This document shows positions 1 through 64,000 of a DNA stretch of 64,000 nucleotides, in pieces. The notes under the pieces are model-generated. The model was not told where the DNA came from and did not search any database. It worked only from the letters and a program-made list of their open reading frames with translations. The position numbers were made by a program, and so were the translations under genes. Origin of the DNA: Candidatus Aldehydirespirator sp. GTDB lineage: Bacteria > Actinomycetota > Acidimicrobiia > Acidimicrobiales > Aldehydirespiratoraceae. The DNA lies in the NCBI GenBank assembly GCA_965221185.1, contig OZ244866.1, forward strand, positions 1,366,901 through 1,430,900. Direction: 5' to 3'. The first letter of the stretch is position 1; every line of letters begins with the position of its first letter.

Positions 1-84
1 ATCACCGCCTGGCCCAACCTGCGCACCGGCGCCGCCACCGTCGCAGCCGCAGCCATCGGCCCCGCCCAGCAGACCCTGCTGTGA
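1..84 (+). CDS. 3' end of an unidentified CDS that enters from upstream of the window
   Basis: Open frame with G/C-rich third positions ending in TGA at 82-84. Only 27 codons are visible (ITAWPNLRTGAATVAAAAIGPAQQTLL). Confidence 0.3.
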   Translation: MTAWPNLRTGAATVAAAAIGPAQQTLL

Positions 85-381
85 TCGCTTCCACCGGCAG
101 CCCGCGGTTCTGGCACCGGCGTGGGGGAGCCGTCGGCGGCAACGGGCGCTGAATCGGCCCGGGAGACCGGTCTCAGCGCTGCGGCGATGCTCTTCGAACC
201 GCTTGACGAGCAGAACCGGGGACTCTGGCGGCCCTAGGACCGCCAGCGACTCGCCGAGACCTAGAGAGCGAGCGGCGTCAGCGTCTAAACGGTCAACTCG
301 AGCCGCGCTCCTGCATGCGCGAGTGGCATCGTCATTGAGAAGAGGTATGCTTGAAAGTGATTGAAATCTCAAGGGGCTGCC

Positions 382-1098
382 ATGCGCTATTGCCGATCGA
401 GCACCGGATGGGTGCGGGTGAGCGACGCCTACTGGCGAGCGTGCGTGGTCCAGGAGGAACCACAGTCCGACGAGCGGTGGAACGTCCGGATCTACTGCGC
501 GCTACAGACCCCGCCGCACTACGGAGCCTACGACCGCGCCTACCTCCTTCACGCCGGCGGCGAACCCTACAGCGTTCCGCTCGAGGCCAGCATCCACCGC
601 GCCGAGCGCTGGTACTGGAAGGCGGCACTCGGGTGGGGCCTGAACTACGGGCCCGGCCATCCACAGTCGGAGTTCGAGCGGACCAGCGGGATACCCGCGG
701 CCGACGATCCGTTGAGCCGATCCGGCGGTGTCGCCCACATCGGCGTGAGCCCCTGTCCGGACCGGGGCCAGACATCGGAGTTCCACTCGACGCTGCTGGT
801 GCTGTCCGGCAGCCAATGGCATGCCGCGAGCGTCGTCAGGGACAGCGGCACCAGAGAATGGGGAGTGCGGCTGTCGGGCGACACAGAGGGATGGCTCGAG
901 GCGGGCGGCTCGCCCTACCGTGCCCCCGCCACCGTGTGCGCACAGAGGGCCGAGCGATGGTACTGGCAGCTCGTCTGCGGAACGCCGATGCCCCACAGCG
1001 ACAACTTTCCCCAATCCCGATGGGAGCACCAGAACCAGATACCCGATCTCGACGACACGACCCGGGTGCCCCAGCCCGCGTGGGCACCCGCACGATGA
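382..1098 (+). CDS. Hypothetical Trp-rich protein made of two tandem copies of a ~75-aa module
   Basis: This frame has the strongest GC3 bias among the overlapping ORFs at 332-1401. ATG at 382 follows AAGGGG. RAERWYW occurs twice (nt 598-618 and 944-964), each closing a similar module. I recognise no family. Confidence 0.5.
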   Translation: MRYCRSSTGWVRVSDAYWRACVVQEEPQSDERWNVRIYCALQTPPHYGAYDRAYLLHAGGEPYSVPLEASIHRAERWYWKAALGWGLNYGPGHPQSEFERTSGIPAADDPLSRSGGVAHIGVSPCPDRGQTSEFHSTLLVLSGSQWHAASVVRDSGTREWGVRLSGDTEGWLEAGGSPYRAPATVCAQRAERWYWQLVCGTPMPHSDNFPQSRWEHQNQIPDLDDTTRVPQPAWAPAR

Positions 1099-1161
1099 CC
1101 GCACCCACAGCCGCCAGCGAAGCGGCCGAGTTGGGAGGCGCCAATCAGGGCCCGCTGATGA

Positions 1162-1194
1162 ATGGCCAACACCGAGCGGGTCGCCAAGGCGCTG
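1162..1194. repeat. 33-bp perfect direct repeat, copy 1 (atggccaacaccgagcgggtcgccaaggcgctg)
   Basis: Identical to 1819-1851, the 5' end of the HEPN-ATPase gene. Here it opens a 22-codon stub, MANTERVAKALYQEATTEAGLG-stop. Confidence 0.9.
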
Positions 1195-1226
1195 TACCAG
1201 GAGGCAACGACCGAGGCTGGACTCGG

Positions 1227-1359
1227 TTAGGCCGCGAATACGGTCACGTCTCGGGCGTGGGCAGCCAGCGCTTGCAGGTCCTTGATGTCGTGGGTTAGCA
1301 CTGCTCCGCCTGGCTCGGCCATCGCTACCACCACCGGAGTCGAGGATCGGGGCATTCAT
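1227..1359 (-). pseudogene. Decayed PIN-domain (VapC-like) toxin remnant
   Basis: ATG at 1359-1357 overlaps the upstream gene's TGA (ATGA) and reads MNAPILDSG, a PIN-type N-terminus. A second frame reads VVVAMAEPGGAVLTHDIKDLQALAAHARDVTVFAA-stop, a PIN-type C-terminus. The domain core is missing. Confidence 0.45.
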
Positions 1360-1637
1360 CCGCCAGTGCCCTTGCTCAGGTGCTCCTTTATCGGGCGCCA
1401 CCAGGCCTCGGCACGCGCCATCTCCTCGGGGGTGGGCTCGCCGACCTCCTTGATGAGTTCGGCTACGTACTTCTCGTGCTCCCGGCGAAGCCTCTCCCTC
1501 TCAGCCTCGGAGATGTGGATGCCGTCTGGAACGTAGTCGTCCCACTCCGAGTAGTCGTCGGAGAGGTAGCCATCGGCATCGGTGCTGGTGCCACCCGCGG
1601 CCCGGCCATCGCCATCGGGTCTCGTGCGATCCAGCAT
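1356..1637 (-). CDS. Small acidic hypothetical protein, possibly the antitoxin partner of the PIN remnant
   Basis: 93-aa ORF with good GC3 bias. Its stop overlaps the PIN remnant start (ATGA). No recognisable DNA-binding motif. Confidence 0.45.
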   Translation of the reverse strand: MLDRTRPDGDGRAAGGTSTDADGYLSDDYSEWDDYVPDGIHISEAERERLRREHEKYVAELIKEVGEPTPEEMARAEAWWRPIKEHLSKGTGG

Positions 1638-1812
1638 GGAATCAGATATATCAGATCATCATGAAGACAACAACCTGCCACTCCGATCTCGGCGGCGGTG
1701 GCCTCAGGCTGCCCCCGGTCGTGGCGGGCTCGAATGACGCGATGTCGCAAGTCCGTGGCATTGTGTGCGCCGTGCACACAGCCGTAGACCCTTTCGACCG
1801 AGGGCCGCAACC

Positions 1813-5070
<3,258 letters not shown>

Positions 5071-5118
5071 AGGATGAACACACGGTCCGCAGATTCTACG
5101 AGGAGGGGATCAGACGGG

Positions 5119-5571
5119 ATGATTGATGACACGCGAGAACTCGATCCGGACCGGATGGTCGTTCTGTCGCTGAAGCCCAGATTCGCGGAAGCCATCCTCG
5201 CGGGCGACAAGACGGTCGAACTCCGCCGCACCGAACCGAAGATCGTTGTTCCAACGCGAGCGCTGCTGTATGCAACGACGCCGGTACGGGCACTGCTCGG
5301 CACGTGCGTCATTGCAAGCGTCGAGTCAGCCGACCTGGCAGTCCTATGGAGGGAGTACGGCTCCAGAACTGCCTTGCTCTACGAAGAGTTCCAGCAGTAC
5401 TTCGAGGGCGTGGAAATGGGAACGGCTCTGACGCTGACACAGCCTCGGCCGCTCGACCGACCGGTTCCCCTCCAAGACCTTCAGGCAAGGCCACCGAGCT
5501 TCAGGCCTCCGCAGAGTTTCGCATACGTCGACACCAAGACAGGCGACCGACTCATGCGGATCGCCGCCTAG
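5119..5571 (+). CDS. ASCH-domain (PUA-like fold) protein
   Basis: VVLSLKPRFAEAILAGDKTVELRR matches the ASCH GxKxxExR signature. AGGAGG at 5101-5106 lies 12 nt before ATG 5119. The in-frame ATG at 5074 is an alternative start. Confidence 0.75.
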   Translation: MIDDTRELDPDRMVVLSLKPRFAEAILAGDKTVELRRTEPKIVVPTRALLYATTPVRALLGTCVIASVESADLAVLWREYGSRTALLYEEFQQYFEGVEMGTALTLTQPRPLDRPVPLQDLQARPPSFRPPQSFAYVDTKTGDRLMRIAA

Positions 5572-5634
5572 CCGACACGAAGGCTTGACACGGCTTGGTG
5601 CCTCGCGAGATGTTCCCGCAGGTCAACACGCCGG

Positions 5635-6534
5635 ATGATCCCGTCGACCCCCTTAACCCCACGTGACTCGACAGCCCAGGAGGTGACCGTGCAACTCCAC
5701 GGACCGTCGTCGGCTGGGCTCATGTACTCCGATACCGGGGGTGACGGGCCGGTGGTGGTCTTTCTTCATGGGGTGCTGATGAACGGCACACTTTGGGGCG
5801 GTGTCGTTGACAGGCTGCGCGGCCGGTACCGGTGCATTGTGCCTGAGCTTCCCTTCGGTGCTCACCGCACGCCGATGCCCGACGACGCCGATTTGGATCT
5901 CGGGTCGTTGGCCAGGATGGTCGCTGGCTTCCTCGATGAACTCGACCTCTACGACGCCACGCTTGTGTGCAACGACTGGGGCGGCGCCCAGCTCGTGATC
6001 AGCCCGGGCGGTTCGGACCGGGTCGCCAGCCTCGTTCTCGTGTCGTGCGAGGCCTTCGATAACTATCCGCCGGGCCTTCCCGGGCGGCTGCTGTGCCTCA
6101 ACGGGTCTGTGCCGGGAGGCACCTTCCTGACGTCGCAGCTCCTGCGTCCCCGGCTGATCCGGCACCTGCCGATCACCTTCGGCGGGATGTCGAAGAAGCG
6201 GGTCCCCAACGAGCAGTTCATGAGCTGGATCGAGCCGCTGCGCCACGACCGCAGGATCCGCCGCGATCTCGACAAGTACCTACGCAGCGTCCCGAGGAAG
6301 GAGCAGTTGCTCGAATGGGCCGAACAGCAGCGGGCCTTCACGGGCCCCGTGCTCGTCGTGTGGGCCCGCGAGGACAAGCTCATGCCGCCCGAGCACGCAG
6401 AACGCCTAGCCGAGCACTTCGAGAACGCCGAACTGGTGTGGGTTGACGACAGCCGGACGCTCATCCCGATCGACCAGTCCGAGGTCCTCGCCGACCACCT
6501 CGAACGCTTCCTCGAACGCACCACGGCAGGTTGA
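5635..6534 (+). CDS. Alpha/beta hydrolase (haloalkane dehalogenase / epoxide hydrolase-like)
   Basis: VVFLHG oxyanion region and CNDWGG nucleophile-elbow motif. 299 aa. Confidence 0.75.
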   Translation: MIPSTPLTPRDSTAQEVTVQLHGPSSAGLMYSDTGGDGPVVVFLHGVLMNGTLWGGVVDRLRGRYRCIVPELPFGAHRTPMPDDADLDLGSLARMVAGFLDELDLYDATLVCNDWGGAQLVISPGGSDRVASLVLVSCEAFDNYPPGLPGRLLCLNGSVPGGTFLTSQLLRPRLIRHLPITFGGMSKKRVPNEQFMSWIEPLRHDRRIRRDLDKYLRSVPRKEQLLEWAEQQRAFTGPVLVVWAREDKLMPPEHAERLAEHFENAELVWVDDSRTLIPIDQSEVLADHLERFLERTTAG

Positions 6535-6617
6535 TGGCGACTCCTTCGCAAGTCGCCTCCGGGATCATCCTCGCAACCCGCCGAGCGGAGCCTGACGGGT
6601 GAGCGGAGCTGTGCGGT

Positions 6618-7130
6618 TCAGGTCGGCGGAACGTCGCTGACCGGTGTCGTGTCGGCAGCCGAGAGCTCGCGGCGAAAGAAGAGATATCGCCCTTCGTCCC
6701 AGGTCGCGCCGGTGGTGCTGTAGCCCTCGGACTCGTACAACGCGACCGCGATCTCGTTGCGCTCGTTCGCGTCCAACTGCAGCTGCACGCAGCCCAGTTC
6801 GCGGGCGTGCGACTCGACTGCCCTCATCAATGCCCGCCCGACGCCGAGCCCACGGTGCTCCTCACCCACGTACACGTCCTCGACCCAGCAGATGGCGCCG
6901 TGCAGCCACGCTGAGTAGAGATAGTGAAGCTGCACGTAGGAATGCGCCGGCCGACCGACAAGGAGGAACTCAGCCAGTCCGCGGTCCAGCATGAGGCGAA
7001 CGTCGCGAGCCAACGCCTCGTCTCCGGGCTCGTCCTGACCCCGAAGGTTCCGGAAGGCGGCCATGCACGCCGCAACCTCCGCCTCGTCACCGGGCGTCGC
7101 CAGCCGGACCTGCACGGTCGGCACAGTCAC
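6618..7130 (-). CDS. GNAT family N-acetyltransferase
   Basis: EEHRGLGVGRALM acetyl-CoA binding motif (Q/RxxGxG/A). 170 aa. Confidence 0.8.
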   Translation of the reverse strand: MTVPTVQVRLATPGDEAEVAACMAAFRNLRGQDEPGDEALARDVRLMLDRGLAEFLLVGRPAHSYVQLHYLYSAWLHGAICWVEDVYVGEEHRGLGVGRALMRAVESHARELGCVQLQLDANERNEIAVALYESEGYSTTGATWDEGRYLFFRRELSAADTTPVSDVPPT

Positions 7131-7272
7131 CAGTCACCCTGACGAGCCATAACCGCGTGCCCAGCCACGCTCGCAGCATAGAAACCCCTGATGAACCCCG
7201 CTGGCCCGATCAACGACCAACCAGTCGCTGCCGGGTCCATCGGAGCAAGACCAGCGACGACCGGGGACATCG

Positions 7273-7478
7273 TGAGCGTGACGCCAGCCCCGTGACAAAG
7301 TAGGGACATGGGCATCAACCTCGAAGACCACCTCGACGCCGAGCACCTGGCGGCGCTGGAGATGCTTCCCGGTGATCTGCTTGACCCCTCCGACCTGCCC
7401 GCGGCGCGAGCAACCGTCGACGAGCGCATGGCTCATCTGCCCGACCTCGAGATTCCCGACAGCGCGGAGGTCACCGGC
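7273..7478. repeat. Dispersed duplication, copy A (upstream region plus esterase 5' end)
   Basis: Aligns by eye with 14193-14398 at roughly 80-90 percent identity (not computed). The shared gagcgtgacgcc...gtagggacatgggcatcaa leader is included. Confidence 0.7.
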
Positions 7479-7511
7479 CGCGGTCTAGTGGGGAAGGGCC
7501 AGCATCGATGA
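7308..7511 (+). pseudogene. 5' fragment of an esterase/lipase gene, paralogous to 14228-15190
   Basis: MGINLEDHLDAEHLAALEMLPGDLLDPSDLPAARATVDERMAHLPDLEIPDS aligns to the first ~55 residues of the 320-aa esterase, then diverges and stops. The catalytic motifs are absent. Confidence 0.75.
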
Positions 7512-8044
7512 CCGAGCGCTACCTCGTGATGCCTCGGGGCATCAACGTCGGGACCCGCAATCGCGTGCCGATGGCGGAGCTCAGGTCGAAGTTGACCGGC
7601 GCTGGCTACTGCGACGTGGCCACCGTCCTGCAGAGCGGCAACGTGATCGTCTCCGCCGAGGAGGATGATCCCGACGAAGTCGCTGGCGCCATACAGCGGT
7701 TGCTCAGCGACGAGTTCGGCGTCGACGTTGCCTGCGTCGCGCGGACGGCGAACCAGGTTCGGCGGGTGCTTGAGCGCAATCCGTTGCAGGAAGTCGTCTC
7801 CGACCCGTCGCGCTACCTCGTGATCTTCCTCTCCCAGGAGCCCGACCCCGAAGCGGTGGAGGCGCTGGTGGGGGAGGACCACAGCCCCGAGGCCATCGCG
7901 ATCGAAGGCACCGAGGCATACGTCTGGACTCCCGACGGCGTCTACGGGATGACCCTCTCGTACGCGCACCTCGAGAAGCGGTTCGGTGTCGTCGCCACGG
8001 CCCGCAACTGGAACACAATCAAGAAGATCGTGGCCAGGCTGTGA
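7508..8044 (+). CDS. DUF1697 domain protein
   Basis: The N-terminus YLVMPRGINVGTRNRVPMAELR is typical of DUF1697. 178 aa. Confidence 0.7.
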   Translation: MTERYLVMPRGINVGTRNRVPMAELRSKLTGAGYCDVATVLQSGNVIVSAEEDDPDEVAGAIQRLLSDEFGVDVACVARTANQVRRVLERNPLQEVVSDPSRYLVIFLSQEPDPEAVEALVGEDHSPEAIAIEGTEAYVWTPDGVYGMTLSYAHLEKRFGVVATARNWNTIKKIVARL

Positions 8045-8110
8045 CCGCTGGCCACGAGGCCCGAGGTCAGCCCCGACGTCGGAGGCTCTGAGCCGTCCCA
8101 GGCCGTTTGG

Positions 8111-9181
8111 TTGAATGAGCTGGCTGCGGGCGCCCCGCCCGTGCCACTATGCGGATTCGTGACGACTTCGTCGGATCCTGCGATCGAGCCCCTCGACGGT
8201 GTGTTGCTGGTCTGCCGATCCTCCCGGCTGCGGCGGTGCTGGCATCCCGTGGCTTTCTCCGGGCAGGTTGGTACGGCACCCGCGGCCCGGACGCTGCTGG
8301 GCACGCAAGTCGTGTTGTGGCGCACGCCGGACGGGCGGCTGCGTTCGGCTGTGGATCGATGCCCGCATCGCTGGGCTCAGCTCTCCAAGGGCACCGTCAG
8401 CAACGGCCGGCTCGTGTGCCCGTACCACGGCTGGCAGTTCGGACCCGACGGCGCCGTGGTCGAGATCCCCCAACTGGAGGCCGGGGCGCCGCTGCCCCCG
8501 TCGGCGTGCCTGCAGGTGCTGCCCACGGTCGAGGCGCACGGCATGGCCTGGATCTCCCTGGAGCCGCAGCCGCCGGCCCCGATCCCCACCATCCCCGAGT
8601 TCGACGACTCCCGGTTCGACCGCATCGAGATCGGGGTGATCCGCTACCACGCCAGCGCCGCCGCAATCATCGACAACAACACCGACTCCACCCACGTCGC
8701 ATTCGTCCACTCGGGCTCCTTCGGCGCGGATCAAGACCCGCGCGTGCCGGTCGGGTCCGTTCAACGAACCTCCTTCGGCATCACGATCAGCTACGGGGAG
8801 ATGCCAGTCGCCCGCACACCCACCTCGCAGCGACCGGGCACCAGGCATTCGGTGACCGAGATGTGGCTGCCCTTCGTGCAGGTGGGGCGGATGCACTACT
8901 CCGACGGCAGCACCCACATCCTGGTCAAAGGGTGCTGCCCGGTGCAGGACGGCGTCACCGACGTCCACCTGACGGTGCTGCGCAACGACCTCGCCGACAC
9001 GATCGACCGGCAATCCATCATCGACTTCGAGCTGGCCGTGGAGCTCGAGGACAAAGCCGTCCTCGAAACCCTTCCCGCGGCCTTCCCCCTCGACCCGAGA
9101 CTCCAGGCCCACACCAAGCACGACCGGCCCGGCATCGCCTACCGCCACGCCCTCACCGAATTCCTCGCCGACTCGAGCTGA
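8111..9181 (+). CDS. Rieske [2Fe-2S] non-haem iron oxygenase
   Basis: Rieske motif CPHRWAQL...CPYHGWQF. The start is uncertain and could be further downstream. Confidence 0.75.
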   Translation: MNELAAGAPPVPLCGFVTTSSDPAIEPLDGVLLVCRSSRLRRCWHPVAFSGQVGTAPAARTLLGTQVVLWRTPDGRLRSAVDRCPHRWAQLSKGTVSNGRLVCPYHGWQFGPDGAVVEIPQLEAGAPLPPSACLQVLPTVEAHGMAWISLEPQPPAPIPTIPEFDDSRFDRIEIGVIRYHASAAAIIDNNTDSTHVAFVHSGSFGADQDPRVPVGSVQRTSFGITISYGEMPVARTPTSQRPGTRHSVTEMWLPFVQVGRMHYSDGSTHILVKGCCPVQDGVTDVHLTVLRNDLADTIDRQSIIDFELAVELEDKAVLETLPAAFPLDPRLQAHTKHDRPGIAYRHALTEFLADSS

Positions 9182-9345
9182 CAGCGTGACACCAATGGCG
9201 CCTGCCGGCACCCAGACGCGCCCTCGCACCTACGAGACGGCCAGACCCTGGCCAGCGGCGTTCGGCAGCTGGTCACGGACGCTCCGGCTTGGGCTGTCTC
9301 ATCGCCGCGCACTGCCCCCGGTAGCCTCTCGCTCGTGGTGATCGA

Positions 9346-10026
9346 TTGACCTCTTCTGCTGCGACGCCCGCAGGGACCGTGCCCGACATCGCAGGAACCG
9401 TCGAAGCGGTGTGCGTCGGCTCTGTCGGAGAGATCGGCTCAGGCAGCCGCAAGATCGTGAGCGCGTTCATCAAGACCCCGGTGCTGGGCCGCGTCGCCGT
9501 CAGCCCGCTCGGCCTGCCGGGCGACGAGCACGTCTACAAGGACCACGGCGGGCCGGACTTCGCTCTGCTCGCCTACCCCAAGGAGCACTACCCCCACTGG
9601 GGCGGACTCGGCCTCGAACTTCCAGACGCCGGCGCGATGGGCGAGAACCTCACAACCGTCGGCCTCGTCGAGACCGAGGTGCGCATCGGCGACGTGCTCC
9701 AGGCCGGGACCAGCGTCATCCAAGTGACCGAGCCCCGCAGCCCGTGCCGCAAGCTCGCGGCACGCTTCGGCCGCACCGACATGGCAGCCATGGTGCAAGA
9801 CACCGGCTTCACTGGGTTCCTGTGCCGCGTGCTGGTGTGCGGAGACATAGGCGCAGGCGACGCCCTGCGGATGCTGCGCCGCGACGACCAGCACGACATG
9901 ACAGTCGCTGAGGCTGGCCGGATCCTCAACACCGACCGCGGGGACCTCGCCGGGGCTCGACGCCTGTACGCCGTGCCCGCCCTCGGATACTCGGCCCGTC
10001 GAAGGCTCGCCGCCCGCCTCGCCTAG
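9346..10026 (+). CDS. MOSC domain protein (YiiM-like)
   Basis: GENLTTVGL...VTEPRSPCRKL with the conserved MOSC cysteine. 226 aa. Confidence 0.75.
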   Translation: MTSSAATPAGTVPDIAGTVEAVCVGSVGEIGSGSRKIVSAFIKTPVLGRVAVSPLGLPGDEHVYKDHGGPDFALLAYPKEHYPHWGGLGLELPDAGAMGENLTTVGLVETEVRIGDVLQAGTSVIQVTEPRSPCRKLAARFGRTDMAAMVQDTGFTGFLCRVLVCGDIGAGDALRMLRRDDQHDMTVAEAGRILNTDRGDLAGARRLYAVPALGYSARRRLAARLA

Positions 10027-10187
10027 AACGTCCCAGTGGAGCAGCCGATGCCGGCCGGTGTGACCTTGAGCGCCGCTGCGGCGCCGGGCCCATCTGCACG
10101 CTCTGGAGCTAGCCCCGGCCAATCATCTGGCGACTCTTCGCGCCCGCCGCATCGTCCTGTGACATGGGGCATGGCCGAACTGGTGGT

Positions 10188-10213
10188 GTATACTCCCTCT
10201 ATGCGGCGTATAC
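10188..10213 (+). promoter_or_regulatory. Two GTATAC palindromes 20 bp apart that overlap a TATACT -10-like box and the vapB start
   Basis: gtatac at 10188-10193 and 10208-10213. TATACT at 10189-10194 lies 7 nt before ATG 10201, which suggests a leaderless mRNA and an autoregulatory operator. Confidence 0.35.
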
Positions 10214-10425
10214 AGCTTTATCTGGAGGACGACATCGACGAAGCGCTGTCGGGCGCGGCTGCCCGACGGGGGATCTCGCGCTCGGCGCTCATGCGCGACG
10301 CCGTGCGGGTTGCGCTCGCCTCTGAGAGCGAAGAGCTCGCCGATCCCCTCGACAGCCTGGTCGGAGGTGTGGACGTCGAGCCCGACGACGACCTCGACGC
10401 GGTCATCTACGGAACTGGGACGTGA
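10201..10425 (+). CDS. vapB: Ribbon-helix-helix (CopG/VapB-type) antitoxin
   Basis: MRRIQLYLEDDIDEALSGAAARRGISRSALMRDAV is a classic RHH N-terminus. Its stop overlaps the PIN gene start (GTGA). Confidence 0.8.
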   Translation: MRRIQLYLEDDIDEALSGAAARRGISRSALMRDAVRVALASESEELADPLDSLVGGVDVEPDDDLDAVIYGTGT

Positions 10426-10817
10426 AGTTCGCCGACACGTCCTTCTGGATCGGACTGCTCGTCCCCGCAGATCGCCGACACACCGATGCCGCACATCTCT
10501 GGCATGGCGACCGCGGGCCGATCCGCACATCCAATCTCGTCGTCGGCGAGACCTGGACGTGGCTGGGCCGGCGCGCTGGGCACGCCCAGGCGCTCAACTT
10601 CGTGACCATGCTGCGCAGCTCGCCGAGAGTGTCGATCGTGGTCGTCGACTCGACTGTCGACGAACGGGCGTGGCGGTGGCTCGAGCGCCATGACGAGCGG
10701 CAGTACTCCTACGTGGACGCCACCAGCTTCGAGATCATGCGCCGCGAACGGATCACCGAGGCCCTCGCCTTCGACGGCGACTTCAGCGCAGCCGGATTCA
10801 TCGAAGTGCGACCCTGA
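10422..10817 (+). CDS. vapC: PIN-domain toxin (VapC family)
   Basis: FADTSFW N-terminal acidic motif, SYVDATSFEIM and AFDGDF C-terminal motifs. 131 aa, translationally coupled to the RHH gene. Confidence 0.85.
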   Translation: MKFADTSFWIGLLVPADRRHTDAAHLWHGDRGPIRTSNLVVGETWTWLGRRAGHAQALNFVTMLRSSPRVSIVVVDSTVDERAWRWLERHDERQYSYVDATSFEIMRRERITEALAFDGDFSAAGFIEVRP

Positions 10818-10820
10818 TCG

Positions 10821-11135
10821 AACCAGACCCATGAACGGGAGCACCCGGGTGGAGATCCCGGCCAGACGGGCCGCCTCGCTGTTCACTCCGAACGCGTAGA
10901 CGTGCTGGCCCCACGGCGTCCGGTTGAGGAACACGTCAGCGGCTATGCCTGCGCTTCCCCAGCCCACGAGCGAGCCCGCAACCACGCCGCCCACGGTTCC
11001 CGCGGCAGCCTCGGCGGCCAGCGAGCCCCGACCCGACCCGTCTTCGTCGGGCGGGGGCCGCACCTCGTCGTGTGCGCCCTCATCCGGGCCGGTGTCGGCC
11101 ATCTGGGCTTCGATGTCGTGATCCGGCTGTTCCAT
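10821..11135 (-). pseudogene. ORF containing an internal fragment of a ribose-type ABC permease
   Basis: NRTPWGQHVYAFGVNSEAARLAGISTRV matches the conserved TRFGRHVYATGGNAEAARLSGV loop of the intact permease at 29810-30783. No other permease segments are present. Confidence 0.4.
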
Positions 11136-11284
11136 GTCTGCTGCTCTCCTGAGCCATCCATCAACGTTGCGGCCGGGATGCTAGCTGCGTCCAAGTGATC
11201 CGAAACAGGCGTGATGCTGGCTTTGTCTGGCCTTATCGAAATATTCGGGTCATGATGTAGAGGAACCGGTAGCCACAGGTTGTG

Positions 11285-11449
11285 GGGATCGATCTGATCA
11301 CCTCCGTGATCGACAGGACGAAGGTGATCAGATCGATCTTTTTCCCGGGCATCCTCCAGCACCGACTGGACGACGCCAGCGCGGCCCTCCTCATCGGCGA
11401 CATAGCCGATGAGGACGTTGGAGTCGACTATGGAGCTCGTGCCTTTCAC
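11285..11449 (-). pseudogene. 5' fragment of a PIN gene, paralogous to 12559-13052
   Basis: VKGTSSIVDSNVLIGYVADEEGRAGVVQSVLEDAR aligns with the N-terminus of the other PIN gene. A 2-nt gap relative to that copy sits near 11343-11349. Homology stops at about 11300. Confidence 0.65.
11287..11338. repeat. 17-bp perfect inverted repeat (gatcgatctgatcacct / aggtgatcagatcgatc) with an 18-nt spacer
   Basis: Arms at 11287-11303 and 11322-11338. One arm lies inside the PIN-homologous sequence and the other lies exactly where homology ends. Confidence 0.85.
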
Positions 11450-11567
11450 GGCTGTTGGCCCTCCGCTGCCAGTGCGCCGGTACGGTTCGTTGCGACCGGC
11501 ACCCGTTGCCGCGGGCGCCCCGGATGAAGGCTGCGGCGCGCAGGACCGGCGATGAGAGGGACGCCTA

Positions 11568-12287
11568 GTGGAGACAGCAGAGGTGGCGTACACCGCCGCT
11601 GGTCTGGAGTTGGTGGGAACGATCGTCTTTCCCGACCCGGCCGATGGCCCGTTGCCCGGTCTGCTGATCGCGCACGAGGCTGGCGGGCTGGACAGCTACC
11701 AACGCGGCCGTGCCCTCGAGTTCGCACGCGAGGGCTTCGTGGCGTTCGCCTTGGACTATCACGGTGCCCATGCACCCTTTGCGTCGGTCGGCGCGATGGT
11801 GGCGAGACGCAACGACCTCCTCGGCGACGCCGACCAGGTCCGTGCCCTCACCGGCGCCGCCCTCGACGTGTTGTCGTCGCACCACGCGGTCGATGCCTCA
11901 CGGCTCGCCGCCATCGGCTACTGCCTCGGAGGCGCGCTCGTGCTCGAACTCGCCCGCACCGGGGCCGACCTGAAGGCGGTTGCCGGGGTCCATCCGTCGC
12001 TGCATGCGATCACACCGGCCGACACGCCACGGATCAAGGGCGAGGTGCTCGTCCACGTCGGCGGCGACGATCGCTTCGCTCCGCCCGAGCAGCGCACGGC
12101 GTTCGAAGCCGAAATGTCCGATGCGGGCGTCCGATGGCAGATGCACGTCTACGGCGGGGTCCGCCACAGCTTCACCAACGCCACCCTCGAGGGGCGTGAG
12201 ATACCGGGCCTCGCCTACGACCGGTTCGCCGCCGAACACACCCGCCAGAGCGTCCTGGCCCTCCTCAAACGGACGCTGAAGGCCTAG
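11568..12287 (+). CDS. Dienelactone hydrolase family protein
   Basis: IGYCLGGAL nucleophile motif and HVGGDD...RHSF C-terminal motifs. 239 aa. Confidence 0.8.
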   Translation: METAEVAYTAAGLELVGTIVFPDPADGPLPGLLIAHEAGGLDSYQRGRALEFAREGFVAFALDYHGAHAPFASVGAMVARRNDLLGDADQVRALTGAALDVLSSHHAVDASRLAAIGYCLGGALVLELARTGADLKAVAGVHPSLHAITPADTPRIKGEVLVHVGGDDRFAPPEQRTAFEAEMSDAGVRWQMHVYGGVRHSFTNATLEGREIPGLAYDRFAAEHTRQSVLALLKRTLKA

Positions 12288-12322
12288 GTCATGTCCTCGA
12301 TGAGCGGCCTGATCGACGTGGA

Positions 12323-12508
12323 TCAGGCCTGCTCGGCCCCGAGAGTGCGGTCGTGGGCGTCAGCGGCTACCTTGGCCCGTTCGAGCATTTCGGGCGGAAA
12401 CCGCACCGGCACGGGATCGGTCATTCGCTGCTTGCGGCGCCGTCCCGGTCCTTGGGGTACCTGGTTCTCGGGCCTGCCGTAGAACTCGTGCTCCTCTTCG
12501 GGGGTCAT
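12323..12508 (-). CDS. Small RHH-like antitoxin homologue, possibly truncated by a TGA
   Basis: PVPVRFPPEMLERAKVAADAHDRT resembles the RHH strand-helix and the fragment at 13890-13991. Reading through the stop gives STSIRPLIEDMT, so a nonsense mutation is possible. Confidence 0.4.
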   Translation of the reverse strand: MTPEEEHEFYGRPENQVPQGPGRRRKQRMTDPVPVRFPPEMLERAKVAADAHDRTLGAEQA

Positions 12509-12558
12509 TCCGTTGGCGCAGTACGTGAGTGCCGCTGGAGGACGGGAGATTCGGGAGT

Positions 12559-13052
12559 TCAAGTCCCCCCGATGTCGAGTCGGGGCTCGTCGAGGAAAGG
12601 TTCAGCGACCCTCACGTGGATCAGTTCCTCCCACTTGCTGCGCGTTGACTCGCTCTCATATGTGAAGAGGCGGTCACACTGCTGGATCGATGCAGACGCC
12701 AAGTGGATTGCGTCGGCGGGTTTGACCACCCTCGTGCCGAGCGTCTTCGACTGACGGATGATTGCCCGTGCCTCCAGAGCGACCCTGGCCGAGACGTCCA
12801 CGACATTGATCGGTGATGCGGGGACCCAGAGCTGGTCGATGGCATCTTGGCTGCCCACTGGGTCGCCGCCCGCCTGACCAGTGGAAATATAGGCAACCTC
12901 CGTGATCGACAGGACGGAGGTGATCAACTCGATCTTCTTGCCCCGGGCATCCTCTAGCACCGACTGGACGACACCGGCGCAGCCCTCTCATCGGCGACAT
13001 AGGCGATGAGGACGTTGGAGTCGAGGTAGACCCGAATCGGTCTAGCCCTCAT
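12559..13052 (-). pseudogene. PIN-domain toxin gene with a 1-nt frameshift near 12987
   Basis: Frame 1 runs from ATG 13052: MRARPIRVYLDSNVLIAYVADE. Frame 2 is the 133-aa ORF: VLEDARGKKIELITSVLSITEV.... Compared with the paralogue at 11385-11400, one base is missing. This may be an assembly error. Confidence 0.7.
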
Positions 13053-13803
13053 CTCTCATGCGTCTGACCAGCACCTCAGCCGGCGCCGTGCTCTGGAGCA
13101 CTCCTCGGGCCCGGAGGTAGCCGTCGGGGTCTCCCTCGCCGACGGGATCCACCTTCGTGACTCGCCGGATCCATACCGGCCTGTCAGTCTTGGCGTCTCG
13201 GCGCACGGTGCCGGTCACATCGGCAATGTGTCCCCACACGTCGCGCATCTTGTCCTCGAGGTCCCAGTCCATGTAGCAGTTGACAGCGGTGTCGCTGGTG
13301 AGTTCGTAGAGGTTGAAGCTGAGGCTCTTGCGTCGAGACAGCGTCTCGACGCGTCCCCGCACTGTTCCGAGCGACGTCGGATCCTCCTGCGGGCGTTCGG
13401 CTGCCGAGGGCGTCAAGGGAGCGATGGGAGCCCTGACGACCACCTGCTTCCCGTCGGTTTGGATCGTGATCGGATGGCTCTCGTCAGCGAGGGCCATCAG
13501 CTCGTACATCTGCCGATGCAGGGGAAACTCGCGGTCGGCGTCGCCGTCCTGCACCCGCTGGGCTGCATCGATGTAGTTGTCGTACATGGCTGGGATCCGC
13601 GGTTCGGCCTCTTCGTCCAACGGGACGGCCCGAGCCGTCGCGGAGGCGCTTCCGTAGTCGAGCCCGGCGAGCACCCAGCGGACTTCCGCGTTATGGCTCT
13701 CCCTCAACGCGTCGAGCACTTGCGAGAAGTGGGCGAACGCGTCAGAGAGCGTCTGGATCGTCACCTCGCCGTCGAGACGGAATCTCAGATGATCTTCGCT
13801 CAT
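13042..13803 (-). CDS. Hypothetical 253-aa protein, translationally coupled to the downstream PIN gene
   Basis: Clean ORF with good GC3 bias. Its last 11 nt overlap the PIN start. I recognise no family. Confidence 0.6.
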   Translation of the reverse strand: MSEDHLRFRLDGEVTIQTLSDAFAHFSQVLDALRESHNAEVRWVLAGLDYGSASATARAVPLDEEAEPRIPAMYDNYIDAAQRVQDGDADREFPLHRQMYELMALADESHPITIQTDGKQVVVRAPIAPLTPSAAERPQEDPTSLGTVRGRVETLSRRKSLSFNLYELTSDTAVNCYMDWDLEDKMRDVWGHIADVTGTVRRDAKTDRPVWIRRVTKVDPVGEGDPDGYLRARGVLQSTAPAEVLVRRMRDEG

Positions 13804-13810
13804 ATCCTAC

Positions 13811-13831
13811 ATTCTAGCTTGGATGCCCAAG
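13811..13831 (-). promoter_or_regulatory. TAGAAT -10-like box plus a CTTGG-N4-CCAAG palindrome upstream of the 253-aa gene
   Basis: On the coding strand, tagaat (13816-13811) ends 7 nt before ATG 13803. The palindrome at 13818-13831 sits immediately upstream. Confidence 0.3.
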
Positions 13832-13889
13832 AACCGCTAGCGCCGCTTCAGCCATGAGGACTCTCCCGATGTAGGGGATTGCCCTGGCG

Positions 13890-13991
13890 TCAGGGCTGCT
13901 CGACTTGGAGGGTGCGGTCGACGGCTCGGCGGACCCAAGACGACACCGAACGGTCGTCGGCAGCGGCAGCCGCCTTGACCCGTTCGAGCAT
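13890..13991 (-). pseudogene. C-terminal remnant of an RHH antitoxin gene
   Basis: MLERVKAAAAADDRSVSSWVRRAVDRTLQVEQP-stop has the typical RHH helix 2 (SxWvRrAv). An upstream in-frame TGA removes the N-terminal strand. Confidence 0.5.
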
Positions 13992-14200
13992 CTCGGTCCG
14001 GCTTCCACTATGAGGTCGGGGCCGCGCTCGCGGTGGTCGGCCTCAGCTCCGAGCGGGCCCACAAGGAGATCGCCATCCGCGACGACATGATCCGCACCGC
14101 CCACCGCGTCGGTGCGTCGCTGCGACAGATCGCGGAGGCGTCCGGACTCGGCCGCAAGACAGTCACCGCGATCGTCGAAGCGGATCCGCTCCGAGCGTGA
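13980..14200 (+). pseudogene. C-terminal helix-turn-helix fragment
   Basis: AHRVGASLRQIAEASGLGRKTVTAIVEA is an HTH motif. There is no start codon or N-terminal part. A more decayed copy of its 3' end appears before 7285. Confidence 0.3.
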
Positions 14201-14398
14201 CGCCGGCGTCGGTGAGAAGGTAGGGACATGGGCATCAAATTCGAAGAGCACCTCGACGCCGACCACCTCGCGGTTCTGGAGATGCTGCCCGGCGATCTGC
14301 TCGACCTCTCAGACTTGCCCGCGGCGCGAGCAACGCTCGACGAGCTCATGGCTCACCTACCCGCCCCCGAAGTCCCCGACTCGATCGAGATCGCCGAC
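14193..14398. repeat. Dispersed duplication, copy B (partner of 7273-7478)
   Basis: See copy A. Here it is continuous with the intact esterase gene. Confidence 0.7.
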
Positions 14399-15190
14399 CA
14401 TCACGCCGAGGCCGCCGACGGCCACGAGGTGCTTGTGCGTGTCTACCGGCCCAAGCAGCGACGAGACCGCAGCCCCGGCCTTTACTGGATCCACGGCGGC
14501 GGCATGGTCCTGGGAAGCGTCGACATGGACGACGCCGGTTGCGCGGCGATCGCCTCCGACCTCGACGTGGTGGTGGCGTCGGTCGACTACCGCCTGGCGC
14601 CCGAGTTCCCGTATCCGACCCCGCTGGAGGACTGCTACTGCGGTCTGTTGTGGTTCTTCGATCAAGCCGAGGCATTCGGCCTGGACACGGCCCGCATCGC
14701 CGTCGGCGGTGCCAGTGCAGGCGGTGGCCTCGCGGCGGGACTCGCCCTGCTGGCCCGCGATCGCAAGCAGGTCAGCCCCTGCTTCCAGCTGCTGAGGTTC
14801 CCGATGCTCGACGACCGCAACGAGACGCCCTCCAGCTTCATGATCGACGACAGCCGGCTATGGAACCGGGACGCCAACATGGCGGGGTGGTCCGCCTATC
14901 TCGACGGCAACAACGGCGCCGACGACGTCGCGTTCTATGCCGCTCCGGCCAGGGCCACCGATCGCGGCGGGCTCCCACCGGCCATCATCACCGTCGGCAG
15001 CCTCGACATGTTCCTCGACGAGGACATCGCCTACGCCCAGGCGTTGCTCGGGGCCGAGGTGCCCTGCGAGCTGCACGTGTACCCGGGCGCGTTCCACGGC
15101 TCGTTGAGCCTGGTCCCGCACTCCGACATCTCCCGGCGCTGGCACCGCGACGAGATGGCCGCGCTCGACCGGGCGTTGAACGGCTGCTAA
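14228..15190 (+). CDS. Alpha/beta hydrolase, hormone-sensitive-lipase-type esterase
   Basis: HGGGMVLGS oxyanion motif and GGASAGGGLAA (GxSxG). 320 aa. Confidence 0.85.
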   Translation: MGIKFEEHLDADHLAVLEMLPGDLLDLSDLPAARATLDELMAHLPAPEVPDSIEIADHHAEAADGHEVLVRVYRPKQRRDRSPGLYWIHGGGMVLGSVDMDDAGCAAIASDLDVVVASVDYRLAPEFPYPTPLEDCYCGLLWFFDQAEAFGLDTARIAVGGASAGGGLAAGLALLARDRKQVSPCFQLLRFPMLDDRNETPSSFMIDDSRLWNRDANMAGWSAYLDGNNGADDVAFYAAPARATDRGGLPPAIITVGSLDMFLDEDIAYAQALLGAEVPCELHVYPGAFHGSLSLVPHSDISRRWHRDEMAALDRALNGC

Positions 15191-15235
15191 CGGCGGATTC
15201 ACGCCGCGGCAAGGGGTTTCGGTCGGCGCGGGTGC

Positions 15236-15730
15236 TCAGGGATCGGCAGTGTCGCTGGCGGACTCGTTCGACTTGTTGATGACGCCTCGGATGTTGAGGC
15301 TGGACTCGTACTTGATGTCGGTCACTATGTGGGAGCGGACCTCGATGACGCCTTCGATGGTCTGGATCTCGTCGTGGATGAGCCGGCTGAGGTGTGCGAC
15401 GTCGCGGCAGAAGGCGTCGGTGATCAGGTCATGCTCGCCCGCCAGGGTGGCGACGTACCCGGTCTCGTCTAGGTCGATCAACGCCGAGGTGACCGCGGGG
15501 AGGCACGCTGCGTGCACCTTCAACAGCAGCGTGGCGATCACCCCGATGGCGGAACGGTGCGGATCCAGCCAGACGTTGAAGTAGAGCATGCCGGTGGCCC
15601 GCATGTGGTTGACCCGGTTCCTGACCGTGCCGACGCTGACCCCGAGAGTCTTGGACATCTCGCTGTAGCTGGCCCTGCCGTCGTCGCTGAGGATCCGAAC
15701 GATCTCTAGGTCTAGGTCGTCTAGCTCCAA
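15236..15730 (-). CDS. Lrp/AsnC family transcriptional regulator
   Basis: LDLEIVRILSDDGRASYSEMSKTLGVSVGTVRNRV HTH, followed by an AsnC-type ligand-binding domain. Confidence 0.85.
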   Translation of the reverse strand: MELDDLDLEIVRILSDDGRASYSEMSKTLGVSVGTVRNRVNHMRATGMLYFNVWLDPHRSAIGVIATLLLKVHAACLPAVTSALIDLDETGYVATLAGEHDLITDAFCRDVAHLSRLIHDEIQTIEGVIEVRSHIVTDIKYESSLNIRGVINKSNESASDTADP

Positions 15731-15749
15731 GCTATGAACCTCTCGCGTC

Positions 15750-16316
15750 TTGGACGGGCGTAGGGTCCGGGCACCGGGACCGGACAGCTACACCTTCAAC
15801 CCCCACAAGTGGCTGGCCACCAACGTGGGCTGCTCGGTGATGTGGGTGGCCGACCGTCGCCCGCTGATCGACACGCTGAGCGTGCTACCGCCCTACCTGC
15901 GCAACGAGGCGTCCGCCTCCGGCGCGGTCATCGACTACCGGGACTGGCACCTGCCGCTGAGCCGCCCCTTCAGGTCGCTGAAGCTGTGGTTCGTGCTCAG
16001 ATCCTTCGGCGCGGAGGGGCTGCGCACCATGATCCGGTCCCATGTGGCGTGGGCCCAGACTTTGGCGGCGCAGATCGACAGCCATCCCAGTCTGGAGCTG
16101 ATGGCTCCCGTGCCCTTCGCCATGGTGCCGTTCGCCCACCGCGGCGACAACGCGGCCACCGACGCCCTGATCGCCGCCATCAACTCCGACGGTCGCTTCT
16201 ACGTCACCGGATCGGAAATCGACGGTCGCCGCTACGTTCGCGTCGCGGTGGGCTCGATCTGGACGACCCGGGCCCATATCGAAGCATTGTGGAAGCTGAT
16301 CCAGGCCAACGCTTGA
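15750..16316 (+). pseudogene. C-terminal ~40 percent of a PLP-dependent (group II, aromatic amino acid type) decarboxylase
   Basis: The ORF begins at DSYTFNPHKW, the PLP-lysine motif. The ~290 N-terminal residues expected upstream are absent, and the Lrp gene lies only 20 nt away. Confidence 0.7.
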
Positions 16317-16333
16317 CAGAACCCCGGCCCGGC

Positions 16334-17404
16334 ATGCGCCGATCCTCCCGGCGGACCGGGCCGGCACCGCCCGGCGCCGCCGGCCGGGCCGGACTGCTCA
16401 GGTCCAGATACCTGCTTCGCCGGGTGGCCACCAGCCTGCTGGTGATCCTGGGCGTGGTCACCATCACCTTCGTGGTGGCGAGGCTGGTGCCGTCGGATCC
16501 CGCCGCGCTGTACGCCGGGGCGCGGGCCCGTCCCGCGCAGGTGGAGCAGGTGCGCCGGGACCTGAACCTCGACGCCCCGGTGCTGTCGCAGTACGGGTCG
16601 TACCTCCAGCAGCTCGTTCAGGGCGATCTGGGCGTGTCGTTCGCCACCAAGCGCCCGATCGCCGAGGACCTGCGCCGATTCCTGCCGGCCACCCTCGAGC
16701 TCGCCCTGGCCGCGACCGCGCTGGCCATGGTGGTGGGCGTCCCCGCCGGGGTGGCTGCCGCGGCCCGCCGGCACCGGCTGGGCGACACTGCCATCCGCCT
16801 GTTCGCGGTGACCGGCGTGTCGCTGCCGGTGTTCTGGTCGGCGCTGCTGCTGCAGCTGCTGTTCGCCTCCCGGCTGGGGTGGCTACCCCTCGCGGGGCGC
16901 ACCGACTCGTCGACCAGCTTCAACGAGCCGACCGGGTTCTTCCTGATTGACTCGGCGCTGTCGGGGAGCTGGTCGAACTTGGCCGACGTCGTCGTCCATC
17001 TCGCCCTGCCGGTGGCGGTGATGGCCGCCTACCCGCTGGGGCTGACTGTCCGGCTGATCCGGGGGTCGATGCTGGAGGTCCTCGGCAGCGACTACATCGA
17101 GGCGGCCACCGTGGCCCAGATACCCAGGCGCACCGTGCTCGGCCGCCTGGCGCTGAAGAACGCCCTGCTGCCCACGCTCACCGTCCTCGGCCTCACGTTC
17201 GCCTACTCGGTGTCGAGCGCGTTCCTGGTGGAGGCGGTGTTCGCATGGCCGGGGCTCGGCAAGTACCTCACCGACGCCGTCGTGCGGCTGGACTTCCCGG
17301 TCGTCACCGCCGCCGCGCTGGCCGTCACCGTGATCTACGTGCTGGTCAACCTGTTCCTGGACCTGCTGCAGGCCCGGCTCGATCCCCGGGTGGCTCTCAG
17401 GTGA
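16334..17404 (+). CDS. Peptide/nickel ABC transporter permease (DppB/OppB type)
   Basis: YLLRRVATSLLVILGVVTITFVV N-terminus and typical permease body. ATG at 16334 chosen within the longer track ORF. Confidence 0.8.
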   Translation: MRRSSRRTGPAPPGAAGRAGLLRSRYLLRRVATSLLVILGVVTITFVVARLVPSDPAALYAGARARPAQVEQVRRDLNLDAPVLSQYGSYLQQLVQGDLGVSFATKRPIAEDLRRFLPATLELALAATALAMVVGVPAGVAAAARRHRLGDTAIRLFAVTGVSLPVFWSALLLQLLFASRLGWLPLAGRTDSSTSFNEPTGFFLIDSALSGSWSNLADVVVHLALPVAVMAAYPLGLTVRLIRGSMLEVLGSDYIEAATVAQIPRRTVLGRLALKNALLPTLTVLGLTFAYSVSSAFLVEAVFAWPGLGKYLTDAVVRLDFPVVTAAALAVTVIYVLVNLFLDLLQARLDPRVALR

Positions 17405-18333
17405 CGGCCGGCGGCGCGCCCTCGGCAGCCCGGCGCTTCGGCCTCTCCGGCACGGCCCGCAGACCGGGGCGCTTCGGGGCGCCGGGCAGCGCGCTCTGGT
17501 ACTACCGGCGGAGCTGGCTGGGGATGGCCGCCGCGGTGGTGGCTGTGCTGTTCGCGGTGGCCGCGCTGTTCGCCCCGTGGCTCACGCCCTACGCCGACGC
17601 CGGTCGGGGCGTGCCCGACCTCACGATCCGGCTGCAGGGCCCCAGCTGGTCGCACTGGCTGGGGACCGACGACCTGGGCCGTGACGTGCTGGCCCGGCTG
17701 CTCTTCGGGGCGCGGACCGCCCTGGTGGTGGCGTTGGGGGTGGTGGCGCTCTCGGTGGTGGTCGGGGTGCTGCTGGGCGCGGTGGCGGGCTACTTCGGGC
17801 GCTGGGTCGACGAGGTCCTCATGCGGATAACCGACATGTTCCTGGCCTTCCCGCCGCTGCTGCTGGCGGTGCTGGTGGCGGCCGCGCTGGGCGCCAGCGT
17901 TCGCAACACCGTCATCGCCATCGCGGTGTCGTGGTGGCCGTGGTACGCGCGCCTGGTTCGCTCTCAGGTTCTGAGCCTGCGCGAACGGCCCTTCATCAAG
18001 GCGGTGCGGGCCATCGGCGTGCCCCACCGGCGCATCATCGCGGTGCACGTCATCCCCAACGCGATGGCGCCTGTGTGGGTGCAGGCCACCGCGGACTTGG
18101 GTGCGGCCGTGCTGACCGCGGCAGGCTTGAGCTTCGTCGGGCTCGGCCCGCGCCCGCCGACCGCCGACTGGGGCGTGATGATCGCCGAGGGCCGCCAGTA
18201 CGTGCTCTCCGGACAGTGGTGGATCGCCGGTTGCGCCGGCGCGGCCATAGTGATCGCGGCGGTGGCCTTCAACCTCATGGGAGACGTCATCCGCGACGTC
18301 ACCGACCCGCGCACACGAGAAGACCAACCATGA
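17401..18333 (+). CDS. Peptide/nickel ABC transporter permease (DppC/OppC type)
   Basis: HWLGTDDLGRDVLARLL motif. GTG at 17401 overlaps the upstream stop. Confidence 0.8.
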   Translation: MTAGGAPSAARRFGLSGTARRPGRFGAPGSALWYYRRSWLGMAAAVVAVLFAVAALFAPWLTPYADAGRGVPDLTIRLQGPSWSHWLGTDDLGRDVLARLLFGARTALVVALGVVALSVVVGVLLGAVAGYFGRWVDEVLMRITDMFLAFPPLLLAVLVAAALGASVRNTVIAIAVSWWPWYARLVRSQVLSLRERPFIKAVRAIGVPHRRIIAVHVIPNAMAPVWVQATADLGAAVLTAAGLSFVGLGPRPPTADWGVMIAEGRQYVLSGQWWIAGCAGAAIVIAAVAFNLMGDVIRDVTDPRTREDQP

Positions 18334-18379
18334 GGGGCCCGCGCGCCGTGACCGGCGCCGACACCGGCGGCGGCCCGTC

Positions 18380-19342
18380 ATGAACCGCCTGATGGAGGTC
18401 GAGCGACTGCATGTCACGTTCAATCCCCCGACCGGGCCGGTCCACGCCGTCAGGGGCGTGTCGCTGCAGGTGCGTCCCGGCGAGATCGTAGGGGTGGCCG
18501 GCGAATCGGGATGCGGCAAGACGGTGCTGTTCCGGGCCCTGCTGGGGCTGCTGCCCGACACCGCCCTCGTCGAGGGCAGCCTGCGATTCGGCGGCGAGCC
18601 CATGGGCATGGACGGCTCGCTGCAGGCCTCGGCGTCGTTCATCTACCAGAACCCGGGCGCCTCGCTGAACCCGGTGTTCACCATCGGCCAGCAGTTGAGG
18701 CTGGTCACCGGGACCGACGATCCCGCGGTGCTGGGGGAGCTGCTCGATCAGGTCGGCCTGCCCGATCCGCCCCGGCTCCTCGACTCGTACCCCCACGAGC
18801 TGTCCGGGGGGATGAGCCAGAGGGCCGTGATCGCGCTGGCGCTGGCGCAGTCGCCCCGGCTCCTCATCGCCGATGAGCCCACCACCGCCCTCGACGTGAC
18901 CACCCAGGCCCAGGTTCTCGACCTCATCGAAGAGCTCCGGGACCGCTCCGAACTGGCGGTGGTGCTCATCAGCCACGACCTGGCCGTGCTCCGGCGGGTG
19001 TGCGAGCGCATCGTGGTGCTCTACGCCGGCCAGACCGCTGAGGACGGCGGCGCCGACCAGGTGCTCGAAGCGCCCAGCCACCCCTACACGCAGGCTCTGC
19101 TCCAGTCCATCCCCCGTCCCGAGACCGCCGGGCGGAAGCTGGCCTTGATCCCCGGGCTCGTCCCCGACGGCCGGACCCCGATCTCCGGGTGCGCCTACGT
19201 CCCCCGCTGCCCCAGAGCCGTCGACGCCTGCCGCGGCGGCCAGCCCGACGCACGCCCCGTGCAGCCCGGCCACACTGCGGCCTGCATCCTGGTGGAGCCC
19301 AGGCCCTCAACGGTCCGCGACCTGGCCGGGCCGCAGCGATGA
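18380..19342 (+). CDS. Peptide ABC transporter ATP-binding protein (DppD type)
   Basis: Walker A GESGCGKT, signature LSGGMSQR, Walker B LIADEPTTALD. Confidence 0.85.
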   Translation: MNRLMEVERLHVTFNPPTGPVHAVRGVSLQVRPGEIVGVAGESGCGKTVLFRALLGLLPDTALVEGSLRFGGEPMGMDGSLQASASFIYQNPGASLNPVFTIGQQLRLVTGTDDPAVLGELLDQVGLPDPPRLLDSYPHELSGGMSQRAVIALALAQSPRLLIADEPTTALDVTTQAQVLDLIEELRDRSELAVVLISHDLAVLRRVCERIVVLYAGQTAEDGGADQVLEAPSHPYTQALLQSIPRPETAGRKLALIPGLVPDGRTPISGCAYVPRCPRAVDACRGGQPDARPVQPGHTAACILVEPRPSTVRDLAGPQR

Positions 19343-20115
19343 CCGCCCTGCTCTCCGTTCGAGGCCTGCGGGTCGAGTACCCCGCCCGCGGCGCGGGCCG
19401 GCGGCATCCGCTCACGGTGATCGACAGCCTCGACCTCGATGTCGCCGGGGGCGAGACGCTGGCCGTGGTGGGGGAGTCGGGCGCCGGCAAGTCGACTCTC
19501 GCCGAGGCCATAGTCGGCCTGGTGCGCCCCAGCGGCGGCAGCATCAACTACGACGGCACCGAACTGGTGGGCCTGCGAGGACGGGCCGGCCGCAAGGTCC
19601 GCGTCCGGATCCAGATGGTGGCCCAGAACCCGCTGCTCGCGCTCAGTCCCCGCCAACCGGTCGGAGCCCAGATCGAGGAGCCGCTGCGGGTCCACACCAG
19701 CCTCAGCCGGGACCAGTGTCGCCGGCGCGCCGACGAGTTGATTGCCACCCTCGACCTCAGCCCGGCCATGCGCAACCGGCTCCCGCACGAGCTGAGCGGC
19801 GGCCAGGCCCAGCGGGTGGTGCTGGCCCGGGCGCTGGTGCTGGAACCGTCGATGGTCATCTTCGACGAACCCACGTCGGCCCTCGACGTTTCGGTGCAGG
19901 CCGGCGTGCTGAACCTCCTGCGGCAGCTCAAGGCCGACCACGGCCTCACCTTCCTGTTCATCACCCACGACCTGAGCGTCGCCCGGCACCTCGCGGACCG
20001 CATCGCGGTCATGCGCGCGGGCGAGATTGTGGAGCAGCAGCCGACCGAGGCGCTGTTCGCCAACCCCGAGCACCCCTACACCCGCACCCTGCTCGCCTAC
20101 TCGCTGACCGTGTAG
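19339..20115 (+). CDS. Peptide ABC transporter ATP-binding protein (DppF type)
   Basis: GESGAGKST, LSGGQAQR, VIFDEPTSALD. ATGA overlap with the upstream gene. Confidence 0.85.
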   Translation: MTALLSVRGLRVEYPARGAGRRHPLTVIDSLDLDVAGGETLAVVGESGAGKSTLAEAIVGLVRPSGGSINYDGTELVGLRGRAGRKVRVRIQMVAQNPLLALSPRQPVGAQIEEPLRVHTSLSRDQCRRRADELIATLDLSPAMRNRLPHELSGGQAQRVVLARALVLEPSMVIFDEPTSALDVSVQAGVLNLLRQLKADHGLTFLFITHDLSVARHLADRIAVMRAGEIVEQQPTEALFANPEHPYTRTLLAYSLTV

Positions 20116-20121
20116 CGAGCT

Positions 20122-20137
20122 CCGCTGGGTTCAGCGG
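20122..20137 (+). terminator. Short GC hairpin (ccgctg-ggtt-cagcgg) 7 nt after the DppF-type stop
   Basis: Perfect 6-bp stem with a 4-nt loop, followed by a moderately T-rich tract (cacttcgtcgttc). Weak as an intrinsic terminator. Confidence 0.25.
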
Positions 20138-20209
20138 CACTTCGTCGTTCATCGGTCCTCCATGTGACGGCCCCTGCGGGCCGAATTCACATCGCCCGAT
20201 GGTGTCGGT

Positions 20210-21235
20210 CTAGCTGCGCACCGGTGTGCGCCAGCCGAAGGGGTCTGGTGCCGCGCCCAGTTGGATGTCGGTGAGCGCTTGGCGTAGCCGCATGGTGTTG
20301 GGGCCCGGTTGCCCGTCACCGAGCGTGAGTGTGTTGCCTGCGTAGAGGACGGTGCCCACCGGTGCCAGACCGGCTCCGGTGCCCGACAGGAACGCCTCGC
20401 CTCGCTCGGACCAGTCGAGAAGCTCGTCGGGGTGAATTGAGCGTTCCTGCACTTCGTAGCCGAGTCGCCGGGCAAGTTGAATCACCGAGTCGCGGGTGAT
20501 GCCGTGGAGGAACGTTTCGTCGAGATGGCGGGTGACGACGCGTTCGTCGTCGGCGAGGAAGAAGTTCGAGGCTCCGGTTTCGGTGATGTCGCCGCCGGTG
20601 GCGAACAGCATCTGATCGACTGCCTCGTAGGCGGCCATCGCGTCCAGCGTGGCGCCCAGGGCCATCGCGTAGTTCGCGCCGCACTTCACCATCCCGAACT
20701 GGGGCACGGTACGTGGCAGCGACGTCTCCACCAGCAGCGTGAGCGGCCGTATCCCGCCTTTGAAGTAGTCGCCCACGGGGGAGTTCACGACATACAGCAG
20801 CGCGGAGCGGGTTGGGCGGGCCGCCGCGCCGATGTCGGCCTCTGTGCCGATCAGCGTCGGGCGGATGTACAGCGACCCGGGCGGGTCGGGAACCTCCCCG
20901 GCGTTGGCCTCGACTGCGTCGATGATCATCTGGCGCAGCGTGACGGGGTCGATCTCGGGCAGCCGCAGAAGGGCGGCGCTGGTGGCCATGCGAGCGACAT
21001 GGCTGTCGAGGCGGAAGATGGCCAGCGATCCGTCGGTTTGGCGGTGAGCCTTCAGCCCCTCGAAGATGGCGCTTCCGTAGTGCAGCACGTGCGCGGCGGG
21101 GCTGATCGTGAAGTCGCCGTAGGGCTCGGGCGAGCCGTCGTAGACGAACGGGCCGCCGTCGGCCTGGGCCGTGGTCGTCCAGTCGCACAGGATGGTCCCG
21201 AAGGGCACAGTGAACGGATCGGGCTTGCGGGTCAT
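20210..21235 (-). CDS. ilvE: Branched-chain amino acid aminotransferase (class IV)
   Basis: HYGSAIFEGLKA, YIRP and GMVKCGANYA motifs. ATG at 21235 chosen within the longer track ORF. Confidence 0.8.
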   Translation of the reverse strand: MTRKPDPFTVPFGTILCDWTTTAQADGGPFVYDGSPEPYGDFTISPAAHVLHYGSAIFEGLKAHRQTDGSLAIFRLDSHVARMATSAALLRLPEIDPVTLRQMIIDAVEANAGEVPDPPGSLYIRPTLIGTEADIGAAARPTRSALLYVVNSPVGDYFKGGIRPLTLLVETSLPRTVPQFGMVKCGANYAMALGATLDAMAAYEAVDQMLFATGGDITETGASNFFLADDERVVTRHLDETFLHGITRDSVIQLARRLGYEVQERSIHPDELLDWSERGEAFLSGTGAGLAPVGTVLYAGNTLTLGDGQPGPNTMRLRQALTDIQLGAAPDPFGWRTPVRS

Positions 21236-21505
21236 GGGTGCTCTCCTCCGGGCGGTGCAATGGTATAACCCGACCGCTCGGCGTATAGGAACGGCCGCTT
21301 GCGCCACGTGATCTGCAATTGCGGGCACACTTGCGCTGCCTCCAAGCACTCCGGCCGTGGCTCTAGAAACCGGGAGCTCAGTGAAGGGCAGATCGCGTAC
21401 TGCTGACCTTCGGCGGTCGCGAAGTGCCCATCGGCTGCGTAGCTGCGCGCCCTCTAGGTTTGCCGGTCCGGGACCACGACCCTCCAGCCGATCGGAAGGC
21501 GCACC

Positions 21506-22582
21506 GTGAGAGAGTTGACGATTGACGACATCGACGACCTCGCGCTGGGCGCGACGCTGCTGGGAACCGGGGGCGGCGGCGACCCGTATGTGGGGAAGCT
21601 CCTGGTCAAGCAGGCGATCGCCGATCACGGCCCGGCCGTGGTGGTGGATCCAGAAGATCTGCCCGACGACGGCCGCGTGCTGACCACGGCCATCATCGGC
21701 GCGCCGACGGTGATCCTGGAGAAGATCCCCGCAGGCACCGAGTTCCGAGCCGGCATCGGCGCCCTCGCGGCCTACATGGGCGAGGACCCGGTCGCGCTGA
21801 TGCCGATCGAGGTCGGGGGAGTCAACACGCTCGTCCCGATCGCGACCGCGGTGGAGATGGGGATCCCGATCATCGACGCCGACGGCATGAGGCGGGCATT
21901 CCCGCAGATCGAGATGACCGTCTTCACGCTGCACGGGCTGATGGCGGCACCGATGTCGATCGCCGACGAGAAGGGCAACATGTGCGTCTTCGAGGCCAAC
22001 ACCAACCAGACCGCGGAATCACTCGCCCGCGCCGCGGTGGTGCAGCTCGGCCTGGCCAACGCGCTCAGCTGCTACCCGATGACGGTGGCCGACGTGCGCC
22101 GGGCCGGCATCCGCGGCTCGCTCACGTACTGCACCGAAGTGGGCAAGCGCCTGGCGAGGGTGAAGCAGGGCGCGGACGGCGCCTGGGAGGAACTGTTGGC
22201 CTACACCGACGCCGCGCTGGTGTTCAACGGCAAGGTGATCGACATAGACCGCCGCACCACCGAGGGCTTCGCTAGGGGCACGGTCGTGCTCGAACACCTG
22301 CAGGACGCCAGTCGCACCATGCGGGTCGAGATCCAGAACGAGAACCTCATCGCGTTCGAGGAGGGCGAAGCAGTCGTTACGGTGCCCGACCTGCTGTGCC
22401 TGCTCGACCACGAGTCGGCCGATCCGATGACCACTGAGAGTCTTGCCTACGGGCAGCGCCTCAACGTGCTGGCCATGCCGTGCGCTCCCGAGTGGCACCG
22501 CGACGGGATGCTCGAACTCGTCGGCCCGCGGGCCTTCGGATACGACATCGACTACGTCGACTTCCGGGAGCCGCGACGATGA
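21506..22582 (+). CDS. DUF917 domain protein
   Basis: LALGATLLGTGGGGDPYVG N-terminal signature. Start-stop overlap with the next gene. Confidence 0.75.
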   Translation: MRELTIDDIDDLALGATLLGTGGGGDPYVGKLLVKQAIADHGPAVVVDPEDLPDDGRVLTTAIIGAPTVILEKIPAGTEFRAGIGALAAYMGEDPVALMPIEVGGVNTLVPIATAVEMGIPIIDADGMRRAFPQIEMTVFTLHGLMAAPMSIADEKGNMCVFEANTNQTAESLARAAVVQLGLANALSCYPMTVADVRRAGIRGSLTYCTEVGKRLARVKQGADGAWEELLAYTDAALVFNGKVIDIDRRTTEGFARGTVVLEHLQDASRTMRVEIQNENLIAFEEGEAVVTVPDLLCLLDHESADPMTTESLAYGQRLNVLAMPCAPEWHRDGMLELVGPRAFGYDIDYVDFREPRR

Positions 22583-24144
22583 GAGAGACGATGAAGGAAC
22601 TGAGGATCGGGGTCGACGTCGGAGGAACCAACACCGACGCGGTGGTGGTCGACCCGTCCGGCGGCGTGGTCGCGGCCGCCAAGACCGCGACCACGCCCGA
22701 GCCGATAGACGGCATCAAGTCGGCGGTCGCGGCCGTGCTGGCCCAGGTCGACGACCCGTCGGCGCTGGGCAAGGCCATGCTGGGCACCACCCACCCGACC
22801 AACGCCATCATCCGGCGCCAGGACCTCGACCGGGTGGGGGTGCTGCGTCTGGCCGCGCCGTCGTCGCTGGGGGTGCGTCCCAGCGCGGCGTGGCCCGAGG
22901 ACCTGCGAGACATAGTCATCGCCCGCAGCGAGATCGTGCGCGGAGGCTTCGAGTACGACGGCACCCCCATCGCGGACCTCGACGAGGACGCGGTGAGGCG
23001 CTTCGGAGCGGCCTGCGCTCGGGAGGTGACGGCCATCGCAGTCTCATGCGCCTTCAGTCCAGCCTCGATCGATCACGAGCTGCGCGCCGCGGAGCTGCTC
23101 GCCGAGGAGTGCGGCCCCGACCTCCCGGTGTCGCTGAGCCACACGGTGGGATCGCTGGGCCTGCTCGAACGCGAGAACGCCACCATCCTCAACGCCTCCC
23201 TGCTGACGGTGGCCAGACGGGTCGTCGAGGGGTTCCGCAACACGCTGGCCGAGGCCGGGCTGGAGGTGGAGAGCTTCCTGACCCAGAACGACGGCACCCT
23301 CATGGCCGTCGATGAGGCCGACAAGTACCCGGTCCTCACCGTCGGCTCGGGCCCCACCAACTCGATGCGGGGCGCCAGCGCCCTGGCCGGGCTCGCCGAC
23401 GCCCTCGTCATCGACGTGGGAGGAACGTCGGCGGACGTCGGGATCCTCGTCGACGGGTTCCCCCGCGAGTCGACCGCCGCTGTGGAAGTGGGCGGAGTGC
23501 GAACCAACTTCCGAATGCCCGACCTGATCTCGGTCGGGCTCGGAGGCGGCAGCATCGTACGAAACGGCGACGGCCTCACGGTCGGGCCCGACTCCGTCGG
23601 CTATGACGTGATCACCGAGGCCGTCTGCACGGGCGGCTCGACGCTGACCCTCTCGGACATCTCATTGGCATCGGGCCGCCTCGAGGGCTTCGGCGACCCT
23701 GCCCTGCTGGACGGTCTCGACGCTTCGCTGACGGCGGCCGCGATGGGCTGGGTGGACGAGCGGATTGGCGTCCTGTGCGAGCGGATGAAGGCTTCGAGCA
23801 CGCCGCTTCCCCTGATCGCCGTCGGTGGCGGCGCCCATCTGGTGCCCGAGACGCTGCGAGGCGTCAGCGAGGTGCTCTGGCCACCGCACCACTCCGTGGC
23901 CAACGCGTTCGGCGCGGCCATCGCCGAGGCGGCCGGATCGATCGACAAGGTCTACAGCTACGACTCAGCCGGCCGGGAGGAATGCCTGAGCAGCGCCCGG
24001 GAGGAGGCCGAGGACGCAGCCATCCGAGCCGGAGCCGACCCCCACAACGTGCGCATCACCAGGATCGTGGAGATACCCATGACCTATGTTCCCGGGGGCG
24101 GCTGCCGGGTCATAGTGAAGGCCGTCGGGCCGCTCGCCTCCTAG
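22579..24144 (+). CDS. Hydantoinase/oxoprolinase (HyuA-type) family protein
   Basis: IGVDVGGTNTDAVVV ASKHA-fold phosphate-1 motif and VIDVGGTSADV phosphate-2 motif. Confidence 0.8.
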   Translation: MRETMKELRIGVDVGGTNTDAVVVDPSGGVVAAAKTATTPEPIDGIKSAVAAVLAQVDDPSALGKAMLGTTHPTNAIIRRQDLDRVGVLRLAAPSSLGVRPSAAWPEDLRDIVIARSEIVRGGFEYDGTPIADLDEDAVRRFGAACAREVTAIAVSCAFSPASIDHELRAAELLAEECGPDLPVSLSHTVGSLGLLERENATILNASLLTVARRVVEGFRNTLAEAGLEVESFLTQNDGTLMAVDEADKYPVLTVGSGPTNSMRGASALAGLADALVIDVGGTSADVGILVDGFPRESTAAVEVGGVRTNFRMPDLISVGLGGGSIVRNGDGLTVGPDSVGYDVITEAVCTGGSTLTLSDISLASGRLEGFGDPALLDGLDASLTAAAMGWVDERIGVLCERMKASSTPLPLIAVGGGAHLVPETLRGVSEVLWPPHHSVANAFGAAIAEAAGSIDKVYSYDSAGREECLSSAREEAEDAAIRAGADPHNVRITRIVEIPMTYVPGGGCRVIVKAVGPLAS

Positions 24145-24165
24145 GCCGGACTCGCCCGGACCGAG

Positions 24166-25221
24166 ATGCGAACATCCGGCCCCAGCACCCTGGGACGAAC
24201 GGGGATGCGGGTAGCCGACGCCCACAACGACCTGCTCCTCGCCGTACTGCACCAACGGGAGCGCGGGCTGAGCGATCCTTTCGGGGACTTCTGGCTGCCA
24301 CGACTGCGGGCCGGCGGCGTGGCCCTGCAATTCCTCGCCGTCTTCACCGAGGACCAGCATGTGGGCGAGGGCGCGCTCCGCCGTGCGCTGCTCCTGATCG
24401 AGGAGGCTAGACGCATCGCCGACACCCATGGCGCCGACGTGGCCATCGTCGAGACTCGCCAGGATCTGGAACGGGTGCTCGCCTCGGGCCGGATAGCGCT
24501 CCTGCTCGCGATCGAGGGCTCAGAACCGGTCGGCCACAGCCTCGGCGTGCTCGAGACCTTCTGGCGCCTGGGCGTGAGGTGCATGTCGCTGACATGGAAC
24601 CGCCGCACGATGCTCGCCGACGGCGCAGGCGAGACGGCCACCGGCGCAGGGCTGACCGCGCTCGGTGCACAGGCTGTGGCCGAGATGGAGCGCCTCGGGA
24701 TGATCGTGGACGTGAGCCACCTGTCGAAGGCCGGCTTCGACCATGTGGCCGGCATCGCCACCCGCCCGTTCGTGGCGACCCACTCGTCGTGCCATTCGCT
24801 GCGCCCCCATCCGCGCAACCTCACCGACGACCAGCTCCGCGACGTGGCCGACTCCGGCGGCGTGGTGGGAATCAACTCCTTCGGCGGTTTCCTCTCAACC
24901 GGCACCCCAACCCTGAACCACTACCTGGCCCACATCGAGCACGCGGTCGGGGTGGCCGGCCCGGTGGCAGTCGGGCTGGGCTGCGACTTCATGGAGGACC
25001 TGATGGAGGTGCTCGATCCGATCCTGGGCGCCGGCCTCGTCGATCCTGCAGAAATGCCCTTCGTCGCCGGCATGCGGGACCCGTCGGACCTGGGACCCTT
25101 CACCGCTCGTCTGGAGCGCATGCTGGGCGCCGAGGCCGCCCGGCGGGTGGCAGGAGACAACTGGATAGAGCTCATGGGGCGGATGCTCCCATCTGAGAGC
25201 CCTGCTGCCCGCCGCGGGTAG
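24166..25221 (+). CDS. Membrane dipeptidase (peptidase M19 family)
   Basis: VADAHNDLL and DVSHLS motifs. The in-frame ATG at 24205 is an alternative start. Confidence 0.8.
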   Translation: MRTSGPSTLGRTGMRVADAHNDLLLAVLHQRERGLSDPFGDFWLPRLRAGGVALQFLAVFTEDQHVGEGALRRALLLIEEARRIADTHGADVAIVETRQDLERVLASGRIALLLAIEGSEPVGHSLGVLETFWRLGVRCMSLTWNRRTMLADGAGETATGAGLTALGAQAVAEMERLGMIVDVSHLSKAGFDHVAGIATRPFVATHSSCHSLRPHPRNLTDDQLRDVADSGGVVGINSFGGFLSTGTPTLNHYLAHIEHAVGVAGPVAVGLGCDFMEDLMEVLDPILGAGLVDPAEMPFVAGMRDPSDLGPFTARLERMLGAEAARRVAGDNWIELMGRMLPSESPAARRG

Positions 25222-25234
25222 TAGAAACTCGTCG

Positions 25235-26818
25235 GTGCCTGATTCCGGCCTGCGGCCCAGACCCGTCACCCTGAGACAGCTGCTGGCGGCCGGGGCGCTG
25301 GGCGAGAGCCGAGTCGTCGCGGGGGACACCGGCCTGGAGCGGATCGTGGAAGACGTGCTGGTGACGGACCGCTGCGACTCGGCCACCCCGATCTCGCCGG
25401 GCCTACTGGTTCTTCTGGACGCCAGGGGACTGCGCCCCAACTCCTATGCGCTCGACGTCGCCCTGCGAAGCGTCAGAGACGGCGAGGGTGCCGGTCTCGT
25501 CGCCGTGAACGCGGTGTCGGCCACCGGCATCGCCACCCGGCGGCTGGCCGACCGCTTCGGCACGGTTCTCGTCGAGACGGAAGTGCCCGACATGCTGGCC
25601 GCGGCCGCGGCAGCGCGCGAGCTCGTGATGCAGCCCGCCGTGCACCAGGCGGCAATGATGGCCAGGCTGCTGCGCGGCCTCGCCAGAGCAACCACAGTGC
25701 CGGACACCCTGACGCTCGTCTCGGACATCCTCGGGCGCCCGTGCTCACTGGTCGAGGCCAGCGGCGCGGTCATCGCGGGACCCCGAATGTCAGTAGAGCC
25801 CCAGGCTCTGAGACAGCACTCGTATCACTCCCCGGAAGTCGGCGCCGGGGGCGAGCCCGGAATGGTATGCCCCGTCGTCGTCGTGCCCGGCGAGTCCGTC
25901 CGATTCTGGCTCGTGTGCCTTCTGGGCGACGCCGACGACGTGCTGCAGCGGGCGGGCCTGGACCTGCTCGGGGTGGCCTCCTGGGCGGTGGGAGCCAACC
26001 TGGTGCGCGACCGCCTCGTCATGGAGCACGACGCCCGGCACCGCCTCGCCCTGCTCAACGAAGTGGTCGGCAGCGGCGAACTGCCCGACGAGGCGATCCT
26101 CGCCCAGATGGCCACCTTCGGGTGGTCGGCCGCGGGATGGATCAGCGCCTTCCATGTCCAGCTCTCCGGCCCGGCGGACTCCAACTGGGTGCTCGTCAAC
26201 ACCGATGTCCTCGCCGAGACGCTGCAAGCAGTGGGCATCGACGGTCCGCTCATCGAGAGGACCGACGGCTGGTCGGGCTGGGTATGCGCAGTGACCGAAC
26301 CCCCGGTGGGCGACTACCAGCAACTGGCGAGAAGCCTGCGCGATGCGCTGTCGACCCTGGTGGCCGACTCGCCCGGCGTGGGTGCGCACGCGGGGGTGGG
26401 CCGGCCCGCGACTGGGCTCCAGGGGCTGAGAGCGGGCCTCACCGAAGCCCGGCAGGCCGCGGCCCTGGCCGGCGCGGGCGGAAGGCGGGTGACGGTTCGC
26501 CACATCGACGAGCTCGGCATCCAACGCATCATGTTGGGTTGGTACGGGTCGGCCGACTTCGGCCGCGTGGTGGCCGCCTTCCTCGAACCGCTGGTCAGCG
26601 CGGACGCCGACGGCGTGCTCCTGCGCACGCTGCAGGTGTACCTGGACTGCCAATCCTCCTCGACGAGCGCCGCGGCTGCGCTCGGTGTGCACCGCAACAC
26701 GGTGATGAAACGGATCGACCGCATCGCGTCCACGCTCAACGTCAACCTCCACGACCCGGATCAGCGGCTCGCGCTCCAACTCGTGGTCCGGATGCACCGC
26801 CTCGATCAGCCAAGCTGA
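25235..26818 (+). CDS. PucR/CdaR family transcriptional regulator
   Basis: C-terminal PucR HTH: LQVYLDCQSSSTSAAAALGVHRNTVMKRIDRI. Confidence 0.8.
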   Translation: MPDSGLRPRPVTLRQLLAAGALGESRVVAGDTGLERIVEDVLVTDRCDSATPISPGLLVLLDARGLRPNSYALDVALRSVRDGEGAGLVAVNAVSATGIATRRLADRFGTVLVETEVPDMLAAAAAARELVMQPAVHQAAMMARLLRGLARATTVPDTLTLVSDILGRPCSLVEASGAVIAGPRMSVEPQALRQHSYHSPEVGAGGEPGMVCPVVVVPGESVRFWLVCLLGDADDVLQRAGLDLLGVASWAVGANLVRDRLVMEHDARHRLALLNEVVGSGELPDEAILAQMATFGWSAAGWISAFHVQLSGPADSNWVLVNTDVLAETLQAVGIDGPLIERTDGWSGWVCAVTEPPVGDYQQLARSLRDALSTLVADSPGVGAHAGVGRPATGLQGLRAGLTEARQAAALAGAGGRRVTVRHIDELGIQRIMLGWYGSADFGRVVAAFLEPLVSADADGVLLRTLQVYLDCQSSSTSAAAALGVHRNTVMKRIDRIASTLNVNLHDPDQRLALQLVVRMHRLDQPS

Positions 26819-26971
26819 CCCCGACGCATCTCGCGTCCAGCCGTCCCCCAGCCCGGTGCGAGAAGTGCACTACTTCGCACTGCTTTGGCAGCGATCTGCC
26901 CATTGAGACCCCTCTTCGGGGTTCCGTACCGTGCCTATCAGGCTCACACAACCCATCGCGAGGGGGATCCG

Positions 26972-28180
26972 ATGAAGGTACGACATGCAGTGAGGCTCCT
27001 AGGCGCCGTCCTGGCGCTCGCTCTGCTGGCCGCGGCGTGCGGCGACGACGAGGCTCCCAGCGAGCCCGCCGGCGCGAGTGTCGACGGCAGCGGCGAGGGG
27101 GCGACTCCCGCCGATGACGAGTCGCCGGACGACGCCGCCGCGACGCCCGCCGACACCCCGGAGACGACAGACGACGATGGCACGTCCGTGGAGGCACCCG
27201 CGGAACAGGAAGCCACCACCACGACCGCCGAGGCGCCGGACGAGGAACCGTCCGAGACGGAAGAGCCCGCCGAGCCGACCCGAATCGCCTACCTCTCGGC
27301 CAGCTCGGCCAACACGTTCCTGCTGGCGTCGGTGGGGGAGATGCAGCGCCTCGCCGATGAGAACAACATCGAGCTGTTCGAGTTCGACGCCCAGTTCAAC
27401 GCCGACCTGCAGACAACGCAGTTCCAGGACGCGGTGGCCAGCGGCCAGTACGACGGGGTCATCCTCGTCGCGCTGAACGGGCCCGGACTCGTCCCCGACG
27501 TGGAGACGGCCCTCGATGCCGGGCTCGAGGTGGTGCTGTTCAACCAGATCGTCGGCGACGACCTGTCCACCAACGAGCCCCAAGTGGAAGGGATAGCGGC
27601 ATCCGTTCTGGCCCCGCCCGTCGTCACCGGCGAGCGGGCCGGGCGGCTCACCATTCAGGCCTGCGCGGGACTCGATCCGTGCCGGGTCGTGTACATCTTC
27701 GGCATCCGCGGCATTCCACTGGACGTGGCTCTGCGCCAGGGGTTCGACAGCGTGGTGGCCGGCGAGCCCAACATCGAGATCGTCGCCGAGGGCGAGGGCC
27801 AGTACCTGGGCCCAGAGGGCGGGATCAACGCCATCCAGGACATCCTGCAGGCCCAGCCGGACTTCGACGTGGTGGTCGGCGCCGACCAGCCGCTTCAAGG
27901 CATCGAGCTGGTGCTCACCGACGAGGGGAAGCTCGACGACGTCGCGCTGATCGGCCTCGGAGGTTCGTCGCCCGCCATCGAGGGAATCCGGGACGGACGG
28001 TGGTTCGCGACCGTGTTCTACGCACCGGCCAGCGAAGGCCGTCTGGCCATGGAGGCCATGATCGCGGCGCTCGCCGACGGCACCTACACGGGCGGCGTGG
28101 ACCCCAACGGCGGCTTCGTCGATGAAGGCATGGTCACCTCGGCCAACGTCGACCAGTTCACCCCGGAGTGGGATGGCTGA
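26972..28180 (+). CDS. Sugar ABC transporter substrate-binding lipoprotein with a long acidic linker
   Basis: Signal peptide with lipobox LLAAAC, then ~80 D/E/T/P-rich residues, then a periplasmic-binding-protein type I fold (RIAYLSASSANTF...). Confidence 0.8.
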   Translation: MKVRHAVRLLGAVLALALLAAACGDDEAPSEPAGASVDGSGEGATPADDESPDDAAATPADTPETTDDDGTSVEAPAEQEATTTTAEAPDEEPSETEEPAEPTRIAYLSASSANTFLLASVGEMQRLADENNIELFEFDAQFNADLQTTQFQDAVASGQYDGVILVALNGPGLVPDVETALDAGLEVVLFNQIVGDDLSTNEPQVEGIAASVLAPPVVTGERAGRLTIQACAGLDPCRVVYIFGIRGIPLDVALRQGFDSVVAGEPNIEIVAEGEGQYLGPEGGINAIQDILQAQPDFDVVVGADQPLQGIELVLTDEGKLDDVALIGLGGSSPAIEGIRDGRWFATVFYAPASEGRLAMEAMIAALADGTYTGGVDPNGGFVDEGMVTSANVDQFTPEWDG

Positions 28181-29813
28181 CCCTCAGCCCGACGAGCCCG
28201 CTCACCAGAACGCGCCCGTTCAAGGCGAGCCCGCTCACAACAACGGGCCCGCTCATATCGAGCTGCGCGGAGTATCCAAGCGGTTCGGCTCCACCCAGGC
28301 CGTCGATTGCGCCGACATCTCCATCCGGCGCGGCTGCATCCATGCCCTCGTAGGAGAGAACGGCGCGGGCAAGTCCACGGTCGGCAAGATCATCTCCGGC
28401 GTGCACGCCGCCGACAGCGGATCGGTGCTCGTCAACGGCCGCCAATGCAGGTTCCGCTCGCCCAGGCAGGCCTTCGCGGCGGGCATCACCACGATCTCCC
28501 AGGAGCTGGCGCTCGTACCGGATCGCAGCGTGGCCGACAACGTGTTCCTGGGAGTCGAGTCGACACGCTGGGGATTCGTAGCTCGCCGCGACACGACGAA
28601 GCGGTTCCGGGCTCTCGTCGAGCAAACGGGCATCTCGATCGATCCGGCGGTGAGCGTCAGGAGCCTCAGCGTCGCTGACCAGCAGCGCGCCGAGATCCTG
28701 CGGGCGGCAGCGCGCCGAGCCGAGTTCGTGATCCTGGACGAGCCCTCGGCCCGGCTCTCCGCAGAGGAGCGCGGCCAACTGCACCGCCTCGTGCGCTCCC
28801 TGCGCGACCAGAACATCACGGTCCTGTTCATCTCGCACTTCCTCGACGAAGTCCTAGAGCTCGCCGATGCCATCACAGTCATGCGCGACGGCCGCGTGGT
28901 GAGAACCTCCGAACCGTCGTCGCAGACGGCCGGCTCCCTCGTCGAAGCGATGATCGGGCGCAAGCTCGAAGGGAACTTCCCGCCCAAGCCTCCGCGCCCG
29001 GACCCGGCTCTCAGTCCTGTGCTCAGGGTCAGAGGTCTCATGCACGCCGGCCTTGCGGGATCGACCCCCGAAGGCTCCCGGCGCGCCGCAACGGAGCTAG
29101 CAATGGCGCCGAGAGGAATCGACCTCGATGTGCTCCCCGGCGAGATAGTCGGCATCGCGGGGCTCGTCGGATCCGGCCGCACCGAGCTCATCAGATCCGT
29201 CTACGGAGCCGACAAAGCCCCCGCCGGCACGGTAGAGGTCCTGGGCCAGCGCGTCGACCGGTCCAAGCCCCGCCAAGCGATCAACCTCGGCATGGGCCTC
29301 ATTCCCGAAACCCGCAAGGAGCAGGGGCTGCTGATGGACCGCAGCCTCCGCGAGAACGTGAGCCTCCCGCACCTGCGCCGCGTCAGGAGGGCAGGGCTGA
29401 TGTCGCCCCGCTCCGAACGCGACCTCGTGTCGGCCGCGGCGTCGAGCGCCGGGGTGCGAGGCGGCGACCTGGAAACCCCGGTCAGGCTGCTGTCGGGAGG
29501 CAACCAGCAGAAGAGCCTCTTCGCGCGCTGGATGACCCCGGGCCTGAGGGTGCTCATCGCGGACGAGCCCACACGGGGCGTCGACGTGGGCTCCAAGCGC
29601 TCCATATACGACCTGATCGCCTCCGCGGCCTGCGACGGCCTCGCCGTACTGCTGGTCTCCTCGGAGCTGGAGGAGCTGGTCGGTCTGTGCCATCGGGTGA
29701 TCGTGATGCGCGACGGCCGCTTCGTGGCCGAGTTCGCTCACCCCGACCTGGACGAGGCGCAGATCCTGCGGCACGCCTTCGGCGAGAGGGCCGCCGACCG
29801 GCAAGCCCCATGA
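28173..29813 (+). CDS. Sugar ABC transporter ATP-binding protein with two nucleotide-binding domains (RbsA type)
   Basis: GENGAGKST and ILDEPSA in domain 1. GLVGSGRTE, LSGGNQQK and LIADEPTRGVD in domain 2. Confidence 0.85.
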   Translation: MADPQPDEPAHQNAPVQGEPAHNNGPAHIELRGVSKRFGSTQAVDCADISIRRGCIHALVGENGAGKSTVGKIISGVHAADSGSVLVNGRQCRFRSPRQAFAAGITTISQELALVPDRSVADNVFLGVESTRWGFVARRDTTKRFRALVEQTGISIDPAVSVRSLSVADQQRAEILRAAARRAEFVILDEPSARLSAEERGQLHRLVRSLRDQNITVLFISHFLDEVLELADAITVMRDGRVVRTSEPSSQTAGSLVEAMIGRKLEGNFPPKPPRPDPALSPVLRVRGLMHAGLAGSTPEGSRRAATELAMAPRGIDLDVLPGEIVGIAGLVGSGRTELIRSVYGADKAPAGTVEVLGQRVDRSKPRQAINLGMGLIPETRKEQGLLMDRSLRENVSLPHLRRVRRAGLMSPRSERDLVSAAASSAGVRGGDLETPVRLLSGGNQQKSLFARWMTPGLRVLIADEPTRGVDVGSKRSIYDLIASAACDGLAVLLVSSELEELVGLCHRVIVMRDGRFVAEFAHPDLDEAQILRHAFGERAADRQAP

Positions 29814-30783
29814 CCGACGCCGCCGCGCCGCTTCGTCCCCCGGGAGCGGGCCGGTATCTCGGCGGGCTGGCTCGCTATGGCATCGTCTGGGTGACGCTCG
29901 CGCTGTTCGTGCGCTGGCCGCCACCACCGACGGCTTCCTCACCGGCCCGAACCTCCGGAACGTGCTCGACCAGCAGGCGACGCTCCTCATCGCGGCCTCG
30001 GTCGCCACCCTCACCATGATCGCAGGCGGTTTCGACGTGTCGGTCTCAGCGGTTGCGGTAGCGGCTCCGCTGGTGGCGCTGAGGGTGGAGAACGCCACCG
30101 GCTCGGTCGCGCTGGCTCTACTGGCAGGGTGCGCGCTCGGCCTGGCCGTCGGCGCAGCCAACGGCACGATCGTGGCGTTCGCCCGCATCAACTCCTTCAT
30201 CACGACGCTCGCCACGTCGTTCATCGTGTTCGGCATCGGATACGTCGTCAGCGAGCGCAGCATCCTGCGACCCTCCGGCGACACCTTCCGCAGCATCGCC
30301 CGCACACGCTTCATGGAGCTCACCACCGCTACCTGGATATCGCTGGGAGTGGTGGCGCTGGCCTGGGCCGCGCTGGCTGGCACACGCTTCGGTCGCCACG
30401 TCTACGCCACGGGCGGCAACGCCGAGGCGGCCAGGCTCTCCGGCGTGCGCACACGGCAGGTTGTGGTGACCGTGTTCGCACTGTCGGGGCTCGCCGCCGG
30501 CCTGGCCGGCGTGGTAGCTGCGTCGAGGACGATCAGCGCCACGCCGTCCGACGACTTCAGCTTCGTGTTCGGGGTCATCGCGGCCATCGTCGTGGGCGGC
30601 ACCTCGATCGCCGGCGGCACGGGCGCGGTGTGGAGGACGCTGCTCGGCGCCTTCTTCATCGCCTTCATGGTCAACGGGTTCAACCTGCATCAGATCGACC
30701 CGATCTGGCAGCGGATCATCCAAGGCCTTGTGATCCTCGTAGCCGTAGCCACTGACGCCTGGTCGAGAGCCCGGCGCACCTAG
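29810..30783 (+). pseudogene. Ribose-type ABC permease with an apparent 1-nt frameshift near 29912
   Basis: Frame A from ATG 29810 reads MTDAAAPL...GIVWVTLALFV. Frame B continues LAATTDGFLTGPNLRNVLDQQATLLIAAS... to 30783. Together they give a normal RbsC-type N-terminus. This could be a sequencing error. Confidence 0.7.
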
Positions 30784-30834
30784 CTCGGACCGACTCAGCC
30801 CCAACATCAACCCAACAACCAGAAGGGAATCACA

Positions 30835-31560
30835 ATGAAAATCCACATCGTTGTTCCGATCTCATCGGACTCATTCAACGACCCGATCGCTCAGGAGGCC
30901 CGCGGCTTCCTTAGAGACGACATCAGCCTGGAGGTCGGGTGCCTTCCCTACGGCCCCGCCTCGATCGAGTCGTTCTACGACGAGGTCCTCGCCGGCCCTG
31001 CCATCGTCTCAGAGGTCATGCAGGCTGAGGCCCAGGGGGCGGACGCGGTCTTCATCTCCTGCTTCGGCGATCCGGCAGTCCCCGCGGCCCGGGAACTGGT
31101 TGACATACCGGTCATTGGCGGGTTCGAGCCCGCAGTAAGCACGGCCCTCAACGTCGGGGAGCGCTTCTCTGTTGTCACCGTGTTGGAGAACGTCGTGCCC
31201 ATGATCTCCGGACTGGCCACCCGGATGGGGGTGAGGAGCCGGATGGCATCCATAGAGGTGATCGACACTCCAGTCCTAGAGCTGCACGACGGCGACATTC
31301 TGCTCAAGAACCTCTTCGAGGCCTCATGCCGAGCCCTCGACGCCGGTGCCGACGCACTGGTGCTGGGATGCACCGGCATGCTCGGGGTCGCGGCCGCTCT
31401 CCAAGACCGGCTGGAGTCGCAGCAAGCGCGCGTACCGGTCGTAGATCCCACAGGCGCCGCCCTAGGAATGTTGCTGTCCATGCACTCGATGGGCCTCAAG
31501 CCCAGCCGCCGCACCTACATGCCCCCACCCGACAAGGAGCGAACCAGCGCGATCCGCTAG
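30835..31560 (+). CDS. Asp/Glu/hydantoin racemase family protein
   Basis: Two catalytic-cysteine motifs, FISCFGDP and LGCTGM. 241 aa. Confidence 0.8.
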   Translation: MKIHIVVPISSDSFNDPIAQEARGFLRDDISLEVGCLPYGPASIESFYDEVLAGPAIVSEVMQAEAQGADAVFISCFGDPAVPAARELVDIPVIGGFEPAVSTALNVGERFSVVTVLENVVPMISGLATRMGVRSRMASIEVIDTPVLELHDGDILLKNLFEASCRALDAGADALVLGCTGMLGVAAALQDRLESQQARVPVVDPTGAALGMLLSMHSMGLKPSRRTYMPPPDKERTSAIR

Positions 31561-31689
31561 AGGAAGCAGCAACAAACGTCACGACATCCGAATCGCGCTG
31601 CGTCGGGGGCACCATGCTGGCAGTCGCATCCCGGAGGCAGCCCACTGCGCACGCCTTGCGATTGTCGGGCTCATACAGTTCGGGGCGCC

Positions 31690-32859
31690 ATGAGTGACGC
31701 TGCGTCCCGCTCCTTCGATGCGGTGGTCGTCGGCGGGGGTATCGCCGGGGTGTCGGTGGCCTGGGCACTGGCCCGACGGGGACACCGCGTGGCCGTCGTC
31801 GAACGTGAGGCATCGCTCGCCGCGCACAGCACAGGCCGCTCAGCGGCCCAGTTCCTGGCCTCGTACGGCAGCCCGGTCCACCGCATCCTGAGCGCCGCGT
31901 CCCGGCCGCTCCTGGAAGCCGGCGCCGACGGCCTGGCCCACAGCGAGTTGCTGCTGCCCCGCAACGTGCTGTGGGTCGCGCCCCTCGGCTTCGAGCAGCA
32001 ACTGGCGGCCAGAATCTCAGCCAACCAAACCACGAGCACCCCCTGCGAGCGTCTCGACGCGACCGACGCCATCGGGCTGTGCGCCGTCCTAGACCCGAAG
32101 TGGCTAGAGGCCGGCGTGATCGAGTACGGCGGCTTCGACGTCGACGTCGCGGAGTTGCATCAGGCTTTCCTGCGCGGCGCCCGGGCAGAGCGGGCGACGG
32201 TGCTGCGAGAGCACGGCGTGAGAGCGCTCGCCCGTCGCGGCGGCTGCTGGCAGGTGGATGTTGGTGAGCGGGTCCTGAGCTGCGCCGCTGTCGTCGATGC
32301 AGCCGGCGCCTGGGCTGACGAGGTGGCCCGCATGGCCGGGGTGCGCCCAGTCGGGCTGCAGCCGTACCGGCGCACCGTCTTCACGTTCGCCAGCCGCTAC
32401 GAATCGGCCGATTGGCCCCTGGTCGTCGGGGCCGACGAGAGCTTCTACTTCAAGCCTGAGGGCGTCGACCAGTTCCTGGCTTCGCCTGCCGATGAGCAAC
32501 CCATCGAACCCTGTGATGTCAAGCCCCGCGAGATCGATGTCGCGGCCGGGATCGAGGCCGTCAACCGGGCCACGCTCCTCGACGTTCGCTCCGTTCGCTC
32601 AGCCTGGGCCGGTCTGCGCACGTTCGCTCCGGACCGGGTGCCGGTCGTCGGCTTCGATCCAGACGCGGCCGGGTTCTTCTGGTGCGCCGGGCAGGGCGGC
32701 ACCGGCATCCAGACGTCCCCGGCCATCGCCGGGCTCACGGCCGACCTGATCAGTGGCCAGACTCCCCGGGGGCTCCCCGCCGATCTCGTAACCGAACTAA
32801 GCCCCAACCGGTTCCACCCAGGACCCGGCACGGAGCGAACCAGCCCAAGGGCGGGCTAG
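31690..32859 (+). CDS. FAD-dependent oxidoreductase (DAO family)
   Basis: DAVVVGGGIAGVSVAWALARRGHRVAVVERE Rossmann motif. Confidence 0.8.
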   Translation: MSDAASRSFDAVVVGGGIAGVSVAWALARRGHRVAVVEREASLAAHSTGRSAAQFLASYGSPVHRILSAASRPLLEAGADGLAHSELLLPRNVLWVAPLGFEQQLAARISANQTTSTPCERLDATDAIGLCAVLDPKWLEAGVIEYGGFDVDVAELHQAFLRGARAERATVLREHGVRALARRGGCWQVDVGERVLSCAAVVDAAGAWADEVARMAGVRPVGLQPYRRTVFTFASRYESADWPLVVGADESFYFKPEGVDQFLASPADEQPIEPCDVKPREIDVAAGIEAVNRATLLDVRSVRSAWAGLRTFAPDRVPVVGFDPDAAGFFWCAGQGGTGIQTSPAIAGLTADLISGQTPRGLPADLVTELSPNRFHPGPGTERTSPRAG

Positions 32860-33013
32860 GCCCCGCAATCCGGAGGTGCGCAGCTACCCTCAGCGCTCCG
32901 CTCACCCGGCATTTTGAGGTAACAGGTGGCAGGGGACAGGCACTTCTACATCGATTCGTTCGACACGATCCGGCTGAGTACGTATCGGCGCTGACAGCCC
33001 TGGCCGCTCCTGC

Positions 33014-35700
<2,687 letters not shown>

Positions 35701-35714
<14 letters not shown>

Positions 35715-35741
35715 TCGGCGTCCTCGATCACTCGGCGTCCT
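35701..35741. repeat. 17-bp tandem duplication (gcgtcctcgatcactcg x2 plus a partial third) at the furA start
   Basis: Units at 35701-35717 and 35718-35734, partial unit at 35735-35741. Each unit contains the GTG and its first codons. Confidence 0.9.
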
Positions 35742-35770
35742 GAATTGCGCAGCCACCATAGCACTTATTC

Positions 35771-35783
35771 TGGATTATATCCA
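35771..35783. promoter_or_regulatory. AT-rich palindrome TGGAT-TAT-ATCCA upstream of furA (candidate Fur-type operator)
   Basis: A perfect 5-3-5 palindrome in the only AT-rich patch of the furA upstream region. Confidence 0.4.
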
Positions 35784-36040
35784 AACTTAGATCTTATCTG
35801 GTTCTAGGCTGAATCGAGGACAGTACGGGTCCGTTCAGCGCGTCCGGGGCCTGATGCACGACCTCGCCTGAAGGGTGAGAGCTTGGGATGCGGCTGTAGA
35901 TCTCGCGCCGAGGGGTCATTTGATCGTGATCGACCGCGGCAGTAGCGTCGGTGGACGGTGCTCGGCGTTGGGGCTGGCACATCATTTGGTTCAGGGGGCA
36001 TATTGGACCAATCAGAGGGGAGTTCAGAGGGCGCGGCTTC

Positions 36041-36889
36041 ATGACGATTGGGGACCAGCCGGCGGAGCAGTCAGCCACGGCGCACGGTGGACATCATGGA
36101 CCTGCTGGCTCCGAACTGGTTCTCACTGACGTCGTCAAGGACTTCCCGCTGCGCCGCGAGACGCTGCGAGCCCTCGACAAGATGAGCTTCCACGTCGGGC
36201 AGGGTGAGTTTGTGGCCTTGCTGGGACCCTCTGGTTGCGGCAAGAGCACCGTCCTGCGCCTCGCGGCCGGCCTGGAGGAGCCAACATCGGGCACGGTCAC
36301 CCTCGGAGGCGGGAGCCCTCTGGCAGTGGCCAACCGGCAGGGCCTCGGCGTGGCCTTCCAGGACCACGCGCTGTTGCCCTGGGCCACCGTCCACGCCAAC
36401 ATCGCGATCCCGTTCCACGTGGCCAGAAGGCCCGTCGACAACGAGCGGATCCAGGAGCTCCTCGAGCTCGTCGGCCTCGCCGACTTCGCCAAGGCCCGGC
36501 CCCGTCAGCTCTCCGGAGGCATGCGCCAGCGGACATCGATCGCCCGGGCGCTGGTCCTCGAGCCGGAGATACTGCTGCTCGACGAACCGTTCGGCGCACT
36601 CGATGCGGTCACCAGGCGCCGCCTGAACATCGAGCTGCAGCGCATCTGGACCCGAGACCAGATCAGCACAATGCTTGTGACCCACGCCGTCGACGAGGCG
36701 GTGTTCCTCGCCGACCGGGTCGTGGTGATGAGCGCCCGGCCCGGCCGGGTGCAGATGGTCCGAGAAGTCGACTTCCCGCGCCCCCGCGGGCCGGATCTGC
36801 TTCGCTCACATGAGTTTCATGCACTCGTCGACGAGCTGACCGCATCGCTCGACGCCGAACCCGAGGACAGAGAGCCCGAGGACAGGTGA
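36041..36889 (+). CDS. ABC transporter ATP-binding protein (NitT/TauT family)
   Basis: GPSGCGKST, LSGGMRQR, LLLDEPFGALD. Confidence 0.85.
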   Translation: MTIGDQPAEQSATAHGGHHGPAGSELVLTDVVKDFPLRRETLRALDKMSFHVGQGEFVALLGPSGCGKSTVLRLAAGLEEPTSGTVTLGGGSPLAVANRQGLGVAFQDHALLPWATVHANIAIPFHVARRPVDNERIQELLELVGLADFAKARPRQLSGGMRQRTSIARALVLEPEILLLDEPFGALDAVTRRRLNIELQRIWTRDQISTMLVTHAVDEAVFLADRVVVMSARPGRVQMVREVDFPRPRGPDLLRSHEFHALVDELTASLDAEPEDREPEDR

Positions 36890-37635
36890 CTGAGCGGGCC
36901 CGCAACTTGCTGCTCGGCGCGGTGGGCGTCGGCGTGTTGATGGCCGCGTGGGAGATTGTCGGCCAGACCGGCGTCGGCGGTCGCACGTTCCCGCCCATCA
37001 GTGACGTCATCGAGTATGGCATCGATCCCTCCCGCCGGTCGCTTTTCCAGCGAGCAATAGGAGCCACGTTCCAGTCGGCGTGGCGGGGCTTCGTCATCGG
37101 CTTGGTGTTCTCCGTGGCGATGGCGGGCATCGGCGCGTTGATACCCCTGCTGAAGGAGGGGATCGATCGCTTCGCCGCCTCCGTCCATGCGATCCCGTTG
37201 ATCGCGCTGGGTCCGCTGTTCATCGTGGCTATGAGCCGCGCCAACACCCCGACCGCGATCGCCGCGCTGGCCACCTACTTCCCGGTGTACGTCGCATGCG
37301 TATCCGGATTCGAGGCAGCCTCCCGGGCGCACCTCGACGTGTTCGCAGTGCTCGGGGCCGATCGCAGGACCCGCTTCCGCCGCCTCCAGATGCCGGCCGC
37401 CCTGCCCGCGTTCTCCGACGGGCTGCGGCTTGCCGCGCCTGCGGCCGTGCTCGGCGCGATCCTCGGCGAATGGTTCGGAGCCCCGCGGGGCATCGGGATC
37501 CTGATCGTCAGCTCGATGCAGAACTTCCAGATCAGGCAACTCTGGGCCGCCGCCCTGCTCGCGGCGCTCGTCAGTATGGTCGCCTTCGCATTGTTCGGCG
37601 CCCTCGAGCGCTTCGTCGTGGCCAGGTTCCGGTGA
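36886..37635 (+). CDS. ABC transporter permease (NitT/TauT family)
   Basis: Hydrophobic 249-aa protein. Its start overlaps the ATPase stop. Confidence 0.75.
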   Translation: MTERARNLLLGAVGVGVLMAAWEIVGQTGVGGRTFPPISDVIEYGIDPSRRSLFQRAIGATFQSAWRGFVIGLVFSVAMAGIGALIPLLKEGIDRFAASVHAIPLIALGPLFIVAMSRANTPTAIAALATYFPVYVACVSGFEAASRAHLDVFAVLGADRRTRFRRLQMPAALPAFSDGLRLAAPAAVLGAILGEWFGAPRGIGILIVSSMQNFQIRQLWAAALLAALVSMVAFALFGALERFVVARFR

Positions 37636-37642
37636 GGCAGCC

Positions 37643-38491
37643 ATGACAACCCGCTCGACGACCCAGGAGTCGTCGATGTCGGAGCAACCGACGGTCGGGG
37701 AACTGGGGCCCGACGCAGGGCGGGACCCGGGCAGGGCTGTCCTTCATGGAATCAGGTTCCTCGCCACTCGGTACTGGGGCGTGGTCATTCTCGTACTCGT
37801 GTGGCACCTCTACGTCACGCTGTTCGACGTCAACGTCCTCGTGATTCCGAGCCCGGGCTTGGTGTTCGGCGAGCTGGCCACGAACACCGGTCGCTATATC
37901 GACCCGACGATCTCGACGCTGACGGTGGCCGCCGTGGGCGTCGTGGGCGGCACGCTGATGGGAGTGATGCTCGCCTCACTGTCGTGGTTCGCGCGAGCGC
38001 TCAGCGGCATCTTCACCCCGATCGCGGTAATCATCCGCTCCGTGCCGATCGTGGCCATGATCCCCGTCCTCGCCCGGGTGTTCGGCTACCAGCAGCGCAC
38101 CATCCTGGTGATCACCATCGCCATCTCGTTCTTCCCGACGTTCGTCTTCGTCACATCCGGCCTGCGAGCAACACCGCCGGGCAGCGCGGACGTCTTCGCG
38201 GCCCTCGGAGCGAGCCGGATGACCGTATTTCGCCGGCTGGCCCTGCCGTCAGCCGTCCCGAACGGACTCATCGCATTCCGGCTGTCGGCTGCCGATTGTG
38301 TGCTGGCCGCGCTCATCGCCGAGTTCCTCATGGGCACCCAGGGGCTCGGGCACGTCTTCCAGGACACCGTCGGCGACCTAGACATGCTCACCGCGTGGAG
38401 CGCGGCTATTGTGGCCACCATCCTCAGCGTCGCCTTTTTCGTCTTCGCCAAGCGCGTGGAGCGCACCGGGAATGAACGCTGGTTAATCTGA
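37643..38491 (+). CDS. ABC transporter permease (NitT/TauT family), second subunit
   Basis: Hydrophobic 282-aa paralogue of the preceding permease. Confidence 0.75.
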   Translation: MTTRSTTQESSMSEQPTVGELGPDAGRDPGRAVLHGIRFLATRYWGVVILVLVWHLYVTLFDVNVLVIPSPGLVFGELATNTGRYIDPTISTLTVAAVGVVGGTLMGVMLASLSWFARALSGIFTPIAVIIRSVPIVAMIPVLARVFGYQQRTILVITIAISFFPTFVFVTSGLRATPPGSADVFAALGASRMTVFRRLALPSAVPNGLIAFRLSAADCVLAALIAEFLMGTQGLGHVFQDTVGDLDMLTAWSAAIVATILSVAFFVFAKRVERTGNERWLI

Positions 38492-38557
38492 AACATTGGA
38501 TCAATATTAGAAAAGATAGAAACATTCAAATATAAGATAATGGGAGAAATAGACCTA
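38492..38557 (+). promoter_or_regulatory. Strongly AT-rich spacer inside the ABC operon with a gaaacatt direct repeat
   Basis: aaacattggatcaatattagaaaagatagaaacattcaaatataagataatggg contrasts sharply with the flanking composition. TTAGAA-N18-TATAAG is a possible promoter. Confidence 0.3.
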
Positions 38558-39640
38558 ATGTCTACTACAAGCTCAAGACGGACATTCCTACGAAACACGG
38601 GCTACGGTGCTACTGGGCTCGTTCTCGCACCGTCGTTCTTGGCTGCCTGCAGCGGCACGTCTGAGTCGGACGCGCCAGCGCAGCTCGACCAGATCATTCA
38701 GGCCAACGGATGGATCAACAACGTCGAGTTCGGCGGGATCTGGGTAGCACTCGAGAACGGCTATTTCACGGAGCAGGGCATCGAGGCGACGTTCCTCCAG
38801 GGCGGGCCGAACGCGCCATCGCCACCGGTCGTTGTTGCGTCCGGCGAGGCGCACATAGGCCAGGACCCGAGCATGATCCGCATCTTCCAGGCCATGGCCG
38901 AGGGCGGACACGACTGGGTGCTGTTCGGCACGCAGTTCCAGGTGACCCCGCAGGGCGTCATCTCCTTGCCCGACAAGCCCGTACTTACCGCCGAAGACCT
39001 CGTCGGAATCAAGTTCCTGGGCCAGCCGGGCGCCGAGGCGCTGGTGAAGGCGGCCCTGAAGCTCGGCGGGTTCGACGACACCGACTACGAGTTCATTCCG
39101 GCCGGGTTCACGCCCGAGCCCCTCATGGAGCGGCAGGGCGAGGCGTACTCGGCGTTCCTCACCAACCAGCCGCTCATCCTCGAGGAGCAGGGATACGTCA
39201 ACGGCGAAGACTTCGTGACGGCGACATGGGATGATCTCGGTCTGCCGCTGTACTCCAACGTCATGTTCGCGCCCCGCTCCTATGTGAATGACGAGACGAC
39301 CCGTGACATCCTCGTGCGGTTCATGCGGGCGCTCATCAAGGGATGGGAAGTGAACGAGGACGACCCTGCCTACGCGGCCGGCCTCGCGGTGGACAAGTAC
39401 GGCGTCGATCTCGGCCTCAACCTCAACCAGCAGACCAGGGAGAACGAGACGCAGATCCCGCTCCACCATGGGCCGGTGACCGACGAGAAGGGCCTGTTCT
39501 GGATCGATCCCGATCTGGTCGAGTCTCAGATGTATCCGGCGCTCCAGGCCATCGGCATCGACCCGATGCCGCCATTCGAGGGCCTGATAGACCTGTCGAT
39601 CCTCGAGGACGCATTCGACGGTAAGACCACCATGCGGTAG
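38558..39640 (+). CDS. NMT1/THI5-like ABC substrate-binding lipoprotein with a Tat signal
   Basis: MSTTSSRRTFLRNTG...LAAC gives a twin-arginine signal and a lipobox. GGGAG lies 12 nt upstream of ATG 38558. Confidence 0.75.
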   Translation: MSTTSSRRTFLRNTGYGATGLVLAPSFLAACSGTSESDAPAQLDQIIQANGWINNVEFGGIWVALENGYFTEQGIEATFLQGGPNAPSPPVVVASGEAHIGQDPSMIRIFQAMAEGGHDWVLFGTQFQVTPQGVISLPDKPVLTAEDLVGIKFLGQPGAEALVKAALKLGGFDDTDYEFIPAGFTPEPLMERQGEAYSAFLTNQPLILEEQGYVNGEDFVTATWDDLGLPLYSNVMFAPRSYVNDETTRDILVRFMRALIKGWEVNEDDPAYAAGLAVDKYGVDLGLNLNQQTRENETQIPLHHGPVTDEKGLFWIDPDLVESQMYPALQAIGIDPMPPFEGLIDLSILEDAFDGKTTMR

Positions 39641-39644
39641 CGCT

Positions 39645-40634
39645 GTGCGCTCCCTTCGGGATCTGCCCAAAGCACACCTGCATGTGCATCTTGAGGGGTG
39701 CATGCGCCCGGCGACGCTCGCAGATCTCGCGCGACAGCACGGCATGGAGGTGCCGTCGACCAGCGGGTACGGCGACTTCACCGCGTTCTCGGCGATGTAT
39801 ATCGCCGCGTGCGCTGTCCTGCGCCGGCCCGAGGATCTGGCGCGGGTCGTTCACGAAGTGGTCGAGGACGCGGCCAGCGACGGCGCCGTCTGGGTCGAGC
39901 CGTCGTTCGAGCCGCACGTGCACGTCGCGACCTTCGGCAGTGTCGAGGCTGTTATCGAGATCGCCGTCAGCGCGGGGGAGGAGGCCTCCCGGGCGACCGG
40001 CATCGGTATGGGATTCATGGTCGCCTGCGACCGAACCGCCGACCCTGCCAACGCCACCGAATCGGCCAGGGCGGCCGTGAGGTTCGCCGGCTCCGGGGTG
40101 GTGTCGTTCGGCCTTGACAACGACGAGACCCTCGGACCGCCCGAGTGGTTCGAGGAAGCGTTCGCCATCGCCCGCGACGGCGGCCTGCTCTCCACGCCCC
40201 ATGCCGGAGAGCTGGTCGGGCCCCAAAGCGTCCGCGGCGCTCTCGACGCGCTGGGAGCAGACCGCATCTTGCACGGCGTCCGGGCGATCGAGGATCCGGC
40301 GCTGGTCGACCGGCTCGCATCCGACGGCGTCTGCCTCGATGTCTGCCCGACATCGAACCTGCTGCTGTCGGTGGCCGAGTCCCACGACGACCACCCGCTC
40401 GGAGCACTGCTCGACGCAGGAGTACCGTGTAGCGTGAACGCGGATGACTCGCTGCTCTTCGGGTCCAGCCTGCTCGACGAGTACCAGATGTGCCGCGACG
40501 TCTTCGGTTTCGACGACGAGCGCATGGCTTCGATCGCCGGTGCCTCGGTGACGGCGAGTGGAGCGCCCGACGGATTCAAGGCGGCCTCGGCTGCCGCGAT
40601 CGCCGCTTGGGCGACAGAAAATCAACGCAACTAG
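39645..40634 (+). CDS. Adenosine/adenine deaminase family protein
   Basis: LPKAHLHVHLEG, HAGE and SVNADD metal-site motifs. Confidence 0.85.
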   Translation: MRSLRDLPKAHLHVHLEGCMRPATLADLARQHGMEVPSTSGYGDFTAFSAMYIAACAVLRRPEDLARVVHEVVEDAASDGAVWVEPSFEPHVHVATFGSVEAVIEIAVSAGEEASRATGIGMGFMVACDRTADPANATESARAAVRFAGSGVVSFGLDNDETLGPPEWFEEAFAIARDGGLLSTPHAGELVGPQSVRGALDALGADRILHGVRAIEDPALVDRLASDGVCLDVCPTSNLLLSVAESHDDHPLGALLDAGVPCSVNADDSLLFGSSLLDEYQMCRDVFGFDDERMASIAGASVTASGAPDGFKAASAAAIAAWATENQRN

Positions 40635-40643
40635 GGGGACAAC

Positions 40644-41450
40644 ATGAGATTGGACCAAGTGGGAGTGGTCCCGAAGCGCACTGCCGATCCGAAGGAGGCG
40701 CTGCGTCTGGCCCAGCAGGACGGCGCCGCGATCCTGACCGGGCTGGGCCGCGAAGCCGAGGATGGCCGTCAGGCGGCGATGGCCGTGTTCGGGGACAAGC
40801 TCCTGGCCGTACCCCCGGCGGCCATCGTGAACGAGGGAGGCGACAAGGACCGGCGGCCGAGGGGCCTGACCTACGAGACCCGCTCGAAGTGCCACAGCGA
40901 CGGGTACGCCTACGGCGACAAGTACCCCGACTACATCCTGCTGCTGTGCAACAAGCACAGCGAGGAGGGCGGCGAGTCGTTCCTGGTTGACGGCTACAAG
41001 ATGCTCGAACTGATGGCTGAGGATCCCGAGGTGGGTTGGATACCGCAGGCGCTGAGTACGGTGCCCATCAACCAGACCGAGGCCGGCATGCAGCCCTCCA
41101 CCAGCACGATCGTCAAGACCAGCCCCAAGGGCCGCAAGATGCTGTTGATGGCCAACGAGATAGACCAGCGGCCCCACGACGACAGCACCGACCCGGCCCG
41201 CGATCAAGAGATGCTCGTGAAGTGGCGGGAGACCATCTACGAGGCCACCGACCACATCCCGCACTTCAAGCTGTATCCCGGCGAGGCGTACGTCGTCGAC
41301 AACTATCGGCTGTTCCACGGACGCGAGGCCTACGCCGACATCGACCGCAACATGTGGCGTGTCTGGGTGTGGACCGAGGACTCCGCCTTCGGCCTCCCGG
41401 ACGGGTTGTTGCACTCCGACAGTCGCAACGCCCGGGCCAAGGTCGCCTGA
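40644..41450 (+). CDS. TauD/TfdA-like Fe(II)/2-oxoglutarate dioxygenase
   Basis: HSD facial-triad motif followed by FLVDG and a distal NYRLFHGRE. Confidence 0.5.
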   Translation: MRLDQVGVVPKRTADPKEALRLAQQDGAAILTGLGREAEDGRQAAMAVFGDKLLAVPPAAIVNEGGDKDRRPRGLTYETRSKCHSDGYAYGDKYPDYILLLCNKHSEEGGESFLVDGYKMLELMAEDPEVGWIPQALSTVPINQTEAGMQPSTSTIVKTSPKGRKMLLMANEIDQRPHDDSTDPARDQEMLVKWRETIYEATDHIPHFKLYPGEAYVVDNYRLFHGREAYADIDRNMWRVWVWTEDSAFGLPDGLLHSDSRNARAKVA

Positions 41451-41579
41451 GCCCGGCGCTCGGCTAGGACCGGCTGTCGACTAGGTCCGGCGCTCGACTA
41501 GGTCCGGCGCTCAGCGAGAACCGGCGCTCGACTAGGTCCGGCTGTGAGCTGGGCCGGGCGGTCAGCTGAGCGCGGCACC
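41444..41579. repeat. 17-bp tandem repeat, 8 units, consensus cgaCTAGgtccggcgct
   Basis: Units start at 41444, 41461, 41478, 41495, 41512, 41529, 41546 and 41563. The units at 41478 and 41495 are identical. The outer units contain the stop codons of the two convergent genes. Confidence 0.9.
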
Positions 41580-42515
41580 CCTCTCGGCGCAACCGAGCTT
41601 CACGTCGATCGCGTGCAGCGAGGACGATGCGGTGATGAACAGCCGCGTGCCAGTGGGCCCGCCGAAGGCGCAGTTGGACACCTTCTCGGGTGTCAGGATC
41701 CTCCCGAGCAGGGTCGCGTCGGGCGCATAGACGTGGATGCCGTCCTCGGCGCTGGTGAGCACGTGCCCCTCGGTGGTCACCCGGAACCCGTCTGACAGAC
41801 CGGGTGAGACCTCGACGAACAGGCGGGGGTTGTCCAGGGCCCGGCCGCCGATCACCTCGAAGCACATGATGTGGTGGTTGCCCGAGCCGTCCTCGCGGAA
41901 GGCAGCCGACGTGTCGCTCACGTAGAGCAGCGACTCGTCGGGGGAGAAGGCGAGGCCGTTGGGCTCCTCGATCACGTCGGTGACCGCGACGAGGCTGCCG
42001 TCGGCCGGATCGAAGCGGAACACGTAGCAATGGCGCATCTCACTATCGGCTTTGTGGCCCTCATGGTCGCTGGCGATCCCATACGGAGGATCGGTGAACC
42101 AGATGGTGCCGTCGGACTTCACCACGAGGTCGTTGGGGGAGTTGAGGCGCCGGCCCTGGTATCGGTCGACGACGGTGACGATCGATCCGTCGTGCTCGGT
42201 GCGCTCGATCCGCCGGTTGCCGTGCGAGCACGACACGAGGCGGCCCTCGAGGTCGAGCGTGTGGCCGTTCGTGAACTCGACGCCCGTGCGGTACACCGAG
42301 AAACCGCCCGCGGCCGACCAGCACATGATGCGATTGTTGGGGATGTCGCTGCACAGCACCATCTCTGAGTCCGGCAGGTACACCGGTCCCTCCGTCCAGA
42401 TGCAGCCCCCGCCGAGCCGTTCGAGCTCGGCCGCGGGATCGACGACGGCCAACAGCGCGTCGTCGTGGACCTCAATCACCGATGACATCGTGCTACTCCG
42501 TTCAATCGCGCCCAC
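41562..42515 (-). CDS. SMP-30/gluconolactonase/LRE family protein
   Basis: EGPVYLP, PNDLVVKSDGTIWFTDP and PNGLAFSPDE beta-propeller motifs. Confidence 0.85.
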   Translation of the reverse strand: MGAIERSSTMSSVIEVHDDALLAVVDPAAELERLGGGCIWTEGPVYLPDSEMVLCSDIPNNRIMCWSAAGGFSVYRTGVEFTNGHTLDLEGRLVSCSHGNRRIERTEHDGSIVTVVDRYQGRRLNSPNDLVVKSDGTIWFTDPPYGIASDHEGHKADSEMRHCYVFRFDPADGSLVAVTDVIEEPNGLAFSPDESLLYVSDTSAAFREDGSGNHHIMCFEVIGGRALDNPRLFVEVSPGLSDGFRVTTEGHVLTSAEDGIHVYAPDATLLGRILTPEKVSNCAFGGPTGTRLFITASSSLHAIDVKLGCAERGAALS

Positions 42516-42639
42516 CGGCGGGCGTCCGGCTCGCGGGCGCGGACGTTAGCACTGCCTCCGCAGCCGTTCGCGCGGATCTGTCGGGCCGTCCCGGACCCGG
42601 GAGGCGCTCCAGGGGGTGCGGGCGGGCTGTTCGCGGCGC

Positions 42640-43602
42640 TCACGGCGGTCTGGGTAGGTCGTCCTCGATGTAGGCGCGGATGATGTCGTCGTAGCTGCCG
42701 TCCGCCTTGAACCCGAGGTCGATCGCACGGGCAGCCTCGAAACGCTGGGGCCATCCGGCAACGATCGCGGCGACCACGGGATCGGCCGCTTCGGTGATCA
42801 GCCCCACGACGTCGGAGCCGGCCACGCGCCGGAGCGCCTCGATCTGCTCGCCCACCGTTACCGACACGCCCGGCATCGTGAGATTCCGGCGGGGTCCCAG
42901 CCGCGACGTGCCCAGCTCGGCGCCATGAACCAGGAACCCGATGGCGGCGCGGGGGCTTGCGTGGGGGTGGCGCACGTCACGCGAGACGGGCAGCGTCGCC
43001 TCCTGGCCAGCGAGCGGCTCGCGAATGATGCCCGAGAAGAAGCTCGAGGCGGCTGCATTGGGCGCGCCGGGGCGCACGCTCACGGTCGGGAGCCGGACCC
43101 CCACGCCGTCGAAGAACCCGCGGCGGCTGTAGTCGGCCAGCAACGCCTCGCCGATCAGCTTCTGCGTGCCGTAGGAGGTGAGCGGTGTGGGATGGAAGTC
43201 GTCAGGGATCGAATCGGGGAACGGTGCGCCGAAGACTGCGATGGACGAGGTGTAGACCACCCGAGGCGCGCCTGGCTCGAACCGGATGGCATCGAACAGC
43301 CGCCGGGTGCCGTCGAGATTGACCCGCATGCCCTTGTCGAAGTCGGCTTCTGCCTCTCCGGAGACCACGCCCGCGAGGTGGAACACCACATCGGGTCCGA
43401 GCGAGACGAAGGCCTCGGCCGCGCCGGGGCGGGAGAGGTCGGCCGCATGGGCTGCGCACACCGCGGAGTCGACCGGGGTCTCGACGAGGTCGACGAGATC
43501 GATGGCGTCGACCCTCTCACCGCGGAGATGGCCCCGGTCGAGGAGCCGCCGGGTCAGCTTGCGGCCGAGCATGCCCGCGCCGCCGGTGATGAGAACGCGC
43601 AT
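42640..43602 (-). CDS. NAD-dependent epimerase/dehydratase family protein
   Basis: MRVLITGGAGMLG Rossmann motif and YGTQK catalytic motif. Confidence 0.8.
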   Translation of the reverse strand: MRVLITGGAGMLGRKLTRRLLDRGHLRGERVDAIDLVDLVETPVDSAVCAAHAADLSRPGAAEAFVSLGPDVVFHLAGVVSGEAEADFDKGMRVNLDGTRRLFDAIRFEPGAPRVVYTSSIAVFGAPFPDSIPDDFHPTPLTSYGTQKLIGEALLADYSRRGFFDGVGVRLPTVSVRPGAPNAAASSFFSGIIREPLAGQEATLPVSRDVRHPHASPRAAIGFLVHGAELGTSRLGPRRNLTMPGVSVTVGEQIEALRRVAGSDVVGLITEAADPVVAAIVAGWPQRFEAARAIDLGFKADGSYDDIIRAYIEDDLPRPP

Positions 43603-43606
43603 CGGC

Positions 43607-43747
43607 GTCAGCCGCGGCCCACTAGGAGCATGCCGTTGGCCATGACGGTCATCGTCAGCCGCGGCCTACTAGGAACATGCCGTTGGCCATCACGGTCATC
43701 GTCAGCCGCGGCCTACTAGGGGCATGCCGTTGGCCATCACGGTCATC
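43607..43747. repeat. 47-bp tandem repeat, 3 units, copying the last 15 codons and stop of the SDR gene
   Basis: Units at 43607-43653, 43654-43700 and 43701-43747 differ at 1-4 positions pairwise. A fourth unit start (gtcagc) runs into the gene body. Confidence 0.9.
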
Positions 43748-44457
43748 GTCAGCACGTTCGTGTCCGCAGGCAGGCCGGCCATGTAGGCCACGGCGCGGCC
43801 GGCATCGGCCGCGTCCATGGTGGGTTCGGGCTTGATGCTGCCGTCGGGCTGGGGCACACCCTCGTGGAAGCGGGCTGTCAGAGGGGTCAGGGCGTTGCCG
43901 ATGTCGATCTGGCCACAGGTGATGCCGAAGTGCCTGCCGTCGAGCGACAGTGACTTGGTCAACCCGGTGATCGCATGTTTCGTGGCCGTGTACGGGGCGC
44001 TGTTGGGCCTGGGCACATAGGCCGAGATCGACCCGTTGTTGATGATCCGCCCACCCGCGGGGTCCTGCGCCTTCATCAACCGGAACGCGTGCCGGGCACA
44101 GAGGAACGAACCGGTGAGGTTCACGTCCACCACGCTCTGCCAATGCTCGACCTCGAGCTCGTCGATCGGTACCGGCGGCGCGACCGTGCCCGCATTGTTG
44201 AACAGCAGATCGAGGCGGCCGTGATCGGCGCGCACCTGCTCGAAGAGCGCCGCGACCGAAGCCGGGTCGCTCACGTCGGCGGCGATGGCCGAGCCGGACC
44301 CACCCAGACGGTCGCACTCCTCGGCCGTTTCGGCCAGGAGATGTGCCCGCCTCCCAACAGCCACGACATGCCAGCCCTCGCGGGCCAGAGCCAACGCCGC
44401 GGCTTTCCCGAGTCCAGTGCCGGCTCCAGTCACCATCGCGATCTTGTGGTCCTGCAT
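43702..44457 (-). CDS. SDR family oxidoreductase
   Basis: [11 protein letters not shown] and YTATKHAI motifs. ATG at 44457 is preferred to the track start at 44493. Confidence 0.85.
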
Positions 44458-44527
44458 TGCCGTATCCTCGCAGCGTGACGGCGGGTGCGCCACCGCCGCC
44501 GTACCCCGATATCAGAGATGAGCGCCC

Positions 44528-44716
44528 GTGAAGATCAAAGTGGACCTCGACCAGTGCATCGGCAGCGGCTCGTGCGAGATGCTTGCTCCCGACGTGTTCG
44601 AGGTCTCCGACGCCGGACTCTGCCAAGTCCTCGTTACCGACGCCGGCTCCGATCCCGAGGACAGGGTCCACAAGGCCGTCGAGTCCTGCCCGACCAGAGC
44701 GATCTCGGTCATCTGA
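44528..44716 (+). CDS. Small ferredoxin (3Fe-4S/4Fe-4S type, P450-partner-like)
   Basis: CIGSGSCEMLAPDVF...CPTRAI. 62 aa, GTG start. Confidence 0.8.
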   Translation: MKIKVDLDQCIGSGSCEMLAPDVFEVSDAGLCQVLVTDAGSDPEDRVHKAVESCPTRAISVI

Positions 44717-44769
44717 CTGTCACCGCCCCCCAACCGCGACTGCATCGCGGGGGTCGTGCCGGCTCTCCG

Positions 44770-45654
44770 TCAGTCGTGGATGCCGAGGGCGTCGGCTATG
44801 GCCAGCCACTGTCTCGCCGTGGTCACGTGAGCGATGTCGATGTGGCGCCGCTCGTAGACGAGGGCGGCCCGGCCCTCGGCCTCGGCGTCCTCGAAGGCCG
44901 CTATCAACCCCCGGTAGAAGCCGACCTCGGCCGCGGTCGGGGTGAAAGCCTCGTTCACGACACCGACGTGGCTGGGATGGATGACGATCATTCCCCTGAA
45001 CCCCAGGGCCCGGCCCTGAGCGGCGAAGGCGCCGAGCCCTTCGAGGTCCCGCACGTCCTCCCACAGCCCGGTCAGCGGATGGACGCCGCTGGCCCGGCAC
45101 GCGATCAGGACCCGGCTGCGGATATAGAGGCTCTCGAAGCCTTCGGACGACCATTCGAACCCAACCGCTCGGGCCACGTCGGCGTGGCGGGCGGTGGCGC
45201 CGATCATCGCTGCGATGCGGGGAGACGCGGCCGCGATCTCCGGCGCGTTCTGGAAGGCCAGAGCGGTCTCGATCGGCACGATCATCTCGAGGCCCTCGGC
45301 CCCGCCCACATGCTCGGCGTGCTCAAGCAGCGCCTCGAAGCGGTGGACATCGGCGGCAGAGTCGACCTTGGGCGGGAAGATGCCGTCGAGGCCAGGCCTG
45401 ACGACTGCGGCCAGGTCGGAGCCGGCGGTCTTGGTGGCCAGGCCGTTGGGCCTCACGAACAGGCCGACATCGTGACCGTCGGCCCGCACCCGGTCGATCG
45501 ACTCCGCGACGACGCTGCGGGCCGCGGCCTTGTCGGCGTCGGGCACCGCGTCCTCCAGGTCGAGCACGATGGCGTCCGCTCCTGAGGCGATGCCCTTGGC
45601 CACCAGCTCGGGGCGATGTCCCGGCATGAACAGCATCGACCGGTACGGCTTCAC
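44770..45654 (-). CDS. HpcH/HpaI aldolase / citrate lyase beta (CitE)-like protein
   Basis: RSMLFMPG, VLDLEDAV and VPIETA motifs. GTG at 45654 overlaps the stop of the upstream remnant (GTGA). Confidence 0.8.
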   Translation of the reverse strand: MKPYRSMLFMPGHRPELVAKGIASGADAIVLDLEDAVPDADKAAARSVVAESIDRVRADGHDVGLFVRPNGLATKTAGSDLAAVVRPGLDGIFPPKVDSAADVHRFEALLEHAEHVGGAEGLEMIVPIETALAFQNAPEIAAASPRIAAMIGATARHADVARAVGFEWSSEGFESLYIRSRVLIACRASGVHPLTGLWEDVRDLEGLGAFAAQGRALGFRGMIVIHPSHVGVVNEAFTPTAAEVGFYRGLIAAFEDAEAEGRAALVYERRHIDIAHVTTARQWLAIADALGIHD

Positions 45655-45935
45655 AAGCCCCTTCCCTTGTGGACGACCACCGTGGCGTCGACAGCGACGG
45701 CCCCCGACTCGTCGACGACGACCGGATTCAGATCCAACGCAACCAGCCAATCGCGGCCAGCGTCGATGAAGGAGCCGACCGCTGACACGACCTCCGCGAG
45801 GCTCTGGGCATCGGGTTTCGCCCCTCTCAGCCCAGCGAGCACCGGCCACGACCGGAGGCTGCGCAGCGCCTCGTCGACCTCGGCCGGGGTCGCAGGGCAG
45901 GCCAGGAACCTGACATCGCGGCGCGGTTCCGAGAG
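45651..45935 (-). pseudogene. C-terminal remnant of an ADP-forming acyl-CoA synthetase (ATP-grasp) gene
   Basis: VLAGLRGAKPD...LVALDLNPVVVDESGAVAVDATVVV is the typical C-terminus of this family. An in-frame TGA at about 45936 removes everything upstream. Confidence 0.55.
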
Positions 45936-45949
45936 GAGGAACGATCACC

Positions 45950-46543
45950 TTGGACGGCGCCGAACTCCCGAGCTCTCGACCAGTGGAGAGCTTGCGACGG
46001 GGTATGGCGTTCGTTCCAGCGGACCGGCTGAGCAAGGCCGCATTCCTCGACATGACTCTGCGTGTGAATCTCACGATCTCGAAGCTGGAGCCCGTCTATG
46101 GCCCTTTCGGAGTCCGCAAGGGCGTGGAGCGCCGTCAAGCTCGAGATTGGCTCGACAAGTTGGATGTCGTCCCCAAGGCTCCCGAGGCGCGCCTCATGTC
46201 GCTGAGCGGCGGCAACCAGCAGAAGGTTGTGCTCGCCCGGGTGTTGCGGCTCGAGCCTCGAGTGCTCGTGCTCGATGAGCCAACCCAGGGCGTCGATGTG
46301 GGGGCCAAGGCTGCGATTCATGAAATCGTGCGCGGTGCAGCTCGAGAGGGCACGGCCGTCATCGTCGCGTCGACGGAGTCCGAAGAGTTGGTCGAGATCT
46401 GCGACCGGATCGTCGTGCTGGTTGGCGGCGCCCGGATCGCCGACCACCCGGTCTCCACACTCTCCGCCGACCAGCTGACAGAACTGACCATGAGGAAGCC
46501 GGGCGGTGACGACGAGGCGATTCACCACGTGCTTGGCCTCTAG
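45950..46543 (+). pseudogene. C-terminal half (second nucleotide-binding domain) of a sugar ABC ATPase
   Basis: LSGGNQQK, VLVLDEPTQGVD and the following H-loop region are present. There is no Walker A and no first domain. Confidence 0.6.
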
Positions 46544-46564
46544 GCCCGAGAAGGGGGAGTACCC

Positions 46565-47416
46565 GTGACTGGACGCTTGGAGGGAAGGGTCGCAGCCATC
46601 ACCGGCGGCTCGAGCGGGTTGGGCGCGGCCTCGGCGGAGCTGTTCGTGGCCGAGGGCGCCAAGGTCGTGCTCGGCGACATCCAGGACGAGCGAGGGTTCG
46701 ACCAAGCCGACTCCCTCGGCGACGCCGCTCGTTTCATCCATTGCGACGTGACCAAGGAAGACGACGTCGCGGCTCTCGTCGACAAGGCCGTCAACGACTT
46801 CGGTCGGCTCGACGTGATGTACAACAACGCCGGTATCCCCGGCGCGCTCGGCCCGATCGACACCACGCCCTACGCCGAGTGGACGGCGACGCTCGATGTC
46901 CTCCTGAACGGAACATTCCTCGGCCTCAAACATGCGGCGAGGGTGATGAAACCCCAGAAATCCGGCGTGATCATCTCGACATCGAGCATCGCAGGAGTCA
47001 CGGGCGGGATCGGGCCCCACGCGTACAGCGCGGCCAAGTGCGCAGTGATCGGCATGACGAAGAACGTCGCCGCTGAGCTGTGCCACTTCGGCATCCGGGT
47101 CAACGCCATCGCACCGGCCACCATGGCCACATCGATGCCCGCAGGCATGCTGGTGGGTGATCCGGACGACATTGAGGGGCTGAAGGATGTCCTCGCCAAG
47201 GACTCGCCGCTCGGGCGTTCCGGGCTGGCCGAGGACATCGCGGAAGCGGCCCTGTGGCTGGCATCGGACAACGCCGGCTACGTCAGCGGCCACACACTCG
47301 TCGTCGACGCTGGTGTCACGACTGGCTCGAGCGCCGGCGGGGATATGTACGAGGAGCTGGGGCTGTACGACGAGTACGCCCCGATGCTGCGCGAGAGGGG
47401 TCGATCAGGCCTGTGA
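46565..47416 (+). CDS. SDR family oxidoreductase
   Basis: ITGGSSGLGAA and YSAAKCAV motifs. Confidence 0.85.
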   Translation: MTGRLEGRVAAITGGSSGLGAASAELFVAEGAKVVLGDIQDERGFDQADSLGDAARFIHCDVTKEDDVAALVDKAVNDFGRLDVMYNNAGIPGALGPIDTTPYAEWTATLDVLLNGTFLGLKHAARVMKPQKSGVIISTSSIAGVTGGIGPHAYSAAKCAVIGMTKNVAAELCHFGIRVNAIAPATMATSMPAGMLVGDPDDIEGLKDVLAKDSPLGRSGLAEDIAEAALWLASDNAGYVSGHTLVVDAGVTTGSSAGGDMYEELGLYDEYAPMLRERGRSGL

Positions 47417-47417
47417 T

Positions 47418-48416
47418 CTACGGGTTGCCCCTGAACTCGGGATGACCGAGGTCTACTGCCTGTCCGATGGCTCCCAGGACGTCCGGGGTGAGCCGGTCGA
47501 TCAACTCGAGGGCGCCCATGTTGTCGGCGACCTGGGAGAGTCGTGTCGCTCCGGTGATGACCGTCGACACGTTCGGGTTCGACGCGCACCACGCGATTGC
47601 CAGCTGGGCGAGCGAGCACCCTAGGTCGTCCGCGATGGGGACGAGGTTTGAGACCGGCTCGAGGAACCGCTCGTCGAGGAGGCTCTCTCGCAGCCACTCA
47701 TAGCCGGCGCGCGTGCCGCGGGTTCCCTCGGGGATGCCCTCCAGGTACTTGCCGGTGAGGAGTCCCCCTGCCAGCGGGCTGTAGATCGCCGTGCCGTAAC
47801 CGTGGTCCGCGAACAGCGGCGCGTACTCGTGCTCGACCCGGCTGCGGTGCAGCATGCTGTATTGGGGCTGCTCGGTCACCGGCTTGCGGAGATGGTGGCG
47901 CTCCGCGACGTCGATGGCGTCGCAGATCTTCTCCGCCGGCCACTCGGAGGTTCCCCAATAGTGGGCCCGGCCCGACTCGATGATGTCCGACATCGCCCGA
48001 ACCGTCTCCTCCATCGGCGTCTCCGGGTCGGAGCGGTGGCAGAAAGCGATGTCGATGGTGTCGAGGCCGTAGCGCTCCAGCGCCTTGTCCATCGACTCCA
48101 TGAGGAACTTGCGGTTGAGGGTGCGGGACGCGTTGACGGTGTCGGACAGGCCCCAGAAGAACTTGGTGGACACCAGGTAGGAGTCGCGGGGCCAGCCGAG
48201 CTCGGCCAGCGCGTGACCCATGGCCCGCTCGCCCTCGCCGAGACCGTACGACTGGGCGTTGTCGAAGTAATTGACCCCGGCGTCCCGGGCCAGCGACATG
48301 AGTTCGAGGGTGGCGTCGTAGTCGACCTCGGTGGCGAACGTCGCCAACGAGGAGCCCAGCGACAACACGCTGACCTTCACTCCGGCGCGGCCGAGGCGTC
48401 TGTACTGCATCGTCAT
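47418..48416 (-). CDS. Aldo/keto reductase
   Basis: MQYRRLGRAGVKVSVLSLGS N-terminus and typical AKR body. 332 aa. Confidence 0.85.
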   Translation of the reverse strand: MTMQYRRLGRAGVKVSVLSLGSSLATFATEVDYDATLELMSLARDAGVNYFDNAQSYGLGEGERAMGHALAELGWPRDSYLVSTKFFWGLSDTVNASRTLNRKFLMESMDKALERYGLDTIDIAFCHRSDPETPMEETVRAMSDIIESGRAHYWGTSEWPAEKICDAIDVAERHHLRKPVTEQPQYSMLHRSRVEHEYAPLFADHGYGTAIYSPLAGGLLTGKYLEGIPEGTRGTRAGYEWLRESLLDERFLEPVSNLVPIADDLGCSLAQLAIAWCASNPNVSTVITGATRLSQVADNMGALELIDRLTPDVLGAIGQAVDLGHPEFRGNP

Positions 48417-48483
48417 GGGTTCTCCGTCGTCGGTTAGCGTCGAGCCTCATCTTGGCCGACCGGTGACTGCGAGACACAAGCGA

Positions 48484-49605
48484 ATGGCAACTCACGGCGA
48501 CATCAGAGATCTCCGCCAACTGCCCAAGGCGCACCTCCACGTCCACATGGAGGGCGCTATGCGTCGATCCACGCTCGACGAGCTCGCCGATCGCTACGGG
48601 ATAGAGCACCCGCCTGACACCAGGGGACAGCGTTTCGACAACTTCATGGGGTTCAATGCCACCTACTGGGCGGCCTGCCACTGCATCCGGACCCCCGACG
48701 ACCTGGCCAGGCTCATCACCGAGGTGACCGAGGACGCTGCCGAGCACGGGGCCTGGTGGCACGAGCCCGCATTCGACCCGGCCCGGTACAGCATCGAGCG
48801 CGCCGGGGGCCCCTACCAGATGTTCGAGACGCAGGAGGACTGCTGGCGCTTCAGCTTCGAGGTGGCCGAGGCGGCCGAGAGGGCAACCGGCGTCGGGGTG
48901 GCGTTCGTGGCCGCCGCCGATCGCACCCAGCCCGTCGAGCGGGCCCTGGATCGGGCCGAGATCGTCAACAAACTGGTGAGTTCACGCCAACACATGATCA
49001 AGAGCGGGATGGAGTGCTTCGACGGCCAGCACTCGGCGATCGCGTCGTTCGGACTGCATGCCAATGAGGAGGGCTGCCCGCCCGAGCCCTTCGCCGAGGC
49101 GTTCCGCGTGGCCACGACGGGCACGGGCCTGCTGGCGACCCCGCACGCCGGCGAGATAGCGCCGTTCCCCGGGGGCGGTCCAGCCTCGGTGGAGGGCGCC
49201 GTCGATGTGCTGGGCGCCGACCGCATCCAGCACGGGGTGCTGTGCATCGAGGACCCGGAGCTGGTCAGGCGGCTCGCGGCCGAGCGAGTCTGCCTCGACG
49301 TGTGCCCCTCATCCAATCTGCTTCTGAGGGTGTTCGGTTCGGTGCACGAGCATCCGCTCCCGGCGCTGCTCGAAGCGGGCGTTCCGTGCTCGCTAGCGAG
49401 TGACGACCCTCTGCTGTTCGGTCCGAGCCTGCTCGACGAGTACGAGCTGTGCCGCCGCGAAATGGGGTTGAGCGACGATCAGCTCGCTGCCGTCGCGCGG
49501 TCGTCGTTCGAGTTCAGCGCCGCGCCCCAGCCGGTCAAGGAGGCGGGGATCGCCGCGATCGATCGGTGGATCAGCTCCGGGGGAGGACTAGCACCGAGGG
49601 GCTGA
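48484..49605 (+). CDS. Adenosine/adenine deaminase family protein, second paralogue
   Basis: LPKAHLHVHMEG, HAGE and SLASDD motifs. ATG at 48484 chosen within the longer track ORF. Confidence 0.8.
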   Translation: MATHGDIRDLRQLPKAHLHVHMEGAMRRSTLDELADRYGIEHPPDTRGQRFDNFMGFNATYWAACHCIRTPDDLARLITEVTEDAAEHGAWWHEPAFDPARYSIERAGGPYQMFETQEDCWRFSFEVAEAAERATGVGVAFVAAADRTQPVERALDRAEIVNKLVSSRQHMIKSGMECFDGQHSAIASFGLHANEEGCPPEPFAEAFRVATTGTGLLATPHAGEIAPFPGGGPASVEGAVDVLGADRIQHGVLCIEDPELVRRLAAERVCLDVCPSSNLLLRVFGSVHEHPLPALLEAGVPCSLASDDPLLFGPSLLDEYELCRREMGLSDDQLAAVARSSFEFSAAPQPVKEAGIAAIDRWISSGGGLAPRG

Positions 49606-49658
49606 CTAGCTCCCCTGGGAGATGACTAGCTCCGGAAAATGATCAGCTCCGGGGGATG
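49569..49658. repeat. Approximately 18-bp tandem repeat, 5 units, core ga(t/c)(c/t)agc(t/a)cc
   Basis: Units start at 49569, 49587, 49605, 49625 and 49641. The first and last share 16 identical nt (gatcagctccggggga). The array spans the stops of the two convergent genes. Confidence 0.8.
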
Positions 49659-50977
49659 AACCGGGCTGGCATCGGCTCGCGGTGCGAGGCGCCGCCCAGA
49701 TCGACGCGGTAGTGGAAGTCGGGCGTGAACTCGAGCTCCATCCGGTGGTTCTTGATCAGGTTGGCGAGGACGACCGGCGCGTGCACCCGCGTGATGCTCT
49801 TTCCGAGGCAGACGTGGGTACCGCCCCCGAAGGTGCCGTGCGCCTTCTTCGGGTAGTCGTTCTCGAGCCAGCGCCGGGGCCTGAATTCAAAGGGGGATGC
49901 GTAAATCTCTTCGAAGTAGTGGGGCAATGCCTGAATCTGCAGCACCTGCGTGTCGGCGGGCACCTCATATCCGAGGACGTCGAGGTCGGTCTCGGTGCAT
50001 CGGGGGTGGAACAACGCGCCCGGCTTCAATCTCTCGCCTTCCATGATGGTCGCTTGGAGCTTCGGGTAGTCGCCCAGTCCGGTCAGGAATGCGTCCGGTG
50101 TCCAGCCGTCGAGCTCCTCGCGCAGCTCGGCCTCCCATTCCGGTGCCTCAGAGAGGTACTGCATGATCCACGTGATCAGCTTCGTGTTGTTCTCAGCGCC
50201 GGCGACGAGCAGCAGGTAGGCGTCATAGAGCTTCTCGTCGATTGAGTACTGCTCGCCGTCGTCGACCCTCTGCTGCAGCACCCGATCCAGATTGTCGTCG
50301 CGAGCCGCGGAGTCTTGGGTGTCTCTGGCCGCGACGACCTCGGCGAGATGGTCGAACATGGTCCGCTTGACTGAGAGGTAGTGGTCCTGGGCAAAGTACT
50401 CCTGACGGAACTCGCCGAGGTTGAGGCCGCGCATGAACTTGTCCTCGAAGTCGGCCATGTGGCCCAGCAGCTCTTCGCTCAGCGATGTCTGGACCATCGT
50501 CCGCGATGAGGCGTAGATGATGGCCCGGCGGCAGAAGTCGTAGATGTCGAGGTCCTGGCCGGCAGACATGTCGAACCGTTCGGCGATAGCGGCGCTCATC
50601 GCCGGCAGGTGCCGGAACACCGTCGCGGCTCGAAACCCGGCGCTGAGCGCCCGACGCTTGCGACGATGGGGGACACCGTCGAGCGTGGTCACGTGGACGA
50701 AGCCCAGCTCCTCGCCGAACCCTGCCATGGCCTTCTGGTAGCTCCAGACGTCGTGGTTCGTCCAACAGAAGTCGTTCGCCTCGAGGCCAGCGACCGCCAC
50801 CCACTCCTGGTTGCGGAACTGGGTGCGGTAGATGGGCCCATGTTTCCGGTAGGCGTCCAGGTGATAGCCGATCGGATCCTCGGCGAAGGCCACGTCCTCG
50901 GCCGAGAACCGATCATCGGGACTGGTCTGATCGGCTACGGCTTCGTAGAGGGGCAGTGCTTCGAGCGCTTTGGCCAC
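49643..50977 (-). CDS. Cytochrome P450
   Basis: Haem-binding motif FGGGTHVCLGKS. 444 aa. Confidence 0.9.
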   Translation of the reverse strand: MAKALEALPLYEAVADQTSPDDRFSAEDVAFAEDPIGYHLDAYRKHGPIYRTQFRNQEWVAVAGLEANDFCWTNHDVWSYQKAMAGFGEELGFVHVTTLDGVPHRRKRRALSAGFRAATVFRHLPAMSAAIAERFDMSAGQDLDIYDFCRRAIIYASSRTMVQTSLSEELLGHMADFEDKFMRGLNLGEFRQEYFAQDHYLSVKRTMFDHLAEVVAARDTQDSAARDDNLDRVLQQRVDDGEQYSIDEKLYDAYLLLVAGAENNTKLITWIMQYLSEAPEWEAELREELDGWTPDAFLTGLGDYPKLQATIMEGERLKPGALFHPRCTETDLDVLGYEVPADTQVLQIQALPHYFEEIYASPFEFRPRRWLENDYPKKAHGTFGGGTHVCLGKSITRVHAPVVLANLIKNHRMELEFTPDFHYRVDLGGASHREPMPARFIPRS

Positions 50978-51041
50978 GACGGCTCACTATACGTGAGGGG
51001 CTGGATCGAGACGGGCCGGACCGCTGGTCCCGTCGCCTCTG

Positions 51042-53309
51042 TCAGTCGTCGAGTGGGGGCGGCTCGGCGTGATGGTCGCGCTCGACGGTGACGCTGATGC
51101 GCTCGATGGTGCCCTGGAATGGGAACGGCGCTCGGTATGCGGATGACACCGGGCTCAGGGGGTTGTGGCCGATGTCGATTCCGGAGAGGGTCAGGAAGTC
51201 GAGGGAGCGTTCGAGGCGAACTGGCTCGCCTCTCGCGTCACCCACCTGGAGCTGCACTCTGGCCCCACCGTCGTGGATCCTCTCGAAATCGAGGGCCACG
51301 AGCAGCCTGCCCTTCGGAGGATCGGGTAGCGGCAGGGCGGCCGCGGTGACACTGGAGGCCGCGTTGTACTCGTAGTGCAGGGTGCCGCGGTCGACGTACA
51401 TCACGAACCCCGAGGCGGAGTTGCCGTAGGCGATGATCACGCCTGACTTCTGGCCCGACACGACGGCCTCGACCCGGTACGCGGTGGCGCTCCCGAGGGG
51501 CGGAGCGGAGCTCGGCTCGATGTGGGACAGCGGAGGGAAATAGTCGAAGCGGCTGCGCAGCAGCGGGGAGTCCGGTGGTGGCGGCGCGCTGAACAACTCC
51601 ACGACGCGGTCGTCGAGGGGCAGCACGTCGTGCTTGCCGGCCTCCTGCCACCACCGGTCGACGAGGCTGCGGAGCTTGTCGGGGTGGGTCGAGGCCAGGT
51701 TGCGGGCTTCGGAGAAGTCCTCGTCGAGGTGGTACAGCTCCCACTCGTGGTCTAGGTATTCGGTGCCCTTGAAGTGCCGGGTCACCGCCTTCCATCCGTC
51801 GGCCCACAGCCCCCGGTTGCCGAACATCTCGAAGTACTGCACCCGGCGCACCGTCGGAGCCGCGGGACTGTCGAACGTGTAGGCGAGGCTCTCACCGTGC
51901 ATAGGCATCTGGGGGACACAGCCGTACTGCGGGGGCGGCTCGATCCCAGCCACCTCGTAGATCGTCGGGGCGATGTCGATGATGTGGTGGAACTGGTCGA
52001 GGATCTCGCCCGGCTGGGCCAGTCTGCCGGGCCAATGAATGATCAGGGGGTCGCGGATGCCGCCGCCGTGGGTGTGGAACTTGTACCAGCGCAGCGGGGT
52101 GTTGGAGGCCTGGGCCCATCCCGTCGCGTAGTGGCTGTCGGCGCGGGGGCCGCCCACGTCGTCGAGGGCGCCCAGGACCTGGTCGACGTCCTCCTGCATG
52201 TCGTTGAAGAAGCGGATCCGGCTGACGGCGCCGAGGCGCCCGCCCTCCATGGCAGCCCCGTTGTCGGAAGTGACGACGACCACGGTGTCGTCGAGCCGGC
52301 CGCTGTGCCCCAGAAAGTCGAACAGCCGGCCCAGCTGCTCGTCAGTGTGCTCCACGAAGGCGGCATAAGCCTCCTGGAGACGGGCCGCAACGCGCTGCTC
52401 GTCATCTCTGAGCGAGTCCCAGGGCGGTGCGTCGGGGTTGCTCGGCGGCAACTCCGTGCCTGCGGGGATGACTCCCAGCTCGAGCTGGCGCTCGTAGCGA
52501 TTGCGGCGGATGGCGTCCCAGCCTGTGTCGTAGCGCCCCCTAACCGCCTCCATCCACTCCGCGGGCGCGTGGTGCGGGGCGTGGGCCGCACCGAGGGGCA
52601 GGTATAGGAAGAACGGGTCGGCGGGGGCGTGGGCGATGTGGTCGGCGATGTAGCCGACGGACCGGTCGATCAGGTCGGTCGTCAGGTGATAGCCCTCCTC
52701 GGGCGTAGCCGGCGGCAACACCCAGTGGTTGTCCTGGACGAGCTCCGGGAAGTAGTGGTCGGTGGCCCCGTTCATGAATCCGTAGAACTGGTTGAAGCCC
52801 CGCCCCAGGGGCCACTCGTCGAACGGCCCCGCGGGAGAGGTCTCCCTCATGGGGGCCACGTGCCACTTGCCGGCCGCGAAGGTGTTGTAGCCGGCGTCTC
52901 GGAGCACCTCGGACACGAGCGCCGCACTGCGAGTGATCCGCCCCCGGCCGTTGGGCCATCCCGAGTCGACGTTGGACAGCATGCGCATCCCGACGGAGTG
53001 ATGGTTGCGCCCGGTCAGCAGGCAGGCCCGCGACGGGGAGCACAGGGTGGTGGTGTGGAAGTTGTTGTAGCGATGGCCGGCCGCCGCGAGCGCGTCGATG
53101 TTCGGGGTACGCACCTCCGCGCCGTAGCAGCCCAGGTCGGCGAACCCCAGGTCGTCGAACAGGACCACGACGACGTTGGGGCCCGTCGCGCTCCTCCTGG
53201 CGGGGTAGACCGGCTCGCTGTCCCGGTAGGTCAGGCCCAGATGGCCCCTGGGGCCGAGAGACGACACCATCGATTTGAGGTCCTTCCGAACGAGAGCCGC
53301 GACGCTCAA
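51042..53309 (-). CDS. Arylsulfatase (formylglycine-dependent)
   Basis: VVVLFDDLGFADLGCYG and CSPSRACLLTGRNHH (CxPxR) motifs. 755 aa. Confidence 0.9.
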   Translation of the reverse strand: MSVAALVRKDLKSMVSSLGPRGHLGLTYRDSEPVYPARRSATGPNVVVVLFDDLGFADLGCYGAEVRTPNIDALAAAGHRYNNFHTTTLCSPSRACLLTGRNHHSVGMRMLSNVDSGWPNGRGRITRSAALVSEVLRDAGYNTFAAGKWHVAPMRETSPAGPFDEWPLGRGFNQFYGFMNGATDHYFPELVQDNHWVLPPATPEEGYHLTTDLIDRSVGYIADHIAHAPADPFFLYLPLGAAHAPHHAPAEWMEAVRGRYDTGWDAIRRNRYERQLELGVIPAGTELPPSNPDAPPWDSLRDDEQRVAARLQEAYAAFVEHTDEQLGRLFDFLGHSGRLDDTVVVVTSDNGAAMEGGRLGAVSRIRFFNDMQEDVDQVLGALDDVGGPRADSHYATGWAQASNTPLRWYKFHTHGGGIRDPLIIHWPGRLAQPGEILDQFHHIIDIAPTIYEVAGIEPPPQYGCVPQMPMHGESLAYTFDSPAAPTVRRVQYFEMFGNRGLWADGWKAVTRHFKGTEYLDHEWELYHLDEDFSEARNLASTHPDKLRSLVDRWWQEAGKHDVLPLDDRVVELFSAPPPPDSPLLRSRFDYFPPLSHIEPSSAPPLGSATAYRVEAVVSGQKSGVIIAYGNSASGFVMYVDRGTLHYEYNAASSVTAAALPLPDPPKGRLLVALDFERIHDGGARVQLQVGDARGEPVRLERSLDFLTLSGIDIGHNPLSPVSSAYRAPFPFQGTIERISVTVERDHHAEPPPLDD

Positions 53310-53468
53310 GGATGCCCGCTGTGACGTCGAGATCCCTCATCCCTGACGCTGCGCTCGCACCAGAATGTGTACAGATGCCGGGCGGCCACTCTTGAGGAGC
53401 CGCTGGACATCGTGCCGCCGCTCGGACCGCGCGTCACGTCCCAGGGTGGAACGCGTAGTGTGGACGTG

Positions 53469-55325
53469 ATGGTTGCTTCACTCGACCCCAGCGAAGCCCG
53501 CCAACCGCACCTCACCGACGGTTCTGACCCAGGCGCCGGGCGGCAGGGGCTGCGGTCGGCGGCCTGGTTCGACGTCAAGGGTCAACCGGACCTGTCGGCG
53601 CTGTACCTCGAGCGCTACGTGAACTACGGGCTGACCCGCGAGGAGCTGCAGTCCGACAAGCCCAAGATCGGGATCGCCCAGACCGGCTCGGACCTGTCGC
53701 CCTGCAACCGGCACCACCTGGAGCTGGCCAAGCGGGTGCGCGAGGGCATCCACGAAGCAGGCGGGGTCGCGTTCGAGTTCGGCGTCCATCCCATCCAGGA
53801 GACCGGCAAACGGCCCACCGCTGCGCTCGACCGCAACCTGGCCTACCTCGGCCTGGTCGAGGTGCTGCAGGGCTACCCGCTCGACGGGGTGGTGCTCACC
53901 ATCGGCTGCGACAAGACCACCCCGGCGTGCCTGATGGCCGCGGCCACCGTGAACCTGCCCGCCATCGCACTGTCGGTGGGCCCGATGCTCAACGGCTGGC
54001 ACCAGGGCCGCCGCACCGGCTCGGGCACCATCGTGTGGGAGGCCCGCAAGCTCTACGCCGCGGGCGAGATCGACGACGCCGGCTTCATCGACCTCGTCGC
54101 CTCGTCAGCGCCGTCGACGGGCTACTGCTCGACGATGGGCACCGCCACCACCATGAACTCCCTGGCCGAGGCGCTGGGCATGCAACTGCCCGGATCGGCG
54201 GCCATCCCGGCGCCGTACCGGGAGCGGGCCCAGATGGCGTACCGCACTGGGCTGCGCATCGTCGACATGGTGCGCGAGGACCTGCGCCCCTCCGACATCA
54301 TGACCCGGCAGGCGTTCGAGAACGCCATCGTGGTGAACTCCGCCATCGGGGGGTCCACCAACGCGCCGATCCACCTCAACGCCATCGCCGCCCACCTCGG
54401 CGTCCCCCTCGACAACGACGACTGGCAGAAGTACGGCCTGACCGTGCCGCTGCTGGTCAACCTGATGCCCGCGGGGGAGTATCTGGGGGAGGACTACCAC
54501 CACGCGGGAGGGGTTCCCGCGGTGGTGGGCGAGCTGATGCGGGCCGGGCTGCTGCCCCACCCCGACGCCCTCACCGCCAACGGGCGCAACATCGGGGAGA
54601 ACTGCGCTGCGGCGCGCATCGCGGACGCCGACGTGATCCGCAGTGTCAACGAGCCGCTCATGGCCGACGCCGGCTTCGTGCACCTGTCGGGCAACCTCTT
54701 CGACAGCGCCATCATGAAGACCAGCGTCATCTCCGAGGAGTTCCGCCAGCGCTACCTGTCAGACCCCGACGACCCCGACGCGTTCGAGGGCCGCGCCATC
54801 GTCTTCGACGGACCCGAGGACTACCGTGCCCGCATCGAAGACCCCGATCTCGACATCGACGAGGACTGCATGCTGATCGTGCGCGGCGCCGGCCCGGTGG
54901 GATACCCGGGCGCGGCCGAAGTGGTGAACATGCAGCCCCCCGCGGCGCTGCTTGTTCGGGGCGTCCATTCGCTGCCGTGCATCGGCGACGGGCGCCAGTC
55001 GGGTACTTCCGGCTCGCCGTCGATCCTCAACGCCTCCCCAGAGGCCGCGACCGGCGGCGGGCTGGCGCTGCTGCAGACCGGCGACCGGATCCGCATCGAC
55101 TTGCGCCGCGGCCGCGCCAACATAATCGTCGACGACACCGAGCTCGAGCGGCGCAGGGCCGAACTGGAGGCCTCAGGCGGCTACCCGGTGCCCGAGTCGC
55201 AGACCCCCTGGCAGGAGATTCAGCGATCGATGGTCACCCAGATGGATGAGGGAATGGTGTTGCGTCCCGCGTTGAAGTACCGCGACACGGCCCGCACGCA
55301 CGGCATTCCCCGGCACAACCACTGA
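53469..55325 (+). CDS. IlvD/Edd family dehydratase
   Basis: [16 protein letters not shown] and [13 protein letters not shown] motifs. ATG at 53469 chosen within the longer track ORF. Confidence 0.85.
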
Positions 55326-55348
55326 CCCAGGCGTGTCGTGACTCGGCG

Positions 55349-56245
55349 ATGACAAGGTCTTCTAGGGGGCGCGCCCTCCACCTCGATGTCGAGTCGTTGC
55401 GAGTCTTCCGCGAACTGGTGGCCCAGGGTGGATTCACCGCCGCGTCAAAGAAGCTCGGCATCACTCAGCCTGCTGTGAGCCTCAAGATTCGCCGGCTTGA
55501 GGAGCGGATCGGAATGAGCCTGATCTTACGCGAGGGCCACTCGTTCACACTCACGGCGCATGGACGCAATCTGCTCGCACACGCTGATGGGATCGTCGAG
55601 GCACATGACCGGGCTGTGGATGACATGCGGCGCAGCGAACTGAGTGGGGCGCTGCGCTTCGGCTGCGGCGGAGCGGTTACGGCGAACGAGATATCCGAGG
55701 TCGTAAGCCGCTTCAGGCGGACCCACCCAGACATCGACCTAGCCATCCGAGCGGGCACGTCCGCCGACATCAGCGAGATGCTCGATGACGGCGAGATCGA
55801 TGTCGCGCTGGTTCAACTCATCGACGTCGGCGACGCCCTGCGCCCCACCGACCTGCTCTGGCGGCGCGAAGAGCTTCATATCGTTCATGGGCCCGATGTG
55901 GACTTCACCCACGAGGACCCGATACCGCTGGTCTCATACGGGCGGCGCAGCCTGTACTACCTGTATTTGACAGCCGCTGTGGAGGCGTCTGGGCGCACCT
56001 ACAGGATGGCGGTGCAGTGGCCCAGCATCAGGGGAGTGCGGGAGGCCATCGAAGCTGGGCTGGGGGTGGGGATGCTCAACACCTCCTCCGTCACCGACAG
56101 AATGAGGCCCTGGAGGGGCATCGCCCCCGTCGACCTGCCTCGGGTGGTGTTCGTTCTGCGATCGCGGGCCGACGCAGACGGAGACGAGCTGGTCGGCGCG
56201 TTGGAGGGCCATCTCTCCGAGATCCTGACGTCACCCGCCTTATAG
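55349..56245 (+). CDS. LysR family transcriptional regulator
   Basis: LRVFRELVAQGGFTAASKKLGITQPAVSLKIRRLE HTH. Confidence 0.85.
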   Translation: MTRSSRGRALHLDVESLRVFRELVAQGGFTAASKKLGITQPAVSLKIRRLEERIGMSLILREGHSFTLTAHGRNLLAHADGIVEAHDRAVDDMRRSELSGALRFGCGGAVTANEISEVVSRFRRTHPDIDLAIRAGTSADISEMLDDGEIDVALVQLIDVGDALRPTDLLWRREELHIVHGPDVDFTHEDPIPLVSYGRRSLYYLYLTAAVEASGRTYRMAVQWPSIRGVREAIEAGLGVGMLNTSSVTDRMRPWRGIAPVDLPRVVFVLRSRADADGDELVGALEGHLSEILTSPAL

Positions 56246-56339
56246 GATTCTGGGCGGCACCGCCGACGCGTTCGGTCATCGGCGGCAGGTGACATTCTGG
56301 CCGCGTCTTGCTCCGGCTCTCCCCGATGACGATTAGCAC

Positions 56340-56368
56340 TTGTAATGGTCGTGCGGCCAAACTATAAT
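56340..56368 (+). promoter_or_regulatory. Near-consensus sigma-70-type promoter TTGTAA-N17-TATAAT
   Basis: ttgtaa at 56340-56345, an exact 17-nt spacer, and tataat at 56363-56368. It lies in a low-GC non-coding stretch. Confidence 0.45.
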
Positions 56369-56945
56369 TCCTAGCCAACATGTCGTCTCGTAAGAGGGGG
56401 AGTCCAAGATTCGACCAAGAAGGCCGGATGCACCTTTCGGATCAGTTGCAGTTTCCGCACGTCGCCCCGGCCCGCGGTGTGCCCGGTTGAGCGCCTCAGC
56501 GTGCGCTAGGGCGTCGAGCCGGCCATTCCGGTGGTCCCAGCATTCTCCACGCCTGCTTTGGGCAAAGCTCAGGTCGTCTGATTCAAACGGCGTGATTGGC
56601 GATGCAGGAATGCTAGGTTTAGAAGAGACCAGTAGAGACTCGTCAAGATTTATTTCGAATCATTCTTACAGACTCTTTGAGGCAGCTATATCGACGGCCC
56701 GCTACCCAGTCTAACATTATCGATCCATCACACTAAGACAGAAGCGCTTACACTATAGTAAAGAATGATGGCAACTGTGCGCCAGTATAGTTAGTATCGT
56801 AGCGACGATTGCTGGCACCAGTAGCATTATGCAAGTCTCCGATAAGGATGAAATGATTGAAACTGTGATGGACATGAATGCTGTTAGTTCAAGTGACACG
56901 GACGCGGTGATTGCCGTGCTAATGTCTCGCTAGGAGAGGAGGCTT

Positions 56946-57419
56946 GTGACCAGTACCGTGCCCTCGAAACATCGTCTGGCGGTTCCCGACGAGGCCCTCT
57001 CGGGTCAGGCAGCCCACGCGGCGGATGCCCTTGCGCAGTTCCTGGACCGGAATCCCGAGGCGTGTGCTGCGTCGTTGTCAGTGGTCTCGGGAGACGACGA
57101 AACAGTGCTTGACGTGCCTGTTGACGCCCTCAGGCTGCTCGCCCATATGCTGGCCGAGACCGCTAGCGGCAACGCGGTGGCACTTTCGCCGGTGGAGGCC
57201 GAGTTGACGACCCAGCAGACGGCCGACTTGCTCAACGTGTCTCGTCCATATCTGGTCAAGCTCTTGGACGAGCGCAGAATCCCATTCCGCCGTGTCGGCA
57301 ATCGACGCAGGATCCTGCTCGCCGACGTCAAGGCATTCAAGGACCTCGATGAGTCCGAACGTCGTTCCATCGCGGCTGAGTTGAGCGCCCAAGCCGAGCG
57401 CTCCGGCCAGGAAGATTGA
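56946..57419 (+). CDS. Excisionase-family (MerR-like) helix-turn-helix protein, antitoxin-like, with no partner gene
   Basis: LTTQQTADLLNVSRPYLVKLLDERRIPFRRVGNRRRI motif. GGAGAGGAGG lies before GTG 56946. Confidence 0.7.
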   Translation: MTSTVPSKHRLAVPDEALSGQAAHAADALAQFLDRNPEACAASLSVVSGDDETVLDVPVDALRLLAHMLAETASGNAVALSPVEAELTTQQTADLLNVSRPYLVKLLDERRIPFRRVGNRRRILLADVKAFKDLDESERRSIAAELSAQAERSGQED

Positions 57420-57543
57420 CGGCATACACCTGTCTAGCCTGCGACGCCAACTTTCACAGGCTAGAAAACGAGAATGGCAACTAATAGCGAGAGGTTGAGC
57501 GTCAGCGTCTTGGCTGTTGCGGCATCCAGACATGAGATGTTGT

Positions 57544-58314
57544 TCACTCCGGAGTGACGTACGCGGCGGTGAGTCCTCCGTCGACCAGTAAGTTGGCACC
57601 AGTCATATACGAGGAGTCGTCCGACGCCAGGAACAACGCGGCGGCTGCCATCTCGGCGGCCTCGCCGAAGCGGCCCATGGGCACGTGCACCAGGCGGCGC
57701 TGGCGCTTCTCCTCGGTGTCTAGGTAGGACATCAGCAGCTCGGTGCGCAGCGGCCCCGGGGACAGGGCGTTGACGCGGATGTTCTCGCGGGCGTGTATCA
57801 CGGCCAGCTCGCGGGTCAGCGACAGCACCGCGCCCTTCGACGCGGTGTAGGCGATCTGGGGCGTGGCCGCGCCCACGGACGCCACGAAGGACGCAGTGTT
57901 GATGATGGAGCCGCCTCCGGCCCTCCGCATGGCCGGGATCTGATGCCGGCAGCAGTACAGCACGCCCTTGAGGTTCACGGCCAGGGTCTTGTCGATGGTC
58001 TCGGTGGTGGTTGCGACGGCGTCGGCGTCATCGGCGAGCATGATGCCGGCGTTGTTGAAGGCGATGTCGAGGCGCCCGTAGTTGGCCTCAGCGGTCTTCA
58101 CCGCCAGCGCGACCTGTGTGTCGTCGGACACGTCGGAGCGCACCGCGGTGGCCTCGCCCCCGGCCGCTCGGATCAGCTCGACGGTCTCGTGGTTTGCCTC
58201 CGCGATGTCGGCCGCCACGATCCGGGCGCCCTCCTCGGCGAAGCGCAGCGCGGTGGCCCGCCCGATGCCGCTGGCGGTGCCGGTGATGAGCGCGACCATC
58301 CCCTCGAGCCTCAT
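57544..58314 (-). CDS. SDR family oxidoreductase
   Basis: ITGTASGIGRA and YTASKGAV motifs. ATG at 58314 is preceded by GAAGGAGG. Confidence 0.85.
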   Translation of the reverse strand: MRLEGMVALITGTASGIGRATALRFAEEGARIVAADIAEANHETVELIRAAGGEATAVRSDVSDDTQVALAVKTAEANYGRLDIAFNNAGIMLADDADAVATTTETIDKTLAVNLKGVLYCCRHQIPAMRRAGGGSIINTASFVASVGAATPQIAYTASKGAVLSLTRELAVIHARENIRVNALSPGPLRTELLMSYLDTEEKRQRRLVHVPMGRFGEAAEMAAAALFLASDDSSYMTGANLLVDGGLTAAYVTPE

Positions 58315-58491
58315 GGTTCCTCCTTCACCTGGAGCCTCGGATTCGACTCGCTGTTGAGGATGGCACATCCGCGGCCGATCCGGCAGCCTCCGGGCGATAC
58401 CGGCGCACGGACCGACGAGTGTGCCAAGTGTCACGTCGCGGGTTCCGCCCATGCGCACTTGCCGCGCGGGCGGAACCGGTAGCGTCGGCTG

Positions 58492-59643
58492 GTGCAGAGT
58501 CCAGTACGTCTCGTCTACCTGCTGAGGCCCACCGTCAAGGTCGGCATCCTTCTCGCGGTCGGCTTCAGCGTGCTGGCGTTCGTTTCGACGCCGTTTCTGC
58601 TGCCCGAGATCGCCGACCACTACGGCATCAGCCTCGGGTTGGCATCGATGATCGGCGTGTTCCAGCTGGGCGGGTTCGTGATCGGATCCTGGGGCGCGGG
58701 ACGCTTCCTTCAGCCTCGTGATCGGGTCTTCGTGCTGGCGTTGGTGGCCTCTGCGATCGCCAACCTCGCCTCCGCGGCCCTGCCAGTTTTCGCGGTGCTG
58801 GTACCGCTGCGCCTAGTCAACGGAGTGGCCCTGGGCCTGCTGGCCTGGTACGGCTGGGTGCAGGCCTTCGGCGATGATCGCCGCATGGGCGATGTGGCCG
58901 TGGCCGGTCCCGTCGTCGGTGTGGCCGCCGCGCCGCTGGTGGCGATGCTGCTTGCGGCGGGCGGAATGCGGCTGGTGTTCGGGGTACTGGCCGGCGTGTC
59001 GCTGGTCCCGCTGGCGTTCGGGTACCGCAGCGCGGTGAGGGAGCTCCCGAGGCACCGGGTCCGCCACCGGGCGGTTCCTGTGGCCCGTGTGCTGCTGGTC
59101 TGCCTTGGACTGTTCACCCTGGGCGGGTCGGCGGTGTTCATCTACGCCGTGGTGCTGGGAACGGGCGACCCTGGGCTGTCCGTCACGTTGATCGCGATCG
59201 GATTCAGCCTCAACGCGGTCGTGGCCATCCCCGGCGCCGGTCTGAAGTCCATCCGCAGCATCCCGGGCCCGTGGATGGCCGCGACCGCGGTCTGCGCGAT
59301 CGTGGTTGCCGCCACCGACTGGCAATGGCTGTTCCTGGGTGCCCTAGTGGTGTGGGGGTTCTTCTTCTGGGCCGCAATCCCGGGCGTGTTCGAGGTGCTG
59401 GCCGGCCGCTCGCACTATCCCGAGGAACGGGTGGGGGATGCCCAGGCGTTCATGGCCGCGGGCCGCGCCGGCGGTCCGCTGCTCGGGGGCCTGCTCATCG
59501 ACAGTGCCGGAGCCACCGTCCTGGGAATAGTTGGCAGCGCATTGATGCTCGCCGCCGCCATAGGCGTCTTTGCCGCGAACCGTCGCCCAACCCCTAGAGC
59601 ACCGCTGACAGGGGCGGCGCTACCATCCGGCCATGACCACTGA
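58492..59643 (+). CDS. MFS transporter
   Basis: 383-aa polytopic hydrophobic protein with about 12 predicted helices by eye. Confidence 0.7.
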   Translation: MQSPVRLVYLLRPTVKVGILLAVGFSVLAFVSTPFLLPEIADHYGISLGLASMIGVFQLGGFVIGSWGAGRFLQPRDRVFVLALVASAIANLASAALPVFAVLVPLRLVNGVALGLLAWYGWVQAFGDDRRMGDVAVAGPVVGVAAAPLVAMLLAAGGMRLVFGVLAGVSLVPLAFGYRSAVRELPRHRVRHRAVPVARVLLVCLGLFTLGGSAVFIYAVVLGTGDPGLSVTLIAIGFSLNAVVAIPGAGLKSIRSIPGPWMAATAVCAIVVAATDWQWLFLGALVVWGFFFWAAIPGVFEVLAGRSHYPEERVGDAQAFMAAGRAGGPLLGGLLIDSAGATVLGIVGSALMLAAAIGVFAANRRPTPRAPLTGAALPSGHDH

Positions 59644-60436
59644 GCATGAGACCGGCGACGTATCAAGGCTGGAGCCGGAGTGGTACCTGCCCACCTTCGA
59701 CACGGTGCAGGAGGAGCGCCAGCACCGCAAGCAGCGCCTGGCCGCCACCTACCGGATCTTCGCCAAGCTCGGTTTTGAGGACGGCGCGGTGGGCGCGGCT
59801 GGTCACGTCACCGTGCGCGACCCCGAGGATCCCGAGACGTTCTGGGTCAACCCGTGGGGAGTGCCGTTCTCCCACATCACCGCGTCGAGCCTCATCCGGG
59901 TGGACTCCCAGGGCGCCATCATCGACGGCGAGGGCGCACTGCTCAACGGCGCGGCGTTCGCCATCCACTCCCAGATCCATGCGGCCCGGCTTGACGTCGT
60001 AGCCGCGGCCCACTCCCACTCGATGCACGGCAAGTCGTTCTCGGCGCTGGGACGGCCCCTGCGCCCTATCACCCAGGACGCCTGCGCCTTCTACGACGAC
60101 CACGTGGTCTTCGACGGCTACAGCGGGGTGGTGGTGGAGCTCGACGAGGGCAAGCGCATCGCGGCCGCCCTGGGCGACTGCAAGGCCGCCATCCTGCAGA
60201 ACCACGGCCTGCTCACGGTGGGCGCCTCAGTGGACGCCGCGGCCGGCGCCTTCGTGGCCATGGACCGGGCCTGCCAGTCCCAGCTGCTGGCCGAGGCCGC
60301 TGGTGACCCGATCGACATCGGTGACGATGTTGCCCGCCACACCTACGCAATGGTCGGCAGCAGCTTGGCCATGTGGTTCACCTTCCAGTCCCTCTACACC
60401 GAGATAGTCAGGGAGCAGCCCGACCTTCTGGACTGA
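59633..60436 (+). CDS. Class II aldolase/adducin family protein
   Basis: AAHSHSMHG metal-binding histidines. 267 aa. Confidence 0.8.
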   Translation: MTTEHETGDVSRLEPEWYLPTFDTVQEERQHRKQRLAATYRIFAKLGFEDGAVGAAGHVTVRDPEDPETFWVNPWGVPFSHITASSLIRVDSQGAIIDGEGALLNGAAFAIHSQIHAARLDVVAAAHSHSMHGKSFSALGRPLRPITQDACAFYDDHVVFDGYSGVVVELDEGKRIAAALGDCKAAILQNHGLLTVGASVDAAAGAFVAMDRACQSQLLAEAAGDPIDIGDDVARHTYAMVGSSLAMWFTFQSLYTEIVREQPDLLD

Positions 60437-60444
60437 CCCTTCCG

Positions 60445-61479
60445 TCAGGGATGCAGGCGGATTTGGCCGGAGCCCTCGGTGACGTCGCCGATGACCGCTG
60501 CGTCATGGCCGGAGGCCCGCAGCTCGGTCACCACCGCAAGGCCCGCGTCGCGGCTGACCATGCCGAGCAGCAGCCCACCCGAGGTCTGAGCGTCGGCCAG
60601 CAGGGTCACCGACACATCGCTAACGTCGCCGGCATCGAGATGCGGCGACACCCAGTCGAGGTTCCGGCCGGTGCCGCCGGGCACCATGCCCAGCGCGGCA
60701 AGCTGGCGGGCACCCTCCATGAACGGCACCTCTCCGGCGGAGATCTCGAGGTCGACGCCCGATTCCTGGGCCATGCGCAGGCCGTGGCCCAGCAGGCCGA
60801 ACCCGGTGACGTCGGTGGCCGCGGTGGCGCCGTGGCGCAGAGCGGCCGCCGCCGCGGCGTCGTTGGCTCGGATCATCTCCCGAACGGCCCTCTCCACCAC
60901 CTGAGCGGGAGCCTCGCCCCGCTTGACGGCCGTGGAGACCACCCCGGTGCCCAGCGGCTTGGTCAGCACCAGCGCGTTGCCGGGCCGCAGCCCGGAGTTG
61001 GTGAGCATGCGCGACGGGTCAACCTCGCCCAGCACCGCCATCCCGTACTTCGGCTCTGGGTCGTCCACCGTGTGGCCCCCGCCCACCACGAAGCCGCCGG
61101 CTCGGGCCGCGTCCTCGCCGCCGGCGAGCACCTCGGCCAGCAGGTCGTTGGACAGCTCCTCGAAGTTCCACGCCACCAGGTTCAGCGCCAGCAGGGGTCG
61201 ACCGCCCATGGCGTAGACGTCAGACACCGAGTTGGTGGCCGCGATGCGGCCCCAAGTGCGGGCGTCGTCCACCACCGGGGTGATGAAGTCGGCGGTCAGC
61301 ACCAGGGCGCGCCCGCGGCCGATGCGCCACACGGCGGCGTCGTCGCCGGTGGCCAAGCCGACGAGCAGCTCCGGCGGCGGATCAGGGGTGAGGCCGCGCA
61401 CGACGTGCGCGAGATCGCCGGGGGCGATCTTGCAGCCTCAACCAGCGCCGTGGCTGAACTCTGTGAGCCGTCGGGCCAT
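60445..61479 (-). CDS. selD: Selenide, water dikinase with an in-frame UGA (selenocysteine) at codon 14
   Basis: Reading from ATG 61479 gives MARRLTEFSHGAG-TGA-GCKIAPGDL, then joins the 318-aa track ORF in frame. TGA at 61440-61438 replaces the Cys of the E. coli SHGAGCGCK motif. GAGAGGGGG is a likely RBS. Confidence 0.9.
61412..61430 (-). promoter_or_regulatory. Candidate SECIS-like hairpin downstream of the selD UGA
   Basis: The mRNA AGAUCGCC-CCC-GGCGAUCU forms a perfect 8-bp stem starting 8 nt after the UGA. A second small hairpin, GCGCAC-GUC-GUGCGC, follows. Confidence 0.4.
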
Positions 61480-61707
61480 CGCAGTCACCCCCTCTCGCGC
61501 ACGGGTGGCGGCGTCCCGCGGGGCAGGAGCCCGGACAGGACTGGACATCCGCAGGATACGCGCACCGCTGTGCAGCGCCCGCGGACTGTGCGCCCCCTTC
61601 GGCCAGGGCTCGGGCCAGCGAGCGGCCAGCGCGACCCGCTCTGCAGCGCCGGGGGACGGTGGCTCCGGCCGTCGAAGGGGCATGGGAGCGGCCGGTAGGG
61701 TGCAGCC

Positions 61708-62823
61708 GTGAGCGTCGATCCCCGGCTCCAGACCCGGGCCACGGAACTGTTCGGCGTCTCCTATCCCATCGTGCAGACCGGCATGGGCTGGGTGGCCGGT
61801 CCGTCGCTGGTGACCGGCACCGCGGAGGCGGGCGGGCTCGGGATACTGGCCTCGGCCACCATGACCATCGACGAGATGGACACCGCGATTGCGGAGGTCC
61901 GGTCTCGCACCGAGCGGCCTTTCGGGGTGAACCTGCGCCCCGATGCTCCCGATCTGGCCGACCGGGCCGACCGGCTGGTGGACGCCGGCGTGCGGGTGGC
62001 CAGCTTCGCCGGCCCGCCCCCCGCGGGGGTGGTGAAGCGGCTGCGAGACGGCGGAGTGCTGGTGATGCCCACCGTGGGCGCCCGCCGCCACGCCGAGAAG
62101 ATGGCCGAGCTGGGAGTGGACGCCGTGCTGTGCCAAGGCGGCGAGGGCGGCGGGCATACCGGCATCATTCCGACGTCGCTGCTGCTGCCCCAGGTGATCG
62201 ACGCTGTGGACATCCCGGTCATCGCCGCGGGCGGCTTTCATGATGGCCGGGGCTTGGCCGCGGCCCTGGCCTGGGGCGCCGACGGCGTGGCCATGGGCAC
62301 TCGCTTCCTGCTCACCGCCGACTCGAAGGTGCCCGACGCAGTGAAGGCCGTGTACCTGGGTACGCCCGTCACCGGCACCGTCGTGTCGAGCAGCATCGAC
62401 GGCAAGCCTCAGAGAGTGATCCGCACCGGCCTCGTCGACTCACTCGAGTCGGCCCGGCTGACCCGCCTGGCCCGCGCCGCCGCCAACGCCTGGCGCTTCC
62501 GGGGCCTCACCGGCATGAGCATGTCGGCCCTGCTGCGAGAGGGGCTGGCCATGAGGCGCAGCCAGGGGCTCACATTCAGCCAGATGGCCATGGCGGCCAA
62601 CGCCCCCATGCTCACCCGAGCGACGATGGTCGGCGGCGACATCGACGCCGGGATCCTGCCCACCGGCCAGTGCGTTGGAGTGGTGGACGACCTGCCCACC
62701 TGCGCCGAGCTGACCGAGCGCATCGTGGCCGACGCGGTGGCGGCCCTCGATCGGGTCGCTCCGCCGCCGCGCCAGAGGCCGAGCGGCAAGACCGAAGCTC
62801 GAGAGGATCCCGCGGGACACTGA
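61708..62823 (+). CDS. Nitronate monooxygenase (NMO / 2-nitropropane dioxygenase-like)
   Basis: YPIVQTGMGWVAG and QGGEGGGHTG motifs. Confidence 0.85.
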   Translation: MSVDPRLQTRATELFGVSYPIVQTGMGWVAGPSLVTGTAEAGGLGILASATMTIDEMDTAIAEVRSRTERPFGVNLRPDAPDLADRADRLVDAGVRVASFAGPPPAGVVKRLRDGGVLVMPTVGARRHAEKMAELGVDAVLCQGGEGGGHTGIIPTSLLLPQVIDAVDIPVIAAGGFHDGRGLAAALAWGADGVAMGTRFLLTADSKVPDAVKAVYLGTPVTGTVVSSSIDGKPQRVIRTGLVDSLESARLTRLARAAANAWRFRGLTGMSMSALLREGLAMRRSQGLTFSQMAMAANAPMLTRATMVGGDIDAGILPTGQCVGVVDDLPTCAELTERIVADAVAALDRVAPPPRQRPSGKTEAREDPAGH

Positions 62824-62938
62824 GCGAGGCCGTGGCCCGAGCGGCCCGTGAGCGCAGCGAACAAGAGCGGGAAACACGGCGCCCCACCGCGAGGCGATAA
62901 CGAACCACCCGCGCTTGTTCCCAGTAGCTTCGCAGCCC

Positions 62939-63652
62939 ATGTGCGGTCGCTACGTGTCGGCCACCCCGCCCGACGAGATGGCCAAGTACTTCGGCGCTCT
63001 GGCGCCACCGCCCGCGCACGCCCTTTCACCCAACCACAATGTGGCCCCGACCCAGACCGTGTACGCCGTGAGGGAGCGGTCTGGCGCCCGCAGCCTCGAC
63101 ACTCTGCACTGGGGACTGGTGCCGTTCTGGGCCAAAGACCCCAAGATCGGCAACCGGATGATCAACGCCCGGGCCGAGACCGTGGCCCACAAGAACGCCT
63201 TCCGGGTGCCCTTCACCCGGCGGCGCTGCATCATACCCGCCGACGGCTTCTACGAGTGGCAGCGCCTCGAGGGCTCCAAGCGCAAGCAGCCCATGTTCAT
63301 CAGCCGCCCCGACGGCGAACCGTTCGCGTTCGCGGGCCTGTGGGAGCAGTGGCGCGACCAGAACAGCCTCGACGCCGACGGCGAGCCGCTGGAACTGCAC
63401 TCGTGCACCATCATCACCTGCGAGGCCAACGACGCCATGACCGAGATCCACGACCGGATGCCGGTGATGCTGCCGCCCGGCGCCTGGGACTTCTGGCTAG
63501 ATCCCGCCAACACCGACGCCGGGGCGGCGGCCGGCCTGCTGATGCCGGCGCCTTCGAGTCTGATCCGGATGCACCCGGTGTCGACCGAGGTGAACAATGC
63601 CCGCAACAACGGCGCCCACCTCATCGAGCGAGCCGACCCGATTCGAAATTGA
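62939..63652 (+). CDS. SOS response-associated peptidase (SRAP/YedK family)
   Basis: Begins MCGRY with the catalytic Cys2. HWGLVPFWAK motif present. Confidence 0.85.
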   Translation: MCGRYVSATPPDEMAKYFGALAPPPAHALSPNHNVAPTQTVYAVRERSGARSLDTLHWGLVPFWAKDPKIGNRMINARAETVAHKNAFRVPFTRRRCIIPADGFYEWQRLEGSKRKQPMFISRPDGEPFAFAGLWEQWRDQNSLDADGEPLELHSCTIITCEANDAMTEIHDRMPVMLPPGAWDFWLDPANTDAGAAAGLLMPAPSSLIRMHPVSTEVNNARNNGAHLIERADPIRN

Positions 63653-63702
63653 TGCAGTTGTTGACCGCTGAGGGCCACTGCTGACATCAATTTGGGGTGG
63701 GA

Positions 63703-64000
63703 TCAGCCCGACTCGGTGAGGTGCTCGCGCAGCAGGTCCGCCACCGCGTCGAGGTCGTCGGGGTCGGGGCTGGTGTCGGCCTGTGTGAAGTCGAGATGCG
63801 CCATGGTCGAGACGGGCACCACATGCACGTGCACGTGGGGCACCTCGAAGCCGGCGATCATCAGCCCCACCCGGTCGGGCGCCAGACCCGCCGCCTGCTG
63901 GGCCGCGGCCACCCGGTGGGCCACCGCCATCAGATGAGCAACCGTCTCGGAGTCGAGGTCCACCCAGTGGTCGACCTCGGCTATGGGCACCACCAGCACA
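63703..64000 (-). CDS. HIT family protein, partial (N-terminus lies beyond the window)
   Basis: Histidine triad HVHVHVVP. The ORF is open to the window edge. Confidence 0.75.
   Translation of the reverse strand, partial: VLVVPIAEVDHWVDLDSETVAHLMAVAHRVAAAQQAAGLAPDRVGLMIAGFEVPHVHVHVVPVSTMAHLDFTQADTSPDPDDLDAVADLLREHLTESG

Follow-up and report, generated by a model that had tools for sequence, protein, structure and literature searches.

An in-frame UGA codon and adjoining covarying hairpins in selD of a Candidatus Aldehydirespirator genome point to a selenocysteine-containing selenophosphate synthetase

The window, by which we mean the whole 64-kb stretch of DNA that was analysed (Candidatus Aldehydirespirator sp., contig OZ244866.1), carries on its minus strand a selD gene whose frame contains a UGA codon close to the 5' end. 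The gene is flanked by a divergent nitronate monooxygenase-like gene (61708-62823, plus strand) and a convergent class II aldolase gene (59633-60436, plus strand), and the order nitronate monooxygenase, selD, aldolase was kept in four 97%-identical assemblies (L081-L084). The features of the gene are given below in window coordinates.

60445..61479, minus strand: full-length selD coding sequence, 344 amino acids plus stop codon, with the predicted selenocysteine (Sec) as residue 14 (from the sequence, its translation, TIGR00476 and the 3U0O alignment)
61488..61496, minus strand: Shine-Dalgarno-like GAGAGGGGG, its 3' end 8 nt upstream of the ATG
61477..61479, minus strand: ATG, taken as the true selD start codon (Met at -13 common to relatives; onset of conservation)
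61438..61440, minus strand: in-frame UGA of selD, putatively read as Sec, homologue of Cys17 of E. coli SelD
61429..61431, minus strand: Lys17 codon of selD, the counterpart of Lys20 in the catalytic loop (U/C-G-C-K) of E. coli SelD
61399..61401, minus strand: internal GTG, the start used by ORF finders and public gene calls for a 318-aa product
60445..60447, minus strand: selD stop codon

Between the ATG (included) and the in-frame TGA there are 13 sense codons (MARRLTEFSHGAG), after which the selD frame continues as GGC TGC AAG ATC and runs unbroken to the stop; the peptide downstream of the UGA begins GCKIAPGDLAHVVRGL (GCKIAPGDL...), and the read-through frame comprises 345 codons with the stop counted. 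The ORF list splits this gene into the 318-aa ORF from GTG 61401, a mis-called start downstream of the Lys17 codon, and a meaningless ORF of 267 aa (61438-62241, minus strand); since the latter ends exactly at the presumed Sec UGA, the N-terminus is hidden in the ORF track. An earlier, sequence-only reading of this DNA had proposed that the 318-aa ORF lacks the SelD N-terminus, that it can be extended upstream in frame to a total of 345 codons and that a plausible ribosome-binding site (RBS) precedes the start. This layout was verified in each of these respects, with GAGAGGGGG located at 61496-61488, apart from the length of the extension, which adds 26 codons to the 318-aa ORF and not the 34 that had been counted. 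Two long ORFs lying antisense to selD or across the intergenic region, one of 441 aa (60373-61698, plus strand) and the other the 267-aa ORF just described, arise artefactually from the high GC content (68%).

The start codon was placed by comparison with relatives. L001, L003, L004, L005 and L084 have a Met at position -13 relative to the Sec codon, as the window does, the AGGGGGTG core of the RBS is retained in L001, and the onset of nucleotide conservation coincides with the RBS and ATG, with L001 diverging through indels further upstream. No promoter or terminator was detected when 60300-61800 was scanned. Metatranscriptome contigs from strains 90-95% similar (runs X25 and X27; window 61225-61533) cover the UGA and extend beyond the ATG on its 5' side, which fits a transcript covering the 13 N-terminal codons, with DNA carry-over possible, and is silent on decoding. 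In the X27 strain the intergenic region between selD and the nitronate monooxygenase gene was ~180-190 nt shorter.

For protein searches of the SelD product the UGA was treated as Cys. The product matched the NCBIfam selD equivalog TIGR00476 at 363.4 bits (cut-off 125), with the match beginning at residue 4, and NF002098 at 349 bits (cut-off 299), while PF00586 and PF02769, the AIRS/PurM-like N- and C-terminal domains, both matched as well. The alignment with E. coli SelD (3U0O) spanned residues 4-334 and placed the UGA opposite Cys17: RLTEFSHGAG-U-GCKIAP aligned opposite E. coli RLTQYSHGAGCGCKISP, with GCK conserved and with the Lys three residues past the UGA as the homologue of E. coli Lys20, which confirmed the statement in the sequence-only reading that E. 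coli SelD has SHGAGCGCK at this position. The GDDAAV, TADF, SDVYAMGG and ATDVTGFGL motifs also aligned with their E. coli SelD counterparts. We identify the window gene as selD, with a predicted activity of selenophosphate synthetase (selenide,water dikinase). Cys17 and Lys20 of E. coli SelD are both reported from mutagenesis to be required for activity. The glycine-rich loop SHGAG-[U/C]-GCK is present solely when the UGA is read through, and the 318-aa version is devoid of the equivalents of both Sec/Cys17 and Lys20, i.e. of the whole catalytic loop.

A scan of one genome per species yielded 80 related loci, in which the homologous codon was TGA in 21 cases and TGC or TGT in the other 59. The TGA forms were the closest relatives (best match L001, 87% identical) and were almost all metagenome-assembled genomes (MAGs) of the Acidimicrobiia/Acidimicrobiales, the rest being a small number of MAGs from the Actinomycetota and one that is labelled deltaproteobacterium. 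Sequence upstream of the UGA was conserved in these relatives, with RLTxFSHGAG kept in frame ahead of the TGA in all 21 TGA-form loci. In 23 TGA-form sequences, the mean pairwise differences over the ten codons 5' of the UGA were 0.15, 0.11 and 0.48 for the first, second and third codon positions, compared with 0.66, 0.71 and 0.68 over the ten codons further upstream, and the Ser codon switched between AGC and TCG/TCC. Differences that fall mostly in the third position, together with the switching of Ser codons, are the mark of translated sequence under purifying selection, and on this evidence of substitution pattern we judge the ten codons that precede the UGA to be translated and constrained at the protein level.

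The region 3' of the UGA is occupied by the following predicted RNA structures.

61412..61430, minus strand: hairpin 1 (H1), AGAUCGCC-CCC-GGCGAUCU, 8 bp, loop CCC at 61422-61420 (fold, RNAalifold and covariation)
61395..61411, minus strand: hairpin 2 (H2), 7 bp, loop GUC at 61404-61402 (RNAalifold and covariation)
61389..61394, minus strand: 3' arm GCCUCA of an outer stem, pairing with UGAGGC at 61440-61435 (minimum-free-energy fold)

H1 begins at the 8th nucleotide past the UGA and is the perfect 8-bp hairpin to which the sequence-only reading had drawn attention, here found at 61430-61412. When the 66 nt around the UGA were folded, a free energy of -34.5 kcal/mol was obtained (z = -4.1 against dinucleotide shuffles, with 0/200 shuffles as good), and the predicted fold is a Y shape or three-way junction in which the outer stem closes H1 and the adjacent H2. 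From a gap-free alignment of 22 UGA-form sequences, RNAalifold by itself returned H1 and H2. Of the alignment cells, 89% were paired in H1, 96% in H2 and 67%, across relatives, in the outer stem, which is weakly supported; H1 and H2 both have five pairs with changes on the two sides. For H1, H2 and the outer stem taken together, 85% of cells were paired, compared with 34-42% when the 3' partners were slid by 1-3 columns; 13 pairs had changed on both sides, and the observed covariation was reached in 0/500 shuffles.

Several of the two-arm compensations alter the protein: Ile AUC with Asp GAU (window, L001 and L079) is replaced by Leu CUC with Glu GAG, His CAC with Val GUG by Gln CAG with Leu CUG, and Ala GCG with Arg CGC by Ala GCU with Ser AGC. 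Because such compensations change the protein on both arms, they argue that the RNA structure, beyond the peptide alone, is under selection. As a control, the same alignment columns were scored in the 59 Cys forms. At least 7 of the 8 H1 pairs were present in 16/22 UGA forms and in 1/59 Cys forms, and at least 6 of the 7 pairs of H2, together with a GU loop, in 21/22 UGA forms and in 3/59 Cys forms; both hairpins, near-intact in the UGA forms and almost never so in the Cys forms, are therefore tied to the UGA. The H2 loop started with GU in all 22 UGA forms, while the H1 loop was CCN across the UGA forms, as imposed by a conserved Pro codon. Two Pseudonocardia loci with Cys-form selD (L013 and L017; columns 36-52) still had 6/7 H2 pairs and the GU loop, and could carry what is left of a SECIS from an ancestor with the Sec form, such remnants having been noted in PMC1794560. 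Scans against Rfam of the whole window at the gathering score and of 61300-61560 at E <= 10 gave no SECIS and chance matches only (miRNA, hammerhead, sRNA); this result says little, because bacterial SECIS elements are poorly represented in Rfam (bioRxiv 10.64898/2026.04.03.716425).

A second Sec-form selD, from a different lineage (L085, 52% identical), has no H1; it forms a 9-bp hairpin, with GUC as its loop, at an offset from the UGA identical to that of H2. The bacterial SECIS consensus of Zhang and Gladyshev (2005) is reported to place an apical loop of at least 3 nt, with a G in the first two positions, 16-37 nt from the UGA. H2 conforms to this consensus, with 33 nt between the UGA and the loop GUC, although the loop, counted from the U of the UGA, starts at +37 and so comes close to the upper limit of what is accepted; H1 does not conform, with 15 nt between the UGA and a CCC loop lacking G. 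On account of its invariant GU loop, its fit to the consensus and its recurrence at the same offset in L085, we think that H2 is the best candidate for the SelB-binding SECIS core, while H1 may be a spacer or helper. The suggestion in the sequence-only reading that H1 could be part of a SECIS thus holds insofar as H1 covaries and is specific to the UGA forms, but H1 is only half of the structure and H2 is the better candidate for binding SelB.

Our preferred interpretation is that the locus encodes a full-length SelD in which the catalytic residue of SHGAG-U-GCK is Sec, specified by a SECIS made up of H1 and H2 just downstream; we put its probability at roughly 90%, with Sec insertion and the SelB-binding hairpin being inferred. 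The proposal in the sequence-only reading that this selD is a selenoprotein gene by virtue of its in-frame UGA was accordingly strengthened by the conservation of the TGA, by the upstream coding signal and by the UGA-specific covarying hairpins. Translation would begin at ATG 61479, and a SECIS within the coding sequence just 3' of the UGA would recruit SelB·GTP·Sec-tRNA(Sec) to the UGA at 61440-61438. This SECIS would consist of the adjacent H1 (61430-61412) and H2 (61411-61395, loop GUC), with SelB binding H2 and with H1 and the weak, UGA-containing outer stem acting as a lineage-specific spacer or helper. A more specific model, to which we give somewhat less than even odds, is that of a side-by-side hairpin SECIS in which H2 binds SelB and H1 is a co-evolving spacer or helper that shapes the amino acids of the catalytic-loop region (Ile/Asp as opposed to Leu/Glu). 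If true, it would amount to a lineage-specific geometry of the coupling between SelB, the ribosome and the SECIS, in a gene unlinked from selA, selB and selC.

Searches for the Sec-decoding machinery were made around selD and in metagenomes. ARAGORN found no tRNA in the 64-kb window, Pfam scans of 40 of the 43 high-GC3 window ORFs found no selA, selB or formate dehydrogenase, and a motif scan of the window for the PLP site of SelA and the G1 box of SelB found no selA or selB; likewise, in the 21 UGA-form loci the 6 kb on either side of selD contained no tRNA-Sec (ARAGORN), selA or selB. Fragments resembling tRNA-Sec were present in the same four metagenome runs whose contigs span the UGA codon; their depths were similar in magnitude to that of the window but did not follow it closely enough for assignment. 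The organism is abundant in the samples of runs X1 and X3, with a depth of roughly 100-300x. When the SelA of L085 was used as query, similarity fell directly from the L085 clade to ~50% identity, with nothing assignable to the window lineage. That the host organism possesses the Sec-decoding machinery is inferred from the selection signatures described above and from reports on Acidimicrobiia (bioRxiv 10.64898/2026.04.03.716425).

Gene order differed among the other loci. Many Cys-form actinomycete loci (L007, L013, L015, L017, L023, L025, L026 and ~30 others) have selA and selB beside selD, with tRNA-Sec there too in those that were checked. L085, obtained by a pattern scan of metagenome contigs for actinobacterial tRNA-Sec, holds a compact selC-selD-selA-selB operon (1830-6734 of MKWU01000395.1); its selD is of the Sec form, with a variant active-site loop that reads SSCAG-U-AAK rather than SHGAG-U-GCK. 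The gene just 3' of this operon (6812-8452) encodes a sulfate permease of the SulP family and could be connected with the uptake of selenium oxyanions. Rhodanese domains function in sulfur and selenium transfer; a rhodanese gene (277-290 aa, at ~2720-3680 in L081-L084) is conserved ~6-7 kb upstream of selD, past the end of the window, and no evidence tying this gene to selD was found in L081-L084.

The best surviving alternative is that the UGA is read independently of Sec, a near-cognate tRNA inserting Trp, Cys or Arg under stimulation by the hairpins, as proposed for insect SPS1-UGA. Stable stem-loops adjoining a UGA can stimulate such read-through (PMC4561486, HRE/SRE), and this mechanism would sit well with the failure to find Sec machinery in the 64-kb window. 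Nevertheless, the codon concerned specifies the catalytic site, at which prokaryotic SelD proteins carry either Cys or Sec and no other residue (PMC4561486; also the 80 loci here), and H2 has the features of a bacterial SECIS, its triloop beginning with G and its offset being fixed, and recurs in L085, where selC, selA and selB adjoin selD. Relatives in the same class, moreover, have the complete machinery (bioRxiv 10.64898/2026.04.03.716425), and we consider Sec-independent read-through unlikely.

Less probable again is the view that the UGA is a genuine stop, in which case either the 318-aa product from GTG 61401 would be functional or selD would be a decaying pseudogene, the 13 upstream codons standing outside SelD. 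Such a reading agrees with the ORF finders and the public gene calls, and TGA is the commonest stop codon here. It is at odds, however, with the absence of the entire catalytic loop (the equivalents of Sec/Cys17 and Lys20) from the 318-aa product and with the purifying selection on the ten codons upstream of the UGA, which was seen among genomes sharing 60-87% SelD identity. Furthermore, no Shine-Dalgarno-like sequence was found upstream of the internal GTG 61401, and the onset of conservation lies at the ATG and its RBS; we consider a stop at this position very unlikely.

Although a single base separates TGA from a Cys codon, it is extremely improbable that faulty sequencing or assembly turned a TGC or TGT into TGA: contigs of four independent metagenome runs covered this position and no variant was listed for it, and the TGA was retained in the four 97%-identical assemblies (L081-L084, one of them a circular 4.63-Mb contig, ENA ERZ26694896, ctg118061) and, together with the UGA-specific hairpins, in 21 more distant genomes. 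A genome-wide reassignment of UGA to sense, as in genetic codes 4 or 25, for which nothing speaks except the in-frame TGA itself, is just as improbable, since TGA terminates 31 of the 43 high-confidence window ORFs, making the recoding site-specific with the genetic code unchanged, and two screens of the window for further in-frame TGAs flanked on either side by coding signal returned ordinary gene ends only, these screens being insensitive to short N-terminal extensions and neither recovering the selD TGA.

Two further observations were made elsewhere in the window. At 46541 (plus strand) a TAG stands between high-GC3 stretches in the same frame, one of 209 codons on its 5' side and the other a 290-codon short-chain dehydrogenase ORF on its 3' side; these are most likely two adjacent genes that share a frame by chance. 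At 1738-5070 (plus strand) there is an ORF of 1,110 aa with an N-terminal Swt1-like HEPN domain and a DUF499 region, an architecture that is defence-like or NTPase-like and unrelated to selD.

Returning to the Sec-SelD reading, its practical consequence is a correction of the annotation. Among the best 120 public protein matches (81-100% identity), 119 were 303-323 aa long and covered 88-93% of the full-length query, the remaining record being a 507-aa call, and all 120 were without the N-terminal segment bearing the catalytic loop. The gene calls of L081-L084 likewise begin at the internal GTG, and the expectation in the sequence-only reading that automatic annotation would truncate this selD was thus borne out. 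Pipelines that use the truncated calls inherit a defective SelD model, and the same calls hide the probable decoding of Sec by abundant environmental Acidimicrobiia. A Sec-SelD would mark its host as a user of selenocysteine, with the known self-dependence that SelD is required for the making of SelD. The modest addition made here is the covariation-supported model of a tandem-hairpin SECIS for a lineage with no published model, along with the clade-wide truncation of public calls, while the tandem hairpins leave the knowledge of how selenoproteins are synthesised unchanged.

Sec-containing SelD has been known since the 1990s. Sec forms make up 19% of prokaryotic SelD genes, with Sec always at the catalytic position (PMC4561486), no bacterial selenoproteins are more widespread than SelD and FdhA, and Sec-SelD was listed for Actinobacteria in 2006 (PMC1794560). 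Within the Acidimicrobiia, Actinomarina has Sec-SelD with selA, selB and selC (bioRxiv 10.64898/2026.04.03.716425). Sec-SelD is thus already known, also in this class, and the arrangement in the window is a variant of a described theme. The selD of Actinomarina resembles that of the window in class, in the MRLT... N-terminus, in length (342-346 aa) and in its selenoprotein form; on the other hand, Actinomarina has marine genomes of ~1.1 Mb, whereas the window comes from a genome of 68% GC (contig ~4.1 Mb), and no SECIS structure has been described for the Actinomarina gene (bioRxiv 10.64898/2026.04.03.716425).

E. coli SelD (3U0O) belongs to the same AIRS/PurM-like fold family, aligns with the window product from end to end and shares SHGAG-x-GCK, DDAAV, SDxxAMGG and TDVTGFGL, but its Cys17 is encoded by UGC with no SECIS, where the window gene has UGA. 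A catalytic UGA with a stem-loop in the coding sequence just downstream is shared with the Sec-SelD genes of Haemophilus/Pasteurellales, Deltaproteobacteria, Clostridia and Campylobacter (PMC4561486, PMC1794560). SelD bSECIS models exist for four bacterial lineages (Mariotti et al., PMC4561486, Supplement S6), with none for Actinobacteria or Acidimicrobiia in that paper. In the Clostridiales model stem 2 is downstream of stem 1, as in the window, and an extra stem including the UGA is frequent across lineages (PMC4561486, Supplement S6); in the proteobacterial models, by contrast, stem 2 is nested within stem 1, whereas the window hairpins lie side by side (PMC4561486).

The E. coli fdhF SECIS has been reduced to a minimal 17-nt hairpin located 11 nt past the UGA, with a bulged U17 and a loop in which G23 and U24 are contacted by SelB (PMC8659212). 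The window structure resembles it in being a hairpin within the coding sequence, in having an apical loop that starts with GU (that of H2) and in having a lower helix that includes the UGA. The two differ in that the GU is at +23/+24 in fdhF and at +37/+38, 14 nt further, in H2 of the window, and in that no counterpart of the bulged U17 is evident in the window. The place of the minimal fdhF element is occupied in the window by H1, whose CCC loop, unlike the fdhF loop, has neither G nor U.
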